From contig CAVQMU010000002.1 of the NCBI GenBank assembly GCA_963713695.1, positions 564,041 through 628,040 on the forward strand: a stretch of 64,000 bases of DNA. Reading direction: 5' to 3'. Both the position numbers and the translations under genes were made by a program. This DNA is from an uncultured Alphaproteobacteria bacterium (GTDB taxonomy: Bacteria > Pseudomonadota > Alphaproteobacteria > Rhizobiales > Beijerinckiaceae). Below are positions 1 through 64,000 of the stretch, in pieces (positions within the stretch are counted from its first letter, which is position 1; each line of letters starts with the position of its first letter). Below the pieces are notes generated by a model. The model saw nothing but the letters and a program-made list of their open reading frames with translations, had not been told where the DNA came from and searched no databases.

Positions 1-556
1 TCGAGCATCATGGCGTCGGCGTAGCCTTTGCGCTCCGCCCTGTGCTTGGAAATGGTGCAGATCATGTAAAGGCCGGCGGCCTTGGAATGGCAGGGCGCGG
101 TCATGGGATCGGGGCGGCGGTAATCGGCGATGTCGAGCTTGATGCCCTTCATCTTTGTTTCCATGTCGAACATCGACGGCCAGTCCCATGCGGCGATGGC
201 GACGTTGATGGTGGCGTGCTGCGCCGCCACGGCCATCATTTCCGAACCGCGCCAGGCGACCGGCCGAACATAGCAGTTCTCGAAGCCGTTTTTCTCGACC
301 ACCAAAGCCTTGGCGGCGTCGAGTTCCTCCAGCGAATAGGGGATTTCGAAATCGAGCAATTGCGCCGAATTCTTGAAGCGCTCGGAATGTTCGCGCGTCT
401 TGAAGATCACGCCGCCATAGGCGCGCTCGCCTTCAAAGCAGCACGACGCGTAATGCAGCCCATGCGACAGGACATGCAGCTTCGCGTCCTTCCATGGGAC
501 CAGGGCGCCGTTCATCCAGATGAACCCATCGCGCTGGTCGAAAGGCAGGACAGACA
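1..556 (-). CDS. ilvE: branched-chain amino acid aminotransferase IlvE (N-terminal ~185 aa; 3' end lies beyond the window start)
   Basis: Minus-strand translation from the ATG at 554-556 reads MSVLPFDQRDGFIWMNGALVPWKDAKLHVLSHGLHYASCCFEGERAY..., a typical IlvE N-terminus. The plus-strand ORF 42..596 is its shadow. Confidence 0.85.
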
Positions 557-614
557 TCGCAGGCTCCTCAAAACGGCTCTTTTCCGGGAAGCTTGACGAC
601 TAGCAACCGACCTG

Positions 615-641
615 AAATATGTCAATAGAACTGACATATTT
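615..641. promoter_or_regulatory. perfect 10-bp inverted repeat AAATATGTCA-N7-TGACATATTT in the ilvE/marR divergent intergenic region; candidate MarR operator
   Basis: Palindrome read directly from the sequence, about 60 bp upstream of the MarR-family ORF. MarR regulators typically bind such dyads in their own promoters. Confidence 0.4.
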
Positions 642-700
642 TACCGGCGGCGCCGGGGAAAGGGTCTGGCTCCCGATGGAAGACGCTCTGCAGCGCAAGC

Positions 701-1183
701 TTGCGCAGCCGCGCCTTGTTCCGCGGGAGGTCGAACTCCGAGCCCATGTTCGACCTGATCGAACTGTTTTTCTTCGCCTATCGCGATTTCGTCGGCGACG
801 CCGACCGCTTGCTGGTGCGCTACAATTTCGGCCGCGCCCACCATCGCGTGCTGCATTTCGTCGATCGTCGCCCGGGCCTGGCCGTCGCCGAATTGCTGGA
901 CCTCCTGAAAATCACCAAGCAAAGCCTCAGCCGCGTGCTCAAGGACCTTCTCGACCAGACTTACATCGAGCAGCGGCCCGGCCTGTCCGATCGCCGCCAG
1001 CGCCTGCTGTACCCGACCGACAAGGGCCGCGCTCTGGCGCTGGAGCTGGCGCAATTGCAGTCGCGGCGCTTCGCCCGGGCCATGGACGGCTTGCCGGAAG
1101 GCGCGCGGGAGCAGGCGGCGGCCTTCCTCGCCGCCATGACCGATCGGACGACCTGGGATCCCGCCCCCGGAGAGACGGCATGA
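701..1183 (+). CDS. MarR-family transcriptional regulator
   Basis: Winged-helix MarR-like sequence (…LLDLLKITKQSLSRVLKDLLDQTYIEQRPGLSDRRQRLLYPTDKGRAL…). The real start may be the internal Met near 746. The stop overlaps the start of the next gene (ATGA). Confidence 0.8.
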   Translation: MRSRALFRGRSNSEPMFDLIELFFFAYRDFVGDADRLLVRYNFGRAHHRVLHFVDRRPGLAVAELLDLLKITKQSLSRVLKDLLDQTYIEQRPGLSDRRQRLLYPTDKGRALALELAQLQSRRFARAMDGLPEGAREQAAAFLAAMTDRTTWDPAPGETA

Positions 1184-1914
1184 TCGAAACAAACGCATTG
1201 CCGCCCGCCGACGACGCCATGCACTTGCTGATCGTCGATGACGACAGACGCATCCGCCAGCTGCTCACACGCTTCCTGCAAGGCGAGGGGTTTCGCGTCA
1301 CCTCGGCCGAAAGCGCCGAGGACGCCTACGCGCGATTGCGCGGCCTCCATTTCGACCTCATCATACTCGACGTGATGATGCCGGGCCAGAACGGCTATGA
1401 GTTCGCGGCCCGCATTCGCGCCGAAAATTCGCCGCTCGCCCAGGCGCCGATACTCATGCTCACCGCCCGCGCCGAAACCGAGGACCGGGTCAAGGGGCTC
1501 GAAGCCGGCGCCGACGATTATCTTCCGAAACCTTTCGATCCGCGCGAACTGTCCCTGCGCGTGACCTCCATCCTGCGTCGTTCCGCGCCGCGCGTGATCG
1601 CGCAGAGCGCGCCCGGCCAGAATGCGGTGCGCTTCGGCGACTTCGCCTTCGATCCGGACCGGGGCGAATTGCGCCAGGGCGACGAAGTGATCCGCATAAC
1701 CGAGCGCGAGCGCGACATGCTGCGCATCCTCGTCGAAAATCCCGGCGGGACGGTTTCGCGCGAAGCGCTCGGCGGCGGCGGCGGCGCGGCCAACGAGCGC
1801 ACGGTCGACGTGCAGGTCAACCGTCTCCGGCGGAAGATTGAGGCGGACCCGGCCAATCCGCTTCATCTGCAGACGGTGCGCGGCCTCGGCTACAAGCTGG
1901 CGGTCGATCGATGA
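1180..1914 (+). CDS. OmpR/PhoB-family response regulator (receiver plus winged-helix DNA-binding domain)
   Basis: LLIVDDDRRIRQLL…DLIILDVMMPGQNGYEF…LTARAETEDRVKGLEAGADDYLPKPFDPRELSLRV…TVDVQVNRLRRKIE…GLGYKL. ATGA overlap with the MarR stop. Confidence 0.9.
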   Translation: MIETNALPPADDAMHLLIVDDDRRIRQLLTRFLQGEGFRVTSAESAEDAYARLRGLHFDLIILDVMMPGQNGYEFAARIRAENSPLAQAPILMLTARAETEDRVKGLEAGADDYLPKPFDPRELSLRVTSILRRSAPRVIAQSAPGQNAVRFGDFAFDPDRGELRQGDEVIRITERERDMLRILVENPGGTVSREALGGGGGAANERTVDVQVNRLRRKIEADPANPLHLQTVRGLGYKLAVDR

Positions 1915-3278
1915 ATCCGGCGGCGCGGGCGCTTCTTCTCGGACGTCATGCCTGGCGCGCCTTCGCCCGTGGCGTCGCCAGCTTCATGCCCAAGGGGCTT
2001 TACGCCCGCTCGCTGCTCATCGTCATCGTGCCCATGGTCATCCTGCAATCGGCGATCGCGCTCGTCTTCATGGAGCGCCACTGGCAATTGGTGACATTTC
2101 GCTTGTCGAACGCCGTGACGCAGGACATTGCGGCGCTGATCGACATCCACCGCGACTTCGGCAAGCTCGATCCCGACAATTCGAAGCTCGAGGAGATCGC
2201 CCGCAAGCGGCTCAACCTGGAGGCGGAGATACTGCCTGCCGGGCCCTTGCCGCCAGCACTGCCAAAGCCCTTCTTCTCGCTGGTCGACCGCGCCATGTCC
2301 TCGGAAATCGGCCGCCTGATCCGGATGCCCTACTGGATCGACACGGTCGGGCAATCCGATTTCATCGAAGTGCGCATCGACATGGGCGACGCCATCCTGC
2401 GAGTCGTGGCGCATCGCAGCCAGGCCTATGCATCCAACACCCATATTTTCATCGTCTGGATGGTTGGCACCTCGCTGGTGCTGATCATTCTCGCCATTCT
2501 CTTCCTGCGCAACCAGATCAGGCCCATTCTGGCGCTGGCCGACGCCGCGGAAGAATTCGGCAAGGGGCGCGAGGTGGAGTTCCGGCCGCGCGGCGCCCGC
2601 GAAGTGCGCCGCGCCGCCTACGCCTTCATGGAAATGAAGCGCCGCATCGAGCGGGCGATGGAGCAGCGCACGACGATGCTCAACGGCGTCAGCCATGACC
2701 TTCGCACCATCCTGACCCGTTTCAAGCTGTCGCTGGCCCTGCTCGGCGACGAGGCGGAAGTGGAGGAATTGTCCGGCGACGTGGACGAGATGCAGCGCAT
2801 GCTCGAAGCCTATCTGGCTTTTGCCAGGGGCGACATCGGCGAGGCCGCCGCGCCGACCGACATTCCGGCCTTGCTTGGCGCCTTGCGCCAGGAATCGGAA
2901 AGGCTCGGCCACGAAACCCATGTGGTCTTCGCAGGCGAGCCGATCGCCACAGTGCGGCCCGACGCCTTCAAGCGCTGCCTCGCCAACCTTCTCAACAACG
3001 CCTTGCGGCACGGCGAAAAGATCAGCATCGAGGGCTCCTGCGACCAGAAATTCCTGCTGATCCATGTGGATGACGATGGACCGGGGATACCGCCGGATTC
3101 GCGCGAAAATGTCTTTCGGCCCTTCGTGCGGCTGGACGAGGCGCGCAACCAGGACGAAGGCGGCACGGGCCTTGGCCTGTCCATCGCCCGCGACGTGGCG
3201 CGCGCGCACGGCGGCGACGTCTTTCTCGCAAAAAGCCCGATGGGGGGCTTGCGCGCCAGCGTGCGCGTGCCTGTATAA
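1911..3278 (+). CDS. sensor histidine kinase (two TM segments, HAMP, HisKA, HATPase_c)
   Basis: H-box [14 protein letters not shown]-boxes (LNNALRHG…DDDGPGIP…[13 protein letters not shown]). ATGA start overlap with the response-regulator stop, so the three genes form one MarR-RR-HK operon. Confidence 0.9.
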
Positions 3279-3319
3279 GCAGGAAAGCGCCGGCCAGCGC
3301 AGCCGTCGGCCCGAAGGAC

Positions 3320-4177
3320 TTGCAAATGAACCTCGTTGAAATGGCTATGGCCGATCTCGCCGGCGCCGAGACTTTTCCGCTCGACGCCATCATGACCCTG
3401 CGCCAGAAATGGAGCGAGGCTCGCCCGGCTCTGATGGCGCGACTGGCTGCCTGCGTTTCCGGCGCCGATCGCTCGCCGGAGAACGCCGAGACGGTTTTTT
3501 TCGCCCTGCACCTGCTGGCGGAAAAGCGCGAAACCGAGGCTTTCGCGCCGCTGGTCTCGCTTTCGCTGGAAGGCGATGCGCTTTACGAGCTGATCGGCGA
3601 CGCCACCACCGAAACCCTGCCGCAGATTTTCATCAGCCTCTACGACGGCGATTTGCAAAAGCTGAAAGCGCTGGTCGAGTCGCCGCAGGCCGATCCATGG
3701 GCGCGCGTCGCGGCGCTCGAATGCCTTTCGTGGCTGGCGGCAGGCGGCGACATCCCGATGGAGGAGGCGCGCACATATCTCGGCCAGAGTTTCGAAACCC
3801 TGCAGCCGCGCGAGGCTGATCCAATCTGGTTTGGCTGGCAGAATTGCGTGGCGCTGCTCGGTTTTTCGGACCTCGAGCCGCAGGTGGTCCGCGCCTTCCG
3901 CCAGGGGCTGGTGGACAAGGAGGTTCTCGCCTTCGAGGACTTCAAGGCCGACCTGATCGCCAATCGCGGCGCGACGGACCGCCGCGCCCTGATGGAGGAG
4001 CGCGGGCTGAAACCCATTGACGATGCGCTGGAGGCGCTGGCGGCTTTCGATGGCGAGGAGGAAGAGGCCGAACCTGAAACGCCCGCGGCAAACCCCAACC
4101 GCGCCATCGGCCGCAACGATCCCTGTCCGTGTGGGAGCGGCAAGAAGTACAAGAAATGCTGTCTGGCGGCGGAGTGA
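3320..4177 (+). CDS. DUF1186/SEC-C-motif protein (YecA-like)
   Basis: C-terminal metal-binding SEC-C motif [15 protein letters not shown] with an acidic linker and a helical N-terminal domain. Confidence 0.75.
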
Positions 4178-4500
4178 GGGCTGCAGGTGAGCGTCCGAGT
4201 CGCGATCTGTATTATTTGCATGGATTTCCCGAAACAGTCCAGATAGTGTCGCCGAAATGAACGTTTCGAATGGTGCAACCATGCGTTTTGATCAATTTCT
4301 ATCCAAGAAATCAAAGAATAGAATCAATCGTCTTGTCGCAATTCCTCTTAAATCTGCCATTATAATATTCAAAGCCGTCCATGACGTTTTGATTAATCGA
4401 AACAACACGAAGGTGTCGTTCCAAAGGTTCAGCAACGGACGACAAAACGTCTTTATCTTGATCGCGTTGGTCATGAGCGGAAGGGTCGGATGCGCTGTCG

Positions 4501-5355
4501 GTGACGCTTATCGCGTTTACCAATGGCTGCCGTTCCGGATCTTTCTTGATCGGGTGCGAGTCGAGTCGGCGGCCGCAACCGGAAGAAATCCTGATTGTCA
4601 ATTACGATCAAAAGGCGGACGCAACATCTGGAAAACAGCGTGTTCTGCGGATATCAAATCTTTATTATACTGCGGAAAACAGCGAAAAGAGGCTGTTTTC
4701 TCCTTATTTTGCGCATCCTCAATTCTATCGTCGGCGGCTGCATGAGACCGTTGGGCGGATGAGGGATAAAAACAGGAACATAAGGATATTTTTCGCGGGA
4801 ACGAGAAGCAATGTATATTCGCGTTATTTCAAGTTCAATATGCTCAGCAGGGATAAGATAATCGACCGATTGCAAGCAAGATATGCGTCAACACTCAGCG
4901 CGGAGTCTTCGACCTTGGACAAGGCGCCATTCGTGATGGCCATGACCGAAGACACTCGCGACACCGTATCGAAGCACAAGCTCTCGATGGATTCGTATCT
5001 CGACGCCATGTCGCGTTCTGATTTTTTTATATGTCCGCCGGGGTTGCTGGTGCCCCACTCGCATAATATCGCGGAAGCGATGTCTGTCGGCACGATCCCG
5101 ATTACCAACTATCACGATTATATGCGCCCGAAGCTGACAGGCGGCCAGGACTGTCTCTCGTTCAATTCTCTGGAGGAGCTTGATGAGGCGGTCGACCGCG
5201 CGCTAGCGATGACTTCGGAAGAAGTCGAGCGTCTCCGCAAGAACGTGATTTCCTATTATAAAAAATACATGGATCCTGTAGCGTTCGGAGAAAAAATCAG
5301 GTCGTCCTCCAAGCTTGTCGAGGAAATAGTCGTCAACGACGAGTCTGGACTCTGA
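4501..5355 (+). CDS. exostosin/GT47-like glycosyltransferase (AT-rich, probably horizontally acquired)
   Basis: C-terminal motif SDFFICPPGLLVPHSHNIAEAMSVGTIPI resembles the exostosin GT47 signature (S.FCL.P.G…R..EA…GCIPV). The region 4200-5400 is conspicuously AT-rich against the GC-rich background. The start is uncertain. Confidence 0.6.
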   Translation: MTLIAFTNGCRSGSFLIGCESSRRPQPEEILIVNYDQKADATSGKQRVLRISNLYYTAENSEKRLFSPYFAHPQFYRRRLHETVGRMRDKNRNIRIFFAGTRSNVYSRYFKFNMLSRDKIIDRLQARYASTLSAESSTLDKAPFVMAMTEDTRDTVSKHKLSMDSYLDAMSRSDFFICPPGLLVPHSHNIAEAMSVGTIPITNYHDYMRPKLTGGQDCLSFNSLEELDEAVDRALAMTSEEVERLRKNVISYYKKYMDPVAFGEKIRSSSKLVEEIVVNDESGL

Positions 5356-5409
5356 CAGCGAATCCCGGCCGCAGCCGTTTTCCGGGCCCAAGTTCAACGC
5401 CGGTTGAAA

Positions 5410-6399
5410 TTACGCGGAGCGGATCGCGCCAATCGCATGGGGGCCATCGGAGTCCCTCAAGAGATTGTCGAAATAGGCGATGGTCTTGACCAAACCGTCG
5501 CGCAGCGGAACCGTCGGGCGCCAGTCGAGCACCTTTTCCGCTTTTTCAATGGTCGGTTGGCGTTGCTTCGGGTCATCCGAGGGCAGTGGCTGGAAAGCCA
5601 GGCGCGACCTGGAACCGGTGATTTCAATCACGAGTTCCGCCAATTCCTTGATCGTGAATTCCGTGGGATTGCCGATGTTGATCGGACCGGTCACTTCTGG
5701 GCCTGTCGCCATCATGCGGATTTTCGCTTCGATGAGGTCATCGACATAGCAGAACGAGCGCGTCTGGCCGCCGTCGCCAAAAAGGGTGATGTCTTCGCCC
5801 TTCAGCGCCTGGACGATGAAATTGGAGACGACGCGCCCGTCGCTTGGGTGCATGCGCGGTCCATAGGTGTTGAAGATGCGGACGACCTTGGCGGCGAGCT
5901 TGTGCTGCCGAATATAGTCGAAGACCAGGGTTTCCGCGCATCGTTTGCCCTCGTCGTAGCAGGCCCGGAAACCGATCGGATTGACGTTGCCCCAATATTC
6001 CTCCGGCTGCGGATGAACGCCCGGATCGCCGTAGACTTCCGACGTCGAGGCCTGCAGAAATTTAATGCGCAATCGTTTTGCCAGGCCCAGCATGTTGATC
6101 GCCCCGATGACGCTGGTCTTGGTCGTCTGCACGGGGTCATGCTGGTAGTGGATGGGCGAGGCCGGGCAGGCGAGGTTGTAGATTTCGTCCACTTCGACAT
6201 AGAGCGGAAACGTGACGTCGTGGCGCAAGAGCTCGAACGACTTGTGATCGAGCAGATGCGCGACGTTTCGCCGCGTGCCCGTGAAGAAATTGTCGACGCA
6301 GAGGACGTCGTGACCGGCGTCGAGCAGGCGCTCGCACAGGTGCGATCCGAGAAAGCCTGCGCCGCCAGTGACGAGAATTCGTTTATGCACGTCGGTCAC
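5410..6399 (-). CDS. uxs: UDP-glucuronate decarboxylase (UDP-xylose synthase, UXS)
   Basis: Collinear near-identity to eukaryotic and bacterial UXS1: [14 protein letters not shown]…VDNFFTG…YHLASPASP…[13 protein letters not shown]…IFNTYGPRM…DGRVVSNFI. Confidence 0.93.
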
Positions 6400-6527
6400 C
6401 CCGAGGAATGGCTGGATTGCAACCTGTCAAAGACATGGCCGCTTTTAACCTCGCCTTGTCCCCGAAGCAACGCGCCAGACAATGGCTGCGCTCTCGGCGC
6501 CGGGCCGAAATGCGGGGGCGGCAGTTT

Positions 6528-7778
6528 TCATTCCTGCAAATCCCACCAAATGTCCGGCTTCGAAGCCGGGCCGGAGCGCGCGCAAAGCGCATCCAACGCG
6601 GAACGAAATCGCTCCTCCGCCAGGTCGCCCTGCGAAATATTCAGAAAACTGTATGATTGTCCGCGCGCCCGCGCCAGAAGATAGAACCACGGCCGCAGAT
6701 GCTGTTCCTCAGGCAAGAAGCGATTGATTTCGAGAATTCTGAGCGAGGGCTTGCCGAAAACGAGATTGCTCAGGGCGGCGCCATGCGGCGCGATCACCGC
6801 CTGCGCATTATGGAAAAGTTCCGCCTGGCCAAGGAAATCGAGATCTTCAAGATGCACGGGTATAAACCCGCGGTTCCTTGCGTGGGTTTCGACAATGCTG
6901 ATCTCGCTTCCCTGGAGCCGTTGCGTGTCGCGCCTCTGGATCAGGATACGCGGCGGCGATGCCGGGTTGACGCGCAGCTTTTGCCGAATGGGATCATAAA
7001 GGCGATCATATTTCGCGACGCAGGGAAGGAGCGCCTTTTCCTGGCTGTCAATAAAAATCGAATGGACGCGGGGCGCTGTGTAGATTCCGGGCGGCAGTCG
7101 CACAATCTCGTCCGACAGGCCCGAAAGAACCAGCGACTGCTCCCATGTCCGTTCGCTGATGCCGGCTGACCAGACTTTGCTCTTGGGGCGGCGAAGGTCG
7201 GGCGTGGCAATGCGGAACGGCGGGCAACCGACGTGGCGCGCCATCAACATTTTCGGAAGCGCCAGACAAAGCCAATGATAATAATTGCCCCAGGCGTGGT
7301 CCACCCCGACAAAGACATCAAAGTCCAGGCGAACAGCTTGCGCGCGCAATGCGCCGAGGTCGGGGATCGGCAGCCGGTGATTTCGGAGCCGGGCGCTCTG
7401 TTCGACGGGATGCCCCAGCGAGTCCAGGAGCACTCCGTCCTGGCCGGGGCCTATCCAGAAATAGCCGTCGTTCAGGGTGTGGAAATTCAGCGTCAGTTCG
7501 CCTTGACCGGCATGGCGGTCAAGGAGGCGCTCGAGATCGGCAAAAGTCTGTCCCGCGTAGGCAGGCGCGACATGCGACTGCGGCGCAAAGGCGTCGCGCC
7601 AATTGGCGGTGGTTTCCAGCGGGTTAGTGGCGGAAAAAGTCGCGGCCGGATATGTTTGCGCTTTCCTGCGCCGAAACCAACGCGCCACGAACACCACTCC
7701 GGATTTCATTGGGAAAATTTCAAGCGTTTCGCCAATCCTATTGCATTGTTTAGGCGAAATGATCAACTTCCAGGTCAA
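6528..7778 (-). CDS. glycosyltransferase family 61 / DUF563 protein (xylosyl/GlcNAc-transferase-like)
   Basis: DUF563/GT61 signature HAWGNYYHWL and a C-terminal APHGAALSNLVF motif. The real start may be the internal Met near 7709. Confidence 0.75.
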   Translation of the reverse strand: MTWKLIISPKQCNRIGETLEIFPMKSGVVFVARWFRRRKAQTYPAATFSATNPLETTANWRDAFAPQSHVAPAYAGQTFADLERLLDRHAGQGELTLNFHTLNDGYFWIGPGQDGVLLDSLGHPVEQSARLRNHRLPIPDLGALRAQAVRLDFDVFVGVDHAWGNYYHWLCLALPKMLMARHVGCPPFRIATPDLRRPKSKVWSAGISERTWEQSLVLSGLSDEIVRLPPGIYTAPRVHSIFIDSQEKALLPCVAKYDRLYDPIRQKLRVNPASPPRILIQRRDTQRLQGSEISIVETHARNRGFIPVHLEDLDFLGQAELFHNAQAVIAPHGAALSNLVFGKPSLRILEINRFLPEEQHLRPWFYLLARARGQSYSFLNISQGDLAEERFRSALDALCARSGPASKPDIWWDLQE

Positions 7779-7835
7779 ATGTCGCGAACCCGGCTGCGCC
7801 GCCCCCGAACACGTTCGCCAGGCGCTTTGGCGAGG

Positions 7836-8816
7836 CTAGCGCCTGTTCACATAGTCAAAATTACATTTCTGGATCGTCCGCAGCGAGCCTGCCTGAGGCG
7901 GCCCGAGGGCGATCATTTTTTTGAACAGCGCCCTGTGCCTAGCCGAGAAGAGCGCTTTCACGCCGTAGGAAAAAACCTTCGTCAAATAAAATACGAAATA
8001 GTGGACGAATCCCCGATTTTTCCTGACGATATAAAGCAGTGAAATGTCCGATTCCAGCTTGATGATTTCCGGCTTCGCGAAGCTGGCCTGCCCGATGTGC
8101 CTGAAGCTCGCGCCGGAATAATAAACGGCCTTGTATCCGAGCGCTTTCAAGCGATAGCAGATGTCCATCTCCTCGTAGAACAGGAATATGTTCGGGTCGA
8201 ATCCGCCGGCGGCGGCCAGCGCTTCGAGACGAAACATCATGAAGCTGCCATAGACGAAATCGACGGTTACGGGCCGATCGTAAGTCGCCTTCGGGTCCGG
8301 CGGTCGCTGAGCGCTGAAACGGGAGCCGAGCCATCGTCCGAAAACCCGGCTCGCGAGCGTGTCGAATTCGCCAAACGACCGGCAAACCCGTCCGTTCATG
8401 TCCTTGTGCGTCGGCCCGGTCACGCCGACGTCGTCGTTGGCGTCCATATAGGCGACAAGCGGGGTGAAGGCGTCTTCATCGAACGAGGTGTCGCTGTTGA
8501 CGAAAGCGACATATTTGCCGGCGGAATAATTGAGGCCGAGCATGCATCCGAGCCCGAAACCCGCATTCAGGCAGTTGCGCGCCAGAATGAGCCTGTTGTT
8601 GGCCATGGCCCCGAGGCTGGCGCTCAGCGCTTCGAAATGCGCTGTCTCCGATCGGTTGTCGATGACGACGATTTCATAGGCCGTCGCCAGCGTCGACGCG
8701 GCGAATATCGCGACCAGGGATTTCACGCAATCGGCGGTAAGCTCCGGCGTGTTGAAATGAACGATGACGACGGTCAGAACCGGGCGGTCGCGATCGTCGA
8801 ATTTCTGGAAAAACAT
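7836..8816 (-). CDS. family-2 glycosyltransferase (GT-A fold)
   Basis: LTVVIVHFNTPELT…EIVVIDNRSE…NAGFG…YVAFVNSDT…; DxD-containing GT2 architecture. Confidence 0.85.
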   Translation of the reverse strand: MFFQKFDDRDRPVLTVVIVHFNTPELTADCVKSLVAIFAASTLATAYEIVVIDNRSETAHFEALSASLGAMANNRLILARNCLNAGFGLGCMLGLNYSAGKYVAFVNSDTSFDEDAFTPLVAYMDANDDVGVTGPTHKDMNGRVCRSFGEFDTLASRVFGRWLGSRFSAQRPPDPKATYDRPVTVDFVYGSFMMFRLEALAAAGGFDPNIFLFYEEMDICYRLKALGYKAVYYSGASFRHIGQASFAKPEIIKLESDISLLYIVRKNRGFVHYFVFYLTKVFSYGVKALFSARHRALFKKMIALGPPQAGSLRTIQKCNFDYVNRR

Positions 8817-8890
8817 TCAATTGCTCCGGCGTGGCGCTGGGGTCGCCCGGGGTCGTTTGCAGGCGGGGCGATGAAACCCCGCAGGCGCCG

Positions 8891-9580
8891 TCATTCCCGG
8901 CCGCCGAAAAGCCGTTCCGCCAGCCCCTTGAGCGGCGCCGCGAGCGGTTCGAGGAAACGCCGCGCATCTTCGGCCCGCGCCACGAAAATCTCTCCGCGTG
9001 CAAGTTCGCGGTCGAGCGCCGCCATGGTTTTCGCCTGGTCGGTCGCATCGTCCGAAAGCCAGGTGTGAAAGACATGCGTCCAGGCCAGTGTCAGCCCCTG
9101 CAGTTTAAGGGCGCCGAGGGGGCCTTCGCTCGAAAGTCCCGCCGCCTCGAGCATGAAGCGCAGTGAATTGAGGGCGAGCTGGTTGAGGGCGGGCAGGGCG
9201 GTCGGCTCATGCATCGCCCAGTGATTGATGTTTTTCAGCGCCGGCTTGTAGGGCACCATGGCGTCAAAACGCCGCATCAGCACGTCGAACAGCCGGTCTT
9301 TCGGGCTTTCGCCTGCAAGGTCGCCCGTCCCTTCGTGCAGATTGCCGCCGTCGAGCACCTGCTTGTCGATGCGCTTGGAGAAGGCGCCGAGAATGGCGCC
9401 TTTCGAGGGGAAGGCGTCGCGGAACTGGGTGAGGCTGACGCCGGCGCGGTCGGCGACGTCGGAGAGCGATATCTCTTCCCAGGGTTTTTTCGCGGCGAGG
9501 CCCATCAGGGCGTCGACGATTTTTTCGCGGATGTCGCCGGGGGCTTGCGCCTGCTTCTGGTCCTGATGAGGGTCGGTCAT
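8891..9580 (-). CDS. TetR/AcrR-family transcriptional regulator
   Basis: N-terminal HTH EISLSDVADRAGVSLTQFRDAFPSKGAIL followed by a helical ligand-binding domain. Lies directly upstream of, and co-oriented with, the GT2-GT61-uxs genes. Confidence 0.85.
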   Translation of the reverse strand: MTDPHQDQKQAQAPGDIREKIVDALMGLAAKKPWEEISLSDVADRAGVSLTQFRDAFPSKGAILGAFSKRIDKQVLDGGNLHEGTGDLAGESPKDRLFDVLMRRFDAMVPYKPALKNINHWAMHEPTALPALNQLALNSLRFMLEAAGLSSEGPLGALKLQGLTLAWTHVFHTWLSDDATDQAKTMAALDRELARGEIFVARAEDARRFLEPLAAPLKGLAERLFGGRE

Positions 9581-9649
9581 GGCTGTCTCTCCCGGCTATC
9601 TCGCGGAAACATGCGTCAAGAGGCGCAACGCCGCAAGGGCGGAAAGGAT

Positions 9650-10471
9650 TCAGCCGGAAAGTTCGCCCGCGCGCCGCGCCGCCGCTTCCGTCGCCCGCGC
9701 CATCAGGGCGGCGAGGCCGTCCGGGGCCATCAGCGCTTCGAGCGCCGCCTGCGTCGTGCCGCCGGGCGAGGTGACGTTTTTCCGCAAGGTTTCGGCTGAG
9801 GTTTCGGGCTGGAGGCGCAGTAATTCGCCCGAGCCCTCGACGGTCTTTCGCGCCAATCGCAGCGCCAGGTCCTGCGGCAGGCCGAGCGCCGCGCCGGCCT
9901 GCGCGAGCGCTTCGACGAGATAAAAGACATAGGCGGGGCCGGAGCCGGAAATCGCCGTCACCGCGTCGATCAGCCCTTCGAACTCAACCCATTCGACCGC
10001 GCCGACGCCGCCAAGCAGCAGATCGGCCTGATTCCGCTGCGCTTGCGATGTGGCGGCGCTGGCGAAGGCGCCGGTGATGCCGCGTCCGATCGCCGCGGGC
10101 GTGTTCGGCATGGCGCGGACGATGGAGGCAACGGGGAGGCGCGCCGAGAGATTGGCGATGGTCTTGCCGGCGAGGATGGATATGAGCAGGCTCCCCGTCG
10201 CAAACAACGGGGCCAGCGCGCTGGCGGAGGCGTCGAGCATCTGCGGCTTGATCGCCAGGACCACCACGTCGCTCGGCCTCGGCTCCGGGTTGAGCGCAAA
10301 TCCATTCGTCGCGGCGAGAGACGCGATCGCCTCGGAGGGATGCGGTTCGAAGACGGCGATGCCCCTGGCGTCTATGCCCGAGGCGAGCCAGCCGCCAAGC
10401 AGGGCCGCGCCCATCTTTCCTGCGCCGACAAGAGCGAGCGACGATTGCGCAATCGGGTCACGCGCGGACAT
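9650..10471 (-). CDS. proC: pyrroline-5-carboxylate reductase
   Basis: LALVGAGKMGAALL…VVLAIKPQ…ISGSGPAYVFYLVEAL…GGTTQAALEAL. Start ATG at 10469-10471 overlaps the ybjN stop (TAATG). Confidence 0.9.
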   Translation of the reverse strand: MSARDPIAQSSLALVGAGKMGAALLGGWLASGIDARGIAVFEPHPSEAIASLAATNGFALNPEPRPSDVVVLAIKPQMLDASASALAPLFATGSLLISILAGKTIANLSARLPVASIVRAMPNTPAAIGRGITGAFASAATSQAQRNQADLLLGGVGAVEWVEFEGLIDAVTAISGSGPAYVFYLVEALAQAGAALGLPQDLALRLARKTVEGSGELLRLQPETSAETLRKNVTSPGGTTQAALEALMAPDGLAALMARATEAAARRAGELSG

Positions 10472-10974
10472 TACGCCTCGCCGTGGGTGTCGAACATGGC
10501 GCCTTCCAGCGCCTCGGCCGTCGATTTGCCGGCCCAGACGACGAACTGGAACGATTGATAATAGCGCTCGCAGGCTTCCAGCGCATTGGCCAGCGCCGCC
10601 TCGCATTGCGCGTCATTGGCCTGCGCGCCGCCGGCAAGCAGCAGGGCGTGGCGGAACATCACCACGCCGTCCTTCGTCCAGACGTCGAAATGGCCGACCC
10701 AGAGTTGTTCGTTGATTTTCGAGACGAGGCTCGAAGCCTCCATGCGGCGGCGCTCGGGAACCTTGAGGTCGAAGGCGCAGGCGAGATGCAGCGCCTCGTG
10801 CTGCGGCAGCCAGGTAAAGGCGACATTGTAATCGGCCCAGCTTCCCGCGACGCTGATCGAGATTTCGTCGGGATCGTCGCGGTCGAAACTCCAGTCCTTC
10901 AGGCTGGCGATTCTTTCCACCACGTCCACCGGGTGCTCGACCCGTTCGTCCAATTCAATTCCAGAGTGCAACAT
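10471..10974 (-). CDS. YbjN-domain protein (putative sensory-transduction or chaperone-like)
   Basis: YbjN-like sequence. The conserved ybjN-proC arrangement of alphaproteobacteria is recalled from memory, not searched. Confidence 0.75.
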   Translation of the reverse strand: MLHSGIELDERVEHPVDVVERIASLKDWSFDRDDPDEISISVAGSWADYNVAFTWLPQHEALHLACAFDLKVPERRRMEASSLVSKINEQLWVGHFDVWTKDGVVMFRHALLLAGGAQANDAQCEAALANALEACERYYQSFQFVVWAGKSTAEALEGAMFDTHGEA

Positions 10975-11212
10975 CGATCGGTCCTGGGCGCGACGGGCGC
11001 GACAGTAGAGGAAACGCAGCGATACTCATGAAAACCCGACCGCGAGCGAAGCTGGCCATTCCCTCAGCGAATCACCCGGCAAAGCCAATATAGTCAGATT
11101 TGCACGGTAACGGAAAGTTGAGCCGAACTGCGGCGGTACTGAGGCAAGGTGCTGGATTCGCACGAAAACGTCCACCGGATGCATGGGGGCGTCCACAGCT
11201 AATCGCTTGCGA

Positions 11213-11243
11213 CGTGAAAAAACCGGCCCGCGATGCAGGCCGG
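11213..11243 (-). terminator. rho-independent terminator downstream of the ubiK-like gene
   Basis: Minus-strand reading CCGGCC-TGCATCGCG-GGCCGG followed by TTTTTT. Confidence 0.5.
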
Positions 11244-11301
11244 CACAAGAAAAGCCGAATCAATATTTGCAAGCGTTTTTTATTACGCCCCTTGAAATGA
11301 C

Positions 11302-11571
11302 TCAGGATTTGGTCTCCGGCGCCGCGGCGGTTCTCGCTTCAAGCTCCGCGATGCGCTTTTCAAGCGCGTCGTTGGCGTTGCGCGCGGCGACCGCCATGTC
11401 GCGCACCGCTTCGAATTCCTCGCGGTTGACCATGTCCATGTTGGAAAGCAGGCGCTCGACCTGGGACTTGATGGCGGCTTCGGCCTCGCGGCCCAGGCTG
11501 CGCGCCGCGCCGGCGGCGTCGTTGAACAGGCGCGACATGTCGTCGAAAAAGCGGGGACGCGGCGAGGCCAT
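11302..11571 (-). CDS. ubiK: UbiK/YqiC (BMFP) family accessory protein
   Basis: Coiled-coil about 90 aa (…LSNMDMVNREEFEAVRDMAVAARNANDALEKRIAELEAR…). ATG at 11569-11571 is preceded by a GGAGA Shine-Dalgarno. The longer ORF to 11637 is probably an upstream extension. Confidence 0.7.
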   Translation of the reverse strand: MASPRPRFFDDMSRLFNDAAGAARSLGREAEAAIKSQVERLLSNMDMVNREEFEAVRDMAVAARNANDALEKRIAELEARTAAAPETKS

Positions 11572-11742
11572 GAGTATCTCCGGTGGAAAAAACTGCGTTT
11601 CGCCGCAACAAATGGGCGCGAACGGCGGGAAACGCAAGAAGACCGCCGAAACTCTTTCGCCGGCGGCCGTCCGGCCCTTGCCGGACGCCGCGCCGCGCTT
11701 TACGGATTCGGCGTCGCTTCAAACAAGCGGTCAGGATTTGCC

Positions 11743-12585
11743 ATGCCGCTTTTTCTCCTGCCTTTCCCGGTCATCGATCCGGTCGCTGTCCATCTCGGGC
11801 CCTTGCCGATCCGCTGGTACGCCCTGGGCTACATCGTCTCGCTGGTGGCGGGCTGGCTGATCGCCGCGCGACTCGTTCGCAGCGACAGGCTTTTCGGCGA
11901 CTTGCCGCGGCCATCGGTCGAAAGCCTCGACGATCTCCTCGTCTACGTCGCCTTCGGCGCCGTGCTCGGCGGCCGCACCGGCTACGTGCTTTTCTACAAT
12001 CTCGATTATTTCCTGCGAAATCCTGGGGAAATCCCGATACTCTGGAACGGCGGCATGTCCTTCCACGGCGGCCTGGCGGGAGCGGCCCTGGGCGCGTGGC
12101 TTTTTGCGCGCCGCGTCAAAACGCCGTTGCTCACCGTAGGCGACCTCGTCTGCGCTGTCGCTCCGATCGGGCTCTTCCTGGTGCGCATCGCCAATTTCAT
12201 CAAGCCGGAATTATGGGGGCGCCCGACCGACGTCCCGTGGGCGATGGTCTTCCCCGGCGCGGGGCCGGAGCCGCGTCATCCCAGCCAGCTTTACGAGGCG
12301 GGGCTCGAAGGTCTCGTCCTTGGCCTGATCCTGGCTTTCGCCGTGCGGCGCGGCGCCTTTCGCCATCCCGGCTTGACCCTCGGGCTATTCGCGAGCCTTT
12401 ATGGTCTGGCTCGCATTTTCTGCGAGTTTTTTCGCGAACCGGATCCGCAGCTCGGCTTCCTGTTCGGCGGCGCGACCATGGGCATGTTGCTCTCGGCGCC
12501 ACTCGTGGGTCTCGGAGGCGTTTTGATCGCATTTTCTCTTCGCCGGCATCCCCTGCGACAAGAGGAAACTGCGGAAAATAATTGA
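11743..12585 (+). CDS. lgt: prolipoprotein diacylglyceryl transferase
   Basis: Lgt signature region (…HGGLAGAALGAW…RIANFIKPELWGRPTDVPWAMVFP…) in a multi-TM protein. Confidence 0.9.
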   Translation: MPLFLLPFPVIDPVAVHLGPLPIRWYALGYIVSLVAGWLIAARLVRSDRLFGDLPRPSVESLDDLLVYVAFGAVLGGRTGYVLFYNLDYFLRNPGEIPILWNGGMSFHGGLAGAALGAWLFARRVKTPLLTVGDLVCAVAPIGLFLVRIANFIKPELWGRPTDVPWAMVFPGAGPEPRHPSQLYEAGLEGLVLGLILAFAVRRGAFRHPGLTLGLFASLYGLARIFCEFFREPDPQLGFLFGGATMGMLLSAPLVGLGGVLIAFSLRRHPLRQEETAENN

Positions 12586-12600
12586 GCGGGAGGGCGGCAA

Positions 12601-13707
12601 ATGACCGACGTGCAAAAAAACGACCTCGGGGCGGAAATCCGGGAAATCATCGCCCAGGACGGACCCATTTCAATCGAGCGATTCATGGGCCTCGCCCTGA
12701 CGCATCCGACCAAGGGCTATTACACGACGCGCAATCCTTTCGGCGCCGCCGGCGATTTTGTCACCGCGCCCGACATTTCCCAGATGTTCGGCGAATTGTT
12801 CGGCCTCTGGGCGGCGCAGGTCTGGGCGCAGATCGGCTCGCCCCCATCGGTGCTGCTGGCGGAACTGGGGCCGGGGCGGGGCGTGCTGATGTCCGACGCC
12901 CTGCGCGCAGCCAGGGCTGCGCCGGAATTTTTCAACGCCATCAGCGTGCATCTCGTCGAGGCCAGCGACGTCCTCGCGCGGGAGCAGGCGGACAGGCTCG
13001 CCGCCTGCGGCCGTCCCGTCACCTGGCACAAGAGCTTCGACGACCTGCCGTCGGGACCCGCGATCGTCTTCGCCAATGAATTCTTCGACGCGCTGCCGGT
13101 GCGCCACTACGTCAAGACGCCGCAAGGCTGGCGGGAGAGGCTCGTCGGCCTCGACGGCGAGGGCGGCCTGTCCTTCGGCCTCAGTCCGGAGATCGAGCCC
13201 TATCTCAAGGCCAAGGCGGACGATGGCGTGGTTCTTGAGGTCGGCGCCGCTGCGCAAAGACTGATGACCCAGATTGCGGCGCGAGTCGCGACCGAAAACG
13301 GCGCGCTGCTGGCTGTCGATTACGGCTATGACCATACGGGCCTCGGCGAGACCCTGCAGGCGGTCAAGGCGCATCAATTCGTCGATCCGCTCGCGGAGCC
13401 GGGCGAGGCCGATCTCACCACCCACGTCGATTTCGCGGCTCTGGCGCGCGCGGCGTTGTCCGCCAATGCGCAGGTGTCCGGTCCCGTGGGGCAGGGCGAT
13501 TTCTTGCGCGAGATCGGCATTCTCCAGCGCGCCGACGCTTTAAAAAGTCGCGCGACGCCGGAACAGGCCCAGGATATCGACCAGGCCGTCGCGCGGCTGA
13601 CGGGGGCGGCCGACAATGAGATGGGGACTTTGTTCAAGGTTCTGGCGGTGACGCGGCGCGGCGTGAAGGACGTGCCGGGCTTTTCCGGGGACGACACGGC
13701 GGCATGA
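12601..13707 (+). CDS. class I SAM-dependent methyltransferase, MidA/NDUFAF7 family
   Basis: GPISIERFMGLAL…YYTTRNPFGAAGDFVTAPDISQMFGEL…LAELGPGRG. Conserved lgt-midA-pgeF order. Confidence 0.85.
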   Translation: MTDVQKNDLGAEIREIIAQDGPISIERFMGLALTHPTKGYYTTRNPFGAAGDFVTAPDISQMFGELFGLWAAQVWAQIGSPPSVLLAELGPGRGVLMSDALRAARAAPEFFNAISVHLVEASDVLAREQADRLAACGRPVTWHKSFDDLPSGPAIVFANEFFDALPVRHYVKTPQGWRERLVGLDGEGGLSFGLSPEIEPYLKAKADDGVVLEVGAAAQRLMTQIAARVATENGALLAVDYGYDHTGLGETLQAVKAHQFVDPLAEPGEADLTTHVDFAALARAALSANAQVSGPVGQGDFLREIGILQRADALKSRATPEQAQDIDQAVARLTGAADNEMGTLFKVLAVTRRGVKDVPGFSGDDTAA

Positions 13708-14519
13708 GCCAAGAAAACGATAAGCAAGGAAACGATAAGCAAGAAATCGATCACGTCGAGCGGGCCGCGATTCGCGCGCCGGCGCTTCAGGGCGTCAGGC
13801 ATGCTTTTTTCACGCGGCAGGGCGGCGTGTCCGAGGGCGTCTATGCCTCGCTCAACGGCGGCGTCGGCTCCAATGACGATCCCGCCGCCGTGGCGGAAAA
13901 CCGGGCCCGCATGGCGTCTGTTCTCGGCGTGAAGGCGGATAATTTCCTCGTGCCTTACCAGGTCCATTCGGCGGACGCCCTTGCGATCTCGGCCCCGTGG
14001 GCAGAGGGCGCGCGGCCGCGTTGCGACGGCTTGGTCACGGCGACGCCGGGACTTGGGCTGGGCGTCACAGGCGCCGATTGCGGCATTCTGCTCTTCGCCG
14101 ACAAGAGCGCGGGCGTAATCGGCGCGGCGCATTCTGGCTGGAAAGGCGCGCTGGGCGGCATGGTCGAGGCTTTGGTCGCCGCCATGGTGGATCTTGGAGC
14201 GCGGCGCGAAAACATTTGCGCCGCTCTGGGGCCGACCATCGGCCAGCAAAGCTACGAGGTCGGGGCGGAATTTTACGCGAAATTTTGCGTCGAGCACGCC
14301 GAATTTGCGAGATTTTTCAGAGCCTCGACACGGCCAGGCCATCACATGTTCGACCTGCCGGGCTTCATCGAAATGCGCGTGGAGCGGGCGCGGATCGGCG
14401 CTTTTGAAAACCTGCGCCTGGACACTTATTCCGACGAGGCGCGCTTCTATTCCTACCGCCGCATGACTCATCGGGGCGAACCGGACTACGGCCGGCTCGT
14501 GGCGGGAATAGCTTTGTGA
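13704..14519 (+). CDS. pgeF: peptidoglycan editing factor PgeF (YfiH/laccase-domain protein)
   Basis: …TRQGGVSEGVYASLN…VHSADA…CDGLVT…LGVTGADCGILLFAD…GAAHSGWKG… DUF152 motifs. Confidence 0.85.
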   Translation: MSQENDKQGNDKQEIDHVERAAIRAPALQGVRHAFFTRQGGVSEGVYASLNGGVGSNDDPAAVAENRARMASVLGVKADNFLVPYQVHSADALAISAPWAEGARPRCDGLVTATPGLGLGVTGADCGILLFADKSAGVIGAAHSGWKGALGGMVEALVAAMVDLGARRENICAALGPTIGQQSYEVGAEFYAKFCVEHAEFARFFRASTRPGHHMFDLPGFIEMRVERARIGAFENLRLDTYSDEARFYSYRRMTHRGEPDYGRLVAGIAL

Positions 14520-14722
14520 AAGCAACCGCGCAGGGGTCGCGAACGCAAGCGAAGCAATGCCAGGAGATGCCCGCATTGCGTCCGTGTAGTCTGCGGAACC
14601 ATGCAATATCTTACGCGTTCAGTCAGTCCACGAGGGCGGCGTTCGCACATTATATTTTTATGCTGTAGTAAATCTGTGACTTGAGCGATGTGATCGCCCT
14701 CCAGAGTTCATGGAGGTCTTGC

Positions 14723-15550
14723 ATGACATTCAAATCCGCCACTGCTTTGGCTGGCGTTCTGCTGGCCGCCTCGGGCTTGAGCGCCTTGGCTCGCCCGGGC
14801 GTGACCTCGACCGACTCAAATCTGCGCAGCGGACCGGGCGTTGAAAGCCCTGTCGTCAGCGTTCTCCCCGCGGGAACGCCGATTGACGTCGGCCGATGCG
14901 CTGGAAGTTGGTGCCGCGTCCGCGCCGAGGGCGGGGCGGGCTATCTGTCCCGCTCGCTGATCGCCTTCGGTGGGGCGCCGGGACGGGCCATCGGGCGCGT
15001 CGACGGCGGGGCGACCGCCTATCCCGGCGACGACTACGCCAACAATGGCTACGGCTACGACAATTCGAGCTACGGCTACGACAATTACGGCTACGGCTAC
15101 GGCGATGGCTATGACTACGGCCCGGATGTCGGGATAGGCCTCGGTTTCTATGACGGCGGCGGTCGTGGCTATCGGCGTGGAGAGAACGGCGGCCAGTATG
15201 CTGGGGAACGTGGCGTCCGTGTTCGGCATGGAGGGAACGGCGGCCAACTTGCCGAGAGACGTGGCGTTCGTGGCGGCGCTCCTGCCGGCGGCGGCGCGGG
15301 TCGAGGTCCTGTGGCGGCCGATTCCGGCTCCTTCGATCGTGGCGGTCCGGCCAGGACAAGCAAGCCTGCGGCAGTTGGCGGCGGCGCTCCTGCCGGCGGC
15401 GGCGCGGACCGTGGTCCTGTGGCGGCCGATCCCGGCTCCTTCGATCGTGGCGGCGCGGGCAGGACAAGCAAGCCTGCGGCGGCTGGCGGCGGGTTCCACG
15501 GCGGCGGCGGTCACGGCGGCAGGCGTCCGGGTGGCGGCGAAGTCCGCTAG
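14723..15550 (+). CDS. secreted bacterial SH3-domain protein with Tyr/Gly-rich and Gly-rich repetitive C-terminal region
   Basis: Signal peptide MTFKSATALAGVLLAASGLSALA with a GGAGG Shine-Dalgarno 7 nt upstream. SH3_3-like GVTSTDSNLRSGPGVESPVVSVLPAGTPIDVGRCAGSWCRV. Then YGYDNSSYGYDNYGYGYGDGYDYG and Gly-rich repeats. Confidence 0.8.
   Translation: MTFKSATALAGVLLAASGLSALARPGVTSTDSNLRSGPGVESPVVSVLPAGTPIDVGRCAGSWCRVRAEGGAGYLSRSLIAFGGAPGRAIGRVDGGATAYPGDDYANNGYGYDNSSYGYDNYGYGYGDGYDYGPDVGIGLGFYDGGGRGYRRGENGGQYAGERGVRVRHGGNGGQLAERRGVRGGAPAGGGAGRGPVAADSGSFDRGGPARTSKPAAVGGGAPAGGGADRGPVAADPGSFDRGGAGRTSKPAAAGGGFHGGGGHGGRRPGGGEVR
15268..15480 (+). repeat. two tandem ~105-bp (35-aa) repeats inside the SH3-protein gene
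   Basis: …GGAPAGGGAGRGPVAADSGSFDRGGPARTSKPAAV / GGAPAGGGADRGPVAADPGSFDRGGAGRTSKPAAA… nearly identical at the DNA level. Confidence 0.6.
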
Positions 15551-15565
15551 TCTCTGAAGAAGGAC

Positions 15566-15592
15566 AAAAGCGGCGCTCGACGCGCCGCTTTT
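15566..15592. terminator. bidirectional hairpin terminator between the convergent SH3-protein gene and yqeY
   Basis: AGCGGCGCTCGACGCGCCGCT followed by TTTT, flanked by an A-run on the opposite side. Confidence 0.5.
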
Positions 15593-15596
15593 CGAC

Positions 15597-16049
15597 TCAG
15601 CCCGCGAGGGCGGCCTTGACCAGGCCGCTGGCCTTGCCAAAATCCATCTTGCCCGAGTGCTGGGCCTTCAGCACAGCGATGACTTTGCCCATGTCCTTGA
15701 TCGAGGCGGCGCCCGTCTCGGCGATGGCGGCATGAATCGCGGCGGACACCTCCTCGTCGCTCATCGGCTGCGGCAGGAAGCTCGTGATGATGGCGATTTC
15801 CTCGCGCTCCTGCGCGGCGAGTTCCGGGCGGGCGTTCTTCTCGTAGATGTCCATCAATTCCTGGCGGCTTTTCACCAGTTTCTGCAGCAGGGCGAGAATT
15901 TCGTCCTCGCCCATTTCCTTGCCCGAGGTGCGGGCTTCGATATCCTTGTCCTTCAGGGCGGCGGTGATCATCCGGATGGTTTCGACGCGGCGTTTTTCGC
16001 CCGCCTTCATCGCCAGCTTGAGTTCAGAGGTGAATTTTTCGCGCAACAT
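15597..16049 (-). CDS. yqeY: GatB/YqeY-domain protein
   Basis: MLREKFTSELKLAMKAGEKRRVETIRMITAALKDKDIEAR…; the longer ORF to 16160 is an upstream extension. Confidence 0.85.
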   Translation of the reverse strand: MLREKFTSELKLAMKAGEKRRVETIRMITAALKDKDIEARTSGKEMGEDEILALLQKLVKSRQELMDIYEKNARPELAAQEREEIAIITSFLPQPMSDEEVSAAIHAAIAETGAASIKDMGKVIAVLKAQHSGKMDFGKASGLVKAALAG

Positions 16050-16063
16050 GATGATTGTCCGTT

Positions 16064-16266
16064 GGGTTGAGCCGGATTGAAGGGGCTTTGCAAGGCAAAG
16101 CCGGGGTTGGCGGGCTTTGGAAGTCCGAAGCCTGGGGTTAGCGAGGCTTTGGAAGTCCAAAGCCTGGGGTTAGCGAGGCTTTGGAAGTCCAAAGCCTGGG
16201 GTTAGCGAGGCTTTGGAAGTCCAAAGCCTGGGGTTGACGGGGCTTTGGAAGTCCAAAGCCTGGGGT
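16064..16266. repeat. about 6.3 tandem copies of a 32-bp unit (GGCTTTGGAAGTCCAAAGCCTGGGGTTAGCGA), each with an 8-bp-stem hairpin, in the yqeY/carA divergent intergenic region
   Basis: Period measured as 32 nt (16145 to 16177). The stem GGCTTTGG/CCAAAGCC recurs in every copy. The first copy carries compensatory changes (GGCTTTGC…GCAAAGCC) that preserve pairing. Confidence 0.8.
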
Positions 16267-16384
16267 TGACGGGGTAAAACCGCTCGCCTAGCTTGCGCGC
16301 AGTTTCAGACCCCCTTAAATGCAGACAGCCGCAAACGCCTCGGTCGAGGCGTGAAGTCGTGCGCAAATCTGTAGAGCGAGCAAG

Positions 16385-17578
16385 ATGCAGGATCAAGCCA
16401 AAGCCTCCGGATGGGAAAAACCGGTTCCGACCGCGCTGCTCGTATTGGCCGACGGAACGGTGATCGAGGGTTTTGGTTTCGGCGCGCCCGGCAAGGCGGT
16501 TGGCGAGGTCTGCTTCAACACCGCCATGACCGGCTATCAGGAAATCCTCACGGACCCCTCCTATGCCGGGCAGATCGTCACTTTCACCTTCCCGCATATC
16601 GGCAATGTCGGCGCCAATGACGAGGACGTCGAAACCGTCGATTTCTCTCGTGTCTTCGGCGCGCGCGGCGTGATCGTGCAGGCGCCCGTCACCGAGCCCT
16701 CGAATTTCCGGTCGCAGAAAACTTTCGACGCCTGGCTCAAGATGCGCGGCATCATCGGCCTCTGCGGCATCGACACGCGCGCCCTGACGGCCATGATCCG
16801 CGAAAAGGGCATGCCGAACGCCGTCATCGCCTATGCGCCGGACGGCCAGTTCGACGTCGACGCGCTCAAGCGCGAAGCGGCGGGCTGGCCGGGCATCGAC
16901 GGGATGGACCTCGTCCCGGGCGTCACCGCGCACGAGAATTACGCCTGGAGCGAGACGACCTGGCGGCTCGGCGACGGTTTCGGCCGTCAGCAGGCGGCCC
17001 GCTTCAAGGTGGTGGCCCTCGATTTCGGCGTGAAGCGCAACATCCTGCGCCTGCTGGCCGAAGCCGGCTGCGACGTGAGGGTCGTTCCGGCGACGGCCAG
17101 CGCCGAGCAAATCCTGGCGGAAAAGCCGGATGGCGTCTTCCTGTCGAACGGCCCCGGCGATCCTGCCGAAACCGGCAAATATGCCGTTCCGACCATCCAG
17201 AAAATCCTGGAAGCGAAAATCCCGACTTTCGGGATTTGCCTCGGCCACCAGATGATGGCCCTGGCGGTCGGAGCGAAGACGACCAAGATGCATCAGGGCC
17301 ACCATGGCGCCAATCACCCGGTCAAGGATTTCACGACCCACAAGGTCGAGATCGTCTCGATGAACCATGGTTTCGCGGTCGATCCCGCGAGCTTGCCGGC
17401 CAATGCCGTCGAGACGCACCAATCCCTGTTCGACGGATCGAATTGCGGCATTGCGCTCACCGACCGTCCGGCCTTCTCCGTGCAACATCATCCCGAGGCG
17501 TCGCCCGGCCCGCAGGACAGCCACTACCTCTTCGCGCGCTTCGTCGAAATGATGGAAAAGCACAAGGCGGCGGTCTGA
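16385..17578 (+). CDS. carA: carbamoyl-phosphate synthase small (glutamine amidotransferase) subunit
   Basis: …GEVCFNTAMTGYQEILTDPSYAGQIVTFT…GICLGHQMMALAVGAKT…HGANHPV…. Confidence 0.95.
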   Translation: MQDQAKASGWEKPVPTALLVLADGTVIEGFGFGAPGKAVGEVCFNTAMTGYQEILTDPSYAGQIVTFTFPHIGNVGANDEDVETVDFSRVFGARGVIVQAPVTEPSNFRSQKTFDAWLKMRGIIGLCGIDTRALTAMIREKGMPNAVIAYAPDGQFDVDALKREAAGWPGIDGMDLVPGVTAHENYAWSETTWRLGDGFGRQQAARFKVVALDFGVKRNILRLLAEAGCDVRVVPATASAEQILAEKPDGVFLSNGPGDPAETGKYAVPTIQKILEAKIPTFGICLGHQMMALAVGAKTTKMHQGHHGANHPVKDFTTHKVEIVSMNHGFAVDPASLPANAVETHQSLFDGSNCGIALTDRPAFSVQHHPEASPGPQDSHYLFARFVEMMEKHKAAV

Positions 17579-17614
17579 TTTCTAATCCCGCAATGGGCGA
17601 AGGAATCGGGCACC

Positions 17615-18436
17615 TCAGCCTTTCTGGCCCGCCAGTTCCTTCTGGAATGTCGCCAGAACGTCAGCCGGCATGGCGGCGCAATTGTCGCGGGTCGGGAAGC
17701 TTTTTGCCCTGACGTCGGCGAGATAGGAGGCGCTCGCCGTCTTCATTGTCGCGCCGACCTCGGCATAGCGGCGGTTATGGCGGAAATTCCGCTCGATATA
17801 TCCAAGCACGTCAGGGAAGACGAGCACTTGTCCGTCGGTCTCGGGTCCTGCGCCAATGCCGATCGTCGCGGCCTTGACCGCCTTGGTCACGGCGGCGGCC
17901 AATTCCAGCGGCACAAGCTCGAGCACCAGCATGAAGACGCCGGCCTCGTCGAGAATCCGCGCGTCATCGAGGATGCGTCGCGCCTCTTCGCCGGTCTTGC
18001 CGTGCACCCGCCTTTCGCCGGTCTGCGGCTCGTAGCCGAGATGGCCGCAGACCGGGATGCCGGCCTGGTTGAGGACGCGGACCAGTTCGGGATGCGCGCC
18101 TTCGAATTTGACGGCGTCCGCGCCCGCTTCCCGGAGGATTTTTGCGCTGGCGAGCGCCTGTTCCGCCGTGTCATAGGTTGCGAAGGGCAGATCGCTGACG
18201 AGGAACGTGTCGGGCGCGCCGCGCCGTGCGGCGCGGGTATGGTGCGCCATGTCGGCGAGAGTCACTTCGCGCTCGCTTGCATAGCCGAGAATGTTCACGC
18301 CGACGCTGTCGCCGACCAGTATGATGTCGATCTCCGCCGCCTCCTGCGCCCGCGCCTGTGGCGCGTCATAGGCGGTGAGCATGGCGATCTTCTCGCCCCG
18401 GCGTTTCATTTCGGCAAATCTGGAAAGGACGCGCAT
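17615..18436 (-). CDS. panB: 3-methyl-2-oxobutanoate hydroxymethyltransferase
   Basis: …KRRGEKIAMLTAYDAPQA…DIILVGDSVGVNILGY…GADAVKFEG…GHLGYEPQ… The true ATG is at 18434-18436; the longer listed ORF is an extension. Confidence 0.9.
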   Translation of the reverse strand: MRVLSRFAEMKRRGEKIAMLTAYDAPQARAQEAAEIDIILVGDSVGVNILGYASEREVTLADMAHHTRAARRGAPDTFLVSDLPFATYDTAEQALASAKILREAGADAVKFEGAHPELVRVLNQAGIPVCGHLGYEPQTGERRVHGKTGEEARRILDDARILDEAGVFMLVLELVPLELAAAVTKAVKAATIGIGAGPETDGQVLVFPDVLGYIERNFRHNRRYAEVGATMKTASASYLADVRAKSFPTRDNCAAMPADVLATFQKELAGQKG

Positions 18437-18634
18437 TCGCAATCTCTGAGCTGAAACTCCGCCCCGGTTATGGGCGCCTCTCTCTATATCGGGACGGCAG
18501 GCGCGTCCATCGACCCGCAGCCCGCCGCTTTTTTGACAAGAAAACTGTGGATAGCGGCGACAATTTTTACGCGCTGATTGCCATGCGGGTCGCGCCTCCC
18601 CACTTCTCGACAAAACCCTGTTCCAAAGGAAACC

Positions 18635-20557
18635 ATGAAATTCCCCCCGTCTTTCCTTGATGAAATCAGGGCGCGGCTTCCTGTTTCGGAGGTCGTCGGA
18701 CAGAGCGTCAAATTGAAGAAGCAGGGACGCGAGTGGATTGGCCTGTCGCCATTCAATGCGGAGAAGTCGCCCTCGTTCACCGTCAACGACCAAAAAGGCT
18801 TTTATCACGATTTCTCCTCTTCACGGCACGGCGACATCTTCAGTTTCGTGATGGAGACGCAGGGTCTCGGTTTTCCCGACGCGGTGGAAAAGCTTGCGGG
18901 CATGGCGGGGCTGGCGATGCCCACGGAAAGCCCGGAAGCCGCCGCGGTCGAGCGGCGCCGCGCCACGACGCTCGAAGCCGTGGAAATAGCTGCTTCGTTC
19001 TTCGAGCAGCAATTGCGCGGCCCGGCTGGCGCCGCGGCGCGCGCCTATCTGACCGAGCGCGGCCTCGGGCAGGAGGCGCGCGAGAAATTTCGCCTCGGCT
19101 ATTCGCCCAGGGAGCGCTACGCCCTGCGCGATCACCTCGCTTCGAAAGGCTGCTCGGCCGAAACCATGATCGAGGCCGGGCTTTTGACGCACGGGCCGGA
19201 CATCAACGTCCCCTATGATTTTTTCCGCGACCGGCTGATGTTTCCGATCTGCGACAGAAGGGGGCGGCCCATTGCCTTCGGCGGGCGCGCGCTCGCCAAG
19301 GACGTGCAGCCGAAATACAAGAATTCTGCGGAGACCCCGCTGTTTCACAAGGGCTCGAACCTCTACAACCTGCATTATGCAAGAGAAGCCGCCCAGTCTC
19401 GCGGCACGGTGATCGCGGTCGAGGGCTATGTGGACGTCATCGCCATGGACATGGCTGGCCACAAGAATGTCGTCGCCGGCCTCGGCACGGCCCTGACGGC
19501 AGACCAGTGCGAGTTGCTCTGGAAAATGGCCGAAGAGCCGACGCTCTGCTTTGACGGCGACAAAGCCGGGCGAAAGGCGGCTTTCCGCGCGGTCGACACG
19601 GCCCTGCCGCTGATCGGGGCAGGCAAAAGCCTGCGCTTTGCGCTCCTGCCGGAAGGGCAGGACCCGGACGATCTCGCCCGCAGCGGCGGCGGCGCGGCGA
19701 TCCAGGCCGTGCTCGATGCAAGCAAGCCATTGGCGGAAATGCTGTTTTTGCGCGAGGCGGAAGCGCAGCCGCTCGATACGCCGGAACGTCGCGCGGCGCT
19801 GGAGCGACGCCTGCGCGACAGCGCCGCCCTCATTCGCGACGAAGTGCTGCGAAGGCATTATTTCGACGACTTCCGCGACAGGCTTTCACAGCTTTTCGGC
19901 CGGACGCGGCAGAGCGGCCAGAATCGCAACTTTTCGCGGCAGGATGGGCGCTTCCGTCAAGGTGGACGCCTGCAGCAAGACGGCGGAAATTTTTCGCGAA
20001 GCCCGCTCGCGCCGAGTTCCGCCCTGTTGCAATCCAACCTCTTCGCGGCTCGGAAAGAGGCGCCGGCGGCCCGGGAGACCCTGATTCTGGCCTTGCTGCT
20101 CAATCATCCCCCGCTGATCGGGCGACACGCCGAGGACATATCCCGGCTGGAATTTTCCAGCGAAGGCGCGGGCCGCTTGCGCGACGCCCTGCTCGGGCTC
20201 GATGAGCCCGAGCTTGAGCCGCGCGATTTGCACGAAAAACTTCTTTTGCGGGGATTCGAGGGTTTTTTGACGAGCCTCGGCCAAAATGCCACAATTTCGA
20301 CATTATGGTGCGTGAGGCCCGATGCGCACGAAAACGACGCGGATGAGGTGTTGCGGCAGGCCTTGGCCTTGCATCATAAACAGCGGGCGTTAAATAGGGA
20401 GTTGCGTCTGGCCGAGACGGTTCTTGCGGAAGAGCCGTCAGAGGCCAATTTCGCCGTTCTCGCAGACATCAGGGCGCAATTGTCGGCGCTTGAGGGCGCA
20501 GAGGCGACGATCGAAGGCTTTGGCGCGCATTCCGGCAGGGAAGACAAATCCGTCTGA
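18635..20557 (+). CDS. dnaG: DNA primase
   Basis: Zinc-binding and TOPRIM regions (…GLSPFNAEKSPSFTVNDQKGFYHDFSSSRHGDIFSF…; …IAVEGYVDVIAMDMAGH…CFDGDKAGRKAA…). Confidence 0.9.
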   Translation: MKFPPSFLDEIRARLPVSEVVGQSVKLKKQGREWIGLSPFNAEKSPSFTVNDQKGFYHDFSSSRHGDIFSFVMETQGLGFPDAVEKLAGMAGLAMPTESPEAAAVERRRATTLEAVEIAASFFEQQLRGPAGAAARAYLTERGLGQEAREKFRLGYSPRERYALRDHLASKGCSAETMIEAGLLTHGPDINVPYDFFRDRLMFPICDRRGRPIAFGGRALAKDVQPKYKNSAETPLFHKGSNLYNLHYAREAAQSRGTVIAVEGYVDVIAMDMAGHKNVVAGLGTALTADQCELLWKMAEEPTLCFDGDKAGRKAAFRAVDTALPLIGAGKSLRFALLPEGQDPDDLARSGGGAAIQAVLDASKPLAEMLFLREAEAQPLDTPERRAALERRLRDSAALIRDEVLRRHYFDDFRDRLSQLFGRTRQSGQNRNFSRQDGRFRQGGRLQQDGGNFSRSPLAPSSALLQSNLFAARKEAPAARETLILALLLNHPPLIGRHAEDISRLEFSSEGAGRLRDALLGLDEPELEPRDLHEKLLLRGFEGFLTSLGQNATISTLWCVRPDAHENDADEVLRQALALHHKQRALNRELRLAETVLAEEPSEANFAVLADIRAQLSALEGAEATIEGFGAHSGREDKSV

Positions 20558-20732
20558 GGACGGGTTCGCTTGAGCCTTAAGCGGCGGCGCGGAAAATGGT
20601 TTCGTCAACGGCGGGTTCGGCCCGCCTTCGGATGGTTAAGCGGGAATTAAAATTTTCCGCTCAGTGTGCGGCGTTCGCAGGATAACGGCGATTCGCGAGT
20701 GCCGCGCGAAAAAATTGCGGTTTGGAGTCAAC

Positions 20733-22742
<2,010 letters not shown>

Positions 22743-22748
22743 TCAATC

Positions 22749-22778
22749 AGGCCCGCGAATTTCGCGGGCCTTTTCGTT
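22749..22778 (+). terminator. rho-independent terminator after rpoD
   Basis: GGCCCGCGAA-TTT-CGCGGGCC followed by TTTTCGTTT. Confidence 0.6.
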
Positions 22779-22839
22779 TATCTGCTGGCGCCCGAAGGCA
22801 AAGGCCCCTAAATTGCGGTTGCGGCGCTGCGGGGTGCGT

Positions 22840-23110
22840 GAGGACATTTCCCCGGGGCCTTACGATCCCCTAGGGAGCTGTCCCTGTCTTGGTCCGTGGA
22901 CCTTGGCACATGGCGCCCACCTACTCTGTAGGTACCCGGGATCACGTCCCACGGCTTTTGTGGCCCGCACCCCCTCTCAGTTTCCCTTCTCCCCTTGCGG
23001 GAGAAGGTGGTCCGAAGGACCGGATGAGGGGACCTCGCGGCGCGTCCCCCTCATCCGTCTCGCCGCTGCGCGTCGATCCACCTTCTCCCGCGAGGGGAGA
23101 AGGGTTGCGC
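22840..23110. repeat. REP/MITE-like palindromic intergenic element (nested inverted repeats)
   Basis: CCTTCTCCCCTTGCGGGAGAAGGTGG … CCACCTTCTCCCGCGAGGGGAGAAGG and GGATGAGGGGAC … GTCCCCCTCATCC form nested palindromes. Such elements give spurious ORFs of the type …SPLAGEGGPKDRMRGP…, as in the listed ORFs 22889..23266 and the 5' part of 22813..23742. Confidence 0.5.
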
Positions 23111-23136
23111 GGCGGTGTTTGCGGCCAATTTCAAAA

Positions 23137-23742
23137 ATGCTGCCGCCTATGCTCTTCGACAAATCCTTCCTGCGAGTCCGGTTACGCGAGGCGCGCGCCG
23201 CAATTTCCGATGCGGCGGCCACGGCAGCCGCATGCAAAATTGCCGCGCGCGCGCTCCCTTTCATAAAAACCCTTTCCGCCGCCGCCCCTCCGAAAACCCC
23301 CGTCGCGCTTTACAACGCCTTGCCGGGCGAACTCGATTGCCAGCCCTTGCTGCGCGCTCTCTTTGACGCCGGCTATCCGACATTGCTGCCTGTCGCCGGC
23401 GAAAAGGCGACGCCTCTGACCTTTCGGCTTTGGCGGCCCGGCGACGCGCTGGGCTCCGGGCGCTATGGCTTGCGCGAACCACAGGACACCGCGCCCGAAA
23501 TGGCGCCCAAAATCCTGTTCGCGCCGCTGCTCGGCTTTGACGAAAAAGGCGGCCGGCTCGGCTTTGGCGGCGGCTATTACGACGTCACCCTCGCGCGATT
23601 GCGCAAAAAGGGCCTGGTCGCCGCAGGCGGGCTGGCCTTCGCGCTGCAGAAAATCGACGCCGTCCCCACGGAAGCGCACGACGAACCGCTCGATTTCGTG
23701 GTAACGGAAGACAACCTGCTTGATTTTCGCTTGGATCGATAA
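23137..23742 (+). CDS. 5-formyltetrahydrofolate cyclo-ligase
   Basis: …LPGELDCQPLL…LLPV…TFRLW…GLREP…ILFAPLLGFDEKGGRLGFGGGYYD. The N-terminal part of the long ORF from 22813 overlaps the repeat element and is not coding. Confidence 0.8.
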   Translation: MLPPMLFDKSFLRVRLREARAAISDAAATAAACKIAARALPFIKTLSAAAPPKTPVALYNALPGELDCQPLLRALFDAGYPTLLPVAGEKATPLTFRLWRPGDALGSGRYGLREPQDTAPEMAPKILFAPLLGFDEKGGRLGFGGGYYDVTLARLRKKGLVAAGGLAFALQKIDAVPTEAHDEPLDFVVTEDNLLDFRLDR

Positions 23743-24554
23743 TGCGTCTTTTGTTCATTGGCGATGTCGTCGGCCGCTCCGGCCGCGCCGCCATCGCCGA
23801 GCATGTGCCGGCGCTCCGCAAAAAACTGGAGCTCGATTTCGTTGTCGCCAATGGCGAGAACGCCGCCGGCGGCTTCGGCATCACCGAGGCGATCGCCCAG
23901 GAGTTCCTCAACGCGGGTGTCGATTGCATCACCCTCGGCAATCATTCCTTCGACCAGCGCGAAGCCCTCGTTTTCATCGAGCGCGCGCCACATGTGCTGC
24001 GTCCCATGAATTATCCCCAGGGAACGCCTGGCCGGGGCGCCTGGATGTACGAAACCCAAAAAGGCGAGCGCGTGCTGGTGATGAGCGTCATCGGCCGCGT
24101 TTTCATGGATGCGATGGACGACCCCTTCGCCGCCGTCGAGAAGGAGCTTGCCGCCTGTCCGCTCGGCCTTGCCTGCGACGCGGCCATTCTCGACATTCAC
24201 GCGGAGGCGTCGAGCGAAAAGCAGGCGCTTGCGCATTTCGCCGACGGCCGCGTCTCGCTCGCCGTGGGCACGCACACCCACGTGCCCACCGCCGATGCGC
24301 GCATTCTGACCCATGGCGCTGCCTTCCAGACCGACGCCGGCATGACCGGCGACTATGACTCGGTCATCGGCATGGACAAGGAGGAGCCGATCCGCCGCTT
24401 CACCCGGAAGACGCCGGGCTCGCGTTTCGAGCCGGCGGAGGGGCCGGCGACCCTGTGCGGCGTTTTCGTCGAGACGGGCGGCGACGGACTGGCGAAACGG
24501 GTGGAACCCCTGCGCATCGGCGGCAGGCTGGCGCAGGCTGTGCCCGGCCTTTGA
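23742..24554 (+). CDS. YmdB-like metallophosphoesterase (TIGR00282-type)
   Basis: MRLLFIGDVVGRSGR…DFVVANGENAAGGFGIT…GNHSFDQ…MDAMDDPF…DIHAEASSEKQAL…. Confidence 0.85.
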   Translation: MRLLFIGDVVGRSGRAAIAEHVPALRKKLELDFVVANGENAAGGFGITEAIAQEFLNAGVDCITLGNHSFDQREALVFIERAPHVLRPMNYPQGTPGRGAWMYETQKGERVLVMSVIGRVFMDAMDDPFAAVEKELAACPLGLACDAAILDIHAEASSEKQALAHFADGRVSLAVGTHTHVPTADARILTHGAAFQTDAGMTGDYDSVIGMDKEEPIRRFTRKTPGSRFEPAEGPATLCGVFVETGGDGLAKRVEPLRIGGRLAQAVPGL

Positions 24555-24563
24555 CCGCAGTCG

Positions 24564-25031
24564 CTATAGTCCCAGGTCGCTCAGGCCGGGATGATCGTCC
24601 GGACGCCGGCCGAGCGGCCAGTGGAACAGCCTGTCCTGAGGCTTTATCGGCAGGTCGTTGATGCTGGCGAAGCGCCGGCGCATCAGGCCGCTGTCCTCGA
24701 ATTCCCAATTCTCGTTGCCATAGGACCGGTACCAATGGCTACTGTCGTCATGCCATTCATAGGCGAAGCGCACGGCCAGGCGATTGTCCCTGAAGGCCCA
24801 TAGTTCCTTGATGAGGCGATAATCCAGTTCGCGCGCCCATTTGCGTTCGAGAAACTTTTGCGCCTGATCTCGCCCGATCGGGAATTCGGCGCGGTTCCGC
24901 CAGATCGTATCGAGCGTGTAGACTTGGGCGACCCGCGCAGGATCGCGTGAATTCCAGGCGTCTTCGGCCAGACGCACCTTTTGCGTCGCGGTTTCGAGAG
25001 TGAAGGGCGGCAGCGGCGGCTTCGTTTCCAT
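24564..25031 (-). CDS. DUF1348-family protein (NTF2-like fold)
   Basis: [50 protein letters not shown]… Start choice is uncertain (alternatives at 25046 or 25103). Confidence 0.7.
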
Positions 25032-25209
25032 TGCGTCGATCCCCATGCAGGCAGGTCTTTCAAAATCTAGCATAGCCAATTCGACTTCGTCGTCCCGCCC
25101 CACTTTTCAGCCGCCTTGCGCCCGTCTATAAGGCGCGATCCAGATTTTAAGCCCTGCTGCTGGCTTGCCAGGCCGGTGGGGGCGTTACGAAAAACGATCA
25201 GGGGCAGAA

Positions 25210-25956
25210 ATGGCCGGGCATAGTCAGTTCAAGAACATCATGCACAGGAAGGGCAAGGCTGACGCCGCCCGCTCCAAGCTTTTTTCCAAGCTCGCGCGTG
25301 AAATCACCGTCGCCGCCAAGATGGGGCTGCCCGACCCCAACATGAACGCGCGCTTGCGCGCCGCCTGCATCGCCGCGCGCGTCGAAAACATGCCCAAGGA
25401 CAATATCGAGCGCGCCATCAAGAAAGCCTCGGGCGCCGACGGCGAGAACTACGACGAGGTGCGCTACGAGGGCTACGCCCCGGGAGGCGTCGCCGTGATC
25501 GTCGAAGCCCTGACCGACAACCGCAACCGCACCGCAGGCGAAGTGCGCTCCTACTTCACCAAGGCGGGCGGCGCCCTGGCCGAAACGGGCGCGGTCTCCT
25601 TCATGTTCGATCATGTCGGCGAAATCGAATTCGACGCCAAGGCGGCGAGCGAGGACGCAATGATGGAGGCGGCGATCGAGGCCGGCGCGGAAGATGTCGT
25701 CTCAACGCCCGAGAGCCACGAGATCACCACCACGCTCGAGGACCTCGTTGAAGTGACCAAGACTTTGGAGGCGAAATTCGGCGAGCCCAAGAAATCGAAG
25801 CTCGTCTGGAAGCCGCAGAACACGATAGCGGTCGACGACGAGGCGGGCGAAAAGATCCTGCGCCTGATCGGCTCGCTCGAAGACAATGACGACGTGCAGA
25901 ACGTCTACGCCAATTTCGAGATTTCCGACGCGCTGATGGCGAAAATGGGCGGCTGA
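25210..25956 (+). CDS. yebC: YebC/PmpR-family DNA-binding transcriptional regulator
   Basis: [39 protein letters not shown]…RLRAAC… canonical YebC N-terminus. Confidence 0.9.
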
Positions 25957-25983
25957 TTTCGCCCGCTATCACCGGCGTCTTGA

Positions 25984-26016
25984 AACACCCGCTGGCCAAC
26001 CCAGCGGGTGTTTTCG
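25984..26016 (+). terminator. rho-independent terminator after yebC
   Basis: ACACCCGCTGG-CCAA-CCAGCGGGTGT followed by TTTCGC. Confidence 0.55.
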
Positions 26017-26101
26017 CTGGCGTCGTGGCGCTGTCGTGGCGCATGCGGCCAGTTCGTCCTAACCTTCGGCAGATTTGGATCCTCGATCGGAGGCTGGGGA
26101 A

Positions 26102-26704
26102 ATGGCGATGCCCTTTAATGGCCGGCGTCTGCAAAAACTCCGCGCGGAACGCGCCTGGACGCAGGAGCAGTTGGCGGAAGTCTGCGGATTGAGCGCCCGG
26201 ACGATCCAGCGGCTTGAGCGCGGGGGCAGGGCGTCGCCCGAAACGGTCGGAACGATTGCCGCTGTGTCCGGGGTGGCCGTCGGCGAATTTCTGGTTGTGG
26301 CCAGGCCCCGAATGAAGTTCGGAATCCGCCGGATTACGCCCATGACCGTTCTGGACGAGATAAATTCGGCGGTCGCCGATTATCTTTCGCTGGGATTTGC
26401 CTTGATCGAAACCGGAGATCGCGGTTGCCTGGGGTTGCGGGCGGGGGAGGGCGGCATCATTTTCGCCAGCGCCGATTTTCTGCGCGGCGATTTCGAGGAA
26501 ACCGCCGTCTCCCGCTTCGTTGGACGGACCATCCCCTATCTCCATGTCGGCTGTGTCGACGGCGCGGAAATGCGGCTGCCGCCGTCCGCACGCGTCGTCC
26601 AGAAGGTTGTAACGCGCGGCGCGACCAAGGAAATGCTGGTCGAACAGGACGGCCGTTACTCGATTTTCGCGGAGAAAATCGCCGCAGAGGGCGCGCCCGC
26701 TTGA
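26102..26704 (+). CDS. XRE-family HTH regulator with a C-terminal VOC/glyoxalase-like domain
   Basis: HTH LRAERAWTQEQLAEVCGLSARTIQRLERG. The C-terminal half resembles the VOC fold (…YLSLGFALIETGDRGCLGLRAGEGGIIFA…). Confidence 0.65.
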   Translation: MAMPFNGRRLQKLRAERAWTQEQLAEVCGLSARTIQRLERGGRASPETVGTIAAVSGVAVGEFLVVARPRMKFGIRRITPMTVLDEINSAVADYLSLGFALIETGDRGCLGLRAGEGGIIFASADFLRGDFEETAVSRFVGRTIPYLHVGCVDGAEMRLPPSARVVQKVVTRGATKEMLVEQDGRYSIFAEKIAAEGAPA

Positions 26705-26719
26705 ACGCCCAGGCGCTGC

Positions 26720-26962
26720 TCAGCCCCGCTTTCGTCGAAACTCCCGGCGGCGGGGAAGCAGGCTGAACTCTCCGCAGTAGCGGCACAGCAGCGCGGGGTC
26801 GCCGGTCATCGAGCCCGGATCGAAGGCGATCAGAATTGTGTAGTCGCAATGGCCGCAGGCATAGTCGTCGCTCCCCGGCAAATTCAATCTGTCGGCGCCG
26901 ATCAGCTTCACCTTGGCGTCAGCGTCTACCTGGCTGATCGGCAACATTTTTATCCGCGCCAT
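26720..26962 (-). CDS. small (80 aa) CxxC…CxxC zinc-ribbon-like hypothetical protein
   Basis: …DYACGHCDYTILIAFDPGSMTGDPALLCRYCGEF… Lies divergent from the MCP-PilZ gene. Coding status is uncertain. Confidence 0.4.
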   Translation of the reverse strand: MARIKMLPISQVDADAKVKLIGADRLNLPGSDDYACGHCDYTILIAFDPGSMTGDPALLCRYCGEFSLLPRRREFRRKRG

Positions 26963-27250
26963 ACCTAAACGCCTCCGCTTTCCTTAACTCAGGTTCCTTA
27001 CGATCGGCGGAAGGGGAAGTTTCGAACATGCACTGTTGAGACGCGAATGGGGGAGCCATGCCTGCGATGTTGTTGGCGCATCGTAATATAAGCTTACCTA
27101 ACGTAAGCATGTATCAATAGAAATAAGGTATGTTGCGCGATAAGACAACAAAATAATGTAAAAATACCCGTAAATTCATAATTCGTTAACCAATACTTGT
27201 TAAAAACATGGTGTAATTTTGCTTTTGACCACTTTGTCGGACATTCAGGC

Positions 27251-29242
27251 ATGAATTTAACATTGCGCAGCGCGGGGCTCGCGGCCATTTCCGTCCTGCT
27301 TGCGGCGAGCGCGGGAACCATGGCCATTTCATTCTGGGCGAAGGGCGCGGCGCTGGAGCGGGCCGTCGCCGTCTCGAAGATCAATGCGCAGACACGCGAA
27401 GTGGTGATGCCTCTTGTCACGCTGATCAAGGACTTGCAGATCGATGTCGTGCAGGTCCAGCAGTTCCTGACCGACACTTCGGCGACGCGTGGTCTTGACG
27501 GTCTTGACGACGGTGTTGGCGAAGCCGCGAAGTTCGCCGAAAAGTTCGGCAAGGACGCAGAAGAGGCGCGCAAATTGGCCACCCGGCTTGGCGACGGAGA
27601 ATTGAAGGCCGGACTGGACCGGACGATCGAGGCTTTCCCGGCATATTACGCCATGGGGCGCAAGATGACGGAAGCCTATGTCGCGGAGGGGCCGGCCGGC
27701 GGCAACAAGCTGATGAGCGGCTTCGACAAGGTCGCCGACGCGCTTTCGGGCGAACTGGAAAAAGTGGTGAAACGGCGCGACGCCATTGTCGACGAAAGCG
27801 CCCAGCGAAGTCGCGATGACCTGAGCGAACTGGAGGGCACGATGTCGCGCGCCTCCAATCTCACCATTCTCGCCAATATGCTTTCGCTGGTTGTCCTGGG
27901 AATCGCGGCCGTCGGGCTGTTGAGGCGGGTCATCGGGCCGGTGCTGGAAATGGCCGGCTTTCTCGAAAATCTTGCTGAGGGCCATCTCGAAATGACGACG
28001 CGTCTGGGCGAGGGACAAGATGAAATTGGCCGCATGGCGCGCGCCGCCGACGTATTTCGCGAGAACGCCGTCGAGCGCGAGAGGCTTGAGGAGACCGCGC
28101 GAACCGAGCGCCAGACCGAGTTGCAGCGTCAGGCGCGGCTGGAGGAATTGATCGCGCAGTTCCGCACCGTGATCGGCGAGATCGTCATGTCCGTGGGCGC
28201 GGAGGCGGAGACCATGAGCGGCACGGCGAGCAAGCTCAACGACGTCGCTTTCCGCGCCGAACGAACGGCGGATTCCGCTCGCGTTGCGGCTGAGGAATCC
28301 TCGCACAACATCCGCGCCGTCTCCGTCGCGGCCGAGCAATTGAGCGCTTCGATCACCGAGATTTCGCAACAGATTCGCGGCGCCGGCGAAAAGGCCAGCG
28401 AGGCCACCGGCATCGCCCGCCGCACCGACGTGAATATTTCGAGCCTGGTCGAACTGGCCGGCAAGGTGGAGGCTATCGTCGCCTTGATCCGGGGCATCGC
28501 CCAGCAAACCAATCTCCTGGCGCTCAACGCCACCATCGAGGCGGCGCGCGCCGGCGATGCGGGCAAGGGATTCGCTGTAGTGGCGTCTGAAGTGAAGATG
28601 CTCGCCGGCCAGACCGCCAAGGCGACGGATGAGATCGCCGCGCAGGTCGCTGCGATCCAGCACGCCACCCAGGGCGCCGTCGAGGATCTGCGGGCAATCG
28701 CCAGCGCCGTGGCCGAAATCGACGAAATGACGAATGCGGTTGTTGCGTCGGTCGCGCAGCAGAGCGAGGCCACCGGCGAAATCGCCAGCTCGATCTCGCG
28801 CGCGTCGGACAGTTCCAGCACGGCTTCGCAAAATGTCGCCAGCGTCGCCCTGGTGATCGGCGAAACCAATTCCGAGGCTGGTCGCGTCACGACCGCCACG
28901 GGGCTCCTGTCGGGATCGGCGAAGCAATTGGCGGAGGCGGTCGAAAAATTCCTGCGCGACGTGACCCAGGATGTGAAAAACCGCCGCGCCGCCACGCGCC
29001 GGCTTTCGACCGAGGGCGTGGTGATTTTCACCAATGGGCTGCGCGCAAAAACCAAATTGATTGATATTTCGGATACGGGCGCCAAGCTGATCGCCCCCGA
29101 GGCATTGCGGAACGGCGACAGCTTCGTGATGGAATTCGAGGACGAGAGCAGGGCGCAGGCGCGCGTGGTCTGGTTGCGTGAAGGATTCGCCGGCGCGCAG
29201 TTCGATGTACCGCTGGGCGCGCGAGGCGACCAGGCTGCGTGA
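27251..29242 (+). CDS. methyl-accepting chemotaxis protein with a C-terminal PilZ (c-di-GMP-binding) domain
   Basis: N-terminal TM and sensor region, HAMP, MCP signalling domain (…[37 protein letters not shown]…). C-terminus has PilZ motifs RRAATRR (RxxxR) and DISDTG (DxSxxG). AT-rich promoter region 27090-27250 upstream. Confidence 0.9.
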
Positions 29243-29412
29243 TGTTGCGCAGCTCGCCCCGGGGCGAAGGGCGGAGCGACGGGACCGCGCGGGCGGGGCG
29301 GTTTCATCTGACTGTCATATATAGCTTTTAGACCTTCCCTAAGGTCATGACGCGGTCCGGCCATCTGACCTCGCCAATCGTGATCGCAATCGCGCAGACT
29401 TCAGGGATTCTC

Positions 29413-30878
29413 ATGCCGTATCGCTCTTCCGCGCTGAAAGGCGCGCTTTTGATGTCTGTGGCCCTGGCAACTCCGTCGCTCGCCGACACGACGCCCTTCG
29501 CTTTCACCACCGGCGATCTCGTCATCAGCACGGTGGCCGGAACGACGCTCGACACGGCATCGCCGATCACGCTCGATGAATTCAGCCTCAACAGCGCGGG
29601 AACCTCGGCATCCCCCGACGGAACCCTGGCTTTGCCGCAGACGGCGAGCGGCGCCAATTCGGCGATTTCAGGCGAATATGGTTCGGCCTCCGAGGGCTTT
29701 TTGCAGCTTTCCGGCAATGGACAGCTCCTCTCCATCGTTGGCTATGGCGTCAACGCCAGCGCGTTCAACTCCGCGGCGTTGGCGACCTACGGCACGACTG
29801 CGCTTGGCCAGACCACGAGCCTGCTCGCCAATCAGCAGACGGGCGCGATCTATACGACCGTGCCGCGCGTCGTCGCCCTGATCAACGGCACGGGCAATGT
29901 CGATACGACGACCGCTCTGACCGGCGTGTTCAACACCAACAATCCGCGCAGCGCCTATACCGTCGATGGCTCGACCATCTATGTGTCGGGCCAGGGCGCG
30001 TCCAAGACCGACACGACGCAGGGCGTATTCGTGACGACGCGCGGCTCGACCACGGCTACGGCGATTGACACGTCCTCGGACACCCGTTTTGTCACCGGAT
30101 ACAACGGAACGCTTTATGTTTCGCGCGACCAAGCCCCTCCGGGACAGGCGCTGTCAACAATGTCACGAATGTCAGCAGCCTGACCAATGGTTCAGGCAGC
30201 ATGCCGACGTCTTCGGCGGGATTGATCACGACGCATATCACGCCGCCCGCATCGCCCTATTCCAGCGGCGCCAACAACGGCTCGATCAATCTGACGGCGG
30301 CGCTGGCGAACGGTGTCAACAATGCCCGTATCGGCAGCTTCGTTTATTTGAGCCCGGAAGAATACTTCTTCGCCAATCCGACGACGCTTTACGTCGCCGA
30401 CAGCGGCCAGCCCAAGAACGGCAATGTCAACAAGGCGGGGCTCGGCGAAGGCGGATTGCAGAAATGGTCGCTGATCGGCGGCGTCTGGACGCTCGACTAC
30501 GACCTCGTTTCGGGCCTCAATCTCGTCAACAACGCCAATGCTAACGCCGCTACGCCGACGGCGCCGGGCGTCACTGGCCTGTTCGGCCTGACCGGCAAGG
30601 TCGTCAACGGCCAAGTCGAACTCTTCGCCACGAGCTACGGCCTGAACGAATTGTCGCCGAGCTATCTCTACGAGATCACCGACAATCTCTCGGCTGTCAC
30701 CATTGCCAACGGCGAAAGCTTCACGACGCTCTATTCCGCGCCCTCCGATGTTTCGATCCGCGGCGTTTCCTTCGCGCCGTCCGTCCCGGAACCCTCGACC
30801 TGGTTGATGATGCTGATGGGCTTTGCGGGCCTCGGCTTTGCCTCCTATCGCAAGGCGCAGTCCCAGTCCGCAGTCTGA
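29413..30878 (+). CDS. PEP-CTERM-anchored secreted protein (Thr/Gly/Asn-rich); reading frame interrupted by a 1-nt indel near 30131-30137
   Basis: Signal peptide MPYRSSALKGALLMSVALATPSLA. C-terminus …VPEPSTWLMMLMGFAGLGFASYRKAQ is the PEP-CTERM sorting motif. ORF 29347..30183 (frame 1) and ORF 30201..30878 (frame 0) join if one base is restored in the CCCC run at 30134-30137, giving …YVSRDQAPSGTGAVNNVTNVSS…. Confidence 0.7.
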
Positions 30879-30898
30879 TACTGAAGACCTCGCCAACA

Positions 30899-30926
30899 AA
30901 AGGCCGCCGTGGGGCGGCTTTTTCTT
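30899..30926 (+). terminator. rho-independent terminator after the PEP-CTERM gene
   Basis: AGGCCGCC-GTGG-GGCGGCTT followed by TTTTCTTTATTT. Confidence 0.55.
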
Positions 30927-31084
30927 TATTTGGCTTGCAAGCAACGTTTCCGCGTAAATCGCTTCAACGTTTGTCAAGGATAGCCAATAAAAATCCGGCT
31001 TCTAGCTTGGACGCCGCCTTGCCGTCCCGGCGCCCCTGCGGCAGACTGTCGAGGCAATTGCGCATTATCCGGGATTGACTGCAA

Positions 31085-32917
31085 ATGGATTATATTCTTG
31101 TCGCGGCCCTGCTGATTGCCGCCGCCCTGCTGGCGCCGCGTTTTCTTCGCCCCGATCTGCCTAAACGCGACCTTGTCGTCTCGGGATTGCGGGTCATTCT
31201 CGGCCTTGGCGCGCTCGTCGCCATACTCGCGACCAGCGTCGTCACCGTTCCCGCCGACCGCGTCGGCATCGTCAAAAAGCTTTACGGCTTTTCGAACCTG
31301 CCGGAGGGCCGCCTGATCGCCGTCAACGGCGAGACGGGCTACCAGGCGCCGATCATTCCGCCGGGCACATGGCGCATTTCGCTCCTGTTCAACCTGTTCA
31401 ACAGCATCGAAACCGTGCCGCTTGTGGTGGTGCCCAACGGTTTTTACGGGCGCATCGTGTCGCGCGACGGAGCGCCGCTGGGCGATAGCCAGATCATGGC
31501 CGACGCATGGCCCGAAGCGGAGTTCTCCAATTTTCTCAATGCCGAGTATTTCCTGACCCATGGGGGCCAGAAAGGCTTGCAGCTCAGCGTGCTGAAGCCC
31601 GGCGCCTATGCCGTCAATCTCGCCTTGTTTGAAGTGCGCGTCGGCTATCGTCCCAATGACCGCGACATTACCAAGTCGACCGACGATGTCTTCGACATTC
31701 ACGGCATGCATCAGGAGTCGACCCCGCTTACGACCGAGATCACTCATGTTCCCGCGGGATCGGTTGGCGTGGTGCGGTCCTCGGTGGAGGAGAAAGGCAA
31801 GAATTGCCAGCCGATCAAGGCCAAGGCAGATTCTGACGGCCTCGTCGCCGAACTCGTGCCGCCGGGCTGCAAGGGGGTCTGGAACGCCTCGCTGCCGCCA
31901 AACGATTATTATCTCAATCGTGACGCCAACGAGGTGGTGATCGTCTCGACGCGCGTCACGACGATCGAGTTCAAAGGCGGCTATGACCGACGCTACATCG
32001 ACCTGAAGGTGGATGGAAAGGGCGACTTCGCCCAGACCGAACACACGGCGCATTTTCTTGATATCGGCGACGACCGGGCGATCAACACCAAGGTCGAGGG
32101 ATGGGAAATCCCCCAGGAACTGCGAGCCGTCGTGCAGATATCGCCGGAGCACGCGCCCATCGTTGTCGCCGCCGTCGGCGGCCAGACGGAAGTCGACCAG
32201 CGCATCGTCATCCCCTCGATTCGCAGTCACGTGCGCAATGTCTTCGGCGGCTTGGTGACGGTGGCCGGCGATCCCGCCAAGGGCGAGCCGGCGACAGTCA
32301 CCCGCCCGACGCGCGTGCTCGACACGGTGGAGCAGCGTCCGGCGCTGGAAGAATCGATCCTCAAGCTGGCGCGCGAGGACGGGCGACGCGCGGGCGTCGA
32401 CATCAAGGAAATACGCCTGGGCGAAAGCGCCATTCCGCCCGAACTGCTGCTGGCGCGCCAGCGAGAACAGCTGGCGATCCAGCTGAAGGCCGCCTTCATC
32501 CAGGAACAGGCGGCGCAGACGCAGAGGCAACAGACGGAACAGGCGCGCGCCACGGCCGAACAGCAGTCTGAACTGGTCAAGGCGCAGATCGCCGTGCAGA
32601 CGGCCAGGCTTTTGCAGGAGCGGCGGCAGGCCGAAGGCCATGGCGAAAGGCTGTTCCTCGAAGAGCAGGCGGCGGGCCAGACCGCGCAGGCCAATGTGCT
32701 TGGAAAGGACAATGTGCTGAAGTTGCAGATGTTCAACCGGTCGCTCGAGTTGCTTGGCGCGCACCCGGAGCTGGTGTCCAATCTTGTCCTGCCGAAGTTT
32801 TATGTCAGCGGCGGCGGCGGGTTGGAAGGCGCTGCGGCCATCTTCGGCGGGTTGATGTCGGGAACGGCGCAGAACGGCGCGAGCGCGACGCAGGACAAGC
32901 CGGCGCAAGCAAGGTAA
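31085..32917 (+). CDS. SPFH/band-7 (flotillin-like) membrane protein with a long C-terminal coiled coil
   Basis: N-terminal TM, SPFH core, then a Q/A/E-rich coiled coil (…LAIQLKAAFIQEQAAQTQRQQTEQARATAEQQSELVKAQIAVQTARLLQE…). Confidence 0.8.
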   Translation: MDYILVAALLIAAALLAPRFLRPDLPKRDLVVSGLRVILGLGALVAILATSVVTVPADRVGIVKKLYGFSNLPEGRLIAVNGETGYQAPIIPPGTWRISLLFNLFNSIETVPLVVVPNGFYGRIVSRDGAPLGDSQIMADAWPEAEFSNFLNAEYFLTHGGQKGLQLSVLKPGAYAVNLALFEVRVGYRPNDRDITKSTDDVFDIHGMHQESTPLTTEITHVPAGSVGVVRSSVEEKGKNCQPIKAKADSDGLVAELVPPGCKGVWNASLPPNDYYLNRDANEVVIVSTRVTTIEFKGGYDRRYIDLKVDGKGDFAQTEHTAHFLDIGDDRAINTKVEGWEIPQELRAVVQISPEHAPIVVAAVGGQTEVDQRIVIPSIRSHVRNVFGGLVTVAGDPAKGEPATVTRPTRVLDTVEQRPALEESILKLAREDGRRAGVDIKEIRLGESAIPPELLLARQREQLAIQLKAAFIQEQAAQTQRQQTEQARATAEQQSELVKAQIAVQTARLLQERRQAEGHGERLFLEEQAAGQTAQANVLGKDNVLKLQMFNRSLELLGAHPELVSNLVLPKFYVSGGGGLEGAAAIFGGLMSGTAQNGASATQDKPAQAR

Positions 32918-32928
32918 GCGCGTTCGCC

Positions 32929-33343
32929 TTATCGCGCTTCCATGGCCGCCAGCATGGCCGCCATTTTCTCATGGACGACCTGGATAGCCTTGAGCGGACG
33001 CAGCATGACCTTGAAACGGTCGATGCGTCCGTCCGGGTTCCAGCCGATGATATCCACGCCATTGACCTCGATCGAACCGATCCGCGTCGAAAACTCCAGC
33101 ACGGCGGAGGTTTCCCCGATCCATTCGCCGATATAGCGAAATTCGTCGCCCGACAGGACATGCAGCGCCGCATCGAGATAGAGTTCTCGTTTTGGCGCGG
33201 CCGACCTGCGGCGTATGCACGACGGGCGAATGGAAGGTCACGTCCTCGGCCAGCAGATCGTCGAGCGCCGCGGCATCGCGCGTTGCGACGATCTCATGCC
33301 AACGTTGCAAGGCGGGAGGTCGGTGTCGGTTTGCATCGCTCAT
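32929..33343 (-). pseudogene. NTF2/SnoaL-like small protein with an apparent 1-nt frameshift in an AAAA run (about 33188-33191 on the minus-strand sense)
   Basis: N-part MSDANRHRPPALQRWHEIVATRDAAALDDLLAEDVTFHSPVVHTPQ (frame A) continues as …KRELYLDAALHVLSGDEFRYIGEWIGETSAVLEFSTRIGSIEVNGVDIIGWNPDGRIDRFKVMLRPLKAIQVVHEKMAAMLAAMEAR in frame B. Removing one A from GCCAAAACGAG restores a single 138-aa ORF. Confidence 0.6.
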
Positions 33344-33547
33344 GGGCGGCCCTCGACTGGGGGATTGGCAGGCCGGATCGGACGGCCGGGCGTCCCTTGA
33401 ATACAGAGGTTGACTCATTGGCGCTAGAAGCGAGGCCCTCAAAGAAAAGGCGATTATATTTTTTACAAGCAAGGGACATCTTTGCCAAAGAAAAAGCCTC
33501 GGCGCGAACGCCGAGGCTTTGCTTGTCTTGACCGGGAAGTCCCGTCG

Positions 33548-35452
33548 TTACACGCCCTTGTTTTCGAGCGCCGCCATGATCTCGTCCATGATCGAGGGAT
33601 CGTCGATGGTTGCGGGCATGGTCCAGGGATCGTGATCGGCGATCTTCTTCATTGTTCCACGCAAAATCTTGCCCGAACGCGTCTTTGGCAGACGCGAGAC
33701 GCAAATGGCGATCTTGAAGGCCGCGACAGGGCCGATCTTGTCGCGCACCAGCTTGACGATGTCCTTCTCGATTTCGAGCGGCGAGCGGGTCACGCCCGAT
33801 TTCAGCACGACGAAGCCGCAAGGCTGCTCGCCCTTCAACTCGTCCTTGACGCCGATGACCGCGCATTCCGCGACATCCGGATGCGAGGCCAGCACTTCCT
33901 CCATGCCGCCCGTCGAAAGCCGGTGGCCCGCGACGTTGATGATATCGTCGGTGCGGCCCATGATATAGAGATAGCCGTCCTCATCGACGAAACCGGCATC
34001 GGCGGTTTTGTAATAGCCGGGGAAATCCTGCAGGTAGGACTCGCGCATACGGCCGTCCTGCTTCCACAGGGTCGGCAGATTGCCGGGAGGCAGCGGCAGC
34101 TTCACGACGATCGAGCCCATCTTGCCGGTGCCCACGGGATGGCAGCCCTCATCGACAATCTGGATATCGTAGCCGGGCATGGCCACCGTGGGAGAGCCGT
34201 GCTTGACCGGCAGGGCGCCGAGGCCAATGGGATTGCCGGCGATGGCCCAGCCGGTTTCGGTCTGCCACCAATGGTCGATGACGGGAACGCCCAGTATCTG
34301 CTCGGCCCAGGCGACGGTGTCCGGATCGGCGCGCTCGCCGGCCAGGAACAAGGTGCGCAGGCATTTGCCGACATTGTATTTCTTCAGATATTCGGCGTTC
34401 GGGTCTTCCTTGCGCACGGCGCGGAAGGCGGTCGGCGCGGTGAACAGCGCGGCGATGTTGTATTCCTCGATCATTCGCCAGAAAGCGCCCGGGTCGGGCG
34501 TGCCGATCGGCTTGCCCTCATAGACAACCGTTGTCGCGCCGTGCAGCAGCTGGGCGTAGATGATGTAGGAATGGCCGACCACCCACCCGACGTCGGAAGC
34601 GGCCCAGAAAACCTCGCCGGGCTCGATGCCATAAAGGTTTTTCATCGTCCATTTCAGCGCCACGGCATGGCCGCCGTTGTCGCGCACCACGCCCTTCGGG
34701 ACGCCCGTGGTGCCTGACGTATAAAGGATATAGAGCGGATCGGTCGCCTTCATTTCCTCCGGCTCGACCGTGCGGCGCTCCGCCAGCGCCGCAACGACCA
34801 GATCGCCCCAGTCGAAATCGCGTCCGGGGACCATCTTGGCCGGCTCCTGCGGGCGCTGGAGCAGCAGAACCTTCTCCGGCTTGACGGCGGCGAGGTCAAT
34901 GGCCTCGTCGAGCAAAGGCTTGTACTTGACGACGCGGTTCGGCTCGATGCCGCACGATGCGGCCAGGATCATCTTGGGTTCGGAGTCGTTTATGCGTGTT
35001 GCGAGCTCCTTCGACGCGAAACCGCCGAACACCACGGAATGAATGGCGCCGATGCGGGCGCAGGCGAGGACGCCGATCACGGCCTCCGGGATCATCGGCA
35101 TGTACACCAGCACCCGGTCGCCCTTGCCGACGCCGAAATCCTTGAGAACGGAAGCGACCGCGTTCACTTCGGCCAGCAATTGCTCATAGGTGTAGGTGCG
35201 CTTGATGCCGGCGACGGGGCTGTCGTAGATCAGCGCGGCCTGTTTGGCGCGGCCGCCTTTCACATGCCGGTCGAGCGCGTTGTAGCAGGTGTTGAGCGTG
35301 CCGTCGGGGAACCAGTGACCAAAGACGCCGGCGTTCGGGTCGAACACGGTCTTGGGCGGCTTGATCCAGTCGATCTCCTTGGCGGCTTCCGCCCAGAATG
35401 CGAGCGGTTCCTTCAGCCAGGATTGATAGATTTCAGGGTAGCGGCTCGCCAT
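33548..35452 (-). CDS. propionate/acetate-CoA ligase family acyl-CoA synthetase (PrpE-like)
   Basis: AMP-binding signature YTSGTTGVPKGV…; …WWQTETG…; C-terminal …SRLPKTRSGKILR… Start MASRYPEIYQSW at 35452. Confidence 0.85.
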   Translation of the reverse strand: MASRYPEIYQSWLKEPLAFWAEAAKEIDWIKPPKTVFDPNAGVFGHWFPDGTLNTCYNALDRHVKGGRAKQAALIYDSPVAGIKRTYTYEQLLAEVNAVASVLKDFGVGKGDRVLVYMPMIPEAVIGVLACARIGAIHSVVFGGFASKELATRINDSEPKMILAASCGIEPNRVVKYKPLLDEAIDLAAVKPEKVLLLQRPQEPAKMVPGRDFDWGDLVVAALAERRTVEPEEMKATDPLYILYTSGTTGVPKGVVRDNGGHAVALKWTMKNLYGIEPGEVFWAASDVGWVVGHSYIIYAQLLHGATTVVYEGKPIGTPDPGAFWRMIEEYNIAALFTAPTAFRAVRKEDPNAEYLKKYNVGKCLRTLFLAGERADPDTVAWAEQILGVPVIDHWWQTETGWAIAGNPIGLGALPVKHGSPTVAMPGYDIQIVDEGCHPVGTGKMGSIVVKLPLPPGNLPTLWKQDGRMRESYLQDFPGYYKTADAGFVDEDGYLYIMGRTDDIINVAGHRLSTGGMEEVLASHPDVAECAVIGVKDELKGEQPCGFVVLKSGVTRSPLEIEKDIVKLVRDKIGPVAAFKIAICVSRLPKTRSGKILRGTMKKIADHDPWTMPATIDDPSIMDEIMAALENKGV

Positions 35453-35681
35453 CTTGTTTCCTCTCGCGTTTCGGTCGCGAAATAGGCTTCGCGGGTCCGG
35501 TTTTTGCATCGGAAATTGCGCCGGCCCGCACGATAAGTCCAGAATGGCGCGATCAACCCTTCGGCTAATATCCATTCCGACAGGTGAAGGCGAAACAGGG
35601 CTTCGCCGCGAACTGCGGCCGCCGTTGCGCGAATTTTAACGGCCGCAATGCCAAATAGACGGCTCAAGCCGCGAGCCGCCC

Positions 35682-36941
35682 ATGTCCCAGATCAATTTTT
35701 CCCGGATCAATTTGTTGGAAATCTTGCGCGAGGCGCGATGGCTCGACGCCGACCGGGCGCGCGTCTATGTGCGCATCCTCGCGGGCGTGCAGATCCTGGG
35801 CCTGATCGGCCTGTTCCTGACCTCAGGCCACGGCCTTGACAGGCGCGGCGAACCGCTGGGAACCGACTTTGTCAGCTTCTGGACGGCGGCGCGGCTGGCC
35901 ATTTCCGGCGCTCCCGCCTCGGTCTATGATCCCGCCGCCCACCACGCCGCCGAACAGGCCTTTTTTGGCGCTCGTCTCGACTGGTACGCCTTTTTCTATC
36001 CTCCGGTCTTCCTCCTGCTCTGTCTGCCGCTGGGGCTCGCGCCCTACCTCGTCGCCCTTGCGGCGTGGCTGGGCGCGACGGGCTTGCTTTACCTGAAAGC
36101 TCTGCGGCAAATCGTCGCGAATGGAATCGGCGTCTTGCCGGTCCTGGCTTTTCCCGCTGTTTTCACCACGCTCGGCCACGGCCAGAACGCCTTGCTGACG
36201 ACGGGCCTGTTCGCTGCTGGCGCGGTCCTGCTCGGCGCGCGCCCGCTGCTGGCCGGCGCCTGTTTCGGTCTGCTCTGCTTCAAGCCCCAGCTCGCCCTGC
36301 TTCTGCCGCTCGGCCTGGCGCTGGGCGGGCGCTGGCGCGCGCTCGTCGCCATGGGCGCGACGGCTCTGGCCCTATGCGTCGCAAGTTACGTCGTTTTCGG
36401 CGAGCCGACCTGGCGCGCTTTCCTGGCCGAGGCGCCGGTCGCCCGCGCCACGCTCGAACAGGGGATGGTCGAGCCGGAGAAGATGCAAAGCCTTTTCGCC
36501 GCAATCAGCATGCTCGGCGGCACGGTGGGCCTCGCCTATGCCGGACAGGCGTTGCTTGCCGGGGCAACCTGCCTTGCGCTCGCCGGACTCTTGCGCCGGA
36601 CGAAGGACGCCCTGACGCAAGGCGTGCTGATCGCAGCCGCGGCGCCGCTCGTCACGCCTTTCATTCTCGACTACGACTTGACTCTGCTGGCCCTGCCGCT
36701 CGGTTTCCTGCTGACCCGGGCTCTGGCGACGCAGTTCCTGCCCTATGAGAAAACCGTGCTGCTTGTCGCCTATATGCTGCCCGCCTTCGCCCGGCCTCTG
36801 GCGCTCTACGCTCATGTTTCGCTCGGGGCGGCGGTCGTCGCGCTGCTTTTCGCCGTCCTCGCGCGCCGGGTCTGGAATGATCGGCCCGCGGAGTTGGCGC
36901 TGTCAGTGAACGGGCGGTCCCTCGTCGCCGGAACGGCATAA
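35682..36941 (+). CDS. DUF2029/GT87-family integral membrane glycosyltransferase-like protein
   Basis: Polytopic membrane protein with …DFVSFWTAARLA…YDP…FFYPP… typical of DUF2029 (alpha-1,2-mannosyltransferase-like). Confidence 0.7.
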   Translation: MSQINFSRINLLEILREARWLDADRARVYVRILAGVQILGLIGLFLTSGHGLDRRGEPLGTDFVSFWTAARLAISGAPASVYDPAAHHAAEQAFFGARLDWYAFFYPPVFLLLCLPLGLAPYLVALAAWLGATGLLYLKALRQIVANGIGVLPVLAFPAVFTTLGHGQNALLTTGLFAAGAVLLGARPLLAGACFGLLCFKPQLALLLPLGLALGGRWRALVAMGATALALCVASYVVFGEPTWRAFLAEAPVARATLEQGMVEPEKMQSLFAAISMLGGTVGLAYAGQALLAGATCLALAGLLRRTKDALTQGVLIAAAAPLVTPFILDYDLTLLALPLGFLLTRALATQFLPYEKTVLLVAYMLPAFARPLALYAHVSLGAAVVALLFAVLARRVWNDRPAELALSVNGRSLVAGTA

Positions 36942-36997
36942 AAAAGCGCCGGGATTTGCGATCCCGGCGGCGTTTTTCGAAATTTCCTATTGCTGCG

Positions 36998-37192
36998 TCA
37001 GTGCACCGTTTCCATCGCCGTTTCATGGCGCAATTTGGCGATTTCGTCCTTGAGCAGCAATTTCCGTCGCTTCAGTTCATGCAGTTTCAGCTCATCTACG
37101 GAGGGGTGAATTTCCTCTTTCTCGATCTCTCGTTGCAGCGACATATGGCGGCGTTCGAGTTCGGCGAGATGGCTTTGCATAGACATGCGCAA
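36998..37192 (-). CDS. DUF465 (YdcH-like) small protein
   Basis: …LAELERRHMSLQREIEKEE…DELKLHELKRRKLLLKDEIAKL…. Confidence 0.7.
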   Translation of the reverse strand: MRMSMQSHLAELERRHMSLQREIEKEEIHPSVDELKLHELKRRKLLLKDEIAKLRHETAMETVH

Positions 37193-37407
37193 CTCCTATC
37201 GATGCTACGACGACAGGATTGTGACACGATCGCATTCGGCTGCAAGGGAAAAATTCTGCTCAAAAGGTCCTGCCTTAATGGTTTATGAATGACCTAACGA
37301 CAGGCGGCGAATGTCCCCATCTTGGCCTTGCTCTTGCCGCGCGGGGCGCACATAATCGACGCAAAGGGGCGCACGTTGCGCCTGCGGGAAATGGCCAGCG
37401 GCTTTCG

Positions 37408-37626
37408 ATGAGCAAAGAACTGAGCGAAGAAGAGCGCGCTGAATTCATCAATGAAGTCGAGCGTCTGAGGCAGGAGCATCGGGATCTCGACGCCGCCATC
37501 GACGCGCTGATGGCTGTGGGCGCCAGCGACAGGCTGCAACTGCAGAGGCTGAAAAAGCGCAAGCTCGCGTTGCGCGACCGCATCAGCTTCCTCGAGGACG
37601 CCTTGACGCCCGACATAATCGCTTGA
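37408..37626 (+). CDS. DUF465 (YdcH-like) small protein, second copy, divergent
   Basis: MSKELSEEERAEFINEVERLRQEHRDLDAAIDAL…LQLQRLKKRKLALRDRISFLED…. Confidence 0.7.
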   Translation: MSKELSEEERAEFINEVERLRQEHRDLDAAIDALMAVGASDRLQLQRLKKRKLALRDRISFLEDALTPDIIA

Positions 37627-37748
37627 TTTTCAAGCTCTCGGCGGTCGACGCGGAGCGGAGTGCTTCGCCGGCAGAGATTTAGGTTTCGCTGGGCCGGCTT
37701 TTGCATTAGACACGTCGCCTTCCGGCAATCCCCCGCGGACCCAAGCAA

Positions 37749-38243
37749 GTGCCCAAGACAAAATCTCCCGTCGCCATCATCATGGGCAGCCAGTCCGATT
37801 GGGCGACCATGCGTCATGCCAGCGAAACCTTGGCGGCGCTGGGCGTCGACGCCGACGTGCGGATCGTTTCCGCCCACCGCACTCCCGACCGGCTGACGGC
37901 CTTTGCAAAGGGCGCGCGCGCGGCCGGCTTCAAGGTGATCATCGCCGGCGCCGGCGGCGCCGCCCATCTGCCGGGCATGACCGCGGCCATGACGCCGCTG
38001 CCGGTGCTCGGCGTTCCCGTCGAATCCAAGGCGCTGTCGGGCAAGGATTCGCTCTATTCCATTGTGCAGATGCCCGGCGGCGTGCCGGTCGGCACGCTGG
38101 CGATCGGCAAGCCCGGCGCGATCAACGCCGCCTTGCTCGCCGCGTCGATTCTCGCGCTGAACGACAAGGAGCTCGCGGCGCGGCTCGATGCGTGGCGCGA
38201 ACGCCAGACGGCGGAGGTCGCGGAGCGGCCCGAAAATGTCTGA
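37749..38243 (+). CDS. purE: N5-carboxyaminoimidazole ribonucleotide mutase
   Basis: [17 protein letters not shown]…[10 protein letters not shown]…[14 protein letters not shown]…. Confidence 0.95.
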
Positions 38244-39363
38244 CCCGATTTCATCGCTGTCCGATCCAGGTCGATCGACCAATGGACTTTCGCCCGGCGC
38301 GCGCCTCGGAATTGTCGGCGGCGGCCAGCTCGGCCGGATGCTCGCGCTGGCCGCGGCCCGCCTCGGGCTCTCCTGCCACGTCTATACTGACCGCGACAAT
38401 GATCCAGCGATAGACGTCGCCGCCAGCGCCACGGTCGCGCCTTACGAGGACGAGGGGGCGCTCGCCCGCTTCGTCGCCGCGGTCGATGTCGTCACCTATG
38501 AATTCGAAAACATTCCCGCGCGCACGGCCGAAGTGCTGGCTGCGCAAAAGCCCGTGCGACCCTCTCCTGAAGTCCTCGAGTTGACGCAGGACCGTCTCGT
38601 CGAGAAGGACTTCATCGCCGGGCTTGGCATCGAGGTTGCGCCCTATGCGCAGGTGGACGATGCCGGCGCGCTGGCCCGCGCGGTCGGCCATATCGGCCGT
38701 CCATCGATCCTCAAGACGCGGCGCTTCGGCTACGATGGCAAGGGACAGTTGCTGATCCGCGAAGGCTCCGATCTTGCGGCCGCGTTCCACTCGCTCGGTG
38801 GCCAGCCGGCGATACTCGAGGGATTCGTGCCCTTCGAGTGCGAGATCTCCGTCGTGGCGGCGCGCGGCCTGGATGGCTCCTTCCTCGCCTGGGAGGTCGG
38901 GCGCAATGCACACGAGCATCACATCCTCGCCACGACCACGATTCCCGCCGGCATCGGAGATGAGCTTTCCGCCCGCGCGGTGGAAAAGGCGAAGCGAATC
39001 GCCGAGGCGCTCGACTATGTCGGCGTGCTCGCGGTGGAAATGTTTCTGGTCTCGGGAGCACAGGGCAAGAAGCTGCTCGTCAACGAAATCGCTCCGCGTG
39101 TCCATAATTCCGGCCACTGGACAATCGATGGCGCGGCGACCTCGCAGTTCGAGCAGCATGTGCGCGCCATCTGCGGCTTTCCGCTCGGCAGCGTCCGCGC
39201 GCATGGTCCCGCCGAAATGCGCAACCTGATCGGCGACGATATTTCGCGCTGGCGCGACTATCTGGCGCAGCCGGGCGCCTGCCTGCATCTCTACGGCAAG
39301 CGCGAGGCGCGTCCCGGCCGCAAGATGGGGCATGTCACGTTTTTGCGTGACGTGCAGGGCTAG
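38236..39363 (+). CDS. purK: N5-carboxyaminoimidazole ribonucleotide synthase
   Basis: ATP-grasp; …[13 protein letters not shown]…YEFENIP…[15 protein letters not shown]… Start overlaps the purE stop. Confidence 0.95.
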
Positions 39364-39755
39364 GTTCGGTCTTTTCCTTGGATTTCCGATGGTGTCCGGC
39401 TTCGCGACGACATCTAGAAACCGTCGCGCCGACGATGCGGGCAAGCTGGCGTAACGCTTGAAAATTATTTCAAATCAGCCGCTTGGTGGTCGTATTCCCT
39501 AAAGTTTCAGACCCGTCAGAACTATTGGTACAGCAACGCCATTGAAACTATTCGTGTTTGCGATTGACAGACGCAGGCTGACCCGCTCACCTTAGTATAA
39601 AATCGAATCACTTTTGCGGCGTCCCCCAGTGCAAAAGCGTCCGGCCCTCGCGCAATGTCGAAGGTTCGCGACGCGAACAAGCGTAAAAACAAAACATTGG
39701 AAATCCTCGTCCAAGATGGCCGGGGCGACGGACGTTCGACTTTTTATGGGAGGCA

Positions 39756-40907
39756 ATGATGGCTCTGATTGGCAATTACTTTGGGCGCGGGCCAACGATG
39801 GTGCGGCAAAAGGTTTCGACCAAATCTTCGACCTCGATCGAGGCGTTTACCGCAGCCAATCCGGAGCTGGAGGAAGAAGAGCCGGCAGTTGAAATCATGA
39901 CGCCGCCGAGGTTGGCGAATGACAGTCAGGACGACGAGCTTTCCTCGTTGATGAACGCCGTCAAGGAACAGGCGATCTTTCTCAAATGCGAGCAGTCGAA
40001 GCTCATTTCCGACTGGCAGATCGGACTGGAGCTGCTGACCAGCAGAATGGCGACATTGCAGCCGCTTTTGACGCACGCGCTGAAGTCCAACGTCGAACGC
40101 GAGCAGGTCAACAGCCGTCTGGCGGCATCCGAATCCGATCTCAAGCGCCGTCTGGCGGAGTCCGAACGCGAACTCATGCATTACCGCCCCGCGGCCCTGC
40201 AAGCGGAAGACGAACTGCGTAATGTCCGGGCCCAACTTTCCGATAACCAGCGGCACGCGATAGCTCTCGAGGCGGAGTTCGCCAAGTCGCAGGGCGCGAT
40301 CAACGATCTTTTTCAGAAAGTCACCACCGCGGAGGCCTCGCGCCAGCGGATCATCGAAGAAAATGCGGCCTATTCCCAGAAGATGCGTGAGCACGACGCC
40401 GCCCTGCAGACATTTGTGCGAGAGGCGGCGCAACTCAAATGCGACTTTGTCTCCGCCAACAGCGATGTGGAAAGGCTTGAAGCCGAGTTGGGAACGCTCA
40501 CCAGGAAATATGCCGGCGAATGCGAGGAGCACAGCCGCGTCAAGACCGCGCTGGAAACGATGCAGGCTCAGTTCGCGCAATTGCAGAAAGACAGCCTGGC
40601 GCGGGTCAAGGAGGCCGAAGAGCGGGAACGGCGCGCCGCTGAAGGGCTCTCCGTTCGAGAAAAACAATATTACGATCTCGACGTTCGACAGTCAGCCCTG
40701 GTGTCGAAGGTGGATTTCCTCACACGGACGAACCAGCGTCAGCGCGAGGACTTGCGGCGCCATATCGATCACATCGGCAACCTGGAAGCCTCCAACCGGC
40801 AACTCCTCGATGCGCTTGCGCGGAACGCCAGCGGAACGGAGGCGGTCGCACAGGATGGGATGGTTCAAGCGCCGCCAAAATTATGGGCGGTGAATGAGGC
40901 CTCCTGA
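39756..40907 (+). CDS. long coiled-coil hypothetical protein (~380 aa)
   Basis: Almost entirely heptad-like, Q/E/R/A/L-rich sequence; no recognisable enzymatic motif. Preceded by an AT-richer region with a TTGACA…TATAAA-like promoter (about 39564-39600) and small hairpins. Confidence 0.55.
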   Translation: MMALIGNYFGRGPTMVRQKVSTKSSTSIEAFTAANPELEEEEPAVEIMTPPRLANDSQDDELSSLMNAVKEQAIFLKCEQSKLISDWQIGLELLTSRMATLQPLLTHALKSNVEREQVNSRLAASESDLKRRLAESERELMHYRPAALQAEDELRNVRAQLSDNQRHAIALEAEFAKSQGAINDLFQKVTTAEASRQRIIEENAAYSQKMREHDAALQTFVREAAQLKCDFVSANSDVERLEAELGTLTRKYAGECEEHSRVKTALETMQAQFAQLQKDSLARVKEAEERERRAAEGLSVREKQYYDLDVRQSALVSKVDFLTRTNQRQREDLRRHIDHIGNLEASNRQLLDALARNASGTEAVAQDGMVQAPPKLWAVNEAS

Positions 40908-41096
40908 GCAGGAGATCGTCTGCAGGCGGCTCCGACAAGGGACGAATTCGCCGACCGTGCGACACGCCGAACCTCAGGGGACGGTCGTTGAATTCGTCCG
41001 CGCCTCCAATTTCTGGCGGCGCATGTCGGAACAATAGCGCCGACGCCGCGCCGCTCGGCCGGCATTAAGCGGTAGGCGACGGATCAAAGGGTGTAA

Positions 41097-41303
41097 TCAC
41101 CGTATGATCGAGGGCGCGCCCGCGGGCATGGGCGTCGGCGGAATGAGCAATTCGTTGACCGTCCACACGAGCAGCAGGACGATCAGCACAGTCACCAGCA
41201 AGCCCGAGAACCCGCGCGTTCCCCAGCCGCGCGCGCGTCCGTAGTATCCTCCGCCTCCGCCGAGCAGCAGCAGCACCAAAAGCAAGAGAACGAACAGAAA
41301 CAT
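41097..41303 (-). CDS. small two-TM membrane protein, DUF3309-like (Gly/Tyr/Trp-rich loop)
   Basis: MFLFVLLLLVLLLLGGGGGYYGRARGWGTRGFSGLLVTVLIVLLLVW…. Confidence 0.5.
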   Translation of the reverse strand: MFLFVLLLLVLLLLGGGGGYYGRARGWGTRGFSGLLVTVLIVLLLVWTVNELLIPPTPMPAGAPSIIR

Positions 41304-41480
41304 GGCGGCATGGCTCCGGATCTTTCCGTTTCCAACGCGCGGTCGCCGAAATCGATCCGTGACCGGCGGACGACCCGTAAAGAGCGCTGATCCGCAGGCT
41401 CAGTCCCAACCAAATCAGGTCGAGCCGCCGAAAGTTTTCGTTTCGAAGCCTTTGCAGGCGAAGCGGATACCGGCATGCTT

Positions 41481-41693
41481 TTACCACCAGCGCAGCAAGC
41501 CGCCCGTCGCCCAGACCAGCATGACGGCGACGAGGCTCAGGACGAGCACGATCAGCACCCGTTTCCCTCCCGGTCCCTGTCTCGCCGTGTCGGCGGTCAA
41601 CACTTGAGGATGCCGTTCCCTGTAATGCGGCGGCGGTTTGATCGCGTCGCGCTCGATATTGCGAAAACCGTCCCTGTCGTCGCTACTGGCCAT
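41481..41693 (-). CDS. small hypothetical protein with a C-terminal TM anchor (70 aa)
   Basis: MASSDDRDGFRNIERDAIKPPPHYRERHPQV…GKRVLIVLVLSLVAVMLVWATGGLLRWW. Overlaps the upstream small ORF by 11 nt (operon-like). Confidence 0.4.
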   Translation of the reverse strand: MASSDDRDGFRNIERDAIKPPPHYRERHPQVLTADTARQGPGGKRVLIVLVLSLVAVMLVWATGGLLRWW

Positions 41694-41862
41694 GCGTTTT
41701 CCTCCCGGCCGAATCCGCAGGCGATTCCTGTCCGCGCGGACGCTTCTCCAGGGCCTCCGCCTCGCGATCCTCCATCTCTCCCGCATAAGGCTGCTTCGCT
41801 TCGCGCTGGGCGCGTTTTCGCGCGAGCTCCTTGAGTTCGCCAGGGGTGTTCGTGCGGCGCAT
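41683..41862 (-). CDS. small basic hypothetical protein (59 aa)
   Basis: MRRTNTPGELKELARKRAQREAKQPYAGEMEDREAEALEKRPRGQ… Lies immediately downstream of a perfect EcfG-type promoter motif. Confidence 0.4.
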   Translation of the reverse strand: MRRTNTPGELKELARKRAQREAKQPYAGEMEDREAEALEKRPRGQESPADSAGRKTHGQ

Positions 41863-41891
41863 TGCTCGTCTCCGATCTGCGAGACGCCAGC

Positions 41892-41916
41892 AACGCGCCG
41901 TCGCTGGAGATGTTCC
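41892..41916 (-). promoter_or_regulatory. sigma-EcfG (general stress response)-type promoter GGAAC-N16-CGTT
   Basis: Minus-strand reading AGGAACATCTCCAGCGACGGCGCGTTGC, 32 nt upstream of the ATG at 41862. Confidence 0.45.
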
Positions 41917-41924
41917 TGAAACCG

Positions 41925-41950
41925 GGAACAAATAGGAACAGTCGCGGTTT
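41925..41950 (+). promoter_or_regulatory. sigma-EcfG-type promoter-like motif GGAAC-N17-GTTT (divergent from the preceding one)
   Basis: GGAACAAATAGGAACAGTCGCGGTTT, 26 nt upstream of the ATG at 41976. Confidence 0.35.
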
Positions 41951-41975
41951 GTCGCGGCAATCGGAGGAGGCAATC

Positions 41976-42278
41976 ATGCCGCGCGGCGACAAGTCCAAAT
42001 ATACCGACAAGCAGGTCAGGAAGGCGCAGGACATCGAGGCGAGTTACGAAAGCCGCGGCGTGCCTGAGACGGAAGCCGAGCGCCGCGCCTGGGCGACTGT
42101 CAACAAGGACGACGGCGGCGGCAAGAAGCCTGGCGGCTCCGGGCGCGGCGCGGAGACTGGCCATCCGGCTGCCCATCGCGGCGGCGCATTGGGCGGCGAG
42201 GCCTCAGCGGGACGGCCAGCGCCAGAGCGTGCCGCTTCCGCGCGAAAAGCCGCCGCGACGCGTCGCAAAAAAGCATGA
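41976..42278 (+). CDS. small hydrophilic stress-protein-like protein (100 aa, Lys/Gly-rich C-terminus)
   Basis: MPRGDKSKYTDKQVRKAQDIEASYESRGVPETEAERRAWATVNKDDGGGKKPGGSGRG… Pattern recalled as typical of small stress-induced conserved hypothetical proteins of Rhizobiales. Confidence 0.55.
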   Translation: MPRGDKSKYTDKQVRKAQDIEASYESRGVPETEAERRAWATVNKDDGGGKKPGGSGRGAETGHPAAHRGGALGGEASAGRPAPERAASARKAAATRRKKA

Positions 42279-42325
42279 AGCGTGAGCAGAACGCATTGTA
42301 AACAATAAAAATTCCGCACTGTGAG

Positions 42326-42351
42326 GCAACCTTCGAAGCGCGTGCGACGTT
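42326..42351 (+). promoter_or_regulatory. EcfG-like promoter motif GCAAC-N17-CGTT upstream of the DUF4142 gene
   Basis: GCAACCTTCGAAGCGCGTGCGACGTT; one mismatch in the -35 element. Confidence 0.3.
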
Positions 42352-42405
42352 GGCTCCACTCTTCTTTCCTGGCGGCCGCGCGCCGCAGAAGCTTTGGAGC
42401 TACGC

Positions 42406-42945
42406 ATGAAAAGAATTATTCTCGCGACAACTTGCGCGCTTTTGACCTTTCCCGCCTTCGCCGAAACGGCGAGCGAGAAGCTCGGCGTCAACTCCGCCCT
42501 GGGCATAGCGCCGACCACGGCGGACTTCGTCAACGAGGCCGTCACGGGCAATCTGTTCGAGATCCGATCCAGCCAATTGGCCCAGAAAGACGGGGACGCT
42601 GCGACCAAGGCCTTCGCAGACCAGATGGTCGCGGACCATGAGAAAATGGGTAACGAACTCAAGGAGCTGATCCAGTCGAAAAAGATCGACGTGACGCTTC
42701 CCAGCGAACCGACCTCGAAACAGCAGTCGGAATTGAGCAAGCTCGAAAAACTCAAGAGCGCCGATTTCGACAAGCAATATCGGGCCGATCAGTATTCCGG
42801 TCACAAGGACGTCGTGTCGTTGTTCCAGCGCTACGCCAACAGCGGCGACAATGCAGATCTCAAGCAATGGGCGCAGAAGGAAGAGCCGATGCTCGAGCAT
42901 CATCTGCAGATGGCGCGGGACCTCGACAAACAGGCTTCCCGATAG
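42406..42945 (+). CDS. DUF4142-domain periplasmic protein
   Basis: Signal peptide MKRIILATTCALLTFPAFA; …DFVNEAVTGNLFEIRSSQLA…ADQMVADHEKMGNEL…. Confidence 0.8.
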   Translation: MKRIILATTCALLTFPAFAETASEKLGVNSALGIAPTTADFVNEAVTGNLFEIRSSQLAQKDGDAATKAFADQMVADHEKMGNELKELIQSKKIDVTLPSEPTSKQQSELSKLEKLKSADFDKQYRADQYSGHKDVVSLFQRYANSGDNADLKQWAQKEEPMLEHHLQMARDLDKQASR

Positions 42946-42974
42946 GTCTAATTCGCTCACACGAAAAACCAAAT

Positions 42975-42999
42975 GGCGACCTGTCGAGGTCGCCTTTTT
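42975..42999 (+). terminator. rho-independent terminator after the DUF4142 gene
   Basis: GGCGACC-TGTCGA-GGTCGCC followed by TTTTT. Confidence 0.55.
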
Positions 43000-43034
43000 G
43001 TCGCCCGGCGCTACATGCGTCCAGTCGCCGGCGC

Positions 43035-43186
43035 TACATGCGTCCTGTTGCAATGAGCACGATGACAATGATCAAGACCAGGCCCAGCCCGCCGCTCGGG
43101 TAATAGCCCCAACTCGAACTGTGTGGCCACGTCGGCAAGGCGCCGAGCAGCAACAAGACAAGAATGATAAGAATTATGGTGGACAT
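43035..43186 (-). CDS. DUF3309-family small membrane protein (50 aa; below the ORF-track length cut-off)
   Basis: Minus-strand translation MSTIILIILVLLLLGALPTWPHSSSWGYYPSGGLGLVLIIVIVLIATGRM*. Canonical DUF3309 pattern (TM, PTWP…W-GY-PSGG, TM). Confidence 0.7.
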
Positions 43187-43212
43187 GTTTCGCTCCCCTC
43201 GAATGCAACGCC

Positions 43213-43240
43213 AAAAGCCGCGCGTTCAAGAACGCGCGGC
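43213..43240 (-). terminator. rho-independent terminator (minus strand) after the 72-aa hypothetical gene
   Basis: Minus-strand reading GCCGCGCGTTC-TT-GAACGCGCGGC followed by TTTT. Confidence 0.55.
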
Positions 43241-43444
43241 TTTGTCTTCGTTTTCCTCGACGCAGACCTTGAGACAGGGAAACCGGTCGAGGATGCGCGA
43301 CGCCTCGGCTTCCGCTTCCTCGCGATTGTCGAACCCCCGCTTGGGCTGGTGGTCGACGACAAGGATGTAGCGCGCCGCCTCTTTTGGCGTTTGACGTCGC
43401 GCCGGCGCTTGGAGGCGCGTCGTCGCCTGATCCTGGAAACGCAT
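43226..43444 (-). CDS. hypothetical small protein (72 aa)
   Basis: …ARYILVVDHQPKRGFDNREEAEAEASRILDRFPCLKVCVEENE…; protein-like composition with a terminator hairpin at its 3' end. Confidence 0.45.
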   Translation of the reverse strand: MRFQDQATTRLQAPARRQTPKEAARYILVVDHQPKRGFDNREEAEAEASRILDRFPCLKVCVEENEDKAARS

Positions 43445-43451
43445 GTCCGCC

Positions 43452-43532
43452 TCAGTGATGGAAGAACAGCGCGAGCAATATGATGATGGGTATTGGCACG
43501 CCCAGCAGCCAGAGCAGGATTCCTCTTCCCAT
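43452..43532 (-). CDS. 26-aa hydrophobic micro-protein with a strong Shine-Dalgarno
   Basis: AAAGGAGGCTATC-ATG then MGRGILLWLLGVPIPIIILLALFFHH*. Lies immediately upstream of the 72-aa gene. Confidence 0.45.
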   Translation of the reverse strand: MGRGILLWLLGVPIPIIILLALFFHH

Positions 43533-43663
43533 GATAGCCTCCTTTGTTGTGATGCAGCCGGTCATCGAGGAATAGGCCATCGCGCCGGGCCGAGCCGGAC
43601 GCCGTCGAAACTAGCTCGTTCGATGAAGGCGGTCGCGATGCAAAAGCAAATCGGGACCGGGAC

Positions 43664-44548
43664 CTAACGCTGCATCGCGCGATCGGGTTCCGCCTGGTTT
43701 GCCTGGCCGGCGAGCCCCATTCCGGATCTGGTCGCGCCTTGGCGTTTCAGCTCGTTCGTCACGACCTCGAAAAGCACGAGATTGGCGATGCCGAACGCAG
43801 TGGAGATCGGCACGTCCGCGGCGTCGCGCCCGTGCCCCATCACGACGCGGCCGATGCGGGGCTCATTGTGGCGCGCGTCGAACGTGAACCAGCGACCATC
43901 AAGGAAAACCTCGAACCATGCGCTGAAATCCATCGGCGCGGGATCGGGGGGAACGCCGATATCGCCGAGATATCCTGTGCAATAACGTGCGGGCATGTTC
44001 ATGCAGCGGCAGAGCGCGATTGCGAGGTGAGCGAAGTCGCGACAGACGCCGATGCCCTCATGCATCGAGTCGCTGGCGCAACGCGTGGGGCGCGCGTCGG
44101 GATAGCTGAAGCGGATCTTTTCGTGCACGAAATCGCAGATCGCCTGCACGCGGCGGTAGCCGCCGGCGATATTGCCGAAATTCGCCCAGGCGAAATCCTG
44201 GAGCTTGTCGCTGTCGCAATAGCGGCTCGATGTCAGGTAGATCAGCACGTCGTCGGGAAGCCGGGCGACGGGCGTGAGGTCTTCGTCAGGCGGCGTTTCC
44301 TCCCGCTCGCCGGAATCGGCGATGACGAAATGATTTTTGAACGCGACACGGCCGGGCGGCGCAACAAGCCGCGTGACGCGATTTCCAAACACATCGAGAT
44401 AGGCGGACATTGGCAGGATCGGGTCCGACAGGATTATGTCAGGCGATCGTAAGTCGGCCTCGCGCGACGGATGGATATTGAGCTGCAACAGCATCGGCGT
44501 TTCCGCCGGACAGTCGAATGCGATATGAAAACCGGCTTCAATCAGCAT
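43664..44548 (-). CDS. transglutaminase-like superfamily protein (Bact_transglu_N plus TGase core)
   Basis: …GIGVCRDFAHLAIALCRCMNMPARYCTGY… with conserved Cys/His/Asp core residues. Confidence 0.8.
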   Translation of the reverse strand: MLIEAGFHIAFDCPAETPMLLQLNIHPSREADLRSPDIILSDPILPMSAYLDVFGNRVTRLVAPPGRVAFKNHFVIADSGEREETPPDEDLTPVARLPDDVLIYLTSSRYCDSDKLQDFAWANFGNIAGGYRRVQAICDFVHEKIRFSYPDARPTRCASDSMHEGIGVCRDFAHLAIALCRCMNMPARYCTGYLGDIGVPPDPAPMDFSAWFEVFLDGRWFTFDARHNEPRIGRVVMGHGRDAADVPISTAFGIANLVLFEVVTNELKRQGATRSGMGLAGQANQAEPDRAMQR

Positions 44549-44645
44549 GAAATCAATCTCGGACGAGGGCGACCGGCGTTCTGGCCGGACGCGATTTTCT
44601 GGAACCCGATCCGAGCAAGTTCAGACAGGCCGATGATAACGACTT

Positions 44646-45554
44646 TCAGCGCGTCCCGGTTCCCGCGGCGTCGCTTTCCGAGAGTTGGCGGACGAGGACG
44701 GTGACATCCATCCTGTCCTCCTCCGAAGACTTGCCGTAGTAATAACCGTGCAGCGGAATGGCCTGCTGCGCTTCGCGGGCGACCGCGACGCGGATGAGAT
44801 CGCGATTGCCGACGATGCCATTGGTCGGATCGAATTCGACCCAGCCCGAGCCTGGCAGATAGATCTGCACCCAGGCGTGGGTCGAGCCGCCGCCAAGATA
44901 GGCGTGAGCGGCATCGCGGTCGGGCACGTAGAGATAGCCGGAGACAAAACGCGCCGCAAAGCCCAGCGCCCGCGCCGCCTCCATCATCAGGGTCGCGAAG
45001 TCGCGACAGGAACCGCGCCGCCGCGCCAGGGTCAGGAGCGGAGACTGCGTGCCCTGCTCGATGCGCCGTTCGTAATAGAGCCCTTCCTTGATCGCATAAT
45101 TGAGGGTCATGAGCAGCTCGGCCGTCTCGGTGTCGCGTCCCTGATGCAGGAAGCGACGGACCCATTTGTCGAGTTCGCCATGGGGATCGGCATAATGCCG
45201 TTCGATCGAACGGGCGAGGTCGGGCATTTCCTCTCCGTCATAGGCGAAGGGATAGAGTTTGGCCCGTTCGTCGAGCAGAAACTCGCTGCCTTCAAACGGC
45301 GTGTGCTCGACAAGGATGCGGCTTTCGACGCGCAATTGTCGCGTCGCGTCGGAAAAATCCGCAACGGCGACGCAATTGTCGAAGACGTCGTGGATCCAGC
45401 GCAGGCGGCGCGGCGTCGGATCGATGTCGAGCCGCGCGTCGAGCAGGCGCTGGTCGTTGCTGTCGCGTGGGCGCAACATCATCCGATGCTCGCCGAGGCG
45501 GACGGGCGCAGCATAGCTGTAGCTGGTGATGTGATTGACCGAAAAGACGGGCAT
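44646..45554 (-). CDS. transglutaminase-like superfamily protein (second, paralogous)
   Basis: MPVFSVNHITSYSY… (Bact_transglu_N) and …RRGSCRDFATLMMEAARALGFAARFVSGY…HAWVQIYLPGSGWVEFDPTN… True start at 45554; the listed ORF to 46238 is an extension. Confidence 0.8.
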   Translation of the reverse strand: MPVFSVNHITSYSYAAPVRLGEHRMMLRPRDSNDQRLLDARLDIDPTPRRLRWIHDVFDNCVAVADFSDATRQLRVESRILVEHTPFEGSEFLLDERAKLYPFAYDGEEMPDLARSIERHYADPHGELDKWVRRFLHQGRDTETAELLMTLNYAIKEGLYYERRIEQGTQSPLLTLARRRGSCRDFATLMMEAARALGFAARFVSGYLYVPDRDAAHAYLGGGSTHAWVQIYLPGSGWVEFDPTNGIVGNRDLIRVAVAREAQQAIPLHGYYYGKSSEEDRMDVTVLVRQLSESDAAGTGTR

Positions 45555-45672
45555 GTGTTTCCGACCGCGACGGAGGCCGCCCTTCGACAATTCAACCGCA
45601 GCGATTTGGTTCGAAGCGCATACTGAACTTTGCCGCAAGGCGGACGTTGGATGACCGGTCGACACGGTTGCT

Positions 45673-46731
45673 GTGGCGGCGGGAGCGATGTTCATGCCAG
45701 GGTTTACCGAACGCCGGGGCGAAATCGCCGACTGGTCGATGATCGGCCTTTTCTTCCTGGCGGCTTTCGCAGTCATGCGGTCCATGTCGGAACTGCTGGC
45801 GCCGATGATCGCCGCGCTGATCTTTGGCGCCTTGCTCTCGCGCATGGTCGATCGCCTGTCGCGGGCGGGCGTGCCGCCCCTGATTTCGGCTATCGGCCTT
45901 CTCTCCATCGCGGGATCGCTGATCGTGATTTTTGTCAATTCCCTGCTCGAACCCCTTGCCGGCTTCATCTCGCATGCGCCGGAAATGCTCAAATCGCTCG
46001 TCAATGCGCTGGCGCCGATCACGCAGCCGTTTCTTTCGGCGCAGCGGGGGCTGTCCTCGTCCGTTGGCGGCCAGACCGGCGGCTCAATTCTGATGGACAA
46101 GGGGTTTGCCGGACTGACCGCATTTTTTGGCGGCGTCACGCCGGCGATCGGCGAGTTCGGAATTTTTTTCGTGACCATGGCCTTCTTCGTCGCCGGACGG
46201 CAATCCCTGCGGAGATGGGTGATCATGAGCTGGACCAATCGCGATCAGCGTTTTTCAGCCCTGCGCATCGTCAACGCCGTCGAGGACTCGCTGGCGCTTT
46301 ATTTCGGCGCCGCCGCGACCATCTATGCGAGCGTCAGCCTGGCGACGACTCTGATCGCCTGGGTGTCGGGATTGCCGAAGCCGCTGCTGTGGGGCGCGCT
46401 GACCTTCTTCGCCTGCTTCATTCCCTATTTCGGCGCGGCGCTTGTTACGCTGGCGCTCGCCGCCGGAGGCATCGCGGCTCATCCCCAGATTGGTCTCGGA
46501 CTTGCGCCCGCCGCCGGCTTCCTGGCCGTGCATCTCGTCGCGGAAAACGCGATCGTTCCAGCCCTGCTCGGGCATCGCCTCGAGATCAATCCCTTCGTCG
46601 TCTTCATTTCGATCGTGTTCTGGAGCTGGATGTGGGGGGCGGTCGGGGCGCTGCTGGCGGTGCCGATATTGCTGATTTTCGACACAATCCGGCAGGAGTT
46701 CATCGCGCCCGAAATGGCGCTGCCGCGTTGA
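45673..46731 (+). CDS. AI-2E family transporter (PerM/UPF0118)
   Basis: Eight-TM-type protein with the C-terminal …WSWMWGAVGALLAVPILL… motif typical of AI-2E/PerM. Confidence 0.85.
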   Translation: MAAGAMFMPGFTERRGEIADWSMIGLFFLAAFAVMRSMSELLAPMIAALIFGALLSRMVDRLSRAGVPPLISAIGLLSIAGSLIVIFVNSLLEPLAGFISHAPEMLKSLVNALAPITQPFLSAQRGLSSSVGGQTGGSILMDKGFAGLTAFFGGVTPAIGEFGIFFVTMAFFVAGRQSLRRWVIMSWTNRDQRFSALRIVNAVEDSLALYFGAAATIYASVSLATTLIAWVSGLPKPLLWGALTFFACFIPYFGAALVTLALAAGGIAAHPQIGLGLAPAAGFLAVHLVAENAIVPALLGHRLEINPFVVFISIVFWSWMWGAVGALLAVPILLIFDTIRQEFIAPEMALPR

Positions 46732-47192
46732 CATGACGCGCGACAGCACCAATGGCGGAGTCGTTAAGGAAAAATTTACCATTGCGAGTAGAATCAGATG
46801 TGACAATTTGCAGAGGTAATAATAACCAAATCAGCAGGTTGAATATGGCGGTGGGCGACAATCTCGAGAAGATCCGGATTCAATGGATCCACCTGCAATT
46901 CGCCCGCGCCGACCTGAGATACGATCAGACGAATTTGCAAAAAGCCTGCCCGCTGAGCCTGAATTGCGAGGCCTTGAACGCGGCGCCCATTACGGGAAAT
47001 CCGAGAAGCATATTCCCTTGCGTGGATTGCCCCATGCGGCCGCAGGCCACGGCCTTGCAATAGGGCGGCCGCCTTGCCGGAACATGGCTCGACGTCGTGC
47101 GTTGTCAGGACAAGCGAAGGACAAGTCGGACGCCCGTTACGAGGAGGCCATCCGCAGTCATCGCATCCTCGCAGAATCAAGGGCGCACCCAC

Positions 47193-47417
47193 ATGAAGAC
47201 CACTTCGGGAATGTTGGCGCTTGTCATTCTGCTTCCGCTGTCGGCCGCGCCGGTCATGGCGAAAGGCTGCATCAAGGGCGCGATTGTCGGAGGCGTTGCG
47301 GGACATATGGCCGGGCACGGCAAGATGGGTGCGGCGGCTGGCTGCGCGATCGGTCATCACGAAGCCAACAAACCGCAGCCGGCGCCCCAGAACGGATCTG
47401 AGAATCAAGAGAAATGA
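47193..47417 (+). CDS. glycine-zipper (YMGG-like) small secreted or outer-membrane protein
   Basis: Signal peptide MKTTSGMLALVILLPLSAAPVMA; GAIVGGVAGHMAGHGKMGAAAGCAIG glycine zipper. Confidence 0.7.
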   Translation: MKTTSGMLALVILLPLSAAPVMAKGCIKGAIVGGVAGHMAGHGKMGAAAGCAIGHHEANKPQPAPQNGSENQEK

Positions 47418-47444
47418 CGGCTTTCCGATGCCCGTCCTGGGCAA

Positions 47445-47473
47445 GGGGCGCGAATAATTCGGCGCCCTTTTTT
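47445..47473. terminator. bidirectional hairpin terminator between the glycine-zipper gene and the convergent giant repeat-protein gene
   Basis: GGGCGCGAA-TAA-TTCGGCGCCC followed by TTTTTT. Confidence 0.55.
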
Positions 47474-47478
47474 GTCGA

Positions 47479-50400
47479 TTAAACGAACTTGAATTGCGAG
47501 GCGACCAGGCTCGACATCTGAACATTCGTCAGGGTGACGCTATCGGACGCGTCGAGCGAGATCATAGTATTCGCGCCGGACTGATGCATGTGGCTCGAAC
47601 TCGAAAGCACGGACCAACTGGAAAAATCCGATTTGCTGAACTGGATGGTGTCAGACGCCACAAAGTCATTGACGGCGTTCACGCCGATGGCCGGCTGAAA
47701 CACGAGCGCGTCCGACGTTCCAAACAGCGACAGCGAGTTTGAGCCGTACAGGTCCAAAGTGTCGCCGGCGCCGGTCACCGAGGCCTGGGCGCTGTTCACG
47801 TAGATCGTTCCGTTCGATGCGCCGACCGAATCCCAGGCGCCGCCCGTATTGTAGAGGGCCAGCGCGTCGCTGGAATTGCCGTCCAGCGTGATCGTATCGC
47901 CGCCGCCGGAGACCGAGGTCTGCGCGCCATTGATGTAGACGGCGCTGTTCGAACCGATGACCGAGTCCCAGTTTCCGCCTGTTCCGTAAAGGCTCACGGC
48001 AATGCCCGAACCGCTGGCGAAATAGACGGCGTCGCCGCCGCCCTGGATCGCCGTCTGCGCGCTGTTCAGATAGATTGCGCCCTTCGATCCATAGACCCAG
48101 TCCCAGCTTCCACCGGTGTTGTAGAGGCTTGCGGCATTGCCAGTGCCGCCGGCGAAATAAGCCTTTTCGCCGCCGCCATAGATCGCGGCCTGCGCGCCGG
48201 TCAGATAGATGGTTCCGCCGCTTGCATAGACAGTGTCCCAAATCCCCTGGCTGTAGTAGAGGCTCAAATCGTTATTTGAACCGCTGCTGAAGGCGATGGC
48301 GTCGCCGCCGCCCTGGACCGCAGCCTGTGCGCTGTTCAGATAGACCGATCCGTCGGACCCATAGACCCAGTCCCAGTTTCCGCCGGTATTGTAGAGCCCC
48401 GCAGCATTGCCGGAGCCGCTTGAGAAATTGATTGTTTCGCCCCCGCCTTGGACCGCGGCCTGCGCGCTGTTCAGATAGACGGTTCCATTTGTTGCGTAGA
48501 CCCAGTCCCAATTGCCGCCGGTGGTGTAGAGGCTCGCCGCATTGCTCGCGCCGGAGACGAAAACGATGACGTCGCCGCCGCCCTGGATCGCCGCCTGCGC
48601 GCCGTTCAGATAGACATCGCCATTCGAGCCATAGACCCAGTCCCAGTTTCCGCCGGTGTTGTAGAGGCTGGCTGCATCGCCCGAACCGCCGGCCAGATAG
48701 ACGGTGTCGCCGCCGCCATACACTGTGGCTTGGGCGCCATCGAGTTTGACGACGCCGCCGGAGCCGTTCACCTGATCCCAGTCGCCAGAGGTATTGTTGA
48801 GGTTCGCAAGGTCTCCCGAGGCGTTGGGGAAGTTCACGGTCACTCCGCCGCCGTTATCGGTGACGGCCGCGCCTGCCGCGTAGAGATTGATATCGGTTCC
48901 GCCCTGGCCGTCGGAGGAAAGGATGAAGTTCAGGCCTGCGTAATTGACGGTCGGATCGAGATTCACCTCGTAGGTCGCGCCATTGGCGACAATTTCGAGG
49001 ACATTTCCGGCGAGCAAGGTCGCGGAGCCGATTCCGTTGTACGCCACGCCGCGGAGATCGATCGTTTGCTGCACGGCCAGGGTGAAGCCAGCGACGACGT
49101 TCGTCGGCATGGCCGTCCCGTCGATCTGCAGCGTGGTCAGGCCGCCCCTGAAGGTGACGTCGCCGCTACCCTCGGACTGCGGCGTGGCAAGCTCCAGCGT
49201 GCCCAGCTCGATCGTCACGCCGCCGGTGAAAGTGTTTTGCGCGTCGAGCGTCAGCACGCCGGCGCCGTCGAGGGTCAGGCTTCCAGAGCCGGTCTGGCCG
49301 CTGGCGTCCTTTGACCCGGTCATGTCGGTTATGACATCGGAAATGGTTTCCGTCTGGCCGGCCGCGGGGGCGAAGACGATATTCTGATTGCCCTGGAGGA
49401 AAATGCCGGAGCCATAGGCCTGGCCATTGCCGCTGCCAGTGTTGCCCAGTCCGGCTGTGACCGAGCCTCCGGATAAGGAGCCGCCGTCAACAGTCAGCGC
49501 CGCGCCGCCCTGGACAAAAATACCGCCGCCCGCGCCGAGGCCGCCGCCGCCGCCTTTGCCCTCGCCGGAAGAGCCGCCGCCGAAGCCGCCAGAGACGGTT
49601 CCGGACGATGTGGCGCTGGCGCCGGCGCCGCCTCCGAAGCCGCCCACGCCGCCGCTGTTCCAAAAACTTCCGCCGCCGCCGCCGCCGAAACCTCCAGCGC
49701 CGCCGCCGACGGAGGAGCCGTTGACATAGCCGCCTAGCGTGCCCCCGCCGCCGCCGCCGAAGCCGCCAGCGCCTCCACCCGTGGCTCCATTGGCGCCGTC
49801 AACGCCACCGCCGCCCCCGCTGCCGCCCCCGCCGGCGCCCCCAGCGCCTCCCGAGGCGCCTCCCGCGGTATAACCGGATCCGCCTCCTGACGCTCCCGCC
49901 ACGATACCGGCCGCGGAGGGCGATCCACCGGATGACGCGTTCGCGTCAATGCCTCCGCCTCCGCTATCTGCGCCCCCATTGCCGCCCAAACCGCCGCCGC
50001 CGCCAAAATTGGCGATTCCGCTTCCAACGCCGCCTCCGGCTCCGCCGACGGCAGAATCGGCGCTGAAGACGACGCTGTCGAGCGTCACATTGGCCGGCGC
50101 AGCGCCGTCGGCGGAATCATTCGCCACGAACAATCCGCCGCCAAGGCCAGCGCCGCCGCCTCCGCTTGCTCCATTTGTCGAATTATCGCCGGAACCGCCC
50201 GCGCCGCCGACCGCCGCCGCGTTCGAAGATCGTCAAATTTTCAATGGTGACATTGCCTGAATAGACAAAAAATCCGCGAAAGGCGCCGGCGCCATTCAGG
50301 GTCGCGCCTGCGCCATTGATGGTCAGCGTGTCCCCGCCCTTGAGATTGATGGCTTCGAGATCGGCGGCTTCCGTCAGCGTCGCCCCGGCGCTGAGGGTAA

Positions 50401-51865
50401 GCGAGTAATGCACGCCCGAACTGTTTCCTGCTTGCGAGGCGAGATCGACCGCCTTGATGTCGGCGCTGAGCGCCGCGGCGGACGAAACGTTGGCGATGGA
50501 ATCCGATGTCGAAGCGCTCAGCGTCACCGCGATATTGTTCGTTGCCGGCGTGTCGCCGCCGGCGTCGGTCGTCGTCACGCTGATCGTGTCGGTTCCGGAA
50601 TAAAACAGGTTGGCCTGATAGGTCGCCGTCGCCAGCGCCGCGTCGATCGCCGCGACGGTCCCGGCGATCTTCATGTCTCCCGTGCCCGCGCCCGTGATCG
50701 TGGCCGCCCCGGCGGCCCCTACGTTGAAGGAACCGTCTGCGGCCTTGAGTTCGGTCGTCAGCTGCGTCTCCTGAAACAGCGCGCCGAGCGTCGAACTGAC
50801 GGAAACCGTTGGGGCGCCCAGCGACATCGCGCTGTTCCAGCCGCCGCTCAGCGAGGTCGTGGAAAGCATTTGCGAAATCGTGTTGACGAAGGAATAGCCG
50901 AGGACGTTCATCTCCTCGAGATCGGCCTGCGAAATGGCGCCTACCTTGCCGTCATAGGCTGTGCCATAGGAATCGCCTTTGAGGGAATCGGTCCAGTCCG
51001 CAACATCCTCGCCCTGCGCCACCTGCGCGGGCGTATCATAGGGGAGGGTGACGGTCGTGCCGTTATAAGAGAAATAGGAATAGGCGTTGGAGTTGTAATT
51101 GGCGACGAAGGGCTCGTCGAGGGCGCCGGCCGCCGAACCGGGCGCGGCATTGGTCGACCCGCCGGCCGCCGTATAATGGTAAAAATCGAGCAGCGTGTAC
51201 TGGTTGTCCACGCCGAGTTCATCGGTACGGCCGAGAACCTCCGAGATTTCGTGTTCCAACAGGCCAACCGCGTCGTAAGTTCCCCCGGCGATGCTCGATT
51301 GCGACCAGCTGTAACTGAGGGCGCTGCTCAAGCCGACATAGCCGTCAACCGAGACGCCATATGTGGAAAGCCCCAAAACCTTTGCTTCGGCGGTATTGAC
51401 GACAAACGTGCCGGCTCCATTGGTCGGATCGGTCGCGGGCAGGAGAGCCGCAGCGGTCGTCTGAACTGAGGATGTCGTGTCGGTCGCCTGTGCCGCCGCG
51501 AGAAGCTGTTGATATGAATATGTTCCAGTATTGAAGTCGCTCTCGCCGGCGTCCGACGCGTCGACGGGCTGTCCTTCGATTTCGCCATAACTGAAGGTTA
51601 TATTGACGGTGATCGGGTTGGCGATGAGTTGGTCGTAATATTTTACCGCGGCAGCGACGGCAGCCTCGTATTGCGCCTGCAACGTCGGGCTGAGGGAAGT
51701 GACGCTCGAATCGTAGGTGGCGTTGATGATCATGCGGGCGTTTCCGTTGGACGGCGGGAAGGCTTGGCCGGGCGGGACAGGGCTTTTCCGAAAAATAGAG
51801 TGAAGCGACGGCGACGAAGGCGAATAATCAGCAGGATGACCAGCGACAGGCTTGGCTGGAATCAC
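47479..51865 (-). CDS. giant (~1,450 aa) secreted glycine-rich repeat protein with PATR-type (autotransporter-associated beta-strand) repeats and ~9 tandem 33-aa C-terminal repeats; interrupted by a 1-nt frameshift near 50200-50225
   Basis: ORF 50183..51865 (N-terminal domain; probable ATG at 51733, MIINATYD…) and ORF 47479..50133 are the same gene in different frames. Shifting by one base after …ENLTIFE gives …AAAVGGAGGSGDNSTNGASGGGGAGLGGGLFVANDS… PATR motif …GSGSLTLDGAGVLTLDAQNTFTGGVTIELGTLELAT… Repeats SLYNTGGNWDWVYGSNGDVYLNGAQAAIQGGGD occur 9 times. No signal peptide. C-terminus …LVASQFKFV. Confidence 0.7.
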
Positions 51866-52473
51866 CCTTCAATAGGTTCTACATTAAAGAAAGCGGAGGC
51901 GGCTTGGCAATCTCATGCTTTGCCGCTGGGATTTCCCGCCCACAAAACGGCTGGTCTCCAGGTGGAGGCGGGGCCGCATCAGGCGACGGTTTTGAGCGGA
52001 CCTCTGCAAATGTTCCGACTAGCGATTGACCGCTAGAATTTTCGCGAGCGCGAAGTCGGCGAGGTGATGGGTCGCCTGACCGTTGCCGGGCAGCCACCAG
52101 TACAACGCTTCGGCTCCGGTTAGCCCATATGTGGAACTCAGAACGCCCTTGGCTCGGTCAGTGATGACAGGAATGACGAAATCGACTCGCGGCGGCGACG
52201 CGCCGATCATTTTTAATGTCGCGCAAACGCGCAAAGCAAAAGCAAACGCGTTCACGAATTTTTGGACGCCAAAACAAGAGCGAGAATTTTGTAGCTATAA
52301 CAATGTTCTGCCTTGTGTGTCGTTCGAGGCGCCCGATTCGCAAGATTAATTTTTAATACGGTCTTGGGCGCGTTTCTGATAGATTTCCCAGCTGTTTTGT
52401 TGGGCTACCCGACGACAGGGCGCTCAGCCTGGCAGCCTGGCGATCATCGGTCAGACGAACTGGGGCCGCAGCG

Positions 52474-55400
52474 ATGGATATCGAGGCGTGGCTAAGGGGT
52501 TTGGGCCTTGGCCAGTATGTCGCGACGTTTCGCGATTTTGCGGTTGACGCCGACATATTGCCGGACTTGAGCGACGCCGATCTCGAAAAGCTTGGTCTTC
52601 CGCTCGGCCACCGCAAACGCCTGCTCAAAGCGATCGCCGGCCTCGACGTGGCAAGCGCGGCGCCCGCCTCGACCGTCTCGATGTCGACGACTGGGGCCGC
52701 CGCCGACGCCGAGCGCCGGAATATCGCCGTGCTGTTTTGCGATCTCGTCGGTTCGACCGGCGTCGCCGCGCGTCTCGATGCCGAGGAATGGCGCGACATA
52801 GAGAACGCCTATCTGGATGCGGCGAGCAAGGCGGTGACCGATTTCGGCGGGCGGGTCGCCAAGAAACTCGGCGACGGTTTGATGGCGCTGTTCGGCTATC
52901 CGACGGCGCAGGAGAATGACGCCGAGCGCGCGGCGCGCGCCGCGTTGGCGATTCAGCGCGATCTCGCCAAACTGAATGCGGCCAATGCGGATGCGGGCAG
53001 GCCCCGGCTAGCAGTGCGCATCGGCATTGCCTCGGGCCTTGTGGTGGTCGACGCCGCGGGTGAGATATTTGGCGATGCGCCAAATATTGCAGCGCGCGTG
53101 CAAGCGGTGGCCGAGCCAGGATCTGTTCTGACGACAGCCGCCATGCAGTGCCAATTGGCAGGCCTGTTTGTCGTGGAGGACCTTGGCGCGCACGAACTCA
53201 AAGGCGTCGCCGGCCCGATGGCGCTCTATCGGCTGGTGCGCCAAAGCGGTGCGGGACGGCGGCTTGCGGCGCGGGCGTTGACGCCTATGGTCGGGCGCGA
53301 GGACGAGATGGCCGCGCTCGCCCGACGCTGGGCGCTCGCGCGACGCGGCGAAGGGCAATTGCTGCTCATTGTCGGGGAGCCCGGTCTCGGCAAATCGCGC
53401 CTGTTGGAGGAGTTTCGCCGCACGCTGAGCGGAACGCCCCACACGTGGGTTGAATGGAACTGCTCGCAACTTTTGCAAAACACAGCGCTGCATCCAGTCG
53501 TCGAATGGGGACGCCAGCGTTTTAGCGCCGACGATTCTCCCGAGCGAAGGCTTGCCGATCTTGAGGCGACGCTGACGCTGCTCAATCTCGATCCCTCCGA
53601 GCATCTGCCGCTGCTCGCGCCCCTCGTCGACATTCCCTTGCCGTCGGAACGGGCGCTGGAGGGGTTGTCGCCTGCCGAATTCCGGCGCAAACAGCTCGGC
53701 GCGCTGATGGCTTGGGTGATGGCGGGAGCGCGGGCGCAGCCGGTCGTTCTCGCCTGCGAGGACCTGCACTGGTCGGATCCGACCACGCTTGAGCTCTTGC
53801 GCGGTCTTGCCGAACGCGGCGGCGATGCCCCGCTGCTCATCCTCGCCACGGCACGGCCGGAGTTCCGGTCGTCGTGGAGCATCCGCGCGCATCATGGCGC
53901 GCTGGGGTTGGCCCCGCTTGACGCGGAAGAAGTCAAACGAATGGTCGGGCAAATCGCCGCCCGCCATGCATTGTCGCGTCAAACCATCGACGGCGTGGCC
54001 GCGCGCGCCGGAGGCGTGCCGCTGTTTGTCGAGGAGGTGACGCGGCTGCTGCTGGAGCGCCATGACACGGGCGACATACAGGCGATACCGCCGACCTTGC
54101 AGCAATCCCTGGCGGCGCGGCTCGACCGGTTGGGGCCGGCGCGCGAGATTGCGCAAGTCGCCGCGGTGATCGGGCGCGCGTTTTCTTACGCGCTGCTGCG
54201 GGCGGTGGCGTGCGCTGGAGATGCTGAGCTCTGCGAGGGTTTGGAGCGCCTGACGGAGGCGGGCCTCATCCACGTCCATGGCCAGCCGCCGGACGCGGAT
54301 TATCGCTTCAAACATGCGCTGATCCGCGATGCGGCCTATGAAGGTCTTCTGAAAAGCCGTCGTCAGGCGCTGCACGCTCGCATCGCCGAGAACTTGCGCG
54401 ACCGTTTTCCCGAGCGCGCCGAAGCCGAACCGGAGTTCCTCGCCGGCCACTTCACGCAGGGGGGGCTTTTGGAGCCTGCGATCGACGCCTGGACCAAGGC
54501 AGGCGAACAAGCCGCTCGGCGCTCGGCAATCACCGAGGCGGTCGCACATTTCGAAAAGGCGATCAATATCGCCGACGCCCTGCCTGATCGCCGTGAGCGA
54601 AGGCTTGACCGGCTGCGCTTGCAGGTCGCTTACGGCAACGTGCTCATTCCAGCGCGTGGACATGGCGCGGTGGAGACGACCGCGGCGTTTGTCCGAGCGA
54701 GGGAGCTCATCACTGAGAATACGGAATTGTCGGAGACGTTCTCGATCTATTATGGGTTGTGGACTGGCCATTTTGTTCGCGGCGAACTTGAGCCGATGAA
54801 GACGACTGCGGCAGAACTCCTGCTCGCAACCGAGGCAGGGAGCGAATCCGCTGCCGCCGGCATCGCACATCGAATGTCTGGCGTCACATACTGGTCCGCC
54901 GGGGAATTTTCACTCGCCAGAACCTTCCTCGATCGCGCTCTCACCATGATCGGGCCAGAGATTGACAAGGTGTCGATGCTTGCCTTCGGACAAGAGCCGG
55001 GCGTCAGCGTCCTGGCTTATCTTTCACTGACCAATTGGCCGCTTGGAAACGTCGCGCGTGCTATCGCTCGCGCTGACGAAGCTGTCGAACGCGCAACAGT
55101 TAGCGGACATGTTGCGACGATCGCTTACTCAGTTTGGCATCGGCTCCTTTTGGACCTGATGCAGCGGCGCGACGATCTCGCAATTGACGGTGCGAAGGCT
55201 TTAATCGAGATCAGCGAAAAGTACGAACTGCGACAGTGGCGAATAGCAGGCATCTTCTTTGATGGGTGGACACGATGGCGCCGGGACTCCCAAGTGGACG
55301 GCATCGAAGCGATGAAACGCGGTGTGGCCCTTGTCCGCGAGCAATCCGCTCACAATACCTCGCCTATCTATGCAATCCTTCACGCGGAGGCGCTTTGCGA

Positions 55401-55764
55401 GCATGGTCAAATTGCGCTTGCGCTTGCTGCAATTGATGAGACTGCCGCCGAAATCGAGCACACGGGCTGTCGTTGGATTGAGGCTGTGCTGTATCGCGTG
55501 CGCGGCGAAATTTTGCTGAAAATGGGCGCTCCCCACGTCTCCGCTGCTGAAGCCGCATTGGCGCGCGCCCTGCACATCGCACACGCGCAACAAGCGAGAA
55601 GCTTTGAGCTGTGCGCGGCGATGAGTCTGGCGAGGCTTTATCGAGATCGGGGCCAAAGCGTTCAGGCGCGCGACATCTTGGCGCCTGTCTACGGTTGGTT
55701 CACGGAGGGGTTCGACACGCCCGATTTGACGCAGGCCAAGGCTCTGCTCGACCAGTTGGCTTGA
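52474..55764 (+). CDS. multidomain signalling protein: SAM domain, class III adenylate/guanylate cyclase, AAA/NB-ARC-like ATPase, TPR repeats
   Basis: SAM: …ILPDLSDADLEKLGLPLGHRKRLLKAI… Cyclase: …RRNIAVLFCDLVGST…GDGLMALFG…IGIASGLVVV…PNIAARVQ… P-loop GEPGLGKSRLLEE. C-terminal TPR-like helical repeats. Confidence 0.9.
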   Translation: MDIEAWLRGLGLGQYVATFRDFAVDADILPDLSDADLEKLGLPLGHRKRLLKAIAGLDVASAAPASTVSMSTTGAAADAERRNIAVLFCDLVGSTGVAARLDAEEWRDIENAYLDAASKAVTDFGGRVAKKLGDGLMALFGYPTAQENDAERAARAALAIQRDLAKLNAANADAGRPRLAVRIGIASGLVVVDAAGEIFGDAPNIAARVQAVAEPGSVLTTAAMQCQLAGLFVVEDLGAHELKGVAGPMALYRLVRQSGAGRRLAARALTPMVGREDEMAALARRWALARRGEGQLLLIVGEPGLGKSRLLEEFRRTLSGTPHTWVEWNCSQLLQNTALHPVVEWGRQRFSADDSPERRLADLEATLTLLNLDPSEHLPLLAPLVDIPLPSERALEGLSPAEFRRKQLGALMAWVMAGARAQPVVLACEDLHWSDPTTLELLRGLAERGGDAPLLILATARPEFRSSWSIRAHHGALGLAPLDAEEVKRMVGQIAARHALSRQTIDGVAARAGGVPLFVEEVTRLLLERHDTGDIQAIPPTLQQSLAARLDRLGPAREIAQVAAVIGRAFSYALLRAVACAGDAELCEGLERLTEAGLIHVHGQPPDADYRFKHALIRDAAYEGLLKSRRQALHARIAENLRDRFPERAEAEPEFLAGHFTQGGLLEPAIDAWTKAGEQAARRSAITEAVAHFEKAINIADALPDRRERRLDRLRLQVAYGNVLIPARGHGAVETTAAFVRARELITENTELSETFSIYYGLWTGHFVRGELEPMKTTAAELLLATEAGSESAAAGIAHRMSGVTYWSAGEFSLARTFLDRALTMIGPEIDKVSMLAFGQEPGVSVLAYLSLTNWPLGNVARAIARADEAVERATVSGHVATIAYSVWHRLLLDLMQRRDDLAIDGAKALIEISEKYELRQWRIAGIFFDGWTRWRRDSQVDGIEAMKRGVALVREQSAHNTSPIYAILHAEALCEHGQIALALAAIDETAAEIEHTGCRWIEAVLYRVRGEILLKMGAPHVSAAEAALARALHIAHAQQARSFELCAAMSLARLYRDRGQSVQARDILAPVYGWFTEGFDTPDLTQAKALLDQLA

Positions 55765-55882
55765 TCCCGAGCCTGTTGCGGACGCGCATGTCGCGCGTAG
55801 TCAGAAAGCCGACTTATGGACTGAACGACCGCACCGTTCGGGACCGGCCGAAATTTGTTGGCGAACACTGTTTATGCTCAGG

Positions 55883-56434
55883 TCACTTCGCCGCAACGCC
55901 GCCGATCTGGTAATTGCCGACCTTTGTGCCCATCCACTGAGATATCGCTTCTGTGGAGACCGCGGGACTGCTGCGGATGTCGAATTCTCCGGTTATGCTG
56001 GCATATTTTCCCGTACCGCCCTTCCAGGAGCCTTTATAAAGAACTCCGCCGCCCATCGGCTGGGGCGAAGCCGAAGCAAAACTTTCGTAGACGGTATCAC
56101 CGTCCTTGTCGGTGTACGTGCAATTGCCGTGTCCTTCGATCATTTTAGCAGCTTTGTCGATCGTTAATATGATCGCACAGCGGCCCGGGGCGCGATGAAG
56201 CAAGCCGGTTTCAGAAACGTTGAACGCCATCATAAATGGGGTGATGGCGACGACATCCTTGGTGTCGTTGAGAGCGACCGGCTTGGCGGCAGGAACGCTT
56301 GTGGCGGAATAAATAATCTTGAATTGACCTGTTTGGGGTAGATCTTCGGCGATAGCCGAGGTGTTGGCGGCTGCAGCTTCGAAAAGGAGCGCGACAACTG
56401 TAGCGAGTTGGTTGAAAGTGCAGAATTTGTGCAT
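55883..56434 (-). CDS. secreted hypothetical protein (~180 aa), lower GC
   Basis: Signal peptide MHKFCTFNQLATVVALLFEAAAA; no recognised domain. Confidence 0.55.
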   Translation of the reverse strand: MHKFCTFNQLATVVALLFEAAAANTSAIAEDLPQTGQFKIIYSATSVPAAKPVALNDTKDVVAITPFMMAFNVSETGLLHRAPGRCAIILTIDKAAKMIEGHGNCTYTDKDGDTVYESFASASPQPMGGGVLYKGSWKGGTGKYASITGEFDIRSSPAVSTEAISQWMGTKVGNYQIGGVAAK

Positions 56435-57024
56435 CGTGAACATTTTACCCTCCTATTGAACACTTGTCGCTCTCTCTGAGAACGGCTCCGACAAATTTCT
56501 AAGGTCGATGCATGCGCGTCCACTGTGCCGAACGTCGGCGGCGACATTACTACAACAAAGATGTTCTTCGCCCTGTGATAGGCGTCACTGGACTCTCTAT
56601 GTTTGACAGAATGTGTGCGTCGCCAACAAATAGAGCGCTGAAACAGCATCGCGTATATTATTCGCGATTTAACCGCCAAGGACGGCATGCGCCGCTTCTT
56701 GCCAAAACAGGCTTCGTCGGTTATTTCTCAAGCATTCAACGAGGGGGTTGGCGGGCGGAAGGCGCAGAAGCCATGTCTGGCGCGTGCACAACCGAACGAT
56801 CAGTCGGCAGATCACAACCGATTATTGAGAACACGATTATTCTCGTCCATATTCTACGGCGCGTCTTCCTTGAATTTCGGCAGCGGGTGACGCGACGATG
56901 CGAGTGTGGTTTCCTCACAGTCGATTTCGGCGCCGCGGCGCCATCTAAACTCATGCTTGGTTACAGCCGGCGTTACCGATTTGACGTTTTGAATGTTCGC
57001 ATTCATCGCTATCGGAGATAGTCA

Positions 57025-57735
57025 ATGCGCGCGCCCATACCTCAGGCGTCAAGCCCAGATCACCGCATTCTAGACCAATGCTTGTTCCTTCGCGCCCTCG
57101 ACGAAGTCTCTCGCAAAGAGTTATTGGCGCACGCCATTCGCAGAAAATTTCAGCCCGGCGATGTCATCTTTCGGTTTGGCTCGCCCGGCCATTGCATGAT
57201 GATCGTCGCGCAGGGAACTGTCCGAATTAGTCTCACTGAGTCTGGCGGGCGGTCGATTATTCTCACAGACATTCAATGCGGCGGCATACTGGGAGAAGTC
57301 GCAATATTTGACGGCAAAGAACGCTCCGCTGATGCAACCGCCCAGACGTGTTGCGAGCTTCTGGTTTTCGAACGCCGCGACGTGCTTGCATTTCTTGAAC
57401 GCCATCCTGCGGCATGCCTGAGAATTCTGGAGCTTTTGTGCACACGATTACGTGGCGCCAATCAACGCGTGTTGGACGTCGGCTTTCTGGATATTTCGGA
57501 GCGTCTGGCGAAAATACTTTTGTTGCGATCGAGTGAACGTCGCGCGACGAAAAGCGCTTCGCCGGCGAAGATCGCGGATAGCCAAAATGATTTGGCCGCA
57601 ATGGTCGGCTGCAGCCGCGAAGCAGTGAATCGTTGCCTTCGTCAAATGCAAAGGCGCGGAATTTTGGCGCTTCAAGATGGGTGGATTATAATTTTACAAC
57701 CTGAGGCGCTCCAGTCCATCATCGATATCGCCTGA
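57025..57735 (+). CDS. Crp/Fnr-family cyclic-nucleotide-binding transcriptional regulator
   Basis: cNMP-binding beta-roll (…GDVIFRFGSPGHCMMIVAQGTVRIS…GEVAIFDGKERSADA…) and C-terminal HTH (…QNDLAAMVGCSREAVNRCLRQMQRRG…). Confidence 0.85.
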   Translation: MRAPIPQASSPDHRILDQCLFLRALDEVSRKELLAHAIRRKFQPGDVIFRFGSPGHCMMIVAQGTVRISLTESGGRSIILTDIQCGGILGEVAIFDGKERSADATAQTCCELLVFERRDVLAFLERHPAACLRILELLCTRLRGANQRVLDVGFLDISERLAKILLLRSSERRATKSASPAKIADSQNDLAAMVGCSREAVNRCLRQMQRRGILALQDGWIIILQPEALQSIIDIA

Positions 57736-58080
57736 TCGCGCCATCGGCCGTTGAGCCGATGTAAGTGCTTTCTTGAAAACAATTATCAAAATCTGGACTG
57801 ATGAGGTGGAGACCCCGGGTTTGCCGGAGGCCGTTTTTGTTCAATAACGCCGCCCTGTCAGATGCTTCAACACGTGTGAGAAGGCATCCACCAGAACGCT
57901 GATTTTGCATCGGTGCATCAATGCGTAACGCCAAAACGTGAGAGGGCGTTGTTGAACGCGTATTCGCAGCTGTGACGGGCATCACAAGTAATTTTCCAAA
58001 GCTAGGGCAGCATTGCATCTGTCGGCGTCGGGGCTCCATGAACAGGGGGCCGGATCGCCGGCCAGAGAAGGAGACCGGAC

Positions 58081-58302
58081 ATGAAGAAAATTGTCTCGAC
58101 CTTGATCGTCTCTTTGGCGGCGCTTGGCGCTCTGGCCGCCGCGCCCGCCAAATCGGACCCGCTATACAACGTCCACGCGTGGACCGCAGAGTCGCCTCTG
58201 CCCAGCGGCGAAAAAGTATACGGATTCGACGTTCAGAAGGGCTGCTATAACGGCGTCACGGCAATCCAGGGGCAGTTGAGCCGCGCCCATATCTGCTATT
58301 GA
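58081..58302 (+). CDS. small secreted hypothetical protein (73 aa)
   Basis: Signal peptide MKKIVSTLIVSLAALGALAAAPA, GGAGA-like SD upstream, two Cys. Confidence 0.5.
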   Translation: MKKIVSTLIVSLAALGALAAAPAKSDPLYNVHAWTAESPLPSGEKVYGFDVQKGCYNGVTAIQGQLSRAHICY

Positions 58303-58620
58303 CGCGTTCGCGAAGAATTGAGCGCTTTTCGACAGCGATAAACGATGCTCCAGCTTCGCCATAGGAAAAACTGAACGCCGGCTCGGCTGGAAACCGGATC
58401 GGCTGTCCCTCATCGTCGTCCAGCAGGAGACGCGGCCGGTCGACGCCGCCGGCCGCGTCGTGATTGCGGAAGTCAGCAAGACGACGAACGTCAGCGCCGG
58501 CCGGCTCGCCTGGATGGATGGCGCGGATGTCGTGTTGAGCCAGGTCGTTGAACTCGACAAGGGCAACGGGACAGCACATGGCGCGGGCGCACGAGTCGAG
58601 GACGGCGCGTCGATGCCGTT

Positions 58621-58660
58621 TCTTGGCATCCAGCAAGTCGACTTCTTGGCATCCAGCAAG
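58621..58660. repeat. perfect 20-bp tandem duplication CTTGGCATCCAGCAAGTCGA x2
   Basis: Seen directly in a low-coding-quality region upstream of the integrase. Confidence 0.6.
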
Positions 58661-58993
58661 TCGACGAGGGCTCGTCAGCTTTATGAGCTACGATCTCGGC
58701 TTCGTCGATCTGGAGCAGAAAACTTTGCAGACCCTCGACAACCCGTTCGGCGCGAGGTTGTCACCTATGTCTTAGGTACGTTCTGTCAGCGATGTGTCCG
58801 GTATGGACACACAAGATAGATGGCGGAGAGGGAGTCCGCGAAACCATAGTCCACGGCGTGTTTCTGGCGTTCTCTAAGTCGAGCCAAAATCAGGCATTGT
58901 AGAGCTTTTGTGTCTTCCGTTGTCCACGAATATCCACTACAATCCACGTCAGAAAGTGGGGCCGTAAGTGGGGCCACTAGATCAGGTGAACGG

Positions 58994-59296
58994 ATGACAA
59001 GGGCGCGCAACAAACTCTCGGCTCGCAAGGTCGCAACCCTCAGCGACACAGGACGCCATGGTGACGGCGGAGGGTTGTATCTGGTGATTGACACGACAGG
59101 GGAGACGTATCGGAGGCGTTGGCTCTACCTGTTCACCTTGAACGGCAAGCGGCGTGAGATGGGCCTTGGCGGCTTCCCTGAGGTTTCTCTGGCGGACGCT
59201 CGCAAGGCGAGGGACGTGGCTGAACAGAGCGTCAGGGGCGGGGTTGATCCCATTGACGCGAGAGAGGCTTCCAAGCGAGCCTCAGAGGGTAAGCAG
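58994..59296 (+). pseudogene. phage/P4-type tyrosine integrase, N-terminal Arm-DNA-binding (DUF4102) fragment, truncated by an IS insertion
   Basis: MTRARNKLSARKVATLSDTGRHGDGGGLYLVIDTTGETYRRRWLYLFTLNGKRREMGLGGFPEVSLADARKARDVAEQSVRGGVDPIDAREASKRASEGKQ| then runs into the IS terminal repeat. Confidence 0.8.
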
Positions 59297-60698
59297 ATCA
59301 CGTCCGTCAAGCTGGTGGAAATTTTGGGGCGGTCACCTTGCCTCCTCAGGCTGCGATTTTCGGGATTGGCGTGGGTTGTTCGGCGAGTCCGGTCATGGTC
59401 TCCAGGCTCATGTAGCGATGCTGCAATTGCCACTCGTCGTTTTGTTCGAGCAGGATCGCGCCAACGAGGCGCCTGATTGACGGCTCGTTGGGAAAGATGC
59501 CGACGACATCGGCGCGGCGCTTGACCTCCTTGTTCAATCTCTCGATCGGGTTGGTCGAATGCAGTTTTGGCCAATGGGCGCGGGGGAAGGCCATGAAGGC
59601 GAGCACGTCGGCCTCGGCGTCGTCCATCAAAGCAGCGAGTTTGCCAAAACGCTTGCGCAACTGGTCGGCGACGTGGCGCCATGTCTGCGAGGCGGCGGCT
59701 TGATTGTCCTGAGCGAAAACCGAGCGGATCGCAGCCGAGACCATGGAATGCTCCGCCTTCGACACGTGGGCGAGCGCGTTGCGCATGAAGTGGACGCGAC
59801 AGCGCTGCCAGCTTGCCTTGAATACCTGCGAGATCGCCGCTTTCAGGCCTTCGTGGGCATCGGAAATCACCAGTTGCACGCCCTTGAGCCCGCGCTTTTC
59901 CAGCGAACGCAGGAAATCGAGCCAGAACACAGCAGCTTCCGAGGGGCCCAGGCCCAGGCCCAAAATCTCGCGCTTGCCTTCGGTGTTGACGGCCGTAGCG
60001 ATTATTGCCGCGACCGAAACGATGCGGCCGTTCTCGCGCACTTTCAGATAGGTGGCGTCGAGCCACAGATAGGGCCAGTCGCCTTCGATCCGCCGGTCGA
60101 GGAAGGAGTTCACCCGTTCGTCGATGTCCTGGCAGAGTTTGGACACCTGGCTTTTCGAAATGCCTGACATGCCCATCGCCTGAACGAGGTCATCGACCTT
60201 GCGCGTCGAAACGCCTTGAATCCAGGCCTCCTGCACGACGGCGACCAACGCCCGCTCGGCGGTCTTGCGCGGCTCCAGGAAGGCCGGAAAATAGCTGCCC
60301 TGGCGCAGCTTCGGGATTTTGAGATCGAGCGTGCCGAGCCGCGTCTCCAGATTGCGCTCGCGAAAACCGTTGCGCTGGGTCGTGCGCGCCTCGTTGCGCT
60401 CGTAGCGGCCCGCGCCAACGAGGTTTTCGACGTCATACTCCATCAGTCGCTGCAAAACCGCTTCGGCGAGTTCCTTCAAAAGGTCGCCGCCGCCGCGCTC
60501 GCGAATGGAATTGAAAAATGCCATTGTGTCATCGGTCATCGTGTTGTCTCCGGTAGGGGTCAAGTCTCGCAACTCGACTATAAACCGAAGAGGACGCGGT
60601 GACCGCCCCCAGCCGACGGGCCGGCCGGCTCCGCAATACGCGGAGCTCCGCCCGCCGGCCCTTCTCAGAAAATTTCCACCACCTCAGTGGACGCTACC
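59297..60698 (-). mobile_element. IS256-family insertion sequence (~1.4 kb) with imperfect ~26-bp terminal inverted repeats, flanked by a 9-bp target-site duplication GGTAAGCAG
   Basis: Left end ACGTCCGTCAAGCTGGTGGAAATTTT vs reverse complement of right end GCGTCCACTGAGGTGGTGGAAATTTT. Direct repeat GGTAAGCAG at 59288-59296 and 60699-60707. Removing the element fuses the integrase halves in frame (…ASEGKQ|TFGQVADAL…). Confidence 0.85.
59346..60572 (-). CDS. IS256-family (Mutator-like) transposase
   Basis: …WPYLWLDATYLKVRENGRIVSVAAIIATAVNTEGKREILGLGLGPSEAAVFWLDFLRSLEKRGL…VISDAHEGLKAAI…HFMRNALAHV… DDE motif context typical of IS256. Confidence 0.9.
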   Translation of the reverse strand: MRDLTPTGDNTMTDDTMAFFNSIRERGGGDLLKELAEAVLQRLMEYDVENLVGAGRYERNEARTTQRNGFRERNLETRLGTLDLKIPKLRQGSYFPAFLEPRKTAERALVAVVQEAWIQGVSTRKVDDLVQAMGMSGISKSQVSKLCQDIDERVNSFLDRRIEGDWPYLWLDATYLKVRENGRIVSVAAIIATAVNTEGKREILGLGLGPSEAAVFWLDFLRSLEKRGLKGVQLVISDAHEGLKAAISQVFKASWQRCRVHFMRNALAHVSKAEHSMVSAAIRSVFAQDNQAAASQTWRHVADQLRKRFGKLAALMDDAEADVLAFMAFPRAHWPKLHSTNPIERLNKEVKRRADVVGIFPNEPSIRRLVGAILLEQNDEWQLQHRYMSLETMTGLAEQPTPIPKIAA

Positions 60699-61625
60699 GG
60701 TAAGCAGACGTTCGGGCAGGTCGCTGACGCCCTGGTAGAAGCCAAGCAGGCCGAATGGCGCAACGCGAAGCACAAGGCGCAATGGAAGATGACGCTGGAG
60801 GTCTACGCGGCGTCCCTTCGTTCGCGACCTGTTGACGAAATCGACACGGAAGCAGTGCTGAACGTCTTGCAACCGATTTGGCACGAAAAGCCGGAGACTG
60901 CTTCGCGGCTCAGAGGGCGGATTGAGAACGTCATTGACGCTGCAAGGGCGCGCGGATTCATCCCGCAGAATGAAGCCAACCCGGCGCGCTGGCGTGGCCA
61001 CTTGGACAAGCTGTTGGCGAAGCGCATGAAGCTGACGCGCGGTCATCATGCGGCGATGGCCTACGACGACGTTCCAGCCTTCATGAGTCGTCTGAAGGAG
61101 CGCGAGGCGATGGCGGCGCTTTGCCTTGAGTTCGTGATTTTGACAGCCTGCCGAAGTGACGAGGCGCTCAGCGCCAAATGGGCGGAGGTCGATCTTGATA
61201 AGAAGCTCTGGACGGTCCCGGCTGAGCGCATGAAGGCAGCTAGGGAACACCGCGTCCCCCTTGCGCCTCGTGCTGTCGAGATGTTGGAGAAGCTCGCGAA
61301 GAGCAAGACAAGCGAGTTCGTGTTTGCCGGCCATAAGGAAAACAGGCCGCTCTCAGGCATGGCAATGAACATGATGTTGCGCCGCCTGAAGGTGGACAAG
61401 GTGACGGTTCACGGGTTCCGCTCTTCGTTCCGCGACTGGGCAGGCAACGAGACACACTTCCCCCGCGAACTTGCTGAGGCGGCGCTGGCTCACGTCATAG
61501 GCGACAAGGCGGAACAGGCTTACAGGCGCTCGGATGCGCTGGAGAAGCGGCGCGCCTTAATGGAGGCATGGGCGAACCATTGTGAGGGGACGCAGGGCGG
61601 AAACGTGGTCCAGTTGAGGGCGTGA
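60699..61625 (+). pseudogene. tyrosine integrase C-terminal fragment (SAM-like domain plus catalytic domain), downstream of the IS insertion
   Basis: …TFGQVADALVEAKQAEWRNAKHKAQWKMTLEVYA… with catalytic residues R…H-x-x-R…Y (…VHGFRSSFRDWAGNETHFPRELAEAALAHV…AYRRSD). Confidence 0.8.
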
Positions 61626-61631
61626 CGGGGG

Positions 61632-62015
61632 TCAGAACTTGTGCGTCTTGATCTTGCAAGGCACAAACACGTAATTCAAAGAAGATGCCCCAAAATGAGC
61701 TATTTCTTCGCCAGAAACCGAGTCCCTGTTGAATGTGTAGGTTATGTTGTCGCCATCGTGCCACTTGATGATTGATGGCGTTGCGGAGTTGAGGTTGTAT
61801 GCATCGCCCTCAAGGAACGTAACTCTGTTGTTATCCAGATCGAAGGTGAATGTTACAGGTGCCTTCTCTTCAGGTTGTGATTGTACGGCCCGGCTTGGGT
61901 TGAAGGCAAATAGGGTACTCTTGCACGTAAGAGTTATTTCCTTAGCGAGCGCGCCTGAAGCCGATAGATTTGCTCCGACGCTCAGCGCCACCAAAAGTCC
62001 GACTCTCCGAAACAC
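61632..62015 (-). CDS. secreted hypothetical protein (127 aa), low-GC island cargo
   Basis: Signal peptide MFRRVGLLVALSVGANLSASGALA; GC content clearly below the flanking chromosome. Confidence 0.5.
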   Translation of the reverse strand: MFRRVGLLVALSVGANLSASGALAKEITLTCKSTLFAFNPSRAVQSQPEEKAPVTFTFDLDNNRVTFLEGDAYNLNSATPSIIKWHDGDNITYTFNRDSVSGEEIAHFGASSLNYVFVPCKIKTHKF

Positions 62016-62139
62016 CGCTTCCCCCTGTCCTCGATTGGATGGCCAAACGTAGGGCGTGAAGATTGACGGAAGCTTGCCGGACCTGAAGGGGAATAAGAAG
62101 GCTCATTCAATGGCTTGAGCCGGAAAAGGCCTCAATCTG

Positions 62140-62420
62140 CCCCGTTATGAGGAAGCGCCCGTGATGGAGCTGATTGGAAACGGGCGGACCTGAGGGCTTT
62201 TCATTACGATATAACAATGACTTGGTAGCCGAGAAGCATGGAATTTACGGACTTATGAGGAAGCCAACCAATTCCAGGCCGTTTGGATGCCTGAGGGGCC
62301 TCCCCAAAATTGGGGACACCCTCGGACTTCGAGGCGAATAGCCCTGCCAGTTCAGAAGCTTGCATGAAAAAAACCCGAAGTCTACGCACTTATGAGGGAA
62401 CGCGCCTCTCGTTGCGCCCC
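62140..62420. repeat. three degenerate ~60-bp direct repeats (core ACTTATGAGGAAGC…CCTGAGGG) spaced ~110-130 bp; iteron-like
   Basis: Copies begin near 62146, 62253 and 62386. They lie upstream of a small putative regulator and a RepA-like ATPase. Confidence 0.35.
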
Positions 62421-62511
62421 TGAAATACCCCCCCCCAAATTCGCCCCTTCCACCCAGCCCCCTCAGTGGGGCTTTTCTTGTTGTCAGTCTGTCATGAAAG
62501 GAAACACGACG

Positions 62512-62718
62512 ATGATGGTTACCATGAAATACCCAGAGCCGAGAGGCATCGAAGCGAACACCGAGTTCTATGGCTTCTACGTGAGGGCTACGGGAGAGAC
62601 CCGCCGCCTGTTGAGGGAAGCCCGTAGGAAGTTCGCAGAGCAACACGGCGCACCCCCAAGCAATTCGGTTCTGCTGAAGGAAATGGTCTGGCTCTACACG
62701 TCGCCTGAGCGTCCCTGA
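62512..62718 (+). CDS. small hypothetical protein (68 aa), possible RHH/regulatory protein of the integrated element
   Basis: MMVTMKYPEPRGIEANTEFYGFYVRATGETRRLLREARRKFAEQHGAPPSNSVLLKEMVWLYTSPERP; AGGAAA 7 nt upstream of the ATG. Confidence 0.45.
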   Translation: MMVTMKYPEPRGIEANTEFYGFYVRATGETRRLLREARRKFAEQHGAPPSNSVLLKEMVWLYTSPERP

Positions 62719-62735
62719 TTAACGACGGAATACAC

Positions 62736-64000
62736 ATGCAAACTGAAACCAAACCAATCTCCCCCGCACGGAAGAAGCGTGAGGCCCTCGCTGGGCAATA
62801 CGGGAGCTACGAGAACTACCTGAGCAAGCTGAGCCTTGTGGCGCGCTATGCCGACGAAGAGAAGGCCTTCAAGGCGAAGGTGGAGGCGCACCCGAAGATA
62901 ACCAAAGACACGATGAGCGAACTTCTGGACGGCATGGTGCCGTATTGGATGAACCCGTTCCTGCTCAGGTCGCTGAACCTCGCGTTGATCGGTTCCCCTG
63001 AGCTTTCCAACGAATGGAAGCAGGACAGCGGCAACGTGTCGGCGCGGTCCTTGAGGCTCGCGGGGGTCACCTATCAGGACTATTCGGACCTTGGATGGCC
63101 CCGTACTGCCGGTGCTGCGGTGCGTAAGGTCACGCCTGAGGAGCATGGCGAAATCTTGAGGAGGCTGAAGAGCGCGGGGCTGACGAAGCCGGGGGCTGAG
63201 GTTGCCACGGTCGGCAAGACGCTGGCTCAGATGATCGAAGAGGACCGCCCGGTTCCCGGATGGATCATTGAGGGCGTCCTGAGGTGGGGTGGAGCCGCGA
63301 TGGTCTATGGGCCTTCGGGCATCGGCAAGACGTGGCTGACACATACGCTCATGCTCTTGGCGGCGGCAGGCGAAGGCGCTGGCGTCTACAACGAACAGGT
63401 GGACCGCTGGACGCTCAAGGCCGGTGACCACAGGGGCGCAAAGGTTTGCCTGTTGGATGGAGAAATGATTACGGCGGACATCACAGCCCGCGCCAAGGTG
63501 CTTTGCGAGGCGCTGGGCTTGCGGATGACCGGAAGCGTCCAGGGGGTTGAGCCGATGGATTACGCTCAGCTTCGATTGGCGATGCTGGCCAGCGGCGACG
63601 ACTTAGCAGAGGTGGACGCCATCGTTCAGGGGCTTGCAAGCACCGATGCTGAGAAGTGCCTGAGGCTTGAGGGTTTTGGAGGCGGCGAGGGGCCTTGCGT
63701 CGATCTATCGCGTATCGTCGTTTACCCGAAGGCCGATCAGGACCACAGGGCGGAGTTTGTAGACCTCGCGGACGCCGCATGGAAACACAGGATCGTTGAG
63801 TTCTGCAAGGCGCAGGGGATCAAGGTTCTAATCCTCGATAACCTCGCGACCCTCAGCGAGAGCCTTGAGGATGAGAACTCAGCGGCAAACTGGAATCCGC
63901 TCAACTCGCTCGTTGTCGCGCTGAAGAAAGAGGGTGTCGCCACCATCGTAGTTCACCACGCCAACAAGGGAAACCAAGGCTACCGGGGATCATCCAATCT
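62736..64000 (+). CDS. AAA_25/RepA-like P-loop ATPase (phage/plasmid replication or primase-associated helicase domain); 3' end beyond the window
   Basis: Open frame from ATG 62736 to the window end; absent from the ORF track because it has no stop. Walker A MVYGPSGIGKTW; …KVLILDNLATLSE… and …ATIVVHHANKGNQGYRGSS typical of the RecA-like AAA_25 family. Confidence 0.7.
   Translation, partial: MQTETKPISPARKKREALAGQYGSYENYLSKLSLVARYADEEKAFKAKVEAHPKITKDTMSELLDGMVPYWMNPFLLRSLNLALIGSPELSNEWKQDSGNVSARSLRLAGVTYQDYSDLGWPRTAGAAVRKVTPEEHGEILRRLKSAGLTKPGAEVATVGKTLAQMIEEDRPVPGWIIEGVLRWGGAAMVYGPSGIGKTWLTHTLMLLAAAGEGAGVYNEQVDRWTLKAGDHRGAKVCLLDGEMITADITARAKVLCEALGLRMTGSVQGVEPMDYAQLRLAMLASGDDLAEVDAIVQGLASTDAEKCLRLEGFGGGEGPCVDLSRIVVYPKADQDHRAEFVDLADAAWKHRIVEFCKAQGIKVLILDNLATLSESLEDENSAANWNPLNSLVVALKKEGVATIVVHHANKGNQGYRGSSN

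What the first reader, a model, noticed from the sequence alone, without database searches (positions are those of the whole stretch)
58994..61625. Integrase of an integrative element inactivated by an IS256-family insertion with intact 9-bp TSD
The integrase reading frame is precisely restored by deleting 59297-60698. The target duplication GGTAAGCAG is identical at both ends and the terminal inverted repeats are clear. This points to a recent transposition that has probably immobilised the downstream low-GC element. The element's cargo (61632 onward) would then be 'locked in'.
Basis: seen in the sequence. Interest (0 to 1): 0.55.

Follow-up and report, generated by a model that had tools for sequence, protein, structure and literature searches.

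The report
Island integrase gene split by IS256-family element
A jumping gene of the IS256 family has landed in the integrase gene of a small element inserted at a serine tRNA site, which probably stops the element from cutting itself out; this is a clean, recent but ordinary event.

Summary
Window 58994-59296 and 60708-61625 join into one 406-aa tyrosine integrase with arm-binding, core-binding and catalytic domains. It aligns without a gap across the junction to intact homologues of 66-82% identity.

The interrupting DNA is a complete IS256-family element:
- It is 1403 bp, at 59296-60698.
- It has 30-bp imperfect terminal inverted repeats and an intact 397-aa transposase.
- By those ends the target duplication is 8 bp, GGTAAGCA. 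The ninth identical base is the IS's own terminal base.

I also found the element's boundary. ATGGCGGAGAGGGAG at 58820-58834 is a copy of a tRNA-Ser 3' end, 173 bp upstream of the integrase start. All ten relatives that have a downstream tRNA show the same layout. Two putative arm-type sites (AAGTGGGGCC) follow it. The tRNA end lies beyond base 64000.

The insertion falls in the linker after the arm-binding domain. The integrase shows no decay, so the event looks recent. Immobilisation is a reasonable inference, not shown. Low interest.

The parts
58820..58834 (-). att repeat at the element's left boundary. ATGGCGGAGAGGGAG is the reverse complement of a tRNA-Ser 3' end (CCA, acceptor stem and the start of the T stem).
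   Evidence: It is the only copy in the window. In 9 of 9 related loci with a minus-strand tRNA downstream of int, an exact 14-15-bp copy of that tRNA's 3' end lies about 155-190 bp upstream of int. L083 shows the same. About 34 of 40 loci have a TGGCGGAG..GTCCG-type motif in that upstream position.
58954..58975 (+). Two direct copies of AAGTGGGGCC with a 12-bp period. These are putative arm-type integrase-binding sites.
   Evidence: Both copies are exact, and they are the only exact copies in the window. Every related locus has a tandem repeat at the same place. The repeat sequence differs between loci but is identical or near-identical within each locus (alignment A2). Binding is inferred, not shown.
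58994..59296 (+). Integrase 5' fragment, codons 1-101 (arm-binding domain). The frame runs on into the IS and stops at 59476, giving a 160-aa product.
59288..59295 (.). Target-site duplication, left copy (GGTAAGCA). The base at 59296 is also identical but belongs to the IS.
59296..60698 (-). Complete IS256-family insertion sequence, 1403 bp.
   Evidence: The ends are defined by 10 independent related copies at 89-93% DNA identity. There is a single copy in the window.
59296..59325 (.). Terminal inverted repeat at the end downstream of the transposase gene.
   Evidence: 22 of 30 bases match the other end when aligned in register. The repeat finder pair I3.
59346..60539 (-). Transposase gene, 397 aa, intact, preceded by a GGAGA ribosome-binding site.
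   Evidence: PF00872 at 434 bits and NF033543 at 357 bits. The exact protein is in the public collection as P0121. Relatives of 397 aa cover it fully.
60669..60698 (.). Terminal inverted repeat at the end upstream of the transposase gene.
60699..60706 (.). Target-site duplication, right copy (GGTAAGCA).
60708..61625 (+). Integrase 3' fragment, codons 102-406 (core-binding and catalytic domains, with R250, K277, H336, R339, H363 and Y373 all present). The public annotation calls a 312-aa ORF from GTG 60687, which lies inside the IS.
61632..62015 (-). 127-aa hypothetical protein with a signal-peptide-like N-terminus. It is part of the element.
   Evidence: No family match. There is a weak homologue at the same position in L095. 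It is 100% identical in Logan contig L081.
62494..62718 (+). Small conserved element gene of about 70 aa. The start codon is uncertain (62494 to 62524).
   Evidence: It is 57-62% identical to small genes upstream of the AAA_25 gene in L094, L095 and L096. No Pfam or PHROG match.
62736..64000 (+). 5' part (421 of 562 codons) of an AAA_25 RecA/DnaB-like ATPase, probably the element's replication helicase. It runs off the window, and the gene should end near 64424.
   Evidence: PF13481 at 62 bits. PHROG matches to primase/helicase families. The full-length protein is P0241.

Best explanation
A small integrative element sits at a tRNA-Ser gene. Its left end is the 15-bp att copy at 58820-58834. 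Its right end, the tRNA itself, lies beyond base 64000. The element encodes:
- a P4-type tyrosine integrase;
- a small secreted protein;
- a conserved protein of about 70 aa;
- an AAA_25 helicase-like ATPase.

A 1403-bp IS256-family element transposed into integrase codon 101, in the linker between the arm-binding domain and the core-binding domain, and duplicated 8 bp of target.

The gene is now split in two. One product would be a 160-aa arm-domain polypeptide with an IS-encoded tail. The other is a promoterless catalytic fragment. In this class of integrase, one protomer must bridge arm sites and core sites to build the recombination complex. The element has therefore most likely lost its own excision and integration activity.

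What is shown: the structure, the family assignments, the att copy and the lack of decay. What is inferred: the loss of function and the recency.
For: - Frame restoration and all three integrase domains.
- Gap-free alignment over the junction to 11 intact homologues, including every catalytic residue.
- IS256-family transposase above the curated cut-offs.
- IS ends fixed by 10 independent copies.
- The flanking 9-mer occurs only at the two junctions in 64 kb.
- An att copy and tandem arm-type repeats at the same positions as in related loci. In those loci the matching tRNA-Ser or tRNA-Tyr lies 3-11 kb downstream.
- The same small-gene plus AAA_25 module sits in bounded elements elsewhere. L094 is a 7.3-kb element with 15-bp att repeats.
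- Only 2 private changes at otherwise invariant integrase columns.
- No promoter-like site facing out of the IS towards the 3' fragment.
Against: - The tRNA end of the element is outside the window, and the source contig could not be fetched. The element's completeness is therefore unverified.
- No intact allele above 82% identity was found, so the pre-insertion state is reconstructed, not observed.
- Loss of mobility is not testable in silico.
- The promoter scan covers only sigma-70 consensus promoters.
Confidence: 0.88

Rival explanations
1. The element is still mobile despite the insertion. Three routes are possible. A paralogous integrase elsewhere in the genome could act in trans on the intact att and arm sites. 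The two integrase fragments could complement each other. Or rare precise excision of the IS through its duplication could restore the gene.
For: - One att copy and the arm-type repeats are intact.
- The 3' fragment keeps a complete catalytic set and has an in-frame GTG start inside the IS. The public annotation calls this as a 312-aa protein.
- Reversible clean excision of IS256 from its insertion sites, independent of IS256 transposition, is documented (PMC11178275, citing Hennig and Ziebuhr 2008).
Against: - No second related integrase is present in the window.
- No promoter-like site or Shine-Dalgarno sequence precedes the GTG at 60687.
- From established knowledge of lambda Int, fragments lacking the arm domain cleave core sites but do not carry out arm-dependent recombination.
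- Precise excision of IS256 is rare.
Confidence: 0.12
2. The insertion is old and the element was already a decaying relic, so the IS did not immobilise anything.
For: - The other end of the element is unseen.
- The region left of the att copy is also somewhat lower in GC (0.56) and contains unexplained ORFs.
Against: - Both integrase halves are free of stops and frameshifts.
- All catalytic and invariant residues are kept, with only 2 private substitutions, tied lowest of 12 sequences.
- The duplication is perfect.
- The transposase is intact. A copy differing by one residue exists on another large contig from the same sources, NCBI and ENA.
- The AAA_25 gene is full length in the source record.
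Confidence: 0.06
3. The two integrase-like fragments come from different genes that the IS, or a rearrangement between IS copies, brought together.
For: None was found. Some related IS copies in metagenome contigs do lack matching duplications, so IS-mediated rearrangements or chimeric assemblies do occur in this IS lineage.
Against: - An identical 8/9-bp duplication abuts both IS ends and occurs nowhere else in the window.
- The joined protein has the same length (406 aa) as its closest homologue.
- It aligns without an indel at the junction, with four invariant columns around it.
- DNA alignment to L082 is continuous over 1304 bp at 77% identity.
Confidence: 0.01

Closest known systems
IS256 and the IS256 family of insertion sequences (DDE 'Mutator-type' transposases)
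   Same: - A single transposase ORF matching the IS256-family models.
- A length of 1.4 kb, imperfect terminal inverted repeats of about 30 bp, and an 8-bp (or 9-bp) target duplication.
- It inactivates a gene by insertion. For IS256 itself this is known to be reversible.
- From memory, the published IS256 end (GATAAAGTCCGT...) resembles the left end here (GATCACGTCCGT...). I did not check this against a source.
   Different: - This is a different, alphaproteobacterial lineage.
- The best plasmid-borne relatives are only about 75% identical in DNA.
- The closest named proteins are Rhodoblastus acidophilus IS256-family transposases at 86%.
- Closer relatives (92-97% protein identity) are known only from metagenomes.
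- I could not compare it with ISfinder.
P4/CP4-57-type tyrosine integrases of tRNA-associated genomic islands (Arm-DNA-bind_3 / DUF4102 N-terminus)
   Same: - The three-domain architecture and the full R-K-H-R-H-Y catalytic set.
- An att site that is a short copy of a tRNA 3' end.
- An integrase gene next to one att site.
   Different: - It scores 163 bits against NCBIfam PRK09692, whose cut-off is 434, so it is not in that curated subfamily.
- In this clade the integrase sits at the end far from the tRNA gene and reads towards it. The identity segment is only 14-15 bp.
- In two more distant relatives (L021, L028) the tRNA-Ser lies directly upstream of int instead.
Small integrative elements carrying int, an AAA_25 helicase-like ATPase and an HTH_17 (AlpA/excisionase-like) gene, for example loci L094 and L095 found here
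   Same: - The same module order: a small conserved gene, then an AAA_25 ATPase at 62-64% identity.
- L095 also has a homologue of the 127-aa protein.
- L094 is bounded by 15-bp tRNA-derived repeats and is 7.3 kb long.
   Different: - Their integrases are only 30-32% identical to this one and target tRNA-Cys or tRNA-Leu.
- The HTH_17 gene and the right end of the window's element are not visible.

Membership tests
IS256 family insertion sequence | Transposase matches the curated IS256-family model above its cut-off | tested here: met
   NF033543 scores 357.3 bits against a cut-off of 150. PF00872 scores 434 bits and covers 367 of 379 profile positions.
IS256 family insertion sequence | Length of about 1.2-1.5 kb with a single transposase ORF | tested here: met
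   1403 bp, with one 397-aa ORF. The other ORFs listed are overlapping alternative frames.
IS256 family insertion sequence | Imperfect terminal inverted repeats | tested here: met
   22 of 30 bases match in register 59296/60698. The same ends are conserved in 10 related copies.
IS256 family insertion sequence | Target-site duplication of 8-9 bp | tested here: met
   GGTAAGCA appears on both sides. A ninth identical base coincides with the IS terminal base. L091 shows the same 8+1 pattern.
IS256 family insertion sequence | Transposition activity (circular intermediate, copy-out/paste-in) | not testable with these tools
   Only indirect evidence is available. A copy differing by one residue (P0122) lies on another large contig, and there are many independent insertion contexts in metagenomes.
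Tyrosine integrase with arm-binding domain (P4 / lambda-like heterobivalent integrases) | Catalytic R-K-H-R-H-Y residues | tested here: met
   R250, K277, H336, R339, H363 and Y373 all fall in invariant columns of alignment A1.
Tyrosine integrase with arm-binding domain (P4 / lambda-like heterobivalent integrases) | N-terminal arm-type DNA-binding domain plus core-binding domain | tested here: met
   PF13356 covers residues 9-92 and PF22022 covers residues 103-199 of the restored protein.
Tyrosine integrase with arm-binding domain (P4 / lambda-like heterobivalent integrases) | Arm-type repeats near att | tested here: inconclusive
   Tandem AAGTGGGGCC repeats lie upstream of int, and the equivalent repeats co-vary between loci. 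Binding has not been shown, and the second arm is outside the window.
tRNA-integrated genomic island / integrative element | Direct repeats derived from the tRNA 3' end at both boundaries | tested here: inconclusive
   One copy lies at 58820-58834. There is no tRNA in the window, so the partner must lie beyond 64000. All ten relatives in which the tRNA is visible have both copies.
NCBIfam PRK09692 (CP4-57-type integrase domain model) | Score at or above the curated cut-off | tested here: not met
   162.7 bits against a cut-off of 434.

The most novel reading that the evidence does not exclude
The insertion may have turned a heterobivalent integrase into a two-piece system. One piece would be a free arm-binding polypeptide. 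The other would be a catalytic fragment translated from the GTG inside the IS end. Together they might still support recombination, or regulate it, or repress it.

Separately, the integrase clade seen here may be an undescribed family of small elements in Hyphomicrobiales. Its features are a 14-15-bp tRNA-Ser att site, an integrase at the tRNA-distal end, co-varying arm repeats, and an exchangeable module of a small conserved gene and an AAA_25 ATPase (HTH_17 in relatives).
Probability: 0.06. Interest if true: 0.4.

Novelty: new member of a known kind. Interest (0 to 1): 0.15.

Why it matters
The main value is for annotation:
- The public record calls a 312-aa 'protein' that actually starts inside the IS. 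It should be annotated as an IS-disrupted integrase pseudogene.
- The island boundary can now be placed at 58820.

The locus is a tidy example of one mobile element disabling another. It gives a defined system for testing whether the arm domain is needed in this integrase clade, by restoring the gene through deletion of 59296-60706. It does not open a new biological question.

Tried and rejected
- **tRNA and RNA scans.** ARAGORN found no tRNA or tmRNA in the window. Rfam found only 6S RNA at 22.8 kb. The full att partner is therefore not in the window.
- **Reaching the source contig (838 kb).** Exact-protein look-ups failed for P0002, the transposase, P0122 and P0241. The 127-aa protein led only to a 1.3-kb Logan contig.
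- **Genome-contig scan.** It returned 80 related integrase loci but not the source genome or a close intact allele.
- **Metagenome scans.** Two scans found nothing. One used a degenerate pattern across the uninterrupted junction and the other used the ATPase Walker-A peptide.
- **Plasmid megablast of the IS.** It gave only relatives of about 75% identity or less, with no information on the ends.
- **Promoter scan.** It found no outward-facing promoter at the IS end.
- **Cargo genes.** The element's genes have no homologues in the 80 integrase loci, so cargo and integrase are not co-inherited.
- **9-bp duplication with IS start at 59297.** I considered and rejected this. The terminal C (in transposase orientation) is present in all 10 related copies whatever the flank. 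However, the flanking base matches it in all three insertions where both flanks can be paired, which I cannot explain.

Full report
**Observation**

The 9-mer GGTAAGCAG occurs only twice in the 64-kb window, at 59288-59296 and 60699-60707. The ATG at 58994 opens a frame that reads ...KRASEGKQ up to 59296. The frame of 60699-61625 reads GKQTFGQVADA... to a stop at 61625.

Removing the insert plus one copy of the repeat gives a 406-aa ORF. That ORF has three Pfam domains, all above their cut-offs:
- Arm-DNA-bind_3, residues 9-92;
- Phage_int_M, residues 103-199;
- Phage_integrase, residues 220-377.

**One gene or two?**

A search of 5.8 billion proteins returned many intact integrases of 399-412 aa that cover 97-100% of the restored protein. 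The best is 82% identical and is also exactly 406 aa (P0001).

In an alignment with 11 of them there is no indel at the junction. K100, T102, F103 and G104 are invariant columns around it. The catalytic R250, K277, H336, R339, H363 and Y373 are all invariant and present. At DNA level the restored locus aligns continuously with L082, at 77% identity over 1304 bp.

**The insert**

The 397-aa ORF at 59346-60539 on the minus strand is an IS256-family transposase. It scores 357 bits against NF033543 (cut-off 150) and 434 bits against PF00872.

The terminal inverted repeats align in register only if the element starts at 59296, giving 22 of 30 matches. I fetched ten related copies, 89-93% identical in DNA, from metagenome contigs in different contexts. 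All begin GGTAGCGTCC and end GGACGTGATC, with unrelated DNA beyond.

The IS is therefore 59296-60698 (1403 bp), and the duplication is 8 bp (GGTAAGCA). The ninth identical base is the IS's own terminal base. The same 8+1 coincidence appears in L091 and in the L085/L089 pair. I note this but cannot explain it.

On copy number:
- There is one copy in the window.
- The exact transposase is recorded on one 838-kb contig.
- A copy differing by one residue (P0122) sits on a 557-kb contig from the same sources, NCBI and ENA. A 97% copy (P0123) sits on a 591-kb contig from those sources.
- These suggest, but do not prove, two or three copies in the genome.

**The element**

No tRNA is in the window. 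However, 173 bp upstream of the integrase ATG lies ATGGCGGAGAGGGAG (58820-58834). This is the reverse complement of a tRNA-Ser 3' end, and it is unique in the window.

Among related integrase loci from a genome scan, nine have a minus-strand tRNA 3-11 kb downstream of int. Seven are tRNA-Ser and two are tRNA-Tyr. In all nine, an exact 14-15-bp copy of that tRNA's 3' end lies about 155-190 bp upstream of int. L083, from Rhodoblastus sp. 17X3 and 75% identical, shows the same layout. About 34 of 40 loci carry a TGGCGGAG..GTCCG-type motif upstream of int, mostly 140-250 bp from the start.

So 58820 is the element's left boundary. The integrase sits at the tRNA-distal end, and the tRNA-Ser must lie beyond 64000.

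Immediately before the integrase start, every locus has a tandem direct repeat with an 11-12-bp period. Its sequence differs between loci but is identical or near-identical within each locus. In the window the repeat is AAGTGGGGCC at 58954 and 58966, the only exact copies in 64 kb. These are most simply arm-type binding sites. This is an inference.

**Content downstream of int**

- A 127-aa secreted-looking protein on the minus strand (61632-62015).
- A conserved gene of about 70 aa (about 62494-62718).
- An AAA_25 RecA/DnaB-like ATPase starting at 62736. Its full length in the public record is 562 aa.

The small gene plus AAA_25 module recurs at 57-64% identity in L094 and L095, followed there by an HTH_17 (AlpA-like) gene. 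Those loci have unrelated integrases (30-32% identity) that sit next to tRNA-Cys or tRNA-Leu. L094 is bounded by 15-bp repeats and is 7.3 kb long.

The window's element is thus a small modular integrative element with little obvious cargo. GC is clearly lower only for 61626-62735 (0.53, against 0.62 for the bulk).

**Mechanism and timing**

The IS sits after codon 101, in the linker between the arm-binding and core-binding domains. The 5' fragment would give 101 integrase residues plus 59 IS-encoded residues. The 3' fragment has no promoter-like site in front of it and no evident ribosome-binding site, although the public annotation calls a 312-aa ORF from a GTG inside the IS.

From established knowledge of lambda-type integrases, arm-core bridging by a single protomer is needed for recombination. 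Loss of self-mobility is therefore the most likely consequence, but this is inferred.

Recency is supported by four points:
- the duplication is perfect;
- the transposase is intact;
- neither integrase half has a stop or frameshift;
- the integrase has only two private substitutions at otherwise invariant columns, tied lowest of the 12 aligned sequences.

There are caveats. A paralogous integrase could act in trans. IS256 is also documented to excise cleanly at low frequency, independently of IS256 transposition.

**Comparison and verdict**

This is an IS256-family member by every sequence feature tested. The integrase is an arm-domain tyrosine integrase of the P4 type, but it falls below the PRK09692 cut-off.

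IS insertions into accessory genes, integrases included, are commonplace. I did not check a published example of an IS-split integrase (one search found none). The finding is correct, cleanly resolved and ordinary.

The added value is:
- the att boundary;
- the putative arm sites;
- the corrected IS ends;
- the observation that the public annotation mis-calls the 3' fragment as a protein.

Noticed in passing
window 22821-22969 (+): 6S/SsrS RNA gene, 54.5 bits against a gathering score of 46.4. It is the only Rfam family found in the window.
   Followed up: no
window 58620-58665: Perfect tandem duplication of a 23-bp unit (TTCTTGGCATCCAGCAAGTCGAC), 155 bp left of the att copy, in a region of uncharacterised ORFs.
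   Followed up: no
window 4001-5000: GC drops to 0.50 against about 0.62 for the surroundings, which may mark another foreign segment.
   Followed up: no
window 52474-55764 (+) and 57025-57735 (+): The chromosomal flank left of the element holds a 1096-aa protein with SAM, adenylate/guanylate cyclase and AAA_16 domains, and a Crp/Fnr-type regulator. GC for 55001-58820 is 0.56.
   Followed up: partly
window 60687-61625 (+): The public protein collection holds the 3' integrase fragment as a 312-aa protein (P0002) that starts at a GTG inside the IS end. The disrupted gene appears not to have been flagged as a pseudogene.
   Followed up: yes
loci L001-L083, upstream of each integrase (alignment A2): In this integrase clade a tandem repeat just before the int start co-varies from locus to locus. 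Examples are GTGGGGCC, TGTGGACC, TGTAAGAC and TTAGGGAC. The pattern is what one would expect if arm sites co-evolve with the arm-binding domain.
   Followed up: partly
L021 9711-9803 and L028 9703-9792: In two more distant relatives (50-54% identity) the tRNA-Ser lies on the same strand directly upstream of int. The att orientation relative to int is therefore flipped within the wider family.
   Followed up: no
L085/L089, L091/L093 and window 59287/59296: In all three insertions of this IS lineage where both flanks can be paired, the base before the 8-bp duplication equals the IS terminal base (C in transposase orientation). This makes 9 identical bases each time, which is unexplained.
   Followed up: partly
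L081 (Logan ERR11563597), equal to window 61088-62393: A 1306-bp contig from another public sequencing run is 100% identical to the integrase 3' end plus the 127-aa gene. It comes from either the same strain or the same element elsewhere, and it does not reach the IS site.
   Followed up: partly
window 60590-60664: A GC-rich hairpin and a 15-bp inverted repeat (GACGGGCCGGCCGGC / GCCCGCCGGCCCTTC) lie inside the IS, upstream of the transposase start. They may shield the transposase from read-through transcription.
   Followed up: no
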